Shown here: positions 1 through 64,000 of the stretch, one piece after another
Layout of the letters: the number at the start of each line of letters is the position of its first letter
Numbering within the stretch: the stretch's first letter is position 1
Assembly: GCA_030390025.1 (NCBI GenBank)
Contig: CM059432.1
Coordinates: forward strand, 47,432,001 to 47,496,000
Length of the DNA: 64,000 nt
Direction: 5' to 3'
Source: Squalus acanthias
Taxonomy: Eukaryota
Position numbers and translations under genes: made by a program
The notes under the pieces: model-generated
Told to the model about the DNA's origin: nothing
The model's database searches: none
Seen by the model: the letters and a program-made list of their open reading frames with translations, nothing else

Positions 1-1572
1 TATACCACAGCAATCGCTGCACTGAAAGATAATGGATTGGCTTATTGACCGCAAAAGCAAAAGGCAATTAAAAAAAAATGAAATCTACTTAATATTGTTT
101 TACTTATAATTGTCCTAAACCATAAATCGATACTTGTTCAGAGGGTCTCTCGAGCTTTATATTTATTTACAACAAATATATGCCATAACGGCAGTTATTT
201 ATTCAGTTGACTCAATCCTACACTTGAAAATTGATGGCAAAACTTTCCCATTAAATGATCTTAACTTCCTATTAAAATACCACTTTAAAATCCTATCTAT
301 ACAACAAATATGGCCCAAATTTAGTTTTTATCATATAATTTAAAGGCAAAGGAAAGGAAATTGCAATAGGTACAGCAACGTATAAAAAAAATTCTACCTG
401 GCACAGTTCAATTCACAGAATGAATGCTTACTGAGGTAAACTTCAACAAAAAGCACTTTTTGCCAGAGCATCGTGTGGCATGCCCATTAGTTAGACTTGT
501 TCGTGTTTATTTAGGTTTTTACATTTTTTGCCCACATAGTTGCTGGATGTGCAAGCTTATAACAGCGCAGCGAGGGCAACAGGGCATCTAGGACCTTGGT
601 GAACAACGGGACAAACAGTGTATCTACCTAACTAATGAGATTTAAGGATTGAGAAATAAACAGAGGAAAGACTGAGAAGGAGGGGGAATTAGAGAGGGTG
701 AATTCAATGTCAAATCAGGTACAAAAAGAGAAATAAAAATAAAGAGGGGGAAAGAAAGATTAGATTGAGAGAGAAAACAAGAGAATGAAAGGAAAAGTAA
801 GAAAAAATTACAATTACCACGTTAAAAGGGTACTTACTTACGCTGTTAATTACTCGACTGAACTTTGTGGCAAGATCAATGGGCAATTAATGCACAAATG
901 CATCAATTTCATGAAAATCACGGGGAGGTTAAGCGGGAGATGCCGTTTTTGCAAAGCTAACAGCGGAGTGGCACAAATGGGCCAGTAACTTGTGGCGATT
1001 CGCAATTCATGGGGTATCTCTTCCTCGCTACAAGTTGCTGGCCAATTTGCACATTAATAATGGCGTGCGTTGTTCGGACGCTGTTATTTTTTCAAACAAA
1101 ATCTGGCCAATTGTCAAGCACGGTTAAATGTACATTTTAAAAATGGCAATATGACACTCTTCTCAAATGGCAGCATGTACACTTTTCCAGGGTTGCAACT
1201 AGTAAATTCCTTAAGAAAAACAAAACTCATAAAAATTCCAATACTGGCAATAACACTGTCCCACCCACGCAGTCACAGAATATAGGAATCACAAGCCCTA
1301 TTTGTGGGAGAGAATGCGGTGCCTGGAACTGCATGCACAGTTAGGCATTAGCACATCAACCAATGGCTAGTTAGAAAACCCGACGCTGTTGCCTTTCCCT
1401 CAGAAGGATCAAATTTCATGCCAAGCTGAAAACTATAAAAACCTGCTCTTGTAACTAAACAATCAGGTCAGTGAGCATTAGTAAACATTTTCCCATCTTT
1501 TTAAAATAATGAGAACTGATCTTTTGAACATATGTGCAATATAATTGTCTTTATTTAGGCATACATGAATAC

Positions 1573-1662
1573 CTTGACTGGCCTCTGTAAGTCACCATTA
1601 CAGAGAGAATGCAAAGGAATTTTAAATGCTTTCCAACTGGGATTCAAGTTGTTTTTGATGAC
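1573..1662 (-). CDS. CPNE3: Copine-3 coding exon 6 ([30 protein letters not shown]). Gene continues beyond the left edge.
   Basis: 90 bp, polypyrimidine-CAG acceptor and GT donor. KNNLNP.W..F...L.SLC.GD motif. Confidence 0.95.
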
Positions 1663-1949
1663 CTGAAAAGGAAAACAGGGAGGGAGATGAAAGAACAAAG
1701 TAAAAAATAAATTGGGTGTACAACCTATTCCAATCATTTTCCTCTTCCCAGTGGAGTGTGAGGCTATAATTAAGCTCATTTTTATATATTTGGTTCATGC
1801 CTATTATCTGGAAACACAGACATCTCTGGTTTTCCTTCAATACGAAGAATGCATCATTTGGGCCTGTAGCTCTGAGCTCTTCCCTTGGGCAGTAGTCAGT
1901 AGTGGAGTGCGATTTATTTTCTTCTGTTTAGTTCAAATTTTATGAGAAA

Positions 1950-3525
1950 TAACCCCAGGCTCCTTTTCTCTAGTACTAGTTGATAAATTGCCTCCTTAAA
2001 CCCCTCCACCTCTAACATCATGCAAAGGTTCATGAATTCCTTTGTCACCAGAACAGAGACCACTGGCATTGTTGCCTCTGCGTTTCCTCCCTTCCCCAAG
2101 TCCACTAAGCCAAATCCCCTCCCCTCCACCCCAGCCTAGAACCCCATCTCTCTCGCCCTAGTTTCTCCCCATCTCCTCCCGACCTTCTCCAAGCTCTGTT
2201 CATCCACGAGACCCATCTCTGGCTCCCTCGATCGAATTCCCACTAAAGCCCAAAACAGCCAATTTCTGCTCTTGACTACCATTTTAGCCGATTGAGTGTG
2301 CAAATGGCTCCCTCTCCTTGGGCACTGTTCCTCCCTACCTTGCAAAACTGCCATCATCACCCCCTCCTCAAAAACCTATTCTTGACCCATTTGTCCTTGG
2401 AAACTACTGCCCAAACTTTAACCTCCTTTTCCTTTCCAGGGCCCTTGAATGTGTTGCCACCTCCCAGATGTGCCCAACGCTCCCACAACCCCATTTGAAA
2501 TCCTCAAATCAGGTTTTCAACCCTCCCGTACCACCAAAACATCTCTGTGACCATGACTGCAGTGCATTAACCCTCCTCATCCTCTCTGCAGCCTTCCAAC
2601 ACAGTTGCTCGTTTGAACACCTCTCCTCTACGGTCAAGCTCCATGCAACGGTCCTCACTTGGTTCCTCTCTTCGCTATCCACTTGGAAGCAGAGCATTTC
2701 TAGTAATGGCTTGGCCTTCCTAGCTCCGCACCATTACCTCTGGAGTCCCTCCAATGAATCATCATTGCCCCCCTCCTCTTCCACCTTTACATGCTGTTCC
2801 TTGGCGAGATCATCTGAAGCCACGGTGTCAGCAGCCACATATATGCCGATGACACCAGCTCCAACTCTCCACCACCTATGGTATCAAACTGCTTGTATAA
2901 CATCTAGTCTTGGATAAGCCATAACTTCCTCCAGCTAAAGACTGGGAAGGCCAAAGCCATCGTCTTCGGTCCCCGCCACAAACTCCACACCCTTGCCACC
3001 AACTCTATTTCCTTCTGCAGTCACTGTCTCAGGCTGACCACCCATCCTTCAACTTCTGAACTTTAGAAAATCCAAAATTCTGGTGTCTGTATCTTATCCC
3101 ACACCAAATCACATGCATCTATCACACTCGTCCACACTGGCTCCCAATCCTCCAACACCTCAAACTTAAAATTCTCATCCTTGTGTTTAAATCCCTTCAT
3201 GGCCTCTCCTTCCATACCTCTGTAACCTCCTCCAGCCCTGCGAATCTGTTTCTCTGACTCTGGCCTCGTCAACTTTCCCCCTAGTATCCCACAATTGGCA
3301 GCCGTGCCTTCAACTGCATAGATCCCACTCTCTGGAATTCCCTCCCTAAGCTACTCTGCCTCTCCACCTCATTTTCCTCCTTTAAGACTCCCCTTAAAAC
3401 CCACCTCTTCTGACCAAGATCCTCTATTAATTTCGATCTTTTGGCTCAGAGTCTGTTTTCCTTATGCCTCTTTGAAGCAGCTTTTTCTCTATTAAAGGCA
3501 CTATATAAATGCATGTTGTTGTTGA
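1950..3525 (+). mobile_element. Degenerate L2-clade LINE fragment
   Basis: Degenerate RT remnants and L2-type 3' end (ctctggaattccctccctaa...ctatataaatgca..ttgttgttg). Confidence 0.75.
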
Positions 3526-3665
3526 TAACCTTATAACATAAATAGTAAAAGCACCACTGTGTTTAAAAGGCCTAAGTAAGCAGCTAGATTACACAAGAAG
3601 GACTAAAGTAAAATGATCAGTATATTAATATTTGATGAAAGCAAATTGCTAGCATTTATCTCTTA

Positions 3666-3851
<186 letters not shown>

Positions 3852-3919
3852 TTATTATTGATGCATGACACCGAAAATAATGAAGCTCCAAAGTGTAGGA
3901 TTATGGAATGGTAGGAAGT

Positions 3920-4355
3920 GGTATGATAGTGCAACGGCTATGTTACTAGGTTAGTAATGCAGTAATCCAGAGACCGTAAATTCAAATCCCACCAGTTTGA
4001 GAATTTTAATTTTTTTTTCAATATCTGGAAATAAAAAGCTGGTATCAGTAAAAGTGACCATGAAGCTGTCGGATTGTCGTAAAAACCCAACTGGATGTCC
4101 TTAAGGGCAGGAAACCTGCCACCCTGACCCGGTCGGGCCTATGTGTGACTCCAGTCCTACTTACATCAATGTGGTTGACTCTTAACTGCCCTCTGAAGTG
4201 GCCTAGAAAGCCACTCAATTGTATCAAACTGCTACAATTTTACCACATGGAATGCAGTGGTTCAAGAAGGCCCACCATTACCTTCTCAGGGCAACTAGGG
4301 ATAGACAATAAATCCCGACTAGGCCAGCGACGCCCAAATCCCAAGAATGAATTTT
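3920..4355 (+). mobile_element. tRNA-derived SINE with LINE-derived tail (related partial copy at ~55490-55665)
   Basis: B-box-like ttcaaatccc, body shared with 55490-55665, tail agggcaactaggga..caataaat shared with many local repeats. Confidence 0.65.
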
Positions 4356-4588
4356 TAAAAGTGGGCAAATTTCAGCAAGGCCACCATAAAGTAGCCACCA
4401 ATAAGACCAGAAATGCAAAAAAAAAGAGGATAAGTCATTGCCAAGTTGTTCTCAAACTGCTCCTAGCAGTTTGTGCAGCATCACATAGGTGGATGACTGC
4501 TCCCTCAGTTGGCTGCATGGTAGAGAGAGACACCTGGGGGTGGGGGCAGGAAGAGATTAGTTTTTTTTAAAAAAAAGTTTAACAATAC

Positions 4589-4660
4589 CTTATTATCCAG
4601 ATTCCGTGCTTGAACTTGAAAGTTTACTATTCGGTTATCTGTTACTTCTTCTGCCAAAAT
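4589..4660 (-). CDS. CPNE3: Copine-3 coding exon 4 (ILAEEVTDNRIVNFQVQARNLDNK)
   Basis: 72 bp, TAG/GT boundaries. Matches CPNE3 I.AEE..DNR.V.F...AR.LDNK. Confidence 0.93.
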
Positions 4661-5456
4661 CTAACAGCCAAGAAAAAAAAATGTTTTTTTTTTATAAAAG
4701 TAAGGTGGTCCAGGAAAACACACTCCCATGGTCAGCTAGTTTTGGAAAGGTCTATGATGCTTGAAGGATTTATACTTTGCATACGTTAATCTTAATTTCG
4801 ATAGCCTTGCCTCATAGGATTCAAATACCTTCACAAATAATTGAGCATTGTGTCTATTTTCTTCCTTGTTATTATGTCTACTGACAGAACTCCATTTGAT
4901 GCATACTGTTTTACTTGCTGCTAATTCAAGTAAAAACCAAGATGCCACAATACCATTATTTGAATAAACTTTAGAGACAGCTCATCTTAAAAACTACAAA
5001 AATAGTGTCACTTAACCTATGACGTGCAGCATGTTGGGCAAGAACAAATTTTGCCCGCAATATCCTAGAACATAATGCTGGAATTAATCAACCCCAGGTG
5101 GTTTACTGTTTACTAGATTTCTAATTTTCAAAACAGCACTAAGGATTTTACACCCCAATAGTGCTGTTGCCCTAAGCAATAGTGCTGTATGCCAAACAGA
5201 CTTGTGCTTGTATGCTCGCAATGCAATCAGTTAAAAAAAAAAACCTTAATGTATCTGAACCTTTTAGGCAAACACACCTACTGAAAATATTGTTTGAACC
5301 ACTAAAAATATTTCTCATTTTTCAAGTAGCTACATATCAAAAGTTACCTAAAAAACATTAGATACCACGAAACCTTATCCAACTTTAACATTTCAATGTG
5401 TCAATTCACATCCCACTCAGATTGTACAGAATTCCTAAAGCAGTTTAGGTCTTTAC

Positions 5457-5531
5457 CGAGATTATTCCTTTTCCTGCCAGCTTCTCATTTTTCAGCAGGA
5501 GAGGTCTCATCAGTTTCTTGCTAGAGACGAT
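5457..5531 (-). CDS. CPNE3: Copine-3 coding exon 3 (IVSSKKLMRPLLLKNEKLAGKGIIS)
   Basis: 75 bp, CAG/GTAAAG boundaries. Matches CPNE3 IVSSKKLTRPL...AGKG.I. Confidence 0.93.
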
Positions 5532-6092
5532 CTGTCAAAATAATTGAACCACAATCAGCTTGATGATATGCTGTGATTGCTCCTGATACAACTATTAACA
5601 CACTGGCCAGGAAGATTTCACAATAGCAACTTAAAGTTTAAAATGATGTTAAACCAGTTAACCCACTGTGGTACGAAAGGAAAGGCAGGCAGCACAACAC
5701 ATTAGTACTGTACTCCACATCAGTTCACACCAATGATTCCCCCATCATAAAATCGAGATTGGCCATGCCACCAGGCAAGATCAAGAACTTCTCTTTAGGA
5801 AGGGGTCAAATAAAAACAAGCGAGTCACCAGACAAGACATGGCCCTGAAATTGAAGTTGGAGACATACCTCCGGAATACGCCTCCGACCCGCGAAACATT
5901 TCTGCACTTGCCTGCTGTCAGTCAAGCTACAGAGAGTTCCCCTCTCGATCTTCCATGCGTATGGCAGCGGAAAGGCCCAAGGATCCCAGGGACGCAGGTG
6001 GTTCGGAAGCGTCCCTGGGATCACATGGGCCCGATCCTCCAATGAGAAAGGAGGATTCCATTGCAGTCATTTAGGAACGGAATCCCCTAATG

Positions 6093-8027
6093 ACATAGAA
6101 TCATAGAAGATAGGAGCAGGAGTAGGCCATTCGGCCCCTCTAGCCTGCTCCGCCATTCAATGCGATCATGGCTGATCATCCAAATTCAGTACCCTGTCCC
6201 TGCTTTCTCCCCATATCCCTTGATCCCTTTAGCCTTAAGAAATATATCCAACTTCTTCTTGAATCTATTTAATGAATTGGCCTCTACTGCCTTCTGTGGC
6301 AGAGAATTCCACAGGTTCACCACTCTCTCTCTGGGTGAAGAAATTCCTCCTCATTTGTGTCCTAAATGGCTTACCCCTTATCCTTAGACTGTGACCCCTG
6401 GTTCTGGAATCCCCGACCATCGAGAACATCCTTCCTGCATCTAGTTTGTCCTGTCCTGTCAGAATTTTATAAGTTTCAATGAGATCCCCTCTCATTCTTC
6501 TAAACTCCAGCGAGTAGAAGCCTAATCGACCCAATCTCTCTTCATAAGTCATTCCTGCCATCCCAGGTATCAGCCTTGTGAATCTTCGCTGAACTCCTTC
6601 CATGGCAAGAACATCCTTCCTCAGATAAGGCGACCAAAACTGCACACAGTACTCAAGGTGTGGTCTCACCAAGGCCCTGTACAACTGCAGCAAGACATCC
6701 TTGTTCCTGTACTCAAACCCTCTCGCTATGAAGGCCAACATACCATTTGCCTTCTTAACCGCCTGCTGCACCTGCATGCTTACCTTCAACGACTGGTGCA
6801 CAAGGACACCCAGGTCTCGTTGCACTTCCCCTTCTCCCAATCTATTGCCATTCAGATAATAATCTGCCTTTCTGTTTTTGACACCAAAGTGGATAACCTT
6901 GCATTTATCCACGTTATATTGCATCTGCCACGCTTCTGCCCAATCACCCAACCTGTCCAAATCATCCTGGAGTTTCTCGGCATCCTCCTCACAGCACACA
7001 CGCCCACCCAGTTTTGTGTCGTCTGCAAACTTGGAGATATTACATCTAATTCCCTTGTCTAGATCATTAATATATATTGTGAATAGCTGGGGTCCAAAGA
7101 CCGATCCCTGTGGTACCCCACTAGTCACTGCCTGCCACTCAGAAAAAGACTCGTTTATTCCAACTCTTTGCTTTGTCTGCCAACCAGTTCTCTATCCAAG
7201 TCAATACCTTGCCCCCAATCCCATGTGCCTTAACTTTACACGCTAATCTCTTATGCGGGACCTTATCAAAAGCCTTTTGGAAGTCCAAATACACCACATC
7301 CACTGGTTCTCCCTTATCTATTTTACCAGTTACATCCTCAAAAAATTACAGTAGATTAGTCAAACATGATTTACCTTTTGTAAATCCATGTTGACTTTGT
7401 CCGATCCCGTCACTGTTTTCCAAGTGCTCTGCTATTACATCTTTTATAATGGACTCTAGCATTTTCCCCCACTACCGATGTCAGGCTTACCGGTCTGTAA
7501 TTCCCCATTTTCTCTCTACCACCCTTTTTGAATAGTGGGGTAACATTAGCTACCCTCCAATCCATGGGTACTGTTCCAGATTCCATTGAATGTTGGAAGA
7601 TGATCAGCAATGCATCTACTATTTCTAGGGCCACTTCCTTAAGTACCCTAGGATGTAGATTATCAGGCCCTGGGGATTTATCGGCCTTCAATCCCTTCAA
7701 TTTCCCTAACACCATTTCCCTACAAATACTGATTTCTTTCAGTTCCTCCCTTTCATCAGATCCTATCTTCCCCAACATCTCTGGGAGGTTATTTGTGTCC
7801 TCCTTTGTGAAGACAGAACCAAAATATGTATTTAATTGGTCTGCCATTTCTTAGTTCCCCATTATAAGTTCCCCTGATTCTGACTGCAAGGGACCTATGC
7901 TTGATTTCACTAATCTTTTTCTCTTCACATATCTATAAAAGCTTTTACAGTCAGTTTTTATGTTCCCTGCAAGCTTACTCTCATATTCTATTTTCCCCTT
8001 CTTAATTAATCCCTTTGTCCTCCTTTG
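6093..8027 (-). mobile_element. CR1 LINE, 5'-truncated ORF2 plus 3'UTR
   Basis: GVPQGSVFGP, FADD, LVRPHLEYC motifs and microsatellite-like tail. Confidence 0.93.
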
Positions 8028-8345
8028 TAGCCTGAGGCTTCCCTCCTCGCTATTTACCACTCCACCAATTTTCATGTCATCTGCAAACTTACTGATCATA
8101 CCTCCTACATTCATATCTAAATCATTAATGTACATTACAAACAGCAAAGGACCCAGCACCGATCCCTGCGGTACACCACTAGACACAGGCTTCCAGTCAC
8201 AAAAACAACCTTCAACCATCACCCTCTGCCTCCTGCCACTAAGCCAATTTTGGATCCAATGTGCCAAATTGCCTTGGATCCCATGGGCTCTTACCTTCTT
8301 GGCCAGTCTCCCATGTGGGACTTTGTCAAAAGCCTTACTGAAGTC
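8028..8345 (-). mobile_element. Second CR1 RT fragment (different subfamily)
   Basis: DFSKAFDKVPH...GVPQGSVLGPLLF...FADD. Confidence 0.85.
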
Positions 8346-8371
8346 CCACATGGGAGACTGGTCAAGAAGGT

Positions 8372-9557
8372 TGATTTGTCTTGGATGGTGTCGAGCTTCT
8401 CGAGTGTAGTTGGAGCTGCACTCATCCAGGCAAGTGGAGAGTATTCCATCACACTCCTTACTTGTGCCTTGTAGATGGTGGAAAGGCATTGGAAAATCAG
8501 GAGGTGAGACACTCGCTGCAGAATACCTAGCCTCTGACTTGCTCTTGTTGCCACAGTATTTATGTGGCTGGTCCAGTTAAGTTTCTGGTCAATGGTGACC
8601 CCCAGGATGTTGATGGTGGGGGATTCGGCGATGGTAATGCCATTGAATGTCAAGGGGCGGTGGTTAGAATCTCGCTTGTTGGAGATAGTCATTGTCTGCC
8701 ACTTGTGTGGCTCAAATGTTACCTGCCACTTCTCAGCCCAAGCCTGAACGTCGTCCAGGTCTTGTTGCATGCGGGCATGAACTGCTTCATTATCTGAGGA
8801 GTTGTGAATGGCACTGAACACTGTGCCATCATCAGCAAACATCCCCATTTCTGACCTTATGTTGGAGGGAAGGTCATTGATGAAGCAGCTGACGATGGTT
8901 GGGCCTAGGACACTGCCCTGAGGAATTCCTGCAGCGATGTCCTGGGGCTGTGATGATTGACTTCCAACCACCACAACCATCTTCCCTTGTGCCAGGTATG
9001 ACTCCAGCCAGTGGAGAGTTCCCCCCCCCCCCCCGATTCCCATTGACTTCATTTTTACTTGTGATGCCACACTTGGTCAAATGCTGCCTTGATGTCAAGG
9101 GCAGTCACTCTCACCTCACCTTGGGAATTCAGCTTCTTTGTCCATGTTTGGACCAAGGTCGGGAGCAGAGTGGTCTTGACGGAACCCAAACTAGGCATCA
9201 GTGAGCAGGTTATCGGTGAGTAAGTGCCGCTTGATAGCACTGTCAATGACACCTTCCATCACTTTGCTGATGATTGAGAGTAGACTGATGGGGCGGTAAT
9301 TGGCCAGATTGGGTTTGTCCTGCTTTTTGTGGACAGGACATACCTGGGCAGTTTTCCACATTGTCGGATAGATGCCAGTGTCATAGCTTTACTGGAACAG
9401 CTTGGCTAGAGGCGCGGCTAGTTCTGGAGCACAAGTCTTCAACACGACAGTCAGGATGTTGTCAGGGCCCATAGCCTTTGCTGTATCCAGTGCACTTAGC
9501 CGTTTCTTGATATCACGTGGAGTAAATCAAATTGGCTGAAGACTGGCTTCTGTGATG
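8372..9557 (-). mobile_element. Non-LTR retrotransposon RT fragment of a distinct CR1/L2-group family (related copies ~58110-59255, ~51720-52105)
   Basis: ALDIKAAFDQVWH, PQGSVLGP, FADD, NILGVTIDQKLNW. Confidence 0.85.
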
Positions 9558-9759
9558 GGGGGACTCAGTTTGGTTTAACTTGGGACATAAAGGGGGAGGG
9601 CGGAAATCTGGTTGTAAGATAAACTAATATTTTTCTTTAAAAAAACTCCTGAACTTCAGCAAGAGTTCAATTTTTTTTCATAATCTATGAATGACCCAGA
9701 ACTGTAGGAAAGCTCAGAGTATTTGGGACATGGAATTATAACAAAAACATTGTATTTAC

Positions 9760-9939
9760 CTGTCCCAGGGTACATTCAAAATGTCCCAGGAAGTCGTCAT
9801 CCTTCAAGTCAATTGTTTTGTTGTCAATATCATAAATTCCAAACTTCAATTTCTGAACCTGCTCAAAGTAGTAATCCACCAGGAACTTCTTTGAGAACTT
9901 TGGGGCGAGGCAGTTTTTAACTCTTTCTGTGCGATCAAT
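9760..9939 (-). CDS. CPNE3: Copine-3 coding exon 2 ([60 protein letters not shown])
   Basis: 180 bp, phase 0/0, AG/GT boundaries. C2A copine motifs DYYFE..QKLKFG.YDID and DDDFLG. Confidence 0.95.
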
Positions 9940-10070
9940 CTACAAAATAAATAGGTCCCAAGTTAATGAAGGCAACAAGAATAAAACAAATTTCTCCAGG
10001 TACTAACCATTGATTTAAAGCTAGTTAGTTTACACAAAGTACATAACAGCAGGGTTGCTAGTAAAGTAAA

Positions 10071-10788
10071 TGGGCCAAACCTTCCTGGAAAAATAATAGG
10101 TGTTATCAACGCATGCCGTTATTAATGCACAAATTGGCCAGCAAGTTTAGGGGTGAAGACATACGCTACAAGTTGTGAACCTCCAGAACTTGCTGGTCAA
10201 TTTAAGCTGCTCCGCTGTTTGCCTCGCACAAATAGCATCTCGTCCTTACCCGCTCAGTTATTTTTTTTTTTAATTTGCTGGATTTGCCCATTAAACTCGC
10301 CACAGAAAGTTAGGACGCATAATTAATAGCGCAAGTATCCTTTTAACGAAGTGATAATTGTTAATGCAATGCCAATCAATCCCTCCAGCCCAGAAAGGGA
10401 ACAATTTAAACTGTTGAGTCTCATTCCTGCATGAGATAAGTTGTTGTTAGAGATTTGAGTCAAATTTTTGTTCTTACTTTTCCTTTCTGTCTCTTTTTTC
10501 TCTCCCTTAATGCACTACGTCTTTCCCTCTCTGTTTCTCTTTCTGTACCTGATATGACTAATTCACCCTCCTTCTCCGTCATTCCTGTTTCCTTCTCAAA
10601 TCTCATTGGTTAAGGAGATATACTGTGTCCCATTGTTCACCAAGGTCCCAGATGCCATGTTGTCTTCGACACACTGGTGTTAGCTCGCACTTCCAGCAAG
10701 TTGCAGCACAAAAAACATTGAGCTGAAGAGTGCAGGAAAAAGTCTAACTGCACACCACGAGATGGCCCGCTCCAGCGAGATTTGGCCC
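10071..10788. mobile_element. Non-autonomous TIR element (MITE-like). An inverted related copy lies at ~470-1110.
   Basis: Ends TGGGCCAAA / TTTGGCCCA. Internal sequence is reverse-complement similar to ~830-1100. Confidence 0.65.
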
Positions 10789-12397
10789 AATATATTTTTG
10801 CATCATAAACACAATACAGACACCAACTTCAATTGCAGTATTCTGTGGTCACTTTCAGATGCCCATTAACTGGAATTGCTAAATGCTGTTCATATTTAAT
10901 GGGGTTTAGCAAATTACTGGAGTCTTCATCTACAGTCCACTGCTCTTAATTCAAAGCCATTTACTTCAAATGACCGGATAACTCAATCTTTTAGCATTTG
11001 ATTTCCATTTTGTTGTGTTTGGATTGCTGGATTCAAATTAAGAGCAAAAGAAAACAACTTATAATTATCAGGATTACTGTAGGTGCCACCGGCTAGCAGC
11101 TATACTAGAAAATAGAACAGAAATAGCTTCTGATGTGGGCTAGTAAAGTTGCGAATTCTCAATTATCACATCTGCTAGATGTACTATACTACTTGACTGC
11201 TATATTAGTCCCTTGAAACATGTTCAATGTATTACATACTTCAATGGGAAACAGACTATAAACGCACTCCATCAAATGCTGTGGAGCTGGTTTTATCTGC
11301 AATCTGAACAGCACTGCGGTAGAGTCAAACATGTGCTTTGAAGAAAGAAGAATCTGGATGGCTAGAATTGGTGAATCAGAGATGAAGCAAAGCAGGTGGA
11401 GACAGATAAGCATGGTCCTGAAAACACGGTGGATTGGTTCATTGGAAGTCAGATAAACCGAAAAATAATTTAACTGTGAATGCAATTCAATTCAATGCCT
11501 TTAAGGCGAAGCTAGATAAGTACGTAAGGGAGAAAAGATCAGAAGGATATGCTGATAGGGTTAGATGAAGTAGGGTGGGAGGAGGCTGGTGTGGAACATA
11601 AAAACCGGCATAGACCAGTTGAGCCGAATGGCCTGTTCCTGTGCTGTAAATTATATGCGATTCCATGTAATTCATTCAAACCAAATTCTGATGTCCAGAT
11701 TTTCTGAATAGTTCAGTTCTTCAACACCAATACTCAACTATTCAGAAACCCATTTGGCTTCAACCACTGTAAGCACAATTTTAAAGTTCCATATTCATTG
11801 TAAGCTGTGGAGCAGTTTATAGTAAATTTAGTCTTGTCCCAATGTAAAAAGGGTAGTCTCAGTAATGAGGAAAAAACATGCTGGGTCAGAGACTTCTTTT
11901 ATTTTCAATATATATTCATTTTCTTAAAAAACAGCAGAATTGAAATGAATCATCAGAGAAACTGGTTTGAAAGAGGTATTCAGCTCTTAGGTGTTAAGGA
12001 ACTACATTTTCAAGAAATCAAGTTATCAAGCCTGGGTTCAATTATCTGAATACTTTTATCTATTTTAATACTTTTATATAATTCAGTTCCAGTATAAAGC
12101 ACATTGGTTTGTCTTAGCCAGTGTTAGCAGAAAGGACAAAAAAGTGCACTATCCAGTCTGTGTTGCGTTATTTTATCTTGTCGGAGAAGCAGAAGGCCAC
12201 TACAATCAGATTCATTCTAACCAGTAACCCCTGCTGGAAAGTAATGCCAGAACAGGTGACAATATGATCAAGCTCAGCTGTGATGCCTCAGCCCCATCCA
12301 TTTTTCAAATATCCCGGTAACATTCATGGTCTAGATTTAGAGATTGGCTACTTGGGCGAGGTACCAAGGCCAGCCAGCGTTTTTGGAATAATTATCC

Positions 12398-12830
12398 AGG
12401 AAAGATTGAAGAGGCTGGGGTTGTTTTCGTTGGAACAGAGGATGCGGAAGGGAGACTTAATTGAGGTGTATAAAATTATGAGGGGCCTAGATAGAGTGGA
12501 TAGGAAGGACCTATTTCCCTTAGCAGAAGGGTCAATAACCAGGGGGCATAGATTTAAAGTAATTGGTAGAAGGATTAATGGGGAGTTGAGATCTTTTTTC
12601 ACTCAAAGAGTGGTGGGGGTCTGGAACTCTCTTCCTGAGAGGGTGGTAGAGGCAGAAACCCTCATCGTATTTAAAAAAGTACATGGATATGCACTTGACG
12701 TGTCATAACCTGCAAGGCTATAGACCAAGAGCTGGAAAGCGAGGTTAGACTGGATAGCTCTTTTTCAGCTGACTCAGACATGATGGGCCGAATGGCCGCC
12801 TTCTGTGCTGTAAATTTCTATGATTCTATG
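12398..12830 (+). mobile_element. CR1 3' fragment
   Basis: ERLKRLGLFSLE...FFTQRVVGVWNSLP plus tail. Confidence 0.85.
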
Positions 12831-13243
12831 AGTCAACAGTTTCAGGTGACTAGGACAGGATACTGGATGGAGGGGGAGGGAGGGGTTAAGGAGAATGTTA
12901 AAGTTCATAATTGTTTTTACCCAACCTTCCAAAAGCAGGCAGTCATGGGATCCAATGAAAACAAGATATAGAGCAGGAATTCTTCTCATCACTATTCTCT
13001 TTTAGAATACATTTACAATTTTACAACAAAAAGCAAACATTGAAAATCTTCCCACATACAGAAGGAGAAAACTGAAAATAGGTTGAGGAAAGATAAGAAG
13101 ACACCTAAAAGCTAATAGTAGCAAGTATTGATTAAACCAGATGATAGCATCTTGAACTGGATTTGTAATATTGAAAATAGACAGCTGTTTCATGAAAAAA
13201 AATTCCATCTACTGATGGAGCTCCTGAATAAAAACCATTATCA

Positions 13244-13453
<210 letters not shown>

Positions 13454-13689
13454 TTAAGTAAACTGTCAACTTTGAAGTCAAGAGTTAATGTGCATAAAAT
13501 TAAATATTTATACAAAGTAACATTTGCTTTTACAGCTCCCTCCCCCCACTTCTTTTCGATTTCCCTACACCAACATTATTACCAAGGCAGGAATGTGAGC
13601 AGCTCACCTGCTCACAACATTCCATCGGTGTGCAAGAGTCACTGATTTCCCTATTTACAGGAAGCCAGATGGCATTTCAACCCATTTAA

Positions 13690-14847
13690 GAAAGCAGAGT
13701 GGGAGTAAAGGGTAGCTATTCACAGTGGCAGAAGGTGGGTAGTGGTGTTCCACAAGGATCAGTGATGGGTCCACTGCTGTTCACAATTTACATTAACGAT
13801 TTAGACTTTGAAATCAAAAACACAATTTCTAAATTTGCATATGATACCAAAAAAATTTTTGGGGGGTGTGGGGGAGATAGTCAATACTGAGGAGGACTGC
13901 AACAAATTACAGGAGGACATTAATGGGCATATAATTGGCAAATGAAGTTCAACAGAGACAAATGTGAGGTGTTACATTTTGGTAGGAAGAATAGAGAGGT
14001 CACTTATCACTTGGAGGGTGGTTCAAGAAGGTGGCTCACCACCACCTTCTTAAGGGCAATTAGGTATGGACAATAAATGCTGGCCTTGCCAGCGACGCCC
14101 ACATCCCATAAACAAATAAAAAGTCTAGGTGTGGTAGAGGAACAAATACACAAATCATAAAGTTGCGCCACAGGTTAGCAAGGCTATTAAAAATACAAAC
14201 CAAGCACTAGGGTTTATTTCTAGAGGGATAGAATTGAAAAGTAGGGAAGTTATGCTAAACCTGTATCAAACCTTGGTTAAACCACACTTAAAAGAGTACT
14301 GCGTGCAGTTCTGGTCGCCATATTATAAAAAGGATATAGAGGCATTAGCGAGAGTACAGAGAAGATTTACAAGGATGATACCAGAAATGCAAGGGTATAC
14401 ATATCAGGAAAGGATGAACAGGCTGGGTCTCTTTTCTCTTGAAAAAAGAAGGCTGAGGGGTGACCTAATAGAGGTCTTAAAAATTATGAAAGTTTTTGAT
14501 AGAATTGATAGAGAGAATGTTTCTACTTGTGGGGAAGAGCATAACTAGAGGCCTTCAATATAAGATAGTCACCAAGAAATCCAATAGGGAATTCAGAAAA
14601 AACTTCTTTACCCAAAGAGTGGTGAGAATGTGGAACTTGCTACCACAGGGAGTGGTTGAAGCGAATTGTATAGAGGCATTTAAGGGGAGGCTGGACAAGC
14701 ATATGAGGGAGAAGGGAATAGAGGGTTATGCTGATAGATTTAGATGAGGAAAGATGAGAGGAGGCTTGAGTGGAGCATAAACACCGGCATGGACTGGTTG
14801 GGCCGAATGGCCTGTTTCTGTGCCGTATATCCTATGTAATCCTATGC
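13690..14847 (+). mobile_element. CR1 fragment with a nested short LINE/SINE tail (~14020-14120)
   Basis: GVPQGSVMGP, LVKPHL.EYC, FFTQRVVRMW. Confidence 0.85.
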
Positions 14848-15949
14848 AATCAGCTTGGCACATTCCTCATAGCCAGGCCAAAGATGAAAAGCAGTCACGC
14901 GAGGAAGAATCACAAGAATAAGCTCTAATCCTTGAAGTCCGTGGAACGGTGTTTGGTACATCTCTCTTGTGCTACAAGATGGCATGATATACAACTCTTA
15001 ACATACTGCCGGGCCTTACTTACAGGACTTGTACCTTATCTCCAATTAGTTACAGCATGAAGACAAGGCAAACCTATACTCTAACATCAATTATTTAATG
15101 CTACTAGAAGCTCTTTGTGAACAGTTTAGCAGGGAACAAAAGAATTCTGGTAGATAGGGACAAAAGTATAAATTAAATATGTCAAAAGCACTAATTCTAG
15201 TGGAATTGATTTTTGATGCATGTAAACAAATCAATGAAGCTACGTAACCTTTGCAGCTCCTTTTAAAGTGTAATTGGTTTTGATTTTGCTACAACAAATA
15301 ACAAGTTAACAGTTCTCCATACAAAGGTTTGGTTGTACTTTGGAGTCCTGGCCAATTCACAAATGCAAAAACAGATTATTGTTGTAATTTAATATTACTT
15401 TCCTAAATTTGTATTACATAGAACAATGCATCTCCAGTCATCCATAAAACACATCCTTGGTTTATTTATAAGTACCAGGAAGTCTAACCAAGTGTTTATT
15501 ACCATGCAAACATTAATCATTCACTTCAGGTCAGATCAGGATAAGCCAAACTAAAAGCACCCCCCACCCCTTCCACTGCAAGGTCTTTGGGAAAATCTGT
15601 CCCAGGGCCATAATTTAGTTAATGTATCTGGGAGATATTATTAACTGCACAGCACATTAACACTTTCTTTTAGTTAAATCAAGATGGAGAATTACAAAAG
15701 TTCATTTATAGCAGCCAGCTTAAATATAGTGGAGTCTCCATACATCAAAATGAAGGGATTGGACAAACACTTTGCTATATTTAGATTCAATACAAGACTT
15801 GTCGAAATTAACTTAATGTTTTACCTCTGGGAACCAGGACTACACTAACTCAAGACATCTGATGCATCAAGATTCCAGTGTATCTGACTTTACAGCCCAA
15901 ACAAGGTCAAGACATCGATGCTTTTAATTTTGATGCATCATCAGACTAA

Positions 15950-16570
15950 ATAATCCCGGGGATGAGGGGGTGGTCATATGAGGAGAGGTTGGGTAGATTG
16001 GGACTCTACTCATTGGAGTTCAGAAGAATGAGAGGCGATCTTATTGAAACATATAAGATTGTGAAGGGGTTGGATCGGGTGGATGCGGGGAGGATGTTCC
16101 CGATGACGGGTGAGACTAGAACTAGGGGACATAGTCTTAGAATAAGGGGCTGCTCTTTCAAAACTGAGATGAGGAGGAACTACTTCACTCAGAGGGTGGT
16201 AGGTCCATGGAATATGCTGCCACAAAAAGCTGTAGAAGCTACATCATTAAATAAATTTAAAACAGAAATAGACAGTTTCCTAGAAGTAAAGGGCATTAAG
16301 GGTTACGGGGAGCGGGCAGGAATTTGGACATGAGTCTAGGTTCGGATCGGTCATGGCCCTGTGGGTAGTGGAGCGGGCCCAGGGACCGTGTAGCCTGATT
16401 CTGCTCCTATTTCGTGTGTGCAATTATGTTAGATGCAGGAGATGGTTCTGTGATAGATAGTAGATTGGCGGTTAGGATCAGATCAGCCATGATCTTATTG
16501 AATGGCGGAGCAGGCTCGAGGGGCCGATTGGCCGACTCCTGCTCCTATTTCTTATGTTCTTATGTTCTTA
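15950..16570 (+). mobile_element. CR1 3' fragment (same subfamily as 42490-45445)
   Basis: ORF2 C-terminus and (TTCTTATG)n tail. Confidence 0.9.
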
Positions 16571-16711
16571 TAATTTCACGCTGTTTATAGTTTGTGCAGT
16601 TAAAGGCATCAAGCAAAAAAAAAAACAATGGAACTACAGCCTCTCATGATTGTGGTCGGTGTTCGTGTTCATTTGTTGTAGCCACAGAACATGGGCAGAG
16701 TTGGGGTCTTG

Positions 16712-18125
16712 AACAACAATGAAAACTTGCATTTATATAGTGCCTTTAACGTAGTAAAACGTCACAAGGTGCTTCACAGGAGTGTAATCAAACAAAATTT
16801 GACACCGAGCCACATAAGGAGATATTACAAAAGAGAGAGGTAGGTTTTAAGGAGTATCTTAAAAGGAGGAAAGAGAGGCGGAGAGGTTTAGGGAGTGAAT
16901 TACAGGGCTTAGGGCTTGGACCGCGAAGGCACAGCCACCAATGGTGGGGCAAAGGAAACTGGGGATGCACAAGAGGGCAGAATTGATGGAGCGCAGAGTT
17001 CTTGGAGGGTTGTAGGTTTGGAGAATGTTACAGGGATAGGGAGGGGTGAGGCCACAAGGATCAGAATTTTACATTTGAGGCATTGCTTGACCAGGTGCCA
17101 ACGAGCATAGGGCTGATGGGTGAATGGGACTTGGTGAGAGTTAGGATACAGGCAGCAGAATTTTGGATGAGCTCAAGTTTATGGAGGGTGAAAAATGAGA
17201 GGCTGGCCTGGAGAACATTGGAATAGTCGAGTCTGGAGTTAACAAAAGCACGGATGAGGGTTTAAGCAGCAGATGGGGTGAGGCAGTGCGGAGACGGGAG
17301 ATATTACAGAGGTGAACGTAGGCCGGTCTTGGTGACGGAGAGGATATGGAGTTGGAAACTCAGCACAGGGTCAAATAGGACGCTGAGGTTGCAAACAGTC
17401 TGGTTCAGCCTCAGATAGTTGCCAAGGAGAGGGATGGATTCGGTGGCTAGGGAATGGAGTTTGTGGCGGGGAATGAAGACAATGGCTTCAGTTTTCCCAA
17501 TATTTAGTTGGAGGAAATTTCTGCCCATCAGACTTGGTGAGAGTTAGAATACAGGCAGCAGAATTTCAGACAAATCATAGGCAGTGAAGGGGTCGAGAGA
17601 GGTGGTGGTAAGAGCTGGGTGCCGTCAGCGTACATGTGGAATCTGATGTTGTGTTTTTGGATGATGTCACTGAGGGGCAGCATGTAGATGAGAAATAGGA
17701 AGTAGCCAAGGTTAGATTTTTGGGGGATTTCAGAGGCAACGGTGCAGGAGTGGGAAGAGAAGCCATTGCAGAATATTTTCTGGCTACAGCTGGATCAATA
17801 AGAATGGAACCAGGCGAGGGCAGTCCCACTCAACTGGACAATGGAGGGGAGGTGTTGGAGGAGGATGGTGTGGTTAACTGGCTCAAAGGCTGCAGATAGA
17901 TCGAGAAGGATGAGGAGGGATAGTTTACCACGGTCACAGTCACATAGGATGTCACTTGTGACTTTTATAAGAGCTGTTTCAGTACCGTGGCAGGGTTGAA
18001 AATCATGATTGGAGAGGTTCAAACAAGGAGTTGCGGGAAAGATGGGCATGGATTTGGATGGTGATAACACGTTCGAGGAATGCGAGTTTGGAGATGGGGT
18101 GGTAGTTTGCAAGGCCAGAGGGGAC
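16712..18125 (-). mobile_element. L2 LINE fragment
   Basis: HGTETALIKVTSDIL...LILLDLSAAF, NFLQLNIGKTEAI, L2 tail. Confidence 0.88.
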
Positions 18126-19880
18126 AAGTATAAACAAAATGGTACATTAACTGGATGATGAAACCAAATTATTTTTGAAGTTGCATGAAATATACATAAT
18201 TATGGAACACTAACATGAGATAGTCCACCTAAAATAGACACCCTCCCTGATTACATCACCATGTATGATTCATATTTTGACAACAGAACAAGTCCCAGAC
18301 TAAAACATGCCAACTTTTTTCTCACTCCTGTTAATTACTTTGTTACAGTTCAAACAACAGTGTTGTACATAATCTTAGTTTTTGACTCTTAATACTCTTT
18401 GAAGTAGCGCCTCAGTTGTAAAATCAATCACCACCTTCTCAGAGCAAGTAGAGATAGGCAATGAATGGCGCGTTGCCAAGGTCACCCACATTCCAAGAGC
18501 AACTAAAGTCAGTGATGCCAACAACATTAAAATAATTAATTAATAGAACACCCATTGCTTATTATCCACAAACCAGTGAGTGGCAGAACAGGGTAATATT
18601 TTGCCAGTAGTTTGCACAACACAATGAGTTATGACTAAAATAAGGCAACCTCAAGATTCTACATTTATAAATAAGTATCTATTTGCAAATTTAATTACTC
18701 TTGCTGCATAAAGCTTATGAAGTGTGGTGGTAATTTTTTTTCTGATAAGGGCCACACAGTACCTTTTTGTCTGCTTTTCGCATATTTTGATAAAATATAT
18801 GAATGGGAACTCATTGGTCCCAAACTTGGTCATCGTGTAATTCTCAAATTTTACTGGTTTTGAAGGGGAGTTGGAATCATGACTAAGAGCAGAGTGCAGC
18901 ATGCAGCTGATTAACTTGGATCACTTTCCACAACATCAGCACATTAAGAAGGATAACTGAATAGGCAAACATTTTTAGCCAATTTTATTTACATTCTGCT
19001 TAACTGGCTGCTGGCAGGGCCAATATCTTATGTCCACAGAAATTGTGCCGAGAAATGATTTTATTTTCCTTCCACTTATAACATCTCAAGCCCTTCTATG
19101 AACAGTATCCTCAGCTCTATAAATCACAAAACTAGAATAATTGTACTAAAAGGAGGATGCACATTCACTAGGGTACATTTAAAATCAGCACAAATCCTCT
19201 TAATATAGTGATTGGGAGATCTAGCCGATACAGTTGCATAATTTAAATTTGAAAAAAGTACCACATATCACCCTCTATTGCCGTTATAAATCTATGAAAA
19301 AAAATTCTCCTCCACATATTGCGGCTAAAAGGCAGATAATAGCAAGACCACCAGGTAAAGGAAAAACTTTGTATTTGCTGCTAGGAGGTCCAATTTTAAT
19401 CAAAAAAAGTCAAGGAACTACTAAACTGGATTTGACACTCAAGAATATAGATAGCCAAAAACCAGGTTCTCAATGTATTAAAAATTACAATATAAATTTC
19501 AGATGGTATGCTTACTTTAAATCTACATCATAGATTTTTCCACTCTTTCCTGCTCTGCAACATTCCTCACTCTTTGAAGACAGTCAATCTATTCCAAAGC
19601 TTCTACCAATGCCAATAGCTAACTCATTGTGGTCTAATTTCTGTCAATTGTCCTTTGCTTCTTCCTCTCGATCACTAGCACTAAGCTTGCTAGTATTCAG
19701 TGTCAAAGACTGGAGATGGATATAGCTCAATTCTAGTCCCACTTGACTCCTGATCTGAACCATTTTAAATGGGGAGACACTGAGCAGAGGTTGCATTTCT
19801 TCAGTGGGGGGAAAGGAATAAAAAGAAAATAGAAGAGCACTCCCTAGTAGCCAGGTAAATAGGGCATTGGTGTTAGTCTG

Positions 19881-21437
19881 GAACATAAACATAAGAAGTA
19901 GGAGCAGGAGTAGGCCATATGGCTCCTCGAGCCTGCTCCGCCATTCAATAAGGTCATGGCTGATCTTCAACCTCAACTCCACTTTCCTGCACTATCACCA
20001 TATCCCTTGATTCCCCCAGAGTCCAAAAATCTATCGATCTCAGTCTGGAATATACTCAATGACTCAGCATCCACAGCCCTTTGGAGCAGAGAATGCCAAA
20101 GATTCACAACCCTCCGAGTGAAGAAATTCCTCATCTCAGTCTTAAAATGCTGACCCCTTATCCTGAGACTATGCCTCCTAGTTGTAGACTCTCCAGCCAG
20201 GGGAAACAATCTCTCCGCATCCTGTCAATCCCCCTCAGAATCTTATGTTTCAATGAGATCACCCCTCATTCTTCTAAACTCCAGAGAGTATAGGCCCAAC
20301 ATTCTTCTAAACTCCAAAGAGTATAGGCCCAATCTACTCAATCTCTCCTCATAGGACAACCCTCTCATCCCAGGAATCAATCTAGTGAACCTGTGTTGAA
20401 CCGCTTCTAAGGCAAGTATATCCTTCCTTAGATAAGGAGACCAAAACTGTCCACAGTACTCCAGGTGTGGTCTCACCAAAGTCCTGTACAATTGTAGCAA
20501 GACTTCCTTATTCTTATACTCCAACCCCTTTGTAATAAAGGCCAACATGCCATTTGCCTTCCTAACTGCTCGTTGTACCTGCATGTTAACCTGCACCAAC
20601 ATTTAATAGTTTCTCACAATTTAAAAAAAAACAATTCTGTTTTCCTATTCTTCCTACCAAAGTGAATCACCTCACATTATACTCCATCTGCCACCTTATT
20701 GCCCACTCACTTAACCTGTCTATATCCCTTTGCAGGCTCTTTGTGTCGTCCTCACAGCTTACTGTCCCACCTAGCTTTGTATCGTCAGCAAACTTGGATA
20801 CATTACACTCGGTCCCTTCATCCAAGACATTAATATATATTGTAAATAGTTGAGGCCCCATCACTGATCTTTGCGGCAACCCATTAGTTACAGCCTGCCA
20901 ACCTGACAATGACCAGTTTTTCCCTACTCTCTGTTTTCTGTCCATTAACCAATCCTCTATCTAAGCTACTATATTACCTCCAAACCCATGAGCCCTTATC
21001 TTGCATAACAACCTTTTATGTGGTACCTTAACAGGAACACACTCCATCCACTGGTTCCTCATTATCTACCCTGCTAGTCACATCCTCAAAAACAATAAAT
21101 TTGTCATACACAATTTCCCTTTCATAGAATCATGTTTACTCTGCCTAACCATATTATGATTTTCTAAGTGCCTGGTTACCACTTCCTTAATAATACATTC
21201 CAGCATTTTCCCGACGACTGATGTCAGGCTAACTGGCCTATAGTTCCCGGTTTTCCATCTGCCTCCTTTCTTGAATAGCGGTGTTATATTTGCTACCTTC
21301 TAGTCTGCTGGGATCATTCCAGAATCTAGGGAATTTTGGAAGATAACAACCAATACATCCACTACCTCTGCAGCCACCTCTTTTAGAACCCTAGGATTTA
21401 AGCCAACGGGCCCAGGGGATTAGTTGGCTTTTAGTCC
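19881..21437 (-). mobile_element. CR1 LINE, degenerate ORF2 3' half
   Basis: FADD, LVRPHLEYC motifs, 3' tail. Confidence 0.9.
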
Positions 21438-22146
21438 TGACGTGAACCATGACATGAACCCATCCTCTTAGCTTTAAGGACAGCAAGATGGTCAAGGTAA
21501 TATTTCCTTTTTTGTGAAATCAATATAAAGTTCCAAGCCCACAGTGAAAGGCACGATCAAAGTTGAAAAGAGTAAAGCACAGGAGAAAATAACTTTATTC
21601 AATGCATGGGGGGAGGGGGGGGGAAAAGGAGAGAGAGAGAGAGAGATATTATATTTGACCTTAGAAGGAAGAAATTTCAGAGGAGCACTGACCATTATCA
21701 TACAAATAAAATTGCTCCTTACCCAACAGCATTGTGGGAGTACCTTCACTATATGGACTGCATCAAGAAGGCCCACCATCACTTTCTCAAGGGCAACTAG
21801 GGATGGGCAATAAATGCTGGCCTTGCCAGTGACATCTATATCCCAAGAATGAATAAAACATAATAAAAAAGACTAGAAATGTTGTAATAGAGAGGGAGAG
21901 TGGTAGAGAACCTATCCTGTCCAGAAGTGCAAGACAGCTAAGTGTTAAATGTCTCGCCAGATATGATAGAAGTATTCAGATCTTGCACAGACATCTGATT
22001 GATGCAAAGCTGTTAACTTTCTATGAGTCAAAAGTGCCCCTCACCTTGAAAAGCACAAGATTTCAAACAATAGAAAGTCAAATTCTTCACTCATGGAATA
22101 AACTAAATAATCAAATTTTAGTCATCAAACACAATTATCCATCAGC

Positions 22147-22670
22147 CATAAGAACATAAGAAATAGGAGCAGGAGTAGGCCATATGGCCCCTCGAGCCTG
22201 CTCCGCCATTCAATAAGATCATGGCTGATCATCCACCTCAACTCCACTTTCCCGCCCGATCTCCAAATCCCTTGATTCCCCTAGAGTCCAAAAATCTATC
22301 TATCTCAGCCTTGAATATACGCAAAGACTCAGCATTCAAAGCCCTCTGGGGCAGAGAATTCCAAAGATTCACAACCCTCCGAGTGAAGAAATTCCTCCTC
22401 ATCTCAGTCTTAAATGGCCTACCCCTTATCCTGAGACTATGCCCCCTAGTTCTAGACACTCCAGCCAGGGGAAACAACCTCTCAGCATCTACTGTGTCAA
22501 TACCCCTCAGAATCTTGTATGTTTCAATGAGATCACCTCTCATTCTTCTAAACTCCAGAGAGTATAGGCCCATTCTACACAATCTCTCATGATAGGGCAG
22601 CCCTCTCATCCCAGGAATCAATCTAGTGAACCTTTGTTGCACTGCCTCCAAGGCAAGTATATCCTACCTT
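22147..22670 (-). mobile_element. CR1 3' fragment
   Basis: ORF2 C-terminus and tail. Confidence 0.9.
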
Positions 22671-24572
22671 CAGCCATGGCTGAACAACAATGAATCCAAG
22701 ACTGAAAGTACTAACTAACTATGAAGATAGGCTGATAATTGGAGAAAAGATAATTTAGGGGATCTTTAAAATATCCAGAGTTAAATGTGGTTGTAACCAG
22801 GTTGTTTAAAGCTATTAAACTACCATTATTGTGTCAATACAAAGCAATCCTGATCACACTGAATCCGGGTGTTGAGAGACTACTTGATTATGTGGTCTCG
22901 CACCATTTTGGCTTTGCACAAGGTGGAGCATAACTCCAGTCTAATGCAAGCCCACATTTTAAACTGCCTAGAACTAATAAGACATCTATCTGTAAACTTT
23001 CTATAGAACCTTCATTGTCGCTGGGTCAAAATCCTGAAACTCCCTCCCTAACAGCACTGTGGGAGTACTTTCACCACATGGACTGCAGTGGTTCCAGAAA
23101 GCGGCTCACCACCACCTTCTCAAGGGCAATTAGGGATGGGCAATAAATGCTGGCCTTGCCAGCGACACCCACATCCCATGAACGAATTTTTTTTAAAAAT
23201 TATAAATGATTTTCCCAGGGTAGGGTGGCAAAGCTCTGCACCATGGATCCAAGCATGTATTCAGTCCTCTTTGCGACTGAGTGTTTTGCAGCCAGCAGCA
23301 TAACTTGGATCTACTGGTTGTGCAATGTACTAATGATACTATTAGAACCCAAGCAAAATTAATGATTAAAGGGCAGATAGATAGATGAAGAAAGGTGATA
23401 GATTCTTGGACTCTAGGGGAATCAAGGGATAGGGAGGTCGCTCCTGCTCCTAATTCTTATGTTCTTATGAGAAGCTCCCAAGTGAGACGAGAGATTGAAA
23501 GAGGTCTTGTCCCCCATAGAATAGCAGATATGTGGAATATATTCACATCAAAACCAGTTAATGTTCTGCCAATAAACATATTTGAAAGAGAACTAGACAA
23601 ACATCTGGTCATTATTGAGACTGAACTTTCTCCAGATGGGTACAATCAGATAGATATTCAACTGAAGATTAACCTTCCAGTTCAGCTGGGTTGCAGGAAT
23701 GGATCAGATGTAAATAATATCGATTATAACTTAATAACTTCTCTATAAACCCAATTTTAAAGCAATTGCACATGCACAGTTCTAGTGTTGCTGCAGGTCT
23801 CTGAATTGGTCCCCAAGTTATAAATGGGGTGAATTCCACACGGACTTCAGCGGTCCAAGGTGGCGGCCCACCACCACCTTCTCTGAGTAACTAAGGATGG
23901 GCAATAAATGCAGGGCTTGACAGCGACGCCCACATCCCGAGAATGAATGAAAAATAATTCAGAACACAGGCATTCGCAATACTTTGCATAATCGCTTCTA
24001 CGATTCAAATGGAGTACTTTACCTGTATTTATACGGGAGAAATATGCAATATTTGTGATCCACAAAACACAGCCTCGTTACGTCAGAGATCACATCTGCC
24101 ACTATATAAAAAAAGTTAACAAAAAAGTCGAAGAGCGTACTGCGGCAAACATTTACGGATGTGCAGCAGTTTCCTTTAGACTGTCCCTGGGGTTAAGCCG
24201 ATGCTGAAACTCCCTTGTACAGCAACACCAAAAAATTAAATACTGCCCAGCCTGCGCGACACGAGCACTGCTCCTTGGTAAGACACAGATCAATCGTTTA
24301 CTATTTTTATGCAACAATAATTTCTAGAACTTCCTTTATGCAGGATTAAATAGTAAATAAAGAATTAATCGCGCAGTCTCAGAGAAAATCGTGCACTCTT
24401 GCTTCATATGTGTCGGTGTAATTCACACAGCATTCTTTCGACATTGACTACACCCTGGAAAGACGCACACGGAATATTACATGAAACAAGACATTATGAT
24501 CACTTTTTTTAAAGAAGTAAACTAGCAACAGAGTAAAAGGAGCACAGTAAGACAACAGGAAATCGCACTTAC

Positions 24573-24660
24573 TAAGGTGACAGGTAAAGAGCTGAACAGG
24601 ATTGCGAATGGTCTACACTAATGTCACTACCGCTTCACGCAGCACTTCCTGTGGCAAGAA
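24573..24660 (-). promoter_or_regulatory. CPNE3: Candidate non-coding first exon / TSS region of CPNE3
   Basis: Minus-strand GTAAGT donor starting at 24572, ETS-like ACTTCCTG near 24644, adjacent CpG/GC-rich tract. No transcript evidence. Confidence 0.3.
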
Positions 24661-24675
24661 CCATCAGCGCAGTGC

Positions 24676-24862
24676 CGGCCCCATGGTGGAGGCGGCCCCA
24701 GGGTGGAGGCACTCCCAGGATGGAGACGGCACCCCGCTGCAGGCGCACAGAGCAGCGGCTCCAGGGTGGAGGCGGCCCCAGGGTGGAGGCACTCCTGGGT
24801 GGAGGCAGCTCCCCGCTGCAGGCGCACAGAGTAGCGGCTCCAGGGGGGAGGCGGTTCCTGGC
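24676..24862. repeat. GC-rich degenerate tandem repeat (CCAGGGTGGAGGC-based ~17-18 bp units with an ~80 bp higher-order duplication)
   Basis: Repeated ccagggtggaggc(ggcc/actc). Block ccccgctgcaggcgcacagag.agcggctccaggg occurs twice. Confidence 0.8.
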
Positions 24863-26085
24863 TCAGGACTCACTTTACCCAGACCCGCAGAAACACTCCT
24901 TCTTCAACAACCTATTTCATAAATTTAGTTTAGGAATTGAGATTAAAAAGATTCTGACAGGATGTAAAACTTGAGTTTTCCAAGATGAATTATTCAAACC
25001 GAGTTGGGTTTTTCCCTATAAATTTCCCTTCCCTCTTCTCACATTTCCAGGGGCGGTGTCTCTTCCAATTAGACATTGTTCGCCTGCGAGCCCAACCACT
25101 TACATTTTCAAACCCAAATCAACGGTTATCTAATTGAAACTTGACTCGACCAGGTTGTGGTTGAAGAGAAATAGCAAGCCGTTAAACTCAAGAAAACGGA
25201 CGGCGTTTATGGTCAAGAATGTCACTGACTGAAAGAATATGTAAACGTAACACTGTTAATTTTTATGATGCGGAGATGCCGGTGTTGGACTGGGGTGGAC
25301 AAAAATGAGAAGTCGCACAATAACCTGGTGTTTAGAGTGACATGCACCAAAATAGACTGCATTTCAAACAGAAATGAGCGAATATCGTTTATGACACTAG
25401 CTTTTTAAAATAAAATAAATCTCAGACAGCCGGTGGACTCTGCCGGACGCCCATTGCACAATTGACAAATTCTCTATTTGATTAGATCCGGTTGGAGCAT
25501 TTTTAGTCGTGTCCTCTTAAAATAGACACTTGCGGAACGGACTCGTTGTCCCGTTACCCCGGGGAACCCAGTACCACCGTTACCGGTTCAATTAAAAAAG
25601 GCAAAAGCAGGAGATAATGGACTTTGATTCTAGGGCCTCAGTCAAACCAGAGGAAGCCTGGAATCGACTAAGTAATGGGAGGGTCCCAGCATGTCACTGC
25701 CCATCTGAACAGCTGCCGATTGCCACAGACTGCCCGAGCCTTGCCTACCTATGCCCAATGGTCAGCATCCCACCGTCTCTGCTTGGCCGAAGCCTCCTGC
25801 CAAAGAACGATAACCACGTTGACCAGTAATGTTGCCCAAATGCGTAGACTGTGTATAATTTATAGTAAGTGTGTCTGCAAGTGCCATGCAATCTATAATC
25901 TACTCCTGGAACCCAAGTAAAGATATAAACTTTCCACAATTTAATACAATTTATTTTGTATTTGAAAATTGTGATTGTTGTTTGCATTGCTGCTGGTGCT
26001 ACTTTTGCGGCAGTGTATATAGTTTCAATAGTGATTCCATATTTTATCTTGACCTTAACTGTGAGGTGAAGTTAATTCAACAGTG

Positions 26086-26194
26086 GCCCGGAATTTGCAG
26101 TCGAAGTTCTCAACATCGCGAGATCCTTGTGCGAAGCGTACTTCGGGGCCAGTGGTGAATGCCTTCACTTCGCCGCTGACTGCAAATTCCGGGC
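26086..26194. mobile_element. 109-bp MITE-like element with perfect 17-bp terminal inverted repeats
   Basis: GCCCGGAATTTGCAGTC ... GACTGCAAATTCCGGGC. Confidence 0.75.
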
Positions 26195-27039
26195 TAATAG
26201 CAACTGTGTCATTGTTAGGGCTTTGCATGTGGTATGCCTTTCTTTAATAAACTATAAGGAGACACTGGATTGCTCCAGTGTCCTCAAACAAAAAAACCTA
26301 ACAAAAGTGTCCCCTTTTTAGAGGTGCACAACTAATAGAAAGCAAAACTATAAACCAAAAAACACTTATAAAATTAATTAATATTGTCACCCGTGTCCAC
26401 TATGCCCACCAGTCCATGCGGTGCCCACTGATCATGGAAGGCCTCAAGCATATTGGCGGACACCGCGTACTCCTTCTCCAGGGCCACCCGGGCACGGACA
26501 AGACCGCGGAAGAGAGGCAGGCAGCCGGGTGCATTTGGTGTGTATTTCATATATTACACAGCGTCTGTGATGTTGTGCTAAACATACAGCCATTGCGACC
26601 TCCTCTGTGTATAAATGTAATACATTGTCTTACAAGATATTGCATAATTGCCCATTTTGAGTAACTGTGCATGATATCTATAATGCTACCATCTGTAAGA
26701 AACAGTAGTAGGTATACGGAGACTATGGGAGTGAGTGCTATGCATCACTAAACTATGTGAGTGTGCATCATGTATCTGTAAATTATAGGAATCAGAAATG
26801 AGTGCTCTCAGACTGAGCTGGTTATTAGACTGACCACTAGGTGTCTGTTGATTATAGAAGTCAGTACTGGATGCTGTCAGACAGATTTATGATGTCTCTA
26901 TATTATAGGAATCAGTGTTGGATGCTCACACTTATGACTGGATGTCTGTTGGTTTGAGTCAGACCACTAATGTTTGTAGATTATAGATGTTGGTGCTGTG
27001 TGTTCTCAGACTGTCTAAAATATAAGTTAAAATATGGTT

Positions 27040-27400
27040 TAAGTTTTGATAGAATAAATAGGGAGAAGCTGTTTCCAGTGGCAGACGGGTTGGTAACCAG
27101 AGGATTTAAGGTAATTGGCAAAAGAACCAAGAAAAAGAGACTAGATGAGTGAATTTTTTTATGCAGCATGTAATTATGATCAGAAATGCATTGCCTGAAA
27201 GGATGGTGGAAGCAGATTTAATAATAACTTTCAAAAAGGAATTGGATAAATACTTGAAGGGGAAAAAAGCGCAGGGCTATGGGGAAAGGGCAGGAGAGTG
27301 GGACTAATTGGATAGCACTTTCAAAGAGCCGGCACAGGCACAATGGGCCAAATGGTCTCATTCTGTGCTGTATTAGTCTATGATTTTATGATTCTATATG
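27040..27400 (+). mobile_element. CR1 3' fragment
   Basis: FDRINREKLFP...GFKVIGKR and tail. Confidence 0.75.
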
Positions 27401-28103
27401 TATCAGGAGGGTTCTAGATCATCTCTACTGAGACGTCTGGTGGTCGTGAAAGGCGCTATATAAATGCAAGTCTTTCTTTCTTTATACCAGGATTGAATCC
27501 TTATATTGAGAGCAATGCATTTGGCAGATTTGCCTGCAATATTTCATGTTAGGCCAGCATAGGTAATCCAAGATCTTCCTAGGATATGATAGGTATGCTT
27601 TAGGAATTGGGGAATAATAGGTGGTGGCTGTAGATTTTGTAAGAGTGGGAAATGGAGGCTCTCGGACTGATCCCTGGATGTCTGTAAGTCAGTAATAAAG
27701 TTTGTGAGCCTCTTAGGTGTATACTGTGGAGCTTATGGGCCATATATAAAGTTTAAATTAATGAATACCATTGCATATACCAATATGGTTGACTCTTAAC
27801 TGCCCTTTGAAGTGACCTAGCAAACCACTCAGTTGTATTAAGCAGGGCAACTAGGGATGGGCAATAAATGCTGGCCTTGTCATAATGGCACACATCTCAA
27901 GAATACATTTAAAAAAAATTAAAAGACTTTTGTAACAGACCTTTGACGGCTCTTTGCAAATCTCCAAATTTCAAACACGATAATCCATTAAGAAATATAG
28001 GAGTAATTATTTGATACGTGCACTCCTGACAGGTGATGTTCCCCATTAGGGTTGCAAAGTCAGAAAATTAACCTTATAAATGCAATTAAAACTCAATTGC
28101 CTT

Positions 28104-29456
28104 TGTAGGTGGTTTGCCTTGGTGGTTCGAATCACCTCTCCTACTTAGTTCTAGACGACAGGAATTACGGTGACAGGATTGGAACACAGACAAGTTTTTC
28201 GGACTCAACCGTACGGTGTTTAATAAGGTTAACACACACACCCACCTCCAGTACGTAAATTACCTGGTGGCGTAAAACAAACAGAACAACAATACAACTT
28301 GGCCCGTCGAACAGGCCCCTGTCTCATATTAAGACGCCTAAAATCACACTGTGTTGCTATACAGAGTATAACATGGACTTGTCCCACAAACCCTGGAACA
28401 TACACTATATAATACACACAGAACCTCCCCACTAAGCCCCTCTGGATTGGTTGGGACACACAACACCCCCTCACACAGTACCGGTGGTCTTAAGGATGCG
28501 TGGGCTTGGACAATGCTCACCCCAATTGTCCGTTTTCTTGCTTGCTGCTTCCCTGTGTAAAGCGTGTCTCCTGGTTCAGTATCGCCGATGCAGTATCCAA
28601 GTCCCAGTTTCATTCCTACAGTCGAAGAGCAAGGCGAGGCTCTTGTCGCTCGTGGTGGTTTCTTCTCTCCGTCTCGGATGGAGTGCTCGGTTCTTGGTTC
28701 AGAGATGAGGGCACGCGAAGGCGAGAGCAAGCGAGAGAGAGCGAGAATGGCCAAAGCTGCCTTCTCTTATACCCTAAAAGTTTCATTGATGTCTTTTTAA
28801 TCACCCTTCTTTGTCTGGTTTCCCGCCTTTCGGGGCTATCCCATCTAGGTGCTAGTGTTAATGGCAGATGATAGGCCGCACTTCTTACCCGATCCCGGGT
28901 TAAGTGGTTTCCCATTAGTTTCCAATGGCCCTCCTTTGTCCGGTTCCTGCCTTTCGGGGCTATCCCATCTAGGTGCTAGTGTTAATGGCAGATGATAGGC
29001 CGCACTTCTTACCCGATCCCGGGTTAAGTGGTTTCCCATTAGTTTCCAATGGCCCTCCTTTGTCCGGTTCCTGCCTTTCGGGGCTATCTCATCTAGGTAA
29101 TGGTGTTCATGGCAGATGATAGGCCGCACTTCTTACCCGATCCCGGGTTAAGTGGTTTCCCATTAGTTTCCAATGGCCCTCCTTTGTCCGGTTCCTGCCT
29201 TTCGGGGCTATCTCATCTAGGTAATGGTGTTAATGGCAGATGATGGGCCGCACTTCTTACCCATTGTTTCCCAGAGAACTCTGTCTGCTCAGACATTCTC
29301 CCGTAATCAGTTTGTAGGCCTGGCTGGAATCTCCCGTCCATGACGAACACCTGGGCCCCTCCCATCTTCTCCAAACAGGCTGCTGGTCAATCAGCAGTAA
29401 CAATCATACAAAATGTCCGATACAAAAAATCCTTGGAGCCTGCGCTGATACTTACA
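28104..29456 (-). repeat. 3' LTR (1353 bp), includes a 124-bp tandem array in U3
   Basis: Direct repeat of 37669-39236. Termini TGTAAG...CCTACA on the minus strand. Preceded by the PPT. Confidence 0.95.
28825..29262. repeat. U3 tandem repeat, 3 full 124-bp units plus a ~66-bp partial unit
   Basis: gcctttcggggctat starts at 28825, 28949, 29073 and 29197. Confidence 0.95.
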
Positions 29457-29458
29457 GA

Positions 29459-29467
29459 CCCCCCTTT
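29459..29467 (-). promoter_or_regulatory. Polypurine tract AAAGGGGGG
   Basis: Lies 2 nt before the TG of the 3' LTR. Confidence 0.85.
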
Positions 29468-29643
29468 GATATTTCAATGTCCCCACTGGAATATCAAGCA
29501 ACCTTGTCTTCTTCCACTGTGTAGAAGCATCGTGAGCCCCAACCAAGCCGTTCATTACCTTTAAGATCCCCAGGTTCTGTTCTTTAATCACAAATAGATA
29601 CTTATAATACATTTTTACAGAGAACAAAACTTCTGGTTACGCT

Positions 29644-31959
29644 TTAATCAGGGCCTGCCAACGACTGGAGTACCTTGCTTCGCTTTTTACAGGAGAGCCG
29701 TAACAAGTACAATACCACCAAACTCTGTATAATTACAAGAGCGTGTGAACATATCCGGATCCATGGAGGGATCTCGACATTTAACCCAATATCCCACCAG
29801 GGCGGGGAAATCATCCCTTTAATTTCCTCCCCTGTGTCCTGGTTTCGCTGTTCGAGCATGTAAAAATGTTTTTGTGGCAGCTCAACGGCTTTTATTAATT
29901 TTGTGAGGTGTTCGGGCAGAGGCTGTATCTCGTACCCGAACTGTGTAATGTACTGCTGCAGATTCTGTACCGTGTTGTTTACCACGAGGTGTACTGTGGA
30001 TTGCTCTGAAATGGGAAGGATGCGCTCTTGCGCCACCTGAACTGTGTGGGGTTTGAAGCAGGAAGTCGAATCGGTGACCGGGCACCAAGTGTCGTTGTGT
30101 ACCCGATACTGGTCCATGCTTGTCGTGACGCAGTACGTCCCATCGCCCGCGTATGCTACCTGAGGTGGAACGTGGCTCTGGGCCATCACCTCCATGGTGC
30201 AATTAATGGGCTCTGCACTTTCCGATTCAAACCCACACACTGGTCGATCGAACGCGTTCAGGTGCTGGGGACACAATATCACGTGTGCGCCCTGCTTTGG
30301 CACCCCTTGAGGTCAGTGCCGGTCATGGCATGCTCCCACTTTATAACAAATGGTGGGGCCCCATGATACCGCACATGCATCCCGTCCCTCAAGATGCCAA
30401 TGTTATCGACCCGGTATACCGGCACTGGCTGCGGTGACCCGCCCATTACCGGCATCCGCAGTACAATCCCCATAACGGTGTGGTTGGACCGTCCGCAATC
30501 AACTGGGACTGGGTAGGCGTCGGAAGCTAATCGGAGTTGACACGGGCTCATCGAATTATGATACGGGCTGAGCGCTGTGAGGTGCTGGTTGCTAACCCAC
30601 GACGGGACGCGACCTTGTTGTAAGTCCTCCAGATTACTGCGTCCCTCGTTTAGCAACCACGCAACGTACAACACGCACGCATCACTTCTGGCTGCCTGTG
30701 CCGAGGCATTCCTGTCCTCCCGTATCAAATCGTTGATGGTCTTGGCCTGTGTCTCCAGCTCAGCGATGACCTCTTTTAAATGAATGGTCATCGCCTGGTC
30801 TTCTTTTAGCTCCGAACCTTCCACCTCGTTCCCTTCCCCAGTATCTTTCGCAGCTGGTCCTTTAAACTATTAATCTGCACCTGCAGCTGGATATCATCCA
30901 TACTATTGACGAGGGACGTGCCCGTGCTAAAAGCCGTGGCCATGTCATTAACCGTCCCTCGCCTCTGTCTACCCGGATTACCTCTATCGTACGCATCCAT
31001 GCCCTACAGTTTCTCCCGACTCACATCCCCGTAGCTGAGCTCGAAAAATTGGCGGAACATTTCTTTAATAAGGGATTCATAAAACTGCTCCGTCTCCTTC
31101 GGACACCACTCGGGCAGCTGCACCCGGGTTAAATTTAAATGACCGACGCGGCCGCGTAATGTACATCCTGGAATAAAACCTTCCCGGTCGGGACTAGAAC
31201 TAACCCATTCCCTGGGCCTGGTGTGGTGGTGGGACACCTAACTTCTGTCTCCTGTACCGGTGGGGCTGTGGGCAGGGGCTTCCTATCGTGCACTACCAGT
31301 TCCGTGGAATTTATTGTGTTGGGAGGGTCTGGAACTACGCAAGCCTCCAAACTCCGATCCCATCCCATACCGGCCCCGGAATCCTGCCATTGCCATATGA
31401 AAGCAATCGACACACCCGCTGGGCAGATCCGTTCTGACCCCCATACACACACACATAAATCCCCTGTTCCTCCTTCCACCACTTGTTCCAGCACACTTCC
31501 ACTCCCCCCTTCATCCCCGTGATCTGTCGGTACGTGTCGTTCCCCAGTCTTTCCCAGTCCGCTGACCTGTTCCCCTTGTCCTGACTCAACTTCCTAAGCC
31601 ACCACCACCGTCCCAGGGGAATGTGTCCCTTGCATCTTAAGCACACGCGCTTGCCCTCGGTCACCCTAACCCGTGTGGCTGTGATCTTCAGTTGGGGACA
31701 TGGTAGGGAAGCCTCACCGTACGTGAACCCGGCGTGGCTGGTGTATTTCGTCGAATTGGACCCCAGCCACCCTGGCCATCTTCCCTCGTGGAAGTAGGCT
31801 GCCATCCCGTCTGTGTGTCCCCCCCCCCGCCCCCCTAGTTACAGTGGGTGCCCCCACCCCAGTACAGCCGTAGAGGAGGGATGACTCGGTATCCCCTCTC
31901 CTGCTGTGCCCCGTTCCGGCCAACATCAAGATCACACTCAGTCTCAGGGCTGTCTCCAT
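29644..31959 (-). pseudogene. env: Env-like class I fusion glycoprotein (F-type), disrupted by about 5 frameshifts and one stop
   Basis: Signal peptide METALRLSVILMLAG, RQRR furin site at 30959-30970, heptad region, Cys-rich ectodomain, TM (WIRICSHALVIIQSLVVLYLL) and short basic tail, stitched across ORF fragments. Confidence 0.85.
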
Positions 31960-31974
31960 TCCGTCCTCGGCTTC

Positions 31975-31995
31975 CTATGAAACAAAAAGCAACAA
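31975..31995 (-). promoter_or_regulatory. Env splice acceptor (TTGCTTTTTGTTTCATAG|G), 15 nt upstream of the env ATG
   Basis: Polypyrimidine tract plus AG between the pol stop and the env start. Confidence 0.75.
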
Positions 31996-32102
31996 TCCCT
32001 TTCTGTGAGAGGGTTTACCTCCACAGGTCTGGCTTCGTTATATACAAGAACTATGTACATTAAGACCATGTATATCACTACCCGTGTTGCCGGGTGCCTC
32101 CG

Positions 32103-35100
32103 CTAAGGCTCTTCTCGCCGGGGCCTTTTGCGGCTCACGGTCGGCGTGTAAGGAGGCGTCCACTGCGTCCTCGGCCGTGGGACCCTACTGCTCCTCCTTA
32201 CTGTCCCGACCACCGGGTCATCGTCGTCCCAAATCATGGGAGGAAGACCCGCGTCCACCATGCTCATTATTGGGCCTTGGTGTCGTTTTACTTTTGTTGT
32301 TCTCTCCCCTGGGTTAAACCGCTTGCACTGGTTAATATGGAGATACTTTGTGCGTTTTGGGAGTTTAACCATGTACACCATGGGGCTTGCCTTGTCCACT
32401 ATGCTATACGGCCCCATGTATAGTGGCTCAAATGCCCCTACCCAGGCATAGTTCCGTACCATTACCTGGTCTCCCACCTTCCACTCGTGGGTTTTCTGGG
32501 GCTCGAGCAGCAACTGATTTTTCCGGTGCTGGTTCCCCATGTTACTGGCTGCCTGCCAGTGAATCTGTTTTAATTTATCATACAGATTCTGTACAAACTT
32601 GTCCCGGTTCACTTCCCGGACTTGGGCTTCCATTAGGACCGGTGCCAAAACGTGAGTGGGAGTGCGCATGACCCTCCCGGTCATGAGCTCATGCGGGGAA
32701 TACCCTGTGCTTCTGGAGAGGCTGGCCCGGACAGCCATTAAAGCTAACGGCAGGACCTCATCCCACTTTTTCGGGGACGACCCTGTCTCTTTCCTTAGCC
32801 TTTCTTTAATCGTCCGGTTAAAGCGCTCCACAACCCCCAATGACTGTGGGTTATGAGCCACATGGCACTTCCCCTCAATCCCTAAAAACTTCAAGGTGGC
32901 CTGCATTACTTGCCCCGTGAAATGACTCTCTTGGTCGGACTCCACAACCTGTGGCAGTCCCCACCGGGAGAACATTTCCTTTACCAGAATCCTTGCCGTC
33001 GCCAAAGCCGTGGCTGCTCGGCAAGGGAAGGCTTCCACCCACTTGGAGAACACGTTCACCAGGACTAGGCAGTATTTGTTACCTGCCTGTGTGGTGGGTA
33101 GTGGTCCGATGTAATCGACCTGGAGGGACTGCCATGGTCCCTCTACCCTCCTTGTGTGTCCTATGGGGACTTTCCTACGCTGAGGATCGGGGTTGTTTGC
33201 TGCGCACACCAGGCAGTCCGTGCAAAAGTCGTGGACATCCTCCCTGACTTGCGGCCACCACTCTGCCTGTTCTACCCTCTGCCAGGTAGTTTCCGGCCCT
33301 GGGTGTCCCGCTCCTGGGCCCCCGTGGGCCAACTGGAGGAATTCCCTCTGGTACCGTTTGGGAACTATCCACCGATCCCCTTTAAATAGCATCCCCTCTT
33401 TAACGGTAATGTCCGCTGCTCCGAACGGACCCTCTACCTGTTCACCCTTTTCCTTCTTCCCCAGGATAGCCTTAAGGACGGGATCCTGGGCTTGGACTTG
33501 CTTTAAGTCCGGGGCCAAAGTTACCCCCGGTGTTCCTCCCTTGTCCCGGATTTCTGCTACCGGGCCTACTTCATAGGGATCCCAGAACTCTCCTTCCCTG
33601 GCCCCCTGCTTGGCCAACTCGTCGGCCCTTTGGTTACCTTCCCCTCTGGGCTCTGTCTTAGAGTGGGCCTTGACCTTATGTATATAGTGATCTCCCCGGG
33701 TGCCCGTGACCTCCAAAATCCTCCCTAGCAGCAGTGCTGTTGCTAGAGGCTTCCCATCCGCGGATTTAGAACCGCACCGAGCCCAGATGGCCAGGTACTC
33801 GGTGCACGAATTACTTGTAAACATGGAATCCGAGTAGATGTTGTAGGGGGTGGGGAACTCATTGGGGTTGGTCACCACATACACCACCACCGCCAGTTCG
33901 GCGTGCTGAGCGCTCAGGGTGCTGGGGAGTTTAAGGGCTTTAGCTATCTTAGCCATGGGGTCATAAATCCCGCACCCGGTGAAGCGCTCCCCCTTTGCTA
34001 CCGAACTGGACCCGTCCACGTAAATGTCCCGGCCCATCAGGTGTAACCCGGCCCGGAACCCGACATCCACGTCCCATACCCCTTCTACCGTACCCGTGTG
34101 GGCCGTACCTGGGTAAATCAAATTCGCTGCCAACTTGGGCTCGGTCAATCCCTGCACTCTCAGATTCATCTGCGAGAGCAATAAAGTCCAGCGAGCAATG
34201 CGAGCACTGCTCACTGTCCCGTCCTTTATTCTCCCGTCCAACAACATCTGAGTGGGGGTATGGTGGGTGAGTAGAACTATCAGGGATGATTCCGTAAAGA
34301 GCTGTGAGAGCTTTACGGCCCACTGCGTGGCCAGGAGATACATCTCACAGTTGTAATATCCCCGTTCTACCTCGGTGAGAACCCTTGAGGAGTAGACCGC
34401 GCCAAGCTATCCCCGCTGGCTGCTACCTCTAAAAAGAATTCCTCCCCACCGTTGATGGCCCCCAGTGCGGGAGCTGTCTGCAAATCCTCCTTGAGGCGTG
34501 TGAACGCTTCCTGGCAGTTCTGGTCCCACTCCCACCCGACTCCCTTGCAGAGGAGCCGAAGCAGAGGGGCTGCCGTGGCTGCGTAACCCTCAATAAAATC
34601 CCTGCAGTACCCTGTGAGTCCCAGGAAGGATCTTACCCCTGTTACGTCCTTGGGGACTGGTAACTCCTGTACTGCCTTTCTTTTCGCCTCATCTATGGCC
34701 CTTTCCCCTGCCCTTACCGTCAGCCCGAGGAATTTGACTTCCTCGCGGCCGATCTGGGCTTTCTTCGGGTTTACTTTAAACCCGGCCTCCCTCAGCAGCT
34801 CGAGCAGCTCGGCCAGCAGTGGCCCATACTCCTCCCCCTCGGCGGAGAACAAAAGCAAGTTGTCCACATACTGTACTAGCTGCTGAGGTCGGCTAAAACC
34901 CTTTAAGGCGTCCTCCATACACTGGTGGAATATGGAAGGGCTGTTATGAAAACCCTGGGGAAGGCATGTCCAGGTGTACTGTTGCCCTTTAAAAGTAAAG
35001 GCAAACTTGTATTGGTCTTCCCTTTTTAGAGGAATCGACCAAAACCCATTGGAGATATCCAGCACCGTAAAAGTGGTTGCGGTCGCTGGAATGCTCCCTA

Positions 35101-35949
35101 TCAGATTGGCAACAGCCGCGACTGTGGGCGCGCAGGCTGGGATGTTTTTATTGAGCACCCGATAGTCAACGGTGGCTCTCCACGACTGGTCGGGTTTCCT
35201 AACCGGCCAGAGTGGTGAGTTCACATGGGTGGCTATCGGCCTCAACACCTCCTGTTCTACCAGGGATCCCAGTGCCGTTTCCAAGTCGGCTTCTGCCTCT
35301 CTGGGGAAATTATACTGCTTTTGTGGCCGTGACATGGGGTCCCCATGTACTCGGACTTCTACCCCTGTCACCCGGCCACAGTCGTGTTTGTGCGTGGCGA
35401 ACAATGCGAGATTGTCTCTCACGTTCGCCTGATACTTGGCTGGGGTATTACTGACCAATTGCTCCAGGTCGTAACTCCCCTTAGGCTTCATCATGCACAC
35501 GCTACCCCTTCCTTCCCCATCCTTAGGGATTACTAGAACTTCTCCCTCCTTATCGGAACTCACCGCTCCCCAAAGGCAGTGATTCCTCAAATCCACTATT
35601 ATATGATGGGCTAACATAAAGTCGGCCCCTAGGACTCCTGACCCTGGCTGTTCCCACTTTATTAGGACGCATTTCCACTTGGTGTGGAGGGATCCTAAAT
35701 CTATGGCCAAAGGTTTGCACATTGCCCCCGCCTGCTCGTTCCCTGTGAACCCCACGAGACTGAATGGGATCCTGCTAGACCAGGGTGAGTTGGTCGGGTC
35801 CCTTGAATGGATCACCGTGCTCGAGGCCCCGGTGTCCACCAAGTCACCAAGTACTTCCCGTGTACCGTCTCCACCCCCATCTTCACACAAGGTCTGCCCC
35901 ACTCATCGTACGTGAGCGGACACAGGTACTCAGGCTGGGCGCGCTCTAG
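32103..35949 (-). pseudogene. pol: Pol (protease, RT, tether, RNase H, integrase), disrupted
   Basis: LVDTGA protease; LPQGFHNSP and YVDN (YVDD with D>N) RT; IYVDGSS/AQHAEL/IYSDS/KVKAH/GNQRAD RNase H; HHCC, D-D-E and GPY integrase. Frameshifts at 35837-35852 (8-bp duplication) and near 34400 (deletion). Confidence 0.92.
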
Positions 35950-37623
35950 TCAGGGCATTGGGCATATGGGAGCGGTCGGGATCACACTGCTCGCGGCAGC
36001 GTCTACCCTCCCTTTCTCCTGCACAAAAACCGTCCGAAGGGCAGCCACCAGAACGTCAAACGGTTCCCTGGTCACCCCCTTCGCCTCGACAGTCTGTGCC
36101 TTTTGCACCAGAGGATCCCCTCGGCCTTGCCCCTTTTTCTGGGTCGGGCACTCTCGCCTCCAGTGTCCCGTCTTCCCACACCCGAAACATGTCCTTGCCT
36201 TTTCTGCACTAACCCCTTCCTGACGCCATTCCTCCCTGCTACCCTCACTGGCCTTTCTCTCATGTACCTTGCCTTTATTGGGTTTGACCTCCTCCTCTGA
36301 ACCGGTTTTAAAGACCAGGTTCATCTTACGGAGCACGTCGGCCTCCGTATTTGCGAGGTCCTCAGAGCCAAACCAGGCTTCTGCTTTTGCCCTTATTCGT
36401 GGCAAACTGTTTGCCACGAGGGTCCTGAGCCAGTGATTCCTGGGGCCCCCTTGCAGCTGTAACCTGTCCAGTATCCCACCCGTGGCCTTTCCGTATACCG
36501 GCCATAGCCTGTCTGCTGCCTGTGGTGCTTCGCCAGCCAGCTGCAGCGTTCTCTCCACTCGGGAGAACGGACTACCCTGGGTATGTCCCATGGCTCTCAG
36601 GATTTCCTCCTTTAAACCTGCCGTGGTTCCCTGCCCCAGCTCGGTGGCTGCGGACAGGGCCTGGTACAATTTTCCATCCAGGGAAAATAGTAACAACCTG
36701 TGAGTTTCGCCCTCACTACACCTATTGATCCCTCCAATATGCTCCACTTCCATGAAGTGAACGGAGGGGTCCCCTTCTTTTCTTAATTTGGGCATGCTTG
36801 CTATCATAGCCTGCAGTTGTGGGGTGGTAAACGGGACCACGTAATCGCTCTGCAGCGGGCCCTGAGCACCGTCTTGTGCGGGCGGACCATACTTTTGCTG
36901 CCGCAGAGGACACATCAGTCCCGGTGGTGCTTCTGGCGTCGGTCGGGATTCCCTATCCCAGACCCAATCCTCAGACCCCTGTCTTTCCTCTTCCCAGTCC
37001 ACCTGAGCTTCCCCCGAGGTTGTTAAGCAAACCATCCCTCTGGCTTTGGACAGGGCTTGGGTCAGACTTTTTATCCTTTCCTCGCAGGGTCCGTGGTTTA
37101 AATCCTCGTACCCCCTGTTCCTGGCTACCCTGTAGGCTGCCTTTATGTCTCTAAGCTGCCCCTCTAGCCCGTCAACTTTACCCGTTGAGCGGGCGTTCTC
37201 TGCCCGTACAGCCTGCTCATTGAGCTTGGCCTCGGTGACCTGGCACTGCAGGTACTCCCCGGTGTTACGGGAGGTTTCCTCCTGTGCGCGTTTCTCCTGT
37301 CTTTCCTCGCGCAGCTCCTCCATTAATCTATTACCCACTATCCCCCTTGCGTCTGACTTTTCTTCTGATTCCCTGAGCTCGGCCTGCAGCTTTCCAACCA
37401 GCTCCCTGAGCAGTTGGACCTGTTTCTGCAGGCACAGGAGCCAAATCGCTTTTTCCTTAGACTTTTTATGCTCCTTGCTCCCTGTCCATCCCGCAGCCCT
37501 ATCCTGAGGACTGTCAGAACGCAACATCTCCAGCACCCACTGCTGAGACACATTAACTTTACCAAACACATAGGAGGAAATTCTGTCCCCCATTGCAGAT
37601 CTCTTGCCCTCTAAACTTTCCAT
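35950..37623 (-). CDS. gag: Gag polyprotein, intact ~557 aa (coiled-coil N-terminal region, capsid-like region, CCHC knuckle, PTAP)
   Basis: Uninterrupted ORF from first ATG at 37623. CFGCGKTGHWRREC = CX2CX4HX4C. C-terminal PTAP. Confidence 0.9.
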   Translation of the reverse strand: MESLEGKRSAMGDRISSYVFGKVNVSQQWVLEMLRSDSPQDRAAGWTGSKEHKKSKEKAIWLLCLQKQVQLLRELVGKLQAELRESEEKSDARGIVGNRLMEELREERQEKRAQEETSRNTGEYLQCQVTEAKLNEQAVRAENARSTGKVDGLEGQLRDIKAAYRVARNRGYEDLNHGPCEERIKSLTQALSKARGMVCLTTSGEAQVDWEEERQGSEDWVWDRESRPTPEAPPGLMCPLRQQKYGPPAQDGAQGPLQSDYVVPFTTPQLQAMIASMPKLRKEGDPSVHFMEVEHIGGINRCSEGETHRLLLFSLDGKLYQALSAATELGQGTTAGLKEEILRAMGHTQGSPFSRVERTLQLAGEAPQAADRLWPVYGKATGGILDRLQLQGGPRNHWLRTLVANSLPRIRAKAEAWFGSEDLANTEADVLRKMNLVFKTGSEEEVKPNKGKVHERKASEGSREEWRQEGVSAEKARTCFGCGKTGHWRRECPTQKKGQGRGDPLVQKAQTVEAKGVTREPFDVLVAALRTVFVQEKGRVDAAASSVIPTAPICPMP

Positions 37624-37646
37624 GATCCTGTTCACACAACCTATCG

Positions 37647-37664
37647 TCCTGCCGGCGGTCGCCA
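37647..37664 (-). promoter_or_regulatory. Primer binding site TGGCGACCGCCGGCAGGA (tRNA-Ser-like)
   Basis: TGG-initiated 18-mer 4 nt after the 5' LTR end. Shares TGGCG...CGGCAGGA with the complement of a tRNA-Ser 3' end (recalled, imperfect match). Confidence 0.7.
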
Positions 37665-37668
37665 ATTC

Positions 37669-39236
37669 TGTAGGTGGTTTGCCTTGGTGGTTCGAATCAC
37701 CTCTCCTGCTTAGTTCTAGACGACAGGAATTACGGTGAACAGGATTGGAACACAGACAAGCTTTTCGGACTCAACCGTACGATGTTTAATAAGGTTAACA
37801 CACACACCCGCCTCCAGTACGTAAAATGCCTGGTGGCGTAAAACAAACAGTACAACAATACAACTTGGCCTGTCGAACAGGCCCCTGTCTCATGTTAAGA
37901 TGCCTAAAATCACACTGTGTTGCTATACAGAGTATAACATGGACTTGTCCCACAAACCCTGGAACATACACTATATAATACACACAGAACCTCCCCACTA
38001 AGCCCCTCTGGATTGGTTGGGACATAGAAACATAGAAGATAGGAGCAGGAGTAGGCCATTCGGCCCCTCGAGCCTGCTCTGCCATTCGATGAGATCATGG
38101 CTGATCATCCAAACTCAGTACCCTGTACCTGCCTTCTCCCCATATCCCTTGATACCTTTAGCTTTAAGAAATATATCTAACTCATTTTTGAATATATTTA
38201 ATGACTTGGCCTCAACTACCTTCTGTGGTAGAGAATTCCACAGGTTCACCACTCTCTGGGTGAAGAAATTCTTCCTCATTTCTGTCCTAAATGGCTTACC
38301 CCTTATCCTTAGATTATGACCCCTGGTTCTGGACTCTCCGACCATCGGGAACATTCTTCCTGCATCTAGTTTGTCCAGACCTGTCAGAATTTTATATGTT
38401 TCGATGAGATCCCCTCTCATTCTTCTATACTCCAGCGAGTATAAGCCCAATCGACCCAATCTCTCCTCATATGTCATTCCTGCCATCCCAGGTATCAGCC
38501 TTGTGAATCTTCGCTGAACTCCTTCCATGGCAAGAACATCCTTCCTCAGATAAGGCGACCAAAACTGCATACAGTACTCAAGGTGTGGTCTCACCAAGGC
38601 CCTGTACAACACCCCCTCACACAGTACCGGTGATCTTAAGGATGCGTGGGCTTGGACAATGCTCACCCCGATTGTCCGTTTTCTTGCTCGCTGCTCCCCT
38701 GTGTAGAACGTGTCTCCTGGGTCCGTATCGCCGATGCAGTATCCAAGTCCCAGTTTCGAGGTTCGTTCCTCCAGTCGAAGAGCAAGGCGAGGCTCTTGTC
38801 GCTCGTGGTGGTTTCTTCTCTCCGCCTCGGACGGAGTGCTCGGTTCTTTGTTCAGAGATGAGGGCACGCGAAGGCGAGAGCAAGCGAGAGAGAGCGAGAA
38901 TGGCCAAAGCTGCCTTCTCTTATACCCTAAAAGTTTATTGATGTCTTTTTAATCACCCTTCTTTGTCTGGTTTCCCGCCTTTCGGGGCTATCCCATCTAG
39001 GTAATGGTGTTCATGGCAGATGATGGGCCGCACTTCTTACCCATTGTTTCCCAGAGAACTCTGTCTGCTCAGACATTCTCCCATAATCAGTTTGTCGGCC
39101 TGGCTGGAATCTCCTGTCCATCACGAACACCTGGGCCCCTCCCATCTTCTCCAAACAGGCTGCTGGTCAATCAGCAGTAACAATCATACAAAATGTCCGA
39201 TACAAAAAATCCTTGGGGCCTGCGCTGATACTTACA
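37669..39236 (-). repeat. 5' LTR, interrupted by a CR1 insertion and lacking the 124-bp U3 array
   Basis: Aligns to the 3' LTR. Followed on the minus strand by the PBS. Confidence 0.95.
38025..38605 (-). mobile_element. 5'-truncated CR1 LINE inserted in the 5' LTR
   Basis: LYRALVRPHLEYC...NLWNSLP ORF2 C-terminus plus 3' tail. Absent from the 3' LTR. Confidence 0.95.
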
Positions 39237-39494
39237 CCTTGGCTTTGTGAGCTGGATTACCAGGGTTTGTGGTCCACATATGCCCCACTAGCCATAGTTT
39301 GGAGACGCTTGCTGTAATTTAGAAGACTCAACATTAGATGATATGAGACTGATTACTGATCATAAGATAAGTTTTTATGAAGAAAGCCCATAACTTCATT
39401 TGCTTTCTGTTTCAGAATATCATGCCTATTGTTTCCCATAACTCTATTGTCCTGGGCTCAACCATATTTCCTGGCAGACTGTTGCAGGTGTTGA

Positions 39495-41545
39495 TCAGTC
39501 TATTTCAGTGAGAAAGAAAGATTTTAAGAGAAGGGAGCACCATCCGTGGCTAACTAAGGAAATAAAGGATGGTATCAAATTGAAAACGAAGGCATACAAT
39601 GTTGCCAAGATTGGTGGGAGACCAGAGGATTGGGAAATGTTTAAAAACCAGCAAAGGATGACTAAAAAAATAATAAAGAGAGAGAAGATGAATTATGAGA
39701 GTAAACTGGCAAGAAACATTAAAACAGATAGTAAGAGCTTCTACAGGTATATAAAAAGGAAGAGAGTAGCTAAAGTAAACATTGGTCCCTTAGAGGATGA
39801 GACTGGGGAATTAATAATGGGGAATGGGGAAATGGCAGAGACTCTGAACAAATATTTTGTATCGGTCTTCATGGTAGAAGACACTAACAACATTCCAATA
39901 ATGGTTAATCAAGCGACCACAGGGAGGGGGGAACTAAAGACAATCACTATCACTAAGGAAATAGTATTTGGTAAAATAATGGGACTAAAAGACAACAAGT
40001 CCCCTAGACCAGATGGCCTGCATCCCAGGGTCTTAAAAGAAGTGGCTGCAGAGATAGTGGATGCATTGGTTGCAATATACCAAAATTCCCTGGACTCTGG
40101 AGAGGTCCCAGCAGATTGGAAAACCGCAAATGTAACACCCCTATTTAAGAAAAGAGGGAGACAGAAAGCAGGAAACTATAGACCAGTTAGCCTAACATCT
40201 GTAATTGGGAAAATGCTGGAGACCTTCATTAAGGAAGCCGTAGCAGGGCATTTGGAAAATCATAATGCAGTCAAGCAGAGTCAGCATGGTTTTATGAAAG
40301 GGAAATCATGTTTAACAAATTTGCTGGAGTTCTTTGAGGATGTAACGAGCAGGGTGGACAAAGGTGAGCCAGTGGATGTGGTGTATTTGGATTTCCAGAA
40401 GGCATTCGATAAGGTGCCACATAAAAGGTTACTGCATAAGATAAGAGCTCACGGAATTGGGGGTAATATATTAGCATGGATAGAGAATTGGCTAACTAAC
40501 AGAAAGCAGAGAGTCAGGATAAATGGGTCATCTTCCGGTTGGCAAACGGTAACTAGTGGGGTGCCTCAACTATTTACAATCTACATTAATGACTTGGATG
40601 AAGGGACCGAGTGTAATGTAGCCAAGTTTGCGGATGATACAAAGATGGGTGGGAAAGCAAGTGGTGCAGAGGACTCAAAGAATCTGCAAAGGGATATAGA
40701 CAGGCTAAGTGAGTGGGCAAACATTTGGCAGATGGAGTATAATGTGGGAAAGTGCGAAGTTATCCACTTTGGCAGGAAAAATAAAAAAGCAAACTATTAT
40801 TTAAATGGAGAGAGATTACAAAATGCTACAGTTCAGAGGGACCTGGGGGTACTTGTGCATGAAACACAAAAAGTTAGCATGCAGGTACAGCAAGTAATCA
40901 AAAAGGCAAATGGAATTTTGGCCTGTATTGCAAGGGGGTTGGAGTATAAAAGCAGGGAAGTCCTGCTACAACTGTACAGGGTATTGGTGAGACCACACCT
41001 TGAGTACTGCATACAGTTTTGGTCTCCTTATTTAAGGAAGGATATACTTGCATTGGAGGCAGTTCAGAGACGATTCACACGGTTAATTCCAGAGATGAGG
41101 GGGTTGACTTATGAGGAAAGGTTGAGCAGGCTGGGCCTGTACTCTTTGGAATTTAGAAGAATGAGAGGTGATCTTATTGAAACATATAAGATACTGAGGG
41201 GGCTCGACAGGGTAGATGCAGAGAGGATGTTTCCCCTCGTGGGGAAATCTAGAACTTGGGGGCATCGTTTCAGAATAAAGGGTCGCCCTTTTAGAACTGA
41301 GCTGAGGAGGAATTTCTTCTCTCAGAGGGTCGTAAATCTGTGGAATTCTCTGCCCCAGAGAGCCGTGGAGGCTGGGTCATTAAATACATTTAAGGTGGAG
41401 ATAGACAGATTTTTGCGAGATAAGGGAGTGAAGGGTTATGGGGAGCGGGCTGGGAAGTGGCTTTGAGCCCAAGATCAGCCATGATCTTATTGAATGGCGG
41501 AGCAGGCTCGAGGGGCCTATTCCTGCTCCTATTTCTTATGTTTTT
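39495..41545 (+). mobile_element. CR1 LINE, 5'-truncated, with a 652-aa open ORF2 segment (RT)
   Basis: ORF 39508-41466: NYRPVSLTS, LDFQKAFDKVPH, FADD. In-frame deletion of GSVLGPQ. No endonuclease domain. Confidence 0.95.
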
Positions 41546-41569
41546 ATGTGTAAAGAATATTTAGGTGTC

Positions 41570-42005
41570 AGCCTTGGCGCACTGCTAATACTCTCACTTC
41601 TGAGTCAAAAGGTCATGGATTCAAGTCCTACTCCAGAGATTTGAGCACATAATCTAAGCTGTTATTTTGGGGAGTATAGAGGGAGTGCTGCACTGTCGGA
41701 GGTACTATCTTTCAGATGAGATGATAAACTGAAGTCCTACCTGCTCTCTCAGGTGGATGTAAAAATCCTATAGTACTTTTCAAAGAAGTGCAGGGGAGTT
41801 CTCTTTGTTTTGGTGAACATTTATCCATCAACCAACACCAAGATAAATAGATTATCTGGTCATGTATCTCATTGCTGTTTGTGGCACCTTGCTGTGTGCA
41901 AATTAACTGCTTTGTTTCCCTACATTACAACCTACACTACACTTTGTGAAGCACTTTGGGATGTACTAGGGTCATGAAAAGTGCTATATAAATGCAAGTT
42001 CACTC
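41570..42005 (+). mobile_element. tRNA-headed DeuSINE-like element (SacSINE1/AmnSINE-type core, L2-type tail)
   Basis: gattcaagtcc B box. Core ctctcaggtggatgtaaaa...agattatctggtcat...cattgctgtttgtgg..ccttgctgtgtgcaaatt. Tail gctatataaatgcaagt. Family name recalled from known consensus. Confidence 0.75.
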
Positions 42006-42203
42006 CTTCCTTTTCATTCCGGTTCTAAACATTCTCTTCACAACCTGTTGTCCTGCTGCCTAGTCATATCTAGCAGTATTGTGCTTGGTTTACTTTTTCA
42101 TTACATATCTTGTATAGCTTTATACAGTCTCTTCTGAGATATGTCTTTCCAGACTGATCTCTAGGTGCCTGGTGGTTAATGCAGATTGAACCCTCATTGT
42201 CTG

Positions 42204-42490
42204 TGGGTTAACTCAGTCAGCATTGGGCACTCTCAGTCTGATCCCTGGGTTAACTCAGTCAGCACTGGAACTCTCAGTCTGATCCCTGGGTTCAGTCAGC
42301 ACTGGAAACTCTCAGTCTGATCCCTGGGTTAACTCAGTCAACACTGGAAACTCTCAGTCTGATCCCTGGGTTAACTCAGTCAACACTGGAAACTCTCAGT
42401 CTGATCCCTGGGTTAACTCAGTCAGCACTGGGCACTCTCAGTCTGATCCCTGGGTTAACTCAGTCAGCCTGGGCACTCTCAGTCTGATCT
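42204..42490. repeat. 42-bp minisatellite, left part
   Basis: gatccctgggttaactcagtcagcactgggcactctcagtct units at 42361, 42403, 42445, with shorter variant units. Confidence 0.92.
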
Positions 42491-45445
42491 GATGGACGAG
42501 TTAACAGCACAAATAACTATGTATGGGTATGATCTTGTGGCCATCACAGAAACATGGCTGCAGGGTGACAATGACTGGGAACTAAATATGCCAGGGTATT
42601 TAACAATCAGGAAGGACAGGCAGGAAGGAAGGGGAGGTGGGGTGGCTATGTTAATAAAGGAAGGAATCACTAATACAGAGAAATGATATTGGGTCAAAGG
42701 ATCAGGATAATGAAACAGTTTGGGTGGAGATAAGGAATAATAAGGGGAATAAAACACTAGTGGGAGTAGTATATAGGCCTCCTAATAGTTGCAACTCTGC
42801 TGGAAGAAGTATTAATCAGGAAATAGTTGGGGCATGTAATAAGGGAACAGCTATAATTATGGGGGATTTTAACTATCATATTAACTGGACAAATCAAATT
42901 GGGCAGGGCAGCCTTGAGGAAGAGTTTATTGAGTGTCTTAGGGATGGATTTCTTGAGCAGTATGTAACTGATCCTACAAGGGGGCAAGCAACCTTGGACC
43001 TGGTCCTGTGTAATGAGTCAGGATTAATTAATAATGTCCTAGTTAAGGATCCCCTTGGAATGAGTGACCATAACATGGTTGAATTCCATATCCAATTAGA
43101 GGGTGAGACGGTTGGTTCTCAAACAAGCGTACTGAGCTTGAATAAAGGAGACTATGATGGTATGAGAGCGGAATTGATTAAAGTGGACTGGGAAAATAGA
43201 TTAAAGGGTAAGAACATGAGCAGTGGTGTTCATTTAAGGAGTTATTTTACAACTTTCAAAAAAAATATATTCCACTGAGGAAAAAAGGGCGTAAAAGAAA
43301 TGACAGCCATCCGTGGCTAAGTAAAGAAATTAAGGATAGTATCCGACTAAAAACAAGGACATATAAGGTAGCCAAACTTCGTGGGAGGATAGAAGATTGG
43401 GAAGTCTTCAAAAGACAGCAAAAAGTAACTAAAGGATTGATTAAGAAAGGGAAGATAGATTATGAAAATAAATTAGCAAAAAATATAAAAACAGATAGCA
43501 AGAGTTTCTATAGTTATATAAAAAGAAAAAGGGTGGCTAAGGCAAACGTAGGTCCCTTAGAGGATGAGACCGGGAAATTAATGGTGGAAAACATGGAGAT
43601 GGCAAAAATGCTGAACAAATATTTTGTTTCAATCTTTACGGTAGAGGACACTAAGAATATCCCAACACTGGACAAACAGGGGGCTCTAGGGGGGGAGGAG
43701 CTAAATACGATTAAAATCACTAAGGAATTGGTACTCAGTAAAATAATGGGACTCAAGGCGGATAAATCCCCTGGACCTGATGGCTTACATCCTAGGGTCT
43801 TGAGGGAAGTGGCAGTAGGGATTGTGGATGCTTTGGTAATAATTTTCCAAAATTCCCTGGACTCAGCAAAGGTCCCAGCAGATTGGAAAACTGCTAATGT
43901 AACACCCTTATTTAAAAAGGGTAGTAGGCAGAAGGCTGGAAATTATAGACCAGTTAGCCTAACATCTGTGGTGGGTAAAATTTTGGAGTCTATTATTAAG
44001 GAGACAGTAACGGAACATTTAGATAAACATAATTTAATAGGACAAAGTCAGCATGGCTTTATGAAGGGGAAGACATGTCTGACAAATTTGCTTGAGTTCT
44101 TTGAGGACATAACGTACAGGGTGGATAAAGGGGAACCAGTGGACGTAGTGTATTTAGACTTCCAGAAGGCATTCGACAAGGTGCCACATGAAAGATTATT
44201 GCTCAAGATAAAAAATCACTGGATTGGGGGTAATATTCTGGCATGGGTGGAGGATTGGTTATCTAACAGGAAGCAGAGAGTTGGGATAAATGGTTCATTC
44301 TCGGACTGGCAACCAGTAGCCAGTGGTGTTCCGCAGGGGTCGGTGCTGGGTCCCCAACTCTTTACAATCTATATTAACGATTTGGAGGAGGGGACCGAGT
44401 GTAACATATCAAAGTTTGCAGATGATACAAAGATGGGAGGGAAAGTAGAAAGTGAGGAGGACATAAAAAACCTACAAGGGGATATAGACAGGCTGGGTGA
44501 GTGGGCGGAGATTTGGCAGATGCAATACAATATTGGAAAATGTGAGGTTATGCACTTTGGCAGGAAAAATCAGAGAGCAAGTTATTATCTTAATGGCGAG
44601 AAACTGGAAAGTACTGCAGTACAAAGGGATCTGGGGGTCCTAGTGCAAGAAAATCAAAAAGTTAGTATGCAGGTGCAGCAGGTGATCAAGAAGGCCAACG
44701 GAATGTTGGCTTTTATTGCTAGGGGGATAGATTATAAAAACAGGGAGGTATTGCTGCAGTTATATAAGGTATTGGTGAGACCGCACCTGGAATACTGCGT
44801 ACAGTTTTGGTGTCCATACTTAAGAAAAGACATACTTGCTCTCGAGGCAGTACAAAGAAGGTTCACTCGGTTAATCCCGGGGATGAGGGGGTGGACATAT
44901 GAGGAGAGGTTGAGTAGATTGGGACTCTACTCATTGGAGTTCAGAAGAATGAGAGGCGATCATTGAAACATATAAGATTGTGAAGGGGCTTGATCGGGTG
45001 GATGCGGTAAGGATGTTCCCAAGGATGGGTGAAACTAGAACTAGAGGGCATAATCTTAGAATAAGGGGCTGCTCTTTCAAAACTGAGATGAGGAGAAACT
45101 TCTTCACTCAGAGGGTAGTAGGTCTGTGGAATTTGCTGCCCCAGGAAGCTGTGGAAGCTACATCATTAAATAAATTTAAAACAGAAATAGATAGTTTCCT
45201 AGAGCTAAAGGGAATTAGGGGTTACGGTGAGCGGGCAGGAAATTGGACATGAGGCTGAGTTCGGATCGGTCAGGGCCCTGTGGGTGGCGGAGCGGGCCCA
45301 GGGGCTGAGTGGCCGGGTCCTGCTCCTACCTCTTGTGTTCTTTAGATTTGAGGTTAGGATCAGATCAGCCATGATCTTATTGAATGGCGGAGCAGGCTCG
45401 AGGGGCCGATTGGCCTACTCCTGCTCCTATTTCTTATGTTCTTAT
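42491..45445 (+). mobile_element. CR1 LINE with near-complete ORF2 (APE endonuclease + RT), frameshifted, inserted in the minisatellite
   Basis: ITETWL, VYRPP, MGDFN, SDH endonuclease motifs, RT FADD, (TTCTTATG)n tail. Confidence 0.95.
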
Positions 45446-45627
45446 CCCTGGATTCAGTCAGCACTGGGCACTCTCAGTCTGATCCCTGGGTTCAGTCAGC
45501 ACTGGGCACTCTCAGTCTGATCCCTGGGTTAACTCAGTCAGCACTGGGCACTCTCAGTCTGATCCCTGGGTTAACTCAGTCAGCACTGGGCACTCAGTCT
45601 GATCCCTGGGCTCAGTCAGCACTGGGT
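45446..45627. repeat. 42-bp minisatellite, right part, directly upstream of RMDN1
   Basis: Same unit as 42204-42490. Confidence 0.92.
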
Positions 45628-45639
45628 ATTATTGCATTG

Positions 45640-45737
45640 ACCGCTAGGTGTCTCCAGAGGCTGGGCTGACTGCTCAGCGGGGGTTTAAAGCGCCCTCTGC
45701 GGGCGGGCGGTGGTGCTGCAGAGCGGGGACGGTGAGG
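45640..45737 (+). promoter_or_regulatory. RMDN1: Putative RMDN1 core promoter / 5'UTR (TTTAAA and overlapping GGGCGG GC boxes)
   Basis: ggtttaaagcg near 45683, gcgggcgggcgg near 45698, local CpG enrichment. Confidence 0.5.
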
Positions 45738-45857
45738 ATGGCGGCGGTGGGTAGAGCTGTTTATGCTCGGTTCGTGTTAAAAGCTGCAGTGATCGGGCGA
45801 AGCTGGAGCTGCAGAGCGAGGCCCTTCAGTTATTCTGGGCCCGGGGTAACAGCGCAG
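45738..45857 (+). CDS. RMDN1: Regulator of microtubule dynamics 1, exon 1 (MAAVGRAVYARFVLKAAVIGRSWSCRARPFSYSGPGVTAQ), Arg-rich mitochondrial presequence-like
   Basis: ATG in good context (aggATGg) in a CpG-rich patch. CAG/GTAGGT donor, phase 0, joins exon 2 in frame. Confidence 0.75.
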
Positions 45858-46081
45858 GTAGGTGCCAGCCCGGGAGTGTTTGTCCGGCCCGGGGAGGGGG
45901 GTGTTGGGCCGGGGGTTTAACCGTCTCCTGCCCCGCTGCAACTTCCCAAAGCGGGAGTGACTGCGCAGGCGCGGGTCCAACTTGCACCAATCTCCTCCAG
46001 TTTCCAGACTATTGATCTTGTTTAAAAGAGACATTGCAGGCTCAAGTTTAACCTTTGGTTTGTTGTTGGTGATATGTCTCG

Positions 46082-46339
46082 GGTTGCCAACTCTGGTTGC
46101 ACATATTCCTGGAGGTTTCATCACATTACTTCCTGCCTCTAACCATCCTGCCTAGTCATAAAGGCTTTCCTCCCTCTGCTCCAATATTGTTATAACTAAT
46201 AAATTAAAGTGTTCAAAGCAAATGGAAAAAAATGCACAATTGTTTATAGTACCTTTATGACTTCTCCTGGGTTGCTCACAGCAGTGTCCAGGAGATTCAT
46301 TCTGGGAGACTCCAGGACAATCCTGGAGGGTTGGCAACC
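46082..46339. mobile_element. Short TIR element (GGTTGCCAAC termini, possibly hAT-like MITE)
   Basis: ggttgccaac ... gttggcaacc inverted ends. Confidence 0.55.
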
Positions 46340-47809
46340 ATCTCAAAAAACCCACTCTCATCACCTCTGTCCTTGCAAACTCCCATCCTATCTCCAGCCT
46401 CCCTTTCTTCAAAGTCCTTGAATGTGTTGTCCGCCCCAACTCCAAGTTTGAATCTCACCAATTAGATTTCTGCCCCGGCCACATCATAGCCCTAATCAGT
46501 CACATGACCTTTTGTGTGACTGGTGCATTTTCGCTTCTTGACCTCTCTGCAGCGTTTGACTGTTGATCATGCCATCCTCCTCCATTGCCTCTCCTCATTG
46601 TCTGTCCTGGTGCTGCTGTCCTTGCTTGATTCCACTCTTATCTGTTCTATGAAATGTGACCGTTGGCAGGAAAACTGCCTGCAACAATTTGCATGTTCGT
46701 AATGCAAAAGCTGTCCTGCGGTCAAAGTGAAACTTGGAAATCTCCAGTAAGAAAAATAAGTTGCATTTTTACAGTGTATTTTAATGTAACATATCTCAAA
46801 GAGTTTCACATAGGATAGCATGGATGCTGAGCAGTGATAATGTTAGGAGAGATGATTGAAGGGACAGTCAAAAAGATGGAGAGGAGATTTAAAGCCCGGG
46901 AGAGAAGGTGCAAGACAAAGAAGCTTAAAACGGATTAGCTGTGATGATAGTAGTGGAACAGTAAAGCTGGATGTCATCAATACATATATGGATATTAACC
47001 CTTTACCTGTGGATAATGTCTAATGTTTATACTACTATAAAATCTATTCCTATAAAAAATATTTCTGATCAAAGTCACAAAGTCAGAAATCTTTGGTTGA
47101 AAATAAATTTATTTTTACTATCGTGTAGCTTATGACTGGTGGAAGAAAAAGACATGCATCATTGCTGTTTGTTACTCTTTTTATAATGCAGGAAGGGGCA
47201 GATCACTTGCTTCTAAAGTGCCACTGTGATTTCATTCCCGATTTGATGGTTGACTACCCATGATATTTAGAATACAAGAAAAATGCAATGCAACCAGGGT
47301 TCAGGACCAGGGTCCCAATGTTAAGGATGTAAATGAAACAAGCACAGGCATGATGGGCCAAATGGCCTCCTTCTGTGCCGTAAACTTCTATGATTCTAAG
47401 CCCACAGGGAAGGAGAAGGAAGTTCCATGGAAATTAATGTTTATAATCAATATGACTGCCAACCCAATTCAGCGCTTATTCTATGCAGCTGGTGTTCGTG
47501 GCTGTTAGTTTTGCTCTTGCAATTGCTGACACACCAAGTTTTTCATCCATGGCATTGCCATTGTGGGGAAATGCTTAGTGGAAACCAGCTGTTTTCCCCA
47601 GGGAGACAGAATTATCTCTGGTCATTCTGATATGTTCAATAGCCAGCCAATAGAATATGCATCAGTGGTGGCCTGGGAGCAGGTTCTCTTGACCAGGTAT
47701 CCTAATGAGACATCAGGAAAGAAAATAACATTTTAAAATTATATTTGCTGTTTATTATGACTTTGAATTTCCTTATGTGTAACCATAACTATTTCTTCTC
47801 CATGCCTAG

Positions 47810-47927
47810 GTGCTGGGAGGTGCTATAAATTTAGGAAGAGGACTTACCCTGACATTAGTGACCTTTCTGGGTTATGAGGCTTACAGAAACATTCCAGGAT
47901 CTTTAATAGTTCATGCTAATCAAAAAG
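47810..47927 (+). CDS. RMDN1: RMDN1 exon 2 (VLGGAINLGRGLTLTLVTFLGYEAYRNIPGSLIVHANQK)
   Basis: 118 bp, TAG/GTAAAC boundaries. Resembles RMDN1 RGLLL..LSYLGFETY......VVHA..K. Phase 1 end. Confidence 0.88.
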
Positions 47928-48029
47928 GTAAACACAGTACAGACCTGGAGGTTTGCATTACAATTTTGTTGGTGAAATGACTGTACATTTACAAATTGGA
48001 GAATTGTACTGGTAATGCTGCAAGTTATA

Positions 48030-48881
48030 GGGGGAGAAATTTGGTATCGCCCCGTTCGGGGCGCAATTATCGGCTGGGCGCAAAGTTTAGCGCCTGGCGT
48101 TAATTATCGTCTCCGACTGCAAACTTGACTTCTATCGCCCCTGGAGGTGATTGGAGCGCTAAAATCAGGCGCGACACACCTCTCTTAAGGCGCTAACGCC
48201 GAGGAGTGAGGCGCTACCTCAAAGCGCTGGCGAAGCTCATGTGATGTCAGTCAGCAATGGAACACAGACACACTGGCGCCGGCCAGTTCTTAAAGGGGAG
48301 GGTCGATCTTGCTCTCCATCCACACCCTGCTCATTGCAGTCTTGAATCTCAGCCTGGAGAGACCTGTACATCAAATCTGCTGGAAAGAACAATGGAGGCG
48401 CCCAGGGAAAGAGCTCAGAGTACAGCTCCCATAATCTCTTCTAAATCGATGCAAGGAAGATCAAATCAAAATGAACCTGCAAAGTGCTGCTCAGTACCCA
48501 AAACTCCTTCACACAGCGTTGAATCTCTCCAGAAGTCTCTCTCTCTCTCAGCATGCGTGGTGCAAAAATGTAGCCTTTAAATAGCGCTCCCCCAGTCCCT
48601 TCCCGACAACAAAACGTTCCCCTCAACCTGTCGTTGCTAGCAGCAGGCGGAAAGACACGGGGAGCCACTCAATATCCACTCCGGGGCGCTACCGGGGCAT
48701 TGCACGCTCGATTGACATCACGATCTGCGGGCGCAGGAGATCGTGGCGGTAGTGTTTAGCGCCGCCGTAAAATATCTGGCCAATTTCGCGAGCAGCGCAA
48801 ACATTGCCGCGCCCGGGTGCTAGTTGCTTCGTGCCCCATTAGCGCCCTAAGAGATGCGCAAAGCAACCGAATTTTTCCCCC
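48030..48881. mobile_element. CpG-rich non-autonomous TIR element
   Basis: GGGGGAGAAATTTGGT / ACCGAATTTTTCCCCC (14/16 match), AT-rich flanks. Confidence 0.7.
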
Positions 48882-49809
48882 TTATTCTTTACTTACTGGT
48901 AGTCTGTTCGTGTGACTGGCATTCTGAGCATTTTATGATGTATTGTATAAGGCCCATCTTGCTAAAAACGATGACCAAATGTTATCATATACACTCTTGA
49001 CCCCACAAAAATCACAGGTCAGCCTCTGAATTAGCCTCCGATTTATGTCAAGACCACTCCGATTATATCTCATTCTAGCTCATCATTTTCTGCTACCAGA
49101 ATAGTCATACAAGGAATACAAATGCTGAAACTTTAGTTTGCACTGATAAAGAAGTGCAATAACCCATCTGGAATCCCTTCTGAAACCTAGATTCAAATGC
49201 AAGTGTAAACCCAACTCAGACTGATAGACTGAAAGCCTTCTCTCTCTACACGCCTGAAGTGAAATGTTGTTGGCAGTCTTGCCTAGTTCCTTGTAAGCAC
49301 AGGTCCACAGCACAAACTACCTGTGGTTGGCAGTCTTAATTATTGAAGTCATAAGGGTGTGTGGTAGTGAAAAAAGAAAGATTTGCACTGATGCAGTGAG
49401 TAGGGGATGCTGTTAGCAAAGGAAACTTTACCCTGCATCTGGCTCATGGTGTATCTGACCTCGGAGGGTTTGAAGTTTCATCCCCCAACCTTGATATCCT
49501 CTCCTTGAACATCACAAAAATTCACCTATGATCTCAGCGAGCAGTCAGTGCTATTTATTTATACTGTTGTGTTTAATATACTGTCCTAATAACATTTATG
49601 AGGTGTTTTAGTTCCCACATTATTTTGGCACAGGAAGGTAGGGAGAAGATTTGATTTTAACTATTTACAGACTGCGAGTTAAGTAGTTTTTGATCTTCGA
49701 GAGTTGCTTGCACCCATGATAATTTATATTTCAGCAAATTAAAATGATTTTATATATGATAAAAGGAGGGTATTGACCTTAAATTATCTGTATTTATACA
49801 TCAATCTTC

Positions 49810-50360
49810 CAATCCTCCTCAGATATGGGAGCGGTGCCAGAAGAGTGGAAGATTGCAAATGTTACACCACTGTTCAAAAATGTGGAGAGGGATAAACCCG
49901 GCAATTAAAGGCCAGTCAGCCTAATGTCGGTGGTGGGGAAACTTTTAGAAATATTAATCCTGGACAAAATTAATTGGCACTTAGAAAAATATGGGTTAAT
50001 AAATGATAGCCAGCACCGATTTGTTAAAGGCAAATCGTGTTTGACTATCTTGATTGTGTTCTTTTGATGAAGTAAAGGAGAGGATGGATGAGGATAGTGC
50101 AGTTGACGTGTGTATGGACTTTCAAAAGGCATTTCAAAAAGTACCACATAATAGACTTGTTAGCTAAATTGAAGCCAATGGGATTAAAGGGACAGTGGCT
50201 GCATAGCTACGAAATTGGCTAAGGGACAGAAAGCAGAGAGTAGTGGTGAACGGTTGTTTTTCAGACCTGAGGAAAGTATACATTGGTGTTCCCCATGGGT
50301 CGGTAGACTACTGCTCTTTTTGAAATATATTAACGAGCTGGACTTGGGTATACACGGCAT
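49810..50360 (+). mobile_element. Degenerate CR1 RT fragment
   Basis: Remnants of ANVTPLFK, RPVSL, DFQKAF. Confidence 0.8.
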
Positions 50361-52264
50361 CATATCAATAGTGATACCATTATTCCCGCCAGGATGGAAA
50401 TGATTGATGGGGGAATTACCCAATCGCACTGTTGTACGTGACTGGGATTAATTTTATGCACATAATTTGTATGTAACTATCCCCCAGTCACTGCATTTTG
50501 CTGGAGCATTCACCCTACTTTTATTGGGAGACACTCCTGGTCATGAGTTCTGTTTGCTGTAGGTCGTAGAGACTTTTAAAAAAATAGGCTCTGTAGACTC
50601 TGTAGTGTGCTGTTTAAACACTGTTTGCTGAATAAATAGACTTTGTTTGCTGTTTCCTGTGAGTCCTGCCGTAAGTCACGCACCGTCTCCAACTTACTGG
50701 TTGACACAGTGGTGTCAATAGACGATCTAAGTTGGTACAGTGTGTTCCTTCACTCTGAAGACTGATTGATTGATTGCACTCTCGGGCCTAATTCCACTCA
50801 GCCCACAGCTGTTCTTCCCCTTCCGCATTCCCTAAATGCAGGGATAACTAAAATCAACTGAATTCTCATTTATGGGCAAAATGGGACAAAAGTATTGATT
50901 TCATTGATTGAAAAGTAAATTGTAAATTCGGGCTCGGTGCTGGCCAATTTTAGCTTTTTTTAAAAACTAATTTTAGGATTGATATCAGGAAATTCTTCTT
51001 CACACAAAGAATGTTCAATGTGTATGTCCAGATAAAGTAGTGGAATCAAAAACCCTGGAATCATTTAAGAAACAGTTGTATGCTACAATGGGGGTTGTTG
51101 TGATCTCTCTGGATGGAAGGAGTAAGAATGGCTTTCCACATCTATAATTACCTCATGATCTTCTTCGTTTTTGTGTCCTTTGTTACTGAAGTTGAATTGT
51201 TTTGGAGGGCCACTCAATTGATATCTACTTTAAAGGCTTAGTTACCGCTTATAGCTTGGCGAGCTCGGACTTCTTACTCTAGAAAAAGTGTAGGCTTCGA
51301 TGAGATTTGATTGCGATCTTGCAAATAATGAGGATTATATTTGGCCCATGTGGATAGGCTATCTGAGTTAGATAGGTTAGTAAGGAGCAGGGGACATGAG
51401 TATGAGTTATGTAGGTAGAGAACTAGATGTCCGGAGATTATTTATTTTCACAGAGAGTCGTCAATCTATGGAACAAGTTGCCGGCTTGTGCAGTGAGTGC
51501 AGATTCGCTGCAATCGTTCAAAAGAGAGCTGGACGAGTTCCTGAGAGTGGTCGGCATAACTACATATAGAAGGTAGGTTGGCACTGGGGATAGGGGGAGG
51601 GGGATGTATCTCCCAGTCAGCGTGGTGTCCTGGAACAAAGGTTTGATCGCCTTTATGGGTCAGAGAGGAATTTCTCTTTTTTTGTAAATTAGCCTCTGGA
51701 TTTTCTCTCTTTTATATTTGTTCATTGGATATGGGCGTCACTGGCAAGGCCAGCATTTATTGCCCACCTCTAATTGCCCTTGAGAAGGTGGAGGTGAGCC
51801 GCCTTCTTGAACCGCTGCAGTCCGTGTGGTGAAGGTACTGCCACAGTGCTGTTAGGGAGGGAGTTCCAGGATTTTGACCCAGCGACGACGAAGGATCGGC
51901 GCTATATTTCCAAGTCAGGATGGTGTGTGACTTGGAGGGGATCTTGAGATGGTGGTGTTCCCATGCGCCTGCTGCCCTTGTACTTCTAGTTGGTAAAGGT
52001 CGCAGGTTTGGGAGGTGCTGCCGAAGAATCCTTCTAGATGGTACACACTGCAGCCACGGTACGCCTGTGGTGGAGGGAGTGAATGTTTAAGGTGGTGGAT
52101 GTGGTGCCAATTTTGCCTCTTCCAAGAGATTGCATAGCTATGGGTGGAGGAGGGTGTGACTGGGGTGATGGGGTGCATAAATTGCACCATGACAGTATAG
52201 GACAGGCTAGATGGACCAGCTGGTCTTTTCTGTCTTTTCATGTTTTCTTTGTGTTAAAACAGAT

Positions 52265-53010
52265 TGGCCCAGAAATTGATCTCGCTCTGTTCCCGCGGGG
52301 GTAAGCCTTTCCCGCGATGTCTCACCTCGCTTATGCTTTTTCTGATCCAGCTCGCACGAAATTGATGTTCCAGACATCAGCTGTGCTGGGCTTGCGTATC
52401 TCAGCGGCGTAGTTAATTCGTGCGAGCTGTGGGATCACGTGACTCAGTTAGAGCCAATGGCAGCACACCATCTTCCATTCATAAGTCTCACAGCATGGCT
52501 GAGAGACTTATGAATCTTACACCCCCCCAAAATAACAGCTAAACCTCAATTAAATTTAAAAAAAAACCCATCACATTAATAAAATAAGTATAGTTAATTA
52601 AATTAACCATTTTAAATAAAAAATTAAATTTTTGAAAAAATTTAAAATCTTTTAAAAAGTTATAAAAATAAACTTACCTGTCTTTAAAGTCTATAAAAAA
52701 GATATACCTGTAAAAAAAAATTCAAAAAAATACTTAATTCACTACTTACCTTCTTAAAAGCGGGTCTTACTCCTCCTTTTTACATTTCCAAAATCTTCAG
52801 TACTTACCTGCGCGTCCAAAGCATGAAGTGCACAGCGTGCGCGCAGCCTGTAGCGCGCACGCGATGCACTCCGGCCCCGCCCCCTTTTCGGAAGAGCAAT
52901 TGCCGGTTTTCAGCGCATGCGCAGGGCATGCAGAAAACCGGCAATTGGAGTGGGAATACGCGAGAGTATGCAGTGCGTACTCTCGCGCACCGAGATCAAT
53001 TTTCGGCCCA
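52265..53010. mobile_element. Non-autonomous TIR element with an internal hairpin
   Basis: Ends ..AAATTGATCTCG / CGAGATCAATTT.., AT-rich core, internal inverted repeat at 52898-52947. Confidence 0.7.
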
Positions 53011-53844
53011 CTATTCATTAGCACAGCAATACCACCATCTATTGGTTGGAAATAGAACTACACGGACTAAAATCAGTTTGTAAACTGAATGGAGAATATA
53101 TATTTAGAGCAGTGGAAAATATTGAAAAAACAAAAATATTGAAAAAACAAACTGAATAAATAATGTTAGTTAGTTCCACTCCCTGTCTAAGCAAATAACA
53201 GGGGGAGACCGGAGAGCATATTTGTCCTTCTTAGTGTAAGGACTGCTACATAAACTCTTAATAGTTGTGATGCAATTCTGGATTTTTTTGACAATTTCCC
53301 CACAGAAATTAGGAACAATTTGGTGGCTTAAAAACCTCACACCTACTGTGTTGGATGGTTTTTTGATTTTTTTTTTCTGACTGTGTTAAGTCAGGAAGTA
53401 AAGCATAATGTTAGACTCCTAAAAATCAGTCTAGCTTTTGCTACAGAAACAGCAGCTGAGACACAGGCTCCAGAAAGGCAGGATACAGAGGAGGTACCCT
53501 GTTTGAGTTGAGCAAGATGGCCCACTGAAGTAGGATAACATTATTTATGCTGTTTTCATATTGTGCAGGGATAAGATGTATTGATTGAACAAAGTGAATC
53601 TGATCATAATTATCTGTTCCCCTTATTGTGTAGCTTAAAAATTTGGCCCTCACCTCATGTAGGCCTTCAGAGAGATTGAAGAAATGCATGTATCCACTTT
53701 GGGTAATGAGGGGATTCCATTGTTGCATCCCTGGGTCCCTTCCATCGTACACGATATAGGGCGGTGTGAGTCAATTCTCGTTACAGTGAGACACTCAGAC
53801 CACCTACTAGAGTGACTGACATTATTACATAGTAATGACAGCAC

Positions 53845-55430
53845 CTTTTGGCCCAACTGGTCTGTGCCGGTGTTTATGCTCCACACGAGCCTCCTCCCAC
53901 CCTACTTCATCTAACGCCATTAACATATCCTCTATTCCTTCCCTCATGTACTTATCTAGCTTCCCCTTAAATGCCTCGATGCTATTCGCCTCAACCACAC
54001 CTTGTGGTAGCGAGTTCCACATTCTCACCGCTCTGAGTAAAGAAGCAACAAACGACATCTGTAATAAAAACAGGTGCCAACAAACATCCTGGCTCAGAGC
54101 ACGGAAAAAACTTGTGGAATACTGTGATCTCAAGGGACAAGTAACGTACCACAATGCTTGCTCCAGCATCACTGGAGTTGTCTGCGTGTGCAGGTATAAG
54201 CTCGCGATAACACTGTCTGAGTGCGTGAACCACAGGCAGAAGCGGTGTGGGAGATTTCGCTGCTGGCGTCCCAAAGAGACCATTGTCTTTTTCATAGAAT
54301 GATACAGCACAAAAGGAGACCATTCAGCCCATCGCACCTGTGCTGGCTCTTTGAAAGAGCTATCCAATTAGTCCCACTCCCCTGCTCTTTCCCCATAACC
54401 TTGCACACTTTTTTCTTTTCATGTATATATCTAATTCCCTTTTGAAAGTTAGTATTGAATCTGCTTCCACCATCCTTCCAGATGATGATAACTCGCTGCA
54501 TTAAAAAAAAATTCTCCTCCTTTTTCCCTCTGGTTCTTTTGCCAATGATATTAAATCTGTGTCCTCTGGTTACGGACCCTCCTGCCAGTGGAAAGAATTT
54601 CTCCTTTTTTACTCTTATCAAAACCCTTCATAATTTTGAGGAAGCCTCTATCAAATCTCCCCTTAACCTTCTCTGCTGTTTTTGTTTTGGATCGAAACAG
54701 CAACGGTGCTGCAGGCAAAATGTTGGAGGTACTGGTAATATGTTAGTCATGCCCTGTCAGACCACACCTAATGTGGCAAGACCTGTAGATCCTGCACAGC
54801 TCTTTAACCCTTAAGCTTGTCCGAACATACGAAAATGACGGGCAGGAAAAGACCAGTTGGTCCACCGAGTCTGCCCCACACACATGATGGCTGGAGCGTC
54901 ACGACTAGACAATTCATCTCCCCCCCCCCCCCCCCCCCCCCCCCACCCCCAGCCATGTAATCTCCTGTAAGAGGCCAAAAAATCCAGGGGCAATAAGGGA
55001 AAAGATATTCCTCTCCGAACCCCTTAAGCAATCGAAACCAGTCCAGGAGATCACGTGAACCACGTGTTATGTGTAACACCACCTACCCTCTATGTGATGT
55101 GATCTTTGTCCCAATCAACAACCGGTCCAGCTCCCTCTTGAAGGTGTGCAGAGAGTCAGCACCCACTGCACCAGCCGGTAATGTATTCCAGAGGCCCCTG
55201 CTCTCTGGGAAAGGAAGAACTGCCTAACATTCAGTCTATTCCTGCTCTTGCATCGTTTAAACTCATGTTCCCTGGTCCTCCCCAATCTGTTAAACTGGAA
55301 TAATCTATCAATAGGCACGCTATTCAGCCCTTTCATTATTTTATAGACTTCCATCAGGTCACCACCAAGTCTATGCTGTTCTAAAGTAAATAGACCCGGC
55401 GGTTCCTTAAGCCTATCTGAGCAACCAGCT
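53845..55430 (-). mobile_element. Cluster of three CR1 3' fragments (about 53845-54035, 54292-54675, 54815-55430)
   Basis: Each shows ORF2 C-terminal remnants (RAVRMWNSLP; EKFFPLAGGSVTRGH; EVYKIMKGL). Confidence 0.75.
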
Positions 55431-55817
55431 CCTTTTGGATCTAACTAAGTCACTTATCCCAGCTGTGCTGTCCCACCATATGGTTGTATAGTGGTTATAT
55501 TACTGGACTGGAAGCCCGGACTAATAATCCCACCACGGCAGTTTGAGAATTTGAATTCAGTTTTTAAAAAAAATCCGGAAATAAAAAGCTGTTATCTGTA
55601 AAAGTGACCATGAAGCTGTCGGATTGTTGTAAAAACCCAACTCTTTCAATCATGTCCTTTTAGGGAATAGCCCAAGAAGGTATAAACACCATGCCTTGAT
55701 TTGTAAGGAGTCATTAGATGGCTTCACTTCTGCCTCTGAGAAAGCACCACTTCTCATAATGTAAACCCCATTCGGTCTTGTCTGGAGTGAGACAGAGGCC
55801 GAGGATGATTTTAAACT

Positions 55818-56110
55818 GTTGAACTCTGGCCTCTTGTGCATCTACCACTTCCTACGCCCCACCATTGGCGGTCGTGCCTTCAGCCAGCTAGGCCCTAAGC
55901 TCTGGAATTCACTCCCTAAACCGCTCTGTCTCTCCACCTCGCTCTCCTCCTTTAAGACGTTCCTTAAAACCTACCTCTTTGACCTAGCTTTTGGTCGCCT
56001 GTCCTGATATCTCCTTTGGCACGGTGTCATTTTTTTTTGTCTGCTTACGCTCCTGTGAAGCGCCTTGGGACGGTTTACAACATTAAAGGTGTTATATAAA
56101 TGTGAGTTAT
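55818..56110 (+). mobile_element. L2 3' fragment
   Basis: TIGGRAFSQLGPKLWNSLP...FKTFLKTYLF and tail. Confidence 0.8.
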
Positions 56111-57444
56111 TGAATATAATTTATAGACTAGTAGACGTATGAATGGGACATTCTCTGTACATTAGGGTTTTCTTGCATTTCTATTTTTAAGTGCTACCTG
56201 ATTCCAGAGTTATCTTTTTATTTTAACTTTTTTCCCCGACACACATGATGCCCACGAACATCCTCTCAATACTCTACTTAATATACTGTCCTGTCTTTTA
56301 TCTGAAATTACTTTATGGAACATGTGATTGATTTAAGGTTATCTTCAGCTTTAAAAAATGGACATGCTGAGGCATTGAGAGTTTTGCTGTCTGGTGGTAA
56401 CCAACAATGCTGTCTGTGTTTAAATTTACTTGTGGTTACATTGCTGAGCACCAGTTACGTGGAACCTTTCAATAACTTTGTGTTCATGTAAGAACATTTC
56501 ATCCATATCAGACAGGATACAGATATTGCCTGTGAGTGACAGAAAAGGCCTGGCTATTCTCAATTCAGGAATATTTGTAATATGCAAGAAGTAGTTGAAC
56601 CTTCCTAAATTAAATTTTATTTTGGTAGAAAGTAACTTAACTTAACATTTGTTTTGGAGAACATTAAATTTGTTTTTCTAAGTAGTTTCCAAAATGTGTG
56701 TATTCACAAAAATATACATTTTGAAGGGTAAAGCATGTCTTAGAACTTATTCCCATGCAGACTGGCATAAAGGTATTGCCAGACCTATGATGCAGAAGTA
56801 AATTATATGCTGAGTCCTGTATTAATAACTGCCCTTTGATCAAATAAATCCAGCAGGGTGCAATTCAATTGGGAAAAGCATTTGGCTACAGTATTTAATT
56901 AAAGAAACCGAGAAATGTCAATTGCTTATCTCCTTAGAGTGCACACTATCTCCATATATATAATTAAGTTATTAGAACTTGGTTAACATCTAACTTCAAG
57001 ATACTTTAAACGAAGAATCCTAGAAATATGTTTTTTAAATGTCATCAATTTGTATTGCACTGCTCACATTAACAAAAGTCTAAGAGCACTTAACAGTGTG
57101 GTAAGGACAGGAAGAAGGAGGAGGATTTATGGGGAGCTGAAGGCATTGTCAAAGAAAGCTTTAATTTTAGAAGGCTTTTGATGTCAGTAAGGGAAGTAGT
57201 GATAGAATGATCACATGAAGCAGGAAACGAGCAGATATGGTACTGGAGTAGCAACCCAGAGGAAAATTTCAAAGTTGAATTCAAGAAATCTGGTAATTTG
57301 TGGGCTGGCACCAGGCAAAAATGACCATGACATTTGCCGGATTATCATACCCAACTGGTCTATTAATGTCCTTCAGGAAAGGGAACCTGCCACCCACCCT
57401 ACCTGATCTGACCTGCATGTGGCTTCCATTTTACACTATGATCA

Positions 57445-57860
57445 CATGGCCTACATTGGCTCCTGGTTAAGCAACGCCTCAATTTTTTAAAATTCTCATC
57501 CTGGTTTTCAAATCCCTCCGTGGTCTCGCCCCTCCCTATCTCTGGAATCACCTCCAGCCCCACAACACTCCGGGATATCTGCGCTCCTCCAATTCTGGCC
57601 TCTTGCGCATCCCCGAATTTAGTCACTCCACCATTGGTGGCCGTGCCTTCAGCTGCCTAGGCCCTAAGCTCTGGAATTCCCTCCCTAAACCTCTCTGCCT
57701 CTCTACTGCTCTTTCCTTTTAAGACACTACTTAAAGCCTACCTCTGCCCTAATAGTCCCTTCTGTGGCTCGGTGTCAAATTTTGTTTGATAACGCTTCTG
57801 TGAAGCGCCTTGGGACGTTTTACTACGTTAAAGGGGCTATATAAATGCAAGTTGTTGTGG
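57445..57860 (+). mobile_element. L2 3' fragment
   Basis: LHWL.VKQR..., WNSLP, tail ctatataaatgcaagttgttg. Confidence 0.8.
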
Positions 57861-58109
57861 TTAATTCTTACTGCCGTCGGGGCAACTAGGGATGGACAAT
57901 AAATACAACTTCACCAGTGTCGCCCTAATTCCAAGAACAAATTAAAGAATAAGTCACATGAGTGCAGAAATGTATGGGTGGAGAAGATCACTTGGGTGGA
58001 ATGAGACTATGGAGGAATTAGAAGAGGAGGACAAGGATTTTAAAGTCATTTTTTTTTGTTTTTGGGCGATGAGGATCCAGTGGAGCTTGGCTATGATGGG
58101 AGTTTTTTT

Positions 58110-59255
58110 TAATATATTCGGCCTCGGGATGTGGGCGTTGCTGGCAAGGCTGGCATTTATTGCCCATCGCTAGTTGCCCTTGAGGTGATGATGGACTCTC
58201 TTGAACTGCTGTAGTCCGTGTGGTGAAGGTGCTCCCTCACAATGCGTTTGGTAAGGAATTCCAGGATTCTAACCCAGCGATAATGAAGGAACGGTGATAT
58301 ATGTCCAAGTCAGGATGGTATGTGACTTGGAGGGGATCTTGAGGTGATGGTGTTCTTATGCACCTGCTGTCCTTGTCCTTCTAGGTGGTGGAGATTGCAG
58401 GTTTGGGAGATGCTGCAGAAGAAGTCTTGGCGAGTTGCTGCAGTGAATTCTGTAGATAATATGCATTGGAGCCATAATACGCTCATGGTGGAGGGAGTGG
58501 ATGTTTAAACCAGTAGATGGGGTGGAGATCAAGTGTACCACTTTGTCCTGGATAGTGTCGAATTTCTTGTTGGAACTATACCCATCTAGGGAAGTGAAGA
58601 TTATTCCATGACACTCCTAACTTGTGTCTTGTAGGTGGTAGAGAGATTTTTTTGAGTCGGGAGGTGAGCCACTCATTGCAGAATACCCAGTCTCTGACCT
58701 GCTCTAATAACCACTGCATTTATGTGGTTGGTCCAGTTCAATGTCTGGCCAATGGTGATCCCCCAGGATGTTGATGGTGGGGGACTCAGTAATAGCAATG
58801 CCATTGAATGTCCAGGGGAACTGGTTACTTTCTATCTTGTTGGAGGTGGTCATTACCTGACACTTGTGTGGCACGAATATTACTTGCCACTTATCAGCCC
58901 AAGCCTGGATGTTGTCCAGGTCTTGCTGCATGCAGCATGGGCTGCTTCATTATCTGAGGAATTGTGAATGGAGCTGAACATTGTGCAGTCATCAGTGAAT
59001 AGGCCCACTTCTGACCTTATGATGGAGGGGAGGTCATTAATGACGCAGCTGAAGATGGTTGGGCCTGGACACTGCCCTGAGGAACTCCTGCACTGAAGTC
59101 CTGGGGCTGAGATGATTGGCCTCCAACAACCACCTTCCTTTGTGCTAGGTATGACTCCAGCCAAAGGAGAGTTTTCCCCCTGATCACCATTGACTTCAGT
59201 TTTACTAGGGCTCCTTGGTGCCACACTCGATCAAATGCTGCGTTGATGTCAAGAA
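58110..59255 (-). mobile_element. Non-LTR RT fragment, same family as 8372-9557
   Basis: MQQDLDNIQAWADKWQV, ITESPTINILG, GVPQGS. Confidence 0.85.
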
Positions 59256-59749
59256 GGTAAGCTGGTCATGTGCAAGGCCACATGTTTTCAGTTTTCATGA
59301 AAAATTGGATGGCATTGCGGAATACAATCTCCAAATGCTGGTAAAATAGCACTTGCATTAATTCATTTGTTGCAGACTAATGGTCCTGATCATATGTTTA
59401 ACACCTTAAATCAACCTGATTTTATTAACATCTTGAAACTGATACATTGTTGCATTCATATTTATAGATATATGGAGGCTGGATGATGAGCCACAATTTA
59501 TATCCCACAAAGGGTAGTTCCAGCAGTGGAATATGGATTATAACCTGCTCCTCCTTGTGTATTGCCTTTTATATCCCACACATTAAATAAACTAACTCTT
59601 AAATTGAGCAGATTAGTGTGATAATGCTGATTTTTTTTTTCTCTTGCGGTGCTGTCTGTTATCTTGATGAAAAATATTTCATGATGTGATGCCATTTCAT
59701 GTCTGTGGTATAGATGAGATATACAGGGTAACGCTAGATATGATATCTT

Positions 59750-59883
59750 CATGATGCGGAGATGCCGGTGTTGGACTGGGGTGGACAAAATTGAGAGGTC
59801 GCACAACACCAGGTTATAGTCCAACAGTTTTATTTGAAATCACAAGCTTTCGGAGCTATCGATCGCCCCTTTCCTCAGGTGAA
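59750..59883 (-). mobile_element. Penelope-like element terminal repeat fragment (shorter copy at ~25265-25330)
   Basis: Shared atgatgcggagatgccggtgttggactggggtggacaaaa. Minus strand has CTGAGGA...CGAAAGCTT followed by AATAAA. Confidence 0.6.
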
Positions 59884-60885
59884 GTAGTAAAGAAATACAG
59901 ACTCGACAAAGCATATATAGATAGAGAACAATGCATGTGTACCTTACAATTGCAGACAACTAAATTAAATCATCCTGACTATATGCCGAGGTGTGATAAA
60001 GTTAATCAGGTCAGCCAGGAAGGTACCACATCAAAGACATAGCAAGATACAACTGAGACAATGAGGTGGAGTCGCAGGGGGTCTAACGTGTCAAAAGCTG
60101 CCGTCTGTATGTAAAACGATAAGCTGTAAAAAAAATTTACTTTTTTACTGGGAAAATTTTTACTTTTTTACTGGGAATCACATCTGTGAACAAGCCAACG
60201 ACGACTGGATCTAACAAAATAAACTGAATGATGAAGTTAAAAGTGTGCTGACCATGCTAATTGGCTAACAACTTGCACTTTTCACAAATACTGTACAGAA
60301 CCAACTATATTTTCCCTTTAATGCGTTGACTTTAAAAAAAAAAGTTGTGATTCTGTTTGTATCACGGGAATTACATAAGTTAAATTTGCAGTGTTCCAGT
60401 GACATGACTACCCTGACCAGTGTTGCTATCACCGCAGAATGAGGAATCATCTGTATGTCATGTTGTGGTGGGGTAACTCTTGGATGGGTACTACTATATT
60501 GGGCCATTTATAATGCTCCGTTTAGTTGCATGGGGTTAAAAGTGGTGGCTCAAATTGTAACCAGGAGATCTAGAAACTGAGCTATAAAAGAATAAATTCC
60601 TTTCAATGTGTAATCTACAAAATAGACTTCAGGCACCAACAGCAGAAAATGGCAGTATTGCATCCCATGAGCAGGAGCACCTGCATGAATGAGCCATCAC
60701 TTCAATAATGTCATCAAGAACGTGGGGTGAAGTCAACATCTGATTCTGTGACCCAGCTACTCACTCTTAATGTCCTTAAAATGCCTTAAATTCTTTACTA
60801 ACCTACAGTATTGCTTTACTACTAGATGAGTTTCTCAGTCATTGTGAATTGATGGTAAAATCCATACTACTGGAAAAATCCTCAC

Positions 60886-62071
60886 CTTCTTCTTCTTAGG
60901 CAGTCCCTCGGAACTGAGGATGACTTGCTTCCACACTAAAAATGAGTTCTCAGGTGTCTGATGAGTCCAATGTGGGACCTACAGTCTCTGTCACAGGTGG
61001 GGCAGACGGCGTTTGAAGGGGCGGGTGGGTGGGGTGCTTGGGTTGACTTGCGTTCCTTCCGCTGTTTGCGCTTGGCTTCCGCTTGCTCTCGGCTTCGGCG
61101 CCTTCCTGGATGCTTCTTCTCCACTTTGTGCGGTCTTGGGCCAGGGATTCCCAGGTGTCGGTGGGGATGTTGCACTTTTTCAAGGAGGCTTTGAGGGTGT
61201 CCTTGAAGCGTTTCCTCTGCCCACCTGGGACTCTCTTGCCGTGTCGGAGCTCCGAGTAGAGCGCTTGTTTTGGGAGTCTCATATCGGGCATGCGGACGAT
61301 GTGGCCCGTCCATCGGAACTGATCGAGATGGTCAAAGCTTCGATGCTGGGGATGTTGGCCTGAGCGAGAACACTGACATTGGTGCGCCTATCCTGCCAAT
61401 GGATTTGCAGGATCTTGCGGAGGCAGCGTTGGTGGTACCTCTCCAGTGCTTTGAGGTGCCTGCTGTACATGGTCCATGTCTTGAAGCATACAGGTATCAC
61501 TACTGCTCTGTAGACCATGAGCTTGGTGCTGGGTTTGAGGTCCTGGTCTTCAAACACTCTCTTCCTCAGACGACCGAAGGCTGCACTGGCACACTGAAGG
61601 TGGTGTTGGACTTCGTCATCGACGTCTGCCCTTGTTGACAGTAGGCTCCCGAGGTATGGAAAGTGGTCCACGTTGTCCAAGGCCTCGTCATGGATTTTGA
61701 TAATCGGGGAGAAGTACTGTGTGGCGGGGGCAGGGTGGTAGAGGAACTTTGTCTTACGGATGTTTAGTGTAAGGCCCATGCTCTCGTACAGGAGATCCAG
61801 CAGCTAGCCGACGACCAGGACGTGCGTGGATTCTTTAGCGCAGTCAAGACCACCTATGGCCCAAGCACCCAAGGTCCTACCCCACTGTGGGCCAAGAACC
61901 GAGATGTACTCATCAAGGACAGAGAGGCAGTCAGTGCCTGCTGGAAGGAGCACTTCGAAGATCTCCTTAACCGAGACTCTGTCTTCAACGCAAGTGTCCT
62001 CAACTCCATCCCGCAGCATGCTACCCGCCACCACCTCAGCACAACCCCAGCCCGGCATGAGGTTGAAAAGG
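60886..62071 (-). mobile_element. RTE-clade LINE with an inverted 5' segment
   Basis: Minus strand 60886-~61790: GLTLNIRKTK, FPYLGS, RLPKQALYSEL..GKR..GGQRKRFKD, (GAA)n tail. Plus strand ~61790-62071: upstream RTE segment (WKEHFEDLLN). Confidence 0.88.
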
Positions 62072-62159
62072 CCTCACTTTTTAATTGTGTGCTTGTGTAT
62101 GATGATGCTTTATGTGATTTTAGTTTATTATTCAAATTTGCTCTCTTTTGCATTTCCAG

Positions 62160-62247
62160 TGGAAGAAATTATAGACCAGGCTGACTATCTTTATGGCACT
62201 GGAGAGGTGGCTAAGCTTTATCACCTTCTTATTGAACACAAGAGCAG
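62160..62247 (+). CDS. RMDN1: RMDN1 exon 3 (VEEIIDQADYLYGTGEVAKLYHLLIEHKS). Gene continues beyond the right edge.
   Basis: 88 bp, strong polypyrimidine-CAG acceptor, GTAATA donor. Matches RMDN1 VEEILEQADYLY..GE..KLY.LL. Phase compatible with exon 2. Confidence 0.93.
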
Positions 62248-63037
62248 GTAATATAATACCCAAATTATACTGGAAATATTTAGAAGTGTTGTCAATTCTG
62301 TAGATTGTCTGGTGCACTCGTTATTGGCACTTGTGCAATGTTTTGATGCAGTGAGAGCTTGGAATGTCTGAATTCTCCAAAAGCATCAATGGGAGTTGAG
62401 GGGTCGCTGACTGTACATTCAGGCAGGAGCAAATGAAGTGTGCTTTTACCGTGTTTTTAGTAGCCCAAGGATGTTCAGCATGAATGAAACTTTAGTGATC
62501 AATTGCGTGCATTGACCTCAAACCAAGTTAAATACATACATTTGAGTTAATTAGTGAGGGAGGGAGTATTTTGTATTGCCTTCTTTGGTGCAGAAGAGTG
62601 AATGCTTTTGAAGCATTAATTGAAGAAGAAATTTTTTCACGATTGGAGTGGATGACTCTTGGCACAGACAGGTACCAAGTAAAATTCACACTGGCCTGAA
62701 GCTTTCAGAAGGGAGTGGGATCAATCCATGATTCTGCAGGGATATGTGTATGGTGAGGAAAAATGAAAAATGATCAGGTTCTGAAATGGGACCTGGCTAG
62801 ACTAAATTGCTTGTTCAAATTCATACGTTCTTATTTTCTTAAGCCTAGTGTTAACTGTGCCTTTATTGTGGCTTTCATATACTATCGGAAGCTGTTTGCA
62901 CATAATTATTCAAATAGTGCAGCATTTATTTTTCAGTTACAAAAAAAACAGTTAACATTTCAAACTGACAGTCTTTGTAAATGCCTGCTCAAGTTTGATT
63001 TGTAATGTGTTCGCATAGATGCAGCTCACCCTTGGTA

Positions 63038-64000
63038 TACATAAGAAATAGCAGCAGGAGTAGGCCATTTGGCCCCTCGAGCCTGCTCTGCCATTCAGTA
63101 ACATCATGGCTGATCTTCTACCTCATCTCCACTTTCCTGCACTATCCCCATATCCCTTGATTCCCTTAATATTCAAAAATCTATCGATCTCTATCTTGAA
63201 TATACTCAACGACTGAGCCTCCACAGCCCTCTGGGGTAGATTCACCATGCTCTGAGTGAAGAAATTTCTCCTCATCTCAGTCCTAAATGGCCGGCCCCTT
63301 ATTCTGAGACTTAGACCCCTGATTCTAGACTCCCCAGCCAGGGGAAACATCCTCCCTGCATCTACCCTGTAAGAATTTTGTATGTTTCAATGAGATCACC
63401 TCTCATTTTTCTGAACTTTAGAGAATATAGGCCTAGTCTACTCAATCTCTCCTCCATAGGACAATCCCCCCATCCCAGGAACCAGTCTGGTGAACTTTTG
63501 TTGCACTCCCTCTATGGCAAGTATATCCTTCCTTGGATAAGGAGACCAAAACTGTACACAATACTCCAGGTGTGGTCTCATCAGGGCCTTATATAATTGT
63601 AGTAAGACGTTTTACTCTTATACTCAAATCCTCTTGTAATAAAGGCCAACATACCATTTGCTTTCCTAATTGCTTGCTGTACCTGCATGTTAACTTTGTG
63701 ATTCGTGTACAAGGACACCCAGGTCCCTCTGAACACCAACATTTCCCAATCTCTCACCATTTAAAAAATACTCTGCTTTTCTATATTACCTACCAAAGTG
63801 GATAACTTCACATGTATCCACATTATATTCCATTTGCCATGTACTTGCCCACTCACTTAGCCTGTCTATATCCCCTTGAAGCCTCCTTGCATCCTCCTCA
63901 CAACTTACATTCCCACCCAGCTTTGTATCATCAGCAAACTTGGATATATTACATTTGGTCCCCTCATCCAAATCATTGATGTAGATTGTGAATAGCTGAG
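63038..64000 (-). mobile_element. CR1 LINE, runs off the right edge
   Basis: SKFADDTKLGG, ORF2 C-terminus and tail. Confidence 0.9.

Follow-up and report, generated by a model that had tools for sequence, protein, structure and literature searches.

Provirus and env gene in the window

The window, that is, the whole stretch of 64,000 nucleotides of the Squalus acanthias genome analysed here, contains on its minus strand an LTR provirus of about 11 kb, the env gene of which carries an immunoglobulin (Ig)-like segment. The provirus belongs to an endogenous retrovirus (ERV) family that is abundant in this genome. Its features are listed in Table 1. The LTRs are recognisable by paired repeat blocks, the spacing of which has been altered by indels between the 5′ and the 3′ copy. 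The pol reading frames display Pfam matches to RVT_1 (E 1.1e-33), RT_RNaseH (4.3e-7), RNase_H (1.7e-18), Integrase_H2C2 (4.3e-15) and rve (3.2e-13), with RT_RNaseH and RNase_H lying within one pol ORF. The nearest solved reverse transcriptases are the foamy virus PR-RT 7kse (2.8e-53), the gamma-type enzymes 8wus and 4hkq (about 1e-52) and Ty3 (7e-39). The solved structures do not discriminate between a foamy (2.8e-53) and a gamma-type (1.4e-52) affiliation.

Table 1. Coordinates of the provirus and of the parts of its env gene in the window
Feature	Position	Strand	Evidence
5′ LTR	37739..39236	-	four direct-repeat blocks paired with 28173-29456, 95-97% identity
gag ORF, 557 aa, CCHC zinc knuckle	35950..37623	-	Pfam zf-CCHC, E 2e-5
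pol, split in two ORFs (34367-35722, RT; 32103-34406, RNase H and integrase)	32103..35722	-	Pfam
env start and putative signal peptide METALRLSVILMLAGTGHS	31903..31959	-	ORF 31714-31959; long Env ORFs of other copies align to it at their N-terminal end
G-rich run, change from signal-peptide frame to Ig-segment frame	31819..31835	-	ORF frames compared with in-frame copies of the same family
Conserved N-terminal segment before the Ig-like segment (…YFHEGRWPGWLGSNSTKYS…FTYGEASLP)	31701..31818	-	27-row alignment
Ig-like segment, 85 aa (CPQLKIT…GIYVCV), with B-strand Cys, C-strand Trp and Y-x-C	31446..31700	-	Pfam Ig_3, hhalign, dN/dS
TG run, return to the signal-peptide frame	31445..31455	-	ORF frames
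Cys-bounded beta hairpin region after the Ig-like segment (WGSERICPAG…SLEACVVP…NSTELVVHDR)	31282..31444	-	frame of ORF 31135-31593
Pro/Thr-rich linker KPLPTAPPVQETEVRCPTTTPGPG	31210..31281	-	its CP…GP end opens the F2-equivalent
F2-equivalent (GLVLVPTGKVLF… to furin site)	30971..31209	-	ORFs 31135-31593, 31004-31237 and 30806-31003; tblastn to long ORFs
Furin-type motif RQRR, then G and a hydrophobic fusion-peptide-like stretch	30959..30970	-	ORF 30806-31003
F1-equivalent: fusion peptide, HRA, domains I-II, HRB, TM (about 29689-29754), short tail	29644..30958	-	ORFs 30279-30866 and 29644-30312; tblastn; fold matches
3′ LTR with 124-bp tandem repeat (28820-29262)	28173..29456	-	direct-repeat comparison

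The provirus copy in the window is decayed and dead. Its env gene has accumulated at least five frame changes and one in-frame stop. The ends of the ORFs, taken modulo 3, show that the signal-peptide ORF (31714-31974) and the linker/F2 ORF (31135-31593) share a frame, while the ORF with the Ig-like segment (31335-31838) is in a different one. The reading from the signal peptide into the Ig-like segment is thus a stitched one in this copy. The initial annotation placed the linker and GLVLVPTGKVLF (at about 31171-31209, in ORF 31135-31593) after the Ig-like segment; both are indeed found there, but the window copy holds them in another frame. The F2-equivalent is interrupted by one more frame change and the in-frame stop, and the F1-equivalent by two further frame changes. 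The length of the G-rich run differs by 4 G between two otherwise identical copies elsewhere, and near the TG run other copies change frame at different positions.

Reading frame, conservation and fold of the Ig-like segment

At least 150 scored copies in the genome carry the segment, all with E ≤ 9.2e-65; they were drawn from 5870 first-look candidates. In other copies the signal peptide, the N-terminal segment, the Ig-like segment, the Cys-bounded hairpin, the Pro/Thr-rich linker, F2, the furin site and F1 form one ORF of about 790 aa. Among the 32 ERV loci fetched, 21 matched the motifs, and this one-frame architecture is present in 11 of the 21. By a hand count of the 150 scored matches, the surrounding open frame is 300 aa or longer for 63 and 600 aa or longer for 13. 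The initial annotation named a segment out of frame with env, or absent from it, in intact relatives as grounds for rejection; this outcome did not occur, as in the copies with long ORFs the segment shares one frame with the rest of the gene. Many matches extended into the out-of-frame tail of the window copy; this is a selection bias, since the query contained that tail.

Between subfamilies the Ig-like segment shows a dN/dS of 0.11-0.15 at dS above 1, which marks it as a coding domain that was under selection. The value for the window copy against a near-identical copy is 0.53. A ratio well below 1 reflects constraint on the segment and does not indicate the kind of function that was constrained. 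The amino acid divergence of the segment among subfamilies is 30-35%, and the segment is also found in a skate relative and in predicted proteins of other species. The N-terminal segment preceding it is likewise conserved, with R41, G44, N49, S50 and S54 nearly invariant in the 27-row alignment A3. The hairpin region is kept in relatives, except for those of frogs, from which it is absent. The motif CP-x-GP-x-GL at the start of the F2-equivalent is kept even in Env relatives with 19-33% identity.

Two candidate variants of the envelope were rejected. Five near-identical env copies were found on one contig (C6) in the genome search and were considered as a co-opted truncated Env. Over 1.3 kb the two copies that were compared differ only in the length of the G-run, and pol is located upstream of them. 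This is an ERV within a recent duplication and gives no evidence of co-option. A conserved short ORF ending just past the Ig-like segment was likewise discarded, the copies changing frame at different positions.

The minus-strand ORF 31335-31838 contains the motifs VTEGKRVCLRC, RWWWLRK and EEQGIYVCV. The Ig-like pattern proposed in the initial annotation at 31446-31697 is present, and its limits coincide with those of a Pfam Ig_3 match on ORF residues 48-131 (E 0.0071, 17.3 bits, profile positions 2-75 of 78), which lies below the family cut-off of 30 bits. The copy used in modelling scored 16.3 bits, also under the gathering score. Ig_3 was matched at E ≤ 1 by 20 of 27 relatives, with a best E of 0.0025. 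It is the sole family matched by more than one member, and with the Env sequence P0003 no other Pfam family reached E ≤ 10. Counted from the first Cys, three Trp occupy +12 to +14 and the Cys of Y-x-C is at +64; the Cys-Trp-Cys pattern is as first described, while the distances of 11 and 61 residues given for it are not. These positions are kept across subfamilies and agree with the spacing of the Ig superfamily (IgSF), in which a Trp follows the B-strand Cys by about 12-14 residues and D/E-x-G-x-Y-x-C by about 55-75.

Profile comparison by hhalign against 28 host Ig_3 exons gave a probability of 26.8% (P 6.9e-4, score 21.6, 71 columns), with the Cys, the Trp and the D/E-x-G-x-Y-x-C positions in canonical register. 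Column-shuffled profiles (n=200) scored 10.8 ± 2.4 with a maximum of 19.1, none reaching 21.6, and the reversed profile scored 10.6. The probability against the host V-set was 4.4%; host Ig_3 against V-set, which served as a positive control, gave 98.5%. The nearest clusters in ESM feature space are Ig families for two members of the family (scores 0.83-0.90), which is a lead only. The distant shark relative P0013 bears the UniRef name "Ig-like domain-containing protein", and host Ig_3 was matched with 88.4% (P 2.8e-6) by the head of P0030, also a distant relative. The heads of P0014 and P0026 gave no Ig signal.

In the full AlphaFold model the Ig-like region consists of 7-8 strands in the order A-B-C-C′-D-E-F-G, with the Cys on strand B, the Trp on C and Y-x-C on F, at pLDDT 45-69. 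The N-terminal segment has pLDDT 21-31, and the hairpin strands 179-189 and 193-204 are below 50. A model of the domain alone reached a mean pLDDT of 39.1, too low to be usable. Foldseek with this model returned nothing at E ≤ 0.001; the lowest value was 0.086 (6kjk), and CTLA-4 (0.32) and antibody/TCR V domains (about 0.5) were further off. A PDB sequence search with the whole Env gave chance coiled-coil matches only. The same was seen with alignment A2, the profile of which held 709 positions including F columns and is thus not a clean test of Ig. Of the checks suggested in the initial annotation, Pfam gave a sub-threshold Ig_3 match, and the structure prediction was of low confidence, with no Foldseek match at E ≤ 0.001. 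The Ig assignment reaches none of the formal thresholds. The N-terminal module is weakly but consistently Ig-like, and an Ig-like fold of the segment is somewhat more likely than not.

The Env body and its relation to known envelopes

As modelled, the body of Env belongs to the class I fusogens of F type (paramyxovirus/pneumovirus-like, class Ib), comprising F2, a furin site, a fusion peptide, HRA, domains I-II, HRB and a TM anchor. The proposal of an F-type body in the initial annotation is upheld by matches of the predicted fold to the F proteins of PIV5, hPIV3, Nipah, Langya, hMPV and RSV. The model nests domains III, I and II in the manner of F. Its residues 244-316, with pLDDT 80-95, are matched by the F chains starting at about residues 24-34, and helices span residues 332-371, 391-444 and 678-712, with the TM helix starting at 729. 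The putative furin-type site RQRR/G (P0003 residues 327-331), to which the furin motif of the window copy corresponds, stands directly before the hydrophobic fusion peptide and is followed by HRA, HRB and TM. Distant relatives have RxxR or KR motifs in the same alignment column.

The likeness to F proteins is one of fold. The Env has no sequence match to PF00523 (Fusion_gly) or to any PDB chain; for PF00523 there was none at E ≤ 10 with P0003 and none at E ≤ 1 with 13 relatives. A single-protein query of the IMG/VR viral contigs yielded no relative. In paramyxoviruses and pneumoviruses, moreover, nothing precedes F2 and attachment is the task of a separate protein, whereas the Env described here is retroviral and has about 225 extra N-terminal residues.

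Foamy virus Env likewise combines, in a retroviral envelope, the F scaffold and a receptor-binding module of its own (PMC11468914). The Env of feline foamy virus is among the BFVD matches (E 1.9e-4), and among solved structures the reverse transcriptase comes closest to the foamy PR-RT. The receptor-binding domain of foamy viruses, however, is an insertion with a fold of its own, placed behind the HRC helix and ahead of the furin site, and a leader peptide precedes it (PMC11468914). In the present Env the module lies N-terminal to F2, before residue 244, and follows a short, conventional putative signal peptide. A long leader and a foamy-type insertion were not found, about 10 residues separating the helix 311-316 from the furin motif at 327 (model helices 284-316).

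Two RNase H domains, one of them serving as a tether, are common to all retroviruses. The provirus in the window has both the RNase H tether and the second RNase H. Lokiretroviruses, which are ERVs of cold-blooded vertebrates with an Env resembling the F protein of Mononegavirales, share this dual arrangement with it as well as the signal peptide, furin site, fusion peptide, coiled coil and TM (PMC7947760). Their frog hosts overlap with the frog relatives of the Env described here. The Env of lokiretroviruses is reported to be similar to PF00523 with E 2.2e-7 (PMC7947760), a similarity that the present Env does not have. In the supplement of the same report, the row for Orectolobiformes (Chondrichthyes) lists three genomes screened and none positive. 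The words "immunoglobulin", "N-terminal" and "receptor" do not occur in the portion of its text that was available (PMC7947760).

Epsilonretroviruses are fish retroviruses with an Env described as "distinct" from the gamma type (PMC9967133). Their BFVD Env models match the present one (walleye dermal sarcoma virus, E 5.0e-12; walleye epidermal hyperplasia virus 1, E 2.7e-12). With 1159 and 1317 aa these Envs are much longer than the approximately 790 aa found here, and no sequence similarity to them was detected in the searches run. Gamma-type Envs follow the same N-terminal logic, in which a beta-rich receptor-binding domain leads through a proline-rich hinge to the contact with the fusion subunit (PMC9967133). 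Their fusion machinery, a class Ia TM, is unrelated to the F type found here, and the Pfam family of gamma-type Envs was not matched at E ≤ 10. The receptor-binding core of MLV is Ig-like. Coronaviruses, which are RNA viruses unlike the retrovirus described here, also carry N-terminal modules on an F-like core, and torovirus S proteins are among the BFVD matches. The N-terminal domains of spike are galectin-like or of other folds and much larger.

The F protein has been described as a minimal scaffold that takes up receptor-binding modules either N-terminally or as an insertion, coronavirus spike being the precedent for N-terminal modules on a class Ib scaffold and foamy Env for an internal insertion (PMC11468914). 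The initial annotation did not know the architecture from typical retroviral Env. This view holds only in part, as N-terminal modules on F-like scaffolds (PMC11468914) and the gamma-type receptor-binding domain with its proline-rich hinge (PMC9967133) appear in the published accounts available. No mention of an Ig-like Env head was found in the accessible parts of the literature on lokiretroviruses, errantivirus Env, ERV structure, Troyka and the SU modelling by Hötzel.

Nature and origin of the N-terminal head

We propose that the Ig-like segment is part of an N-terminal head (mature residues about 17-243) of a single envelope glycoprotein. The head would be composed of the conserved N-terminal segment, an Ig-like beta-rich domain, the Cys-bounded hairpin and the Pro/Thr hinge, and it would act as a built-in attachment or triggering module. 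After furin cleavage it would stay tethered to F1 via F2. This role is proposed because the F scaffold has no receptor binding of its own and the provirus encodes no separate attachment protein. Judged by its position and by the lack of another attachment gene, the N-terminal module is most likely a receptor-binding head. The idea of a built-in attachment module, which was part of the initial annotation, is consistent with the predicted placement of the segment N-terminal to the aligned mature N-terminus of paramyxovirus F2. Taken as a whole, the reading as an Ig-like attachment head on an F-type retroviral Env is the one we favour, if by no means firmly.

The strongest competitor, which we hold to be less probable without dismissing it, is a virus-specific beta-rich receptor-binding domain outside the IgSF. 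The Cys…Trp…Y-x-C likeness would then have arisen by convergence or by chance, and of the proposal only an attachment head carried by an F scaffold would hold. In favour of such a domain, every Ig signal is sub-threshold and no confident Ig model was obtained. The receptor-binding domain of foamy viruses, located on a homologous scaffold, is itself a novel fold (PMC11468914), and the heads of P0014 and P0026 are Cys-rich without an Ig signal. On the other side, four independent weak tests all indicate the Ig superfamily and no other, and the hhalign alignment is full length, in canonical register and above 200 of 200 shuffles.

An origin of the head by capture of a host IgSF exon and its fusion to an F-type Env with the donor still recognisable in elasmobranch genomes, seems improbable. 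Retroviruses are generally known to transduce host sequences, and the best Pfam and hhalign matches are of the I-set-like Ig_3 type, common in host adhesion receptors. The claim of a captured host Ig domain nevertheless found no backing in the searches. An exhaustive HMMER search with the whole Env gave 49 hits, none of them a host IgSF protein by name; 16 of the 20 looked up had names, and all were from sharks, skates or frogs. Those covering the Ig-like segment are near-identical Env fragments. The word-index search returned two ERV-derived proteins only, and real Ig sets resemble each other far more closely than the segment resembles the Ig_3 and V-set exons of the genome itself. The divergence among subfamilies, together with the presence of the segment in the skate relative, implies that any capture is old. 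If the head does stem from a host IgSF protein, the capture is too ancient to be traced.

It is still less probable that the module is chiefly an Ig domain for immune modulation or a decoy, for instance a mimic of a host ligand, and not one for attachment. Ig-like immunomodulators are carried by large DNA viruses, and one ESM neighbour cluster is a poxvirus soluble interferon receptor (score 0.83, a lead only). The module, however, is covalently joined to the F2 end of the fusogen, where related scaffolds bear receptor-binding modules, and a conserved secreted short form is missing, the short ORFs that end past the segment arising from copy-specific frame changes. A chance Ig-like pattern in a non-coding piece of a dead provirus, as the out-of-frame position of the segment relative to both neighbours in the window might suggest, is already refuted by its in-frame occurrence in other copies, its strong constraint between subfamilies and its presence in predicted proteins of other species.

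Head-against-head comparison by hhalign across Env lineages found no homology except between frog heads and between P0014 and P0026. An ancestral Ig-like head is not supported, since the heads of distant Envs are not detectably homologous and those of P0014 and P0026 lack an Ig signal. A wider scenario, which we consider rather unlikely in its entirety, would be an undescribed lineage of cartilaginous fishes and frogs that was missed by the lokiretrovirus screen of sharks. Its F-type Env would be self-sufficient owing to exchangeable N-terminal heads, and in the family of the window and at least one other the head would be a true IgSF domain that derives in the end from a host.

For the present the finding is of limited practical value, as both the Ig fold and the role in binding are putative and the window copy is dead. 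If the proposed architecture is correct, it would be a natural case of receptor-binding modules plugged N-terminally onto a minimal class Ib scaffold. The Env family would add to such cases a compact retroviral one, its N-terminal head being about 225 residues long. The occurrence of different heads on the same scaffold in distant relatives would make module exchange open to direct study. The family also extends the host range of retroviruses with an F-type Env to cartilaginous fishes.

The provirus and the reading frame of env

The Ig-like segment lies within an LTR provirus, about 11 kb long, on the minus strand of the window (Table). Since the closest solved reverse transcriptases are foamy PR-RT (2.8e-53), gamma-type RTs (~1e-52) and Ty3 (7e-39), the element is retrovirus-like; this comparison with solved structures gives no genus placement. 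The spacing of matched blocks differs by several hundred bases between the two LTRs, so they carry indels relative to each other. The 3′ LTR contains a 124-bp unit in tandem at 28820-29262 (three overlapping 195-nt copies, 94-100% identical). Upstream of the provirus, two overlapping plus-strand ORFs at 24608-24974 encode a repeated Gly/Pro/Trp/Arg-rich peptide (…APGWRR.PQGGGTPGW…) and are probably a low-complexity or minisatellite repeat.

Table. Features of the provirus (window coordinates) and of P0003, a 788-aa Env ORF from another genomic copy (residues)
Feature	Location	Strand	Remarks
LTRs	28173-29456 and 37739-39236	minus	95-97% identical to each other
gag	35950-37623	minus	CCHC knuckle
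pol, two pieces	34367-35722 and 32103-34406	minus	RVT_1, degraded RT_RNaseH and second RNase_H, Integrase_H2C2, rve
env	29644-31959	minus	six ORF pieces
P0003 signal peptide	1-16		predicted
P0003 N-segment	17-82		conserved
P0003 Ig-like segment	84-168
P0003 hairpin	up to ~205		Cys-bounded
P0003 Pro/Thr linker	up to 237
P0003 F2	after linker, ahead of RQRR/G
P0003 RQRR/G	327-331		furin-type motif
P0003 F1	after RQRR/G		TM from ~729

In the window, env changes frame five times, its pieces occupying three frames, and it has a single in-frame stop. One frame holds both the signal-peptide ORF (31714-31974) and the linker/F2 ORF (31135-31593), another the Ig-like ORF; the continuous Env reading of the initial annotation was therefore stitched across frames in this copy, and it stands in those other copies that have single-frame ORFs. 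The frame switches at a G-rich run (~31819-31835) and a TG run (~31445-31455), and these changes bracketing the Ig-like segment restore the original frame. Two copies elsewhere (L083 and L084, around position 472-489) differ only by four G in the same G-run and are otherwise identical; either slippage is frequent in this tract or the assembly tends to err there.

Searching the 3.7 Gb assembly in six frames with the 167-aa window ORF yielded 5870 first-look candidates. Of these, 150 were scored, and every one reached E <= 9.2e-65 at 62-100% identity; by hand count, the open frame reached at least 300 aa in 63, at least 600 aa in 13 and more than 780 aa in 2 of these 150. Short ORFs that stop after the Ig-like segment were enriched because the query included the out-of-frame tail of the window ORF. 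Thirty-two ERV loci were fetched, 12 picked for long frames and 20 for their match to this tail; the motif search pattern was unmatched in 11 of them. In 11 of the 21 motif-matching loci the N-segment, Ig-like segment, Cys hairpin, Pro/Thr linker and CP..GP start of F2 are read in a single frame, so that the in-frame fusion of the Ig-like segment to the F-type Env holds in these copies. The remaining 10 change frame soon past the Y-x-C motif. A conserved alternative short product ending after the Ig-like segment was rejected, as the frame-change positions differ among copies. Within ~200 kb, the region G000:C6:46846944-47041567 of the genome holds five nearly identical env 5′ regions, all with one and the same 211-aa open frame. 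L083 and L084, the pair that was fetched, are identical over 1.3 kb with pol upstream, and the array resembles a recent tandem or segmental duplication that took in a provirus.

The F-type body of Env

P0003, a natural unaltered ORF counted from the first Met, was the query for modelling. Sequence searches with Env gave no Pfam PF00523 match and no PDB sequence match. The assignment of the Env body to the F-type fusogens is borne out by its predicted fold. The whole-Env AlphaFold2 model, built from a 43-row alignment including relatives at 18-35% identity, has a mean pLDDT of 62.5, with 80-97 across most of residues 240-310 and 430-650. Foldseek with this model returned 229 PDB matches at E <= 0.001; among those listed (43 rows, ranks 1-50, additional chains of an entry left out) all are paramyxovirus or pneumovirus F, the best being PIV5 F (2b9b_B, 2.2e-10). 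In BFVD, 51 predicted viral structures match at E <= 0.001, including arlivirus and lispivirus glycoproteins, baculovirus F and the Envs of walleye epidermal hyperplasia virus 1 (2.7e-12), walleye dermal sarcoma virus (5.0e-12) and feline foamy virus (1.9e-4). Epsilonretrovirus Env is termed only 'distinct' in the available text of PMC9967133, and failed SU modelling of it is reported in the Hötzel SU-modelling preprint; an F-type Env in epsilonretroviruses may not have been spelled out in print.

The Ig-like segment of the head

The minus-strand ORF 31335-31838 contains ...PCPQLKITATRVRVTEGKRVCLRCKGHIPLGRWWWLRKL...EEQGIYVCV..., and Pfam Ig_3 matches its residues 48-131 (E 0.0071, 17.3 bits; profile positions 2-75 of 78), with a score under the cut-off of 30. 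This match corresponds to window 31446-31697, exactly where the Ig-like pattern had been annotated; the pattern itself is confirmed. Across 27 relatives, Ig_3 is the sole Pfam family matched by more than one member (20 of 27 at E <= 1, best E 0.0025). A profile of 21 Env segments was aligned by hhalign with a profile of 28 Ig_3 exons of the same genome over 71 columns (P 6.9e-4, score 21.6, probability 26.8%), with the Cys, the Trp and E-x-G-x-Y-x-C in canonical register. None of 200 column shuffles reached this score (10.8 +/- 2.4, maximum 19.1), and the reversed profile scored 10.6. The probability was 4.4% against 20 host V-set exons and 98.5% for the positive control, host Ig_3 versus V-set.

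In the full model, strands are formed by residues 92-96, 101-107, 115-121, 132-134, 141-146, 149-154, 161-171 and 179-189, and the conserved Cys, Trp and Y-x-C lie where strands B, C and F are expected. For two family members, the nearest clusters by ESM features are Ig families (0.83-0.90), only a lead by the tool's calibration. The model of the head alone, the part of Env ahead of F2, has a mean pLDDT of 39.1 and gave no Foldseek match at E <= 0.001. The claim of an Ig domain is favoured by the recurrent Ig_3 matches, the in-register profile alignment with its shuffle-beating score, the strand placement and, as a lead, the ESM neighbours; the hhalign probabilities and the head-only model speak against it, and all Ig-like signals fall under formal thresholds. 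We regard an Ig-like fold of the segment as plausible and somewhat favoured.

Nei-Gojobori estimates over the 85-codon Ig-like segment gave dN/dS of 0.11-0.15 between subfamilies (pairs at 65-81% amino-acid identity, dS 0.58 to >1.5); four pairs were too saturated for an estimate. The window paired with a copy at 95% identity gave 0.53, resting on 6 changes. The segment was under purifying selection during lineage diversification and has decayed since insertion.

In most shark subfamilies an R-G-D tripeptide directly follows the predicted signal peptide (RRGDVED, RRGDTES, ERGDTEV, HRGDTEE; window ~31890-31900; Env N-termini of the fetched loci L001-L031 compared). It is missing from the skate relative and one other, and may be either a motif for integrin binding or a chance occurrence.

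Origin of the head and comparison with other envelopes

Searched exhaustively by HMMER, the whole Env retrieved 49 proteins (E <= 0.001). Of the 20 whose names were checked, 16 carried one, and these are all from shark, skate or frog (Chiloscyllium, Mustelus, Heterodontus, Scyliorhinus, Pristiophorus, Rhinoraja, Pelodytes, Mantella, Xenopus); no teleost and no named host IgSF gene was among the 20. A predicted Pristiophorus japonicus protein, P0002 (UniRef 'zinc finger protein ZFP2-like isoform X1'), has ~270 aa of C2H2 zinc fingers joined to the Env N-terminus, whose signal peptide, N-segment and Ig-like segment make up its residues 272-492. Either the gene model is an artefact or the transcript is chimeric.

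Distant relatives of full length (19-33% identity) can be aligned with the query solely from its residues ~216-236 onward, and each carries a head of its own, 140-185 residues long. The P0030 head matches host Ig_3 at 88.4% (P 2.8e-6); it is clearly Ig-like and lacks the Cys pair. P0013 is named 'Ig-like domain-containing protein' in UniRef. Two frog heads show by eye the same E-G-x-W-V-x-I-x-C ... W ... G-x-x-x-C pattern, with a non-significant score against host Ig_3. The heads of P0014 and P0026 are Cys-rich and gave no Ig signal in this comparison. P0013, P0014, P0019, P0026, P0030 and P0043 combine a common F body with mutually unalignable heads. Since no homology was detectable among the heads of different lineages, either very fast divergence or head exchange would be required, and the sequences suggest head swapping or extreme divergence. 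A host donor of the Ig-like segment is not traceable. The capture of a host Ig domain, as initially proposed, is unsupported: no host IgSF gene was named among the looked-up matches, and the similarity to host V-set and Ig_3 is low. Overall, the proposal is partly supported, in that the F-type fusogen and the in-frame fusion hold and the Ig fold is plausible, though unproven.

Lokiretroviruses with an F-like Env (E 2.2e-7 to PF00523) are reported from lampreys, bony fishes, amphibians and reptiles. The supplementary row for Orectolobiformes lists 3 genomes and 0 positive (PMC7947760). The available text of that paper does not mention immunoglobulin, N-terminal or receptor. We found no description of a compact, probably Ig-like head with a Pro/Thr hinge before F2 in a retrovirus in the retroviral and F-type Env literature examined. 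The foamy virus Env is F-like by cryo-EM with an inserted receptor-binding domain (PMC11468914), and gamma-type Envs have a receptor-binding domain at the N-terminus followed by a proline-rich hinge (PMC9967133). The present retroviral Env differs in carrying a compact, probably Ig-like head and a Pro/Thr hinge ahead of F2, and it fits as a new arrangement within this modular Env framework.
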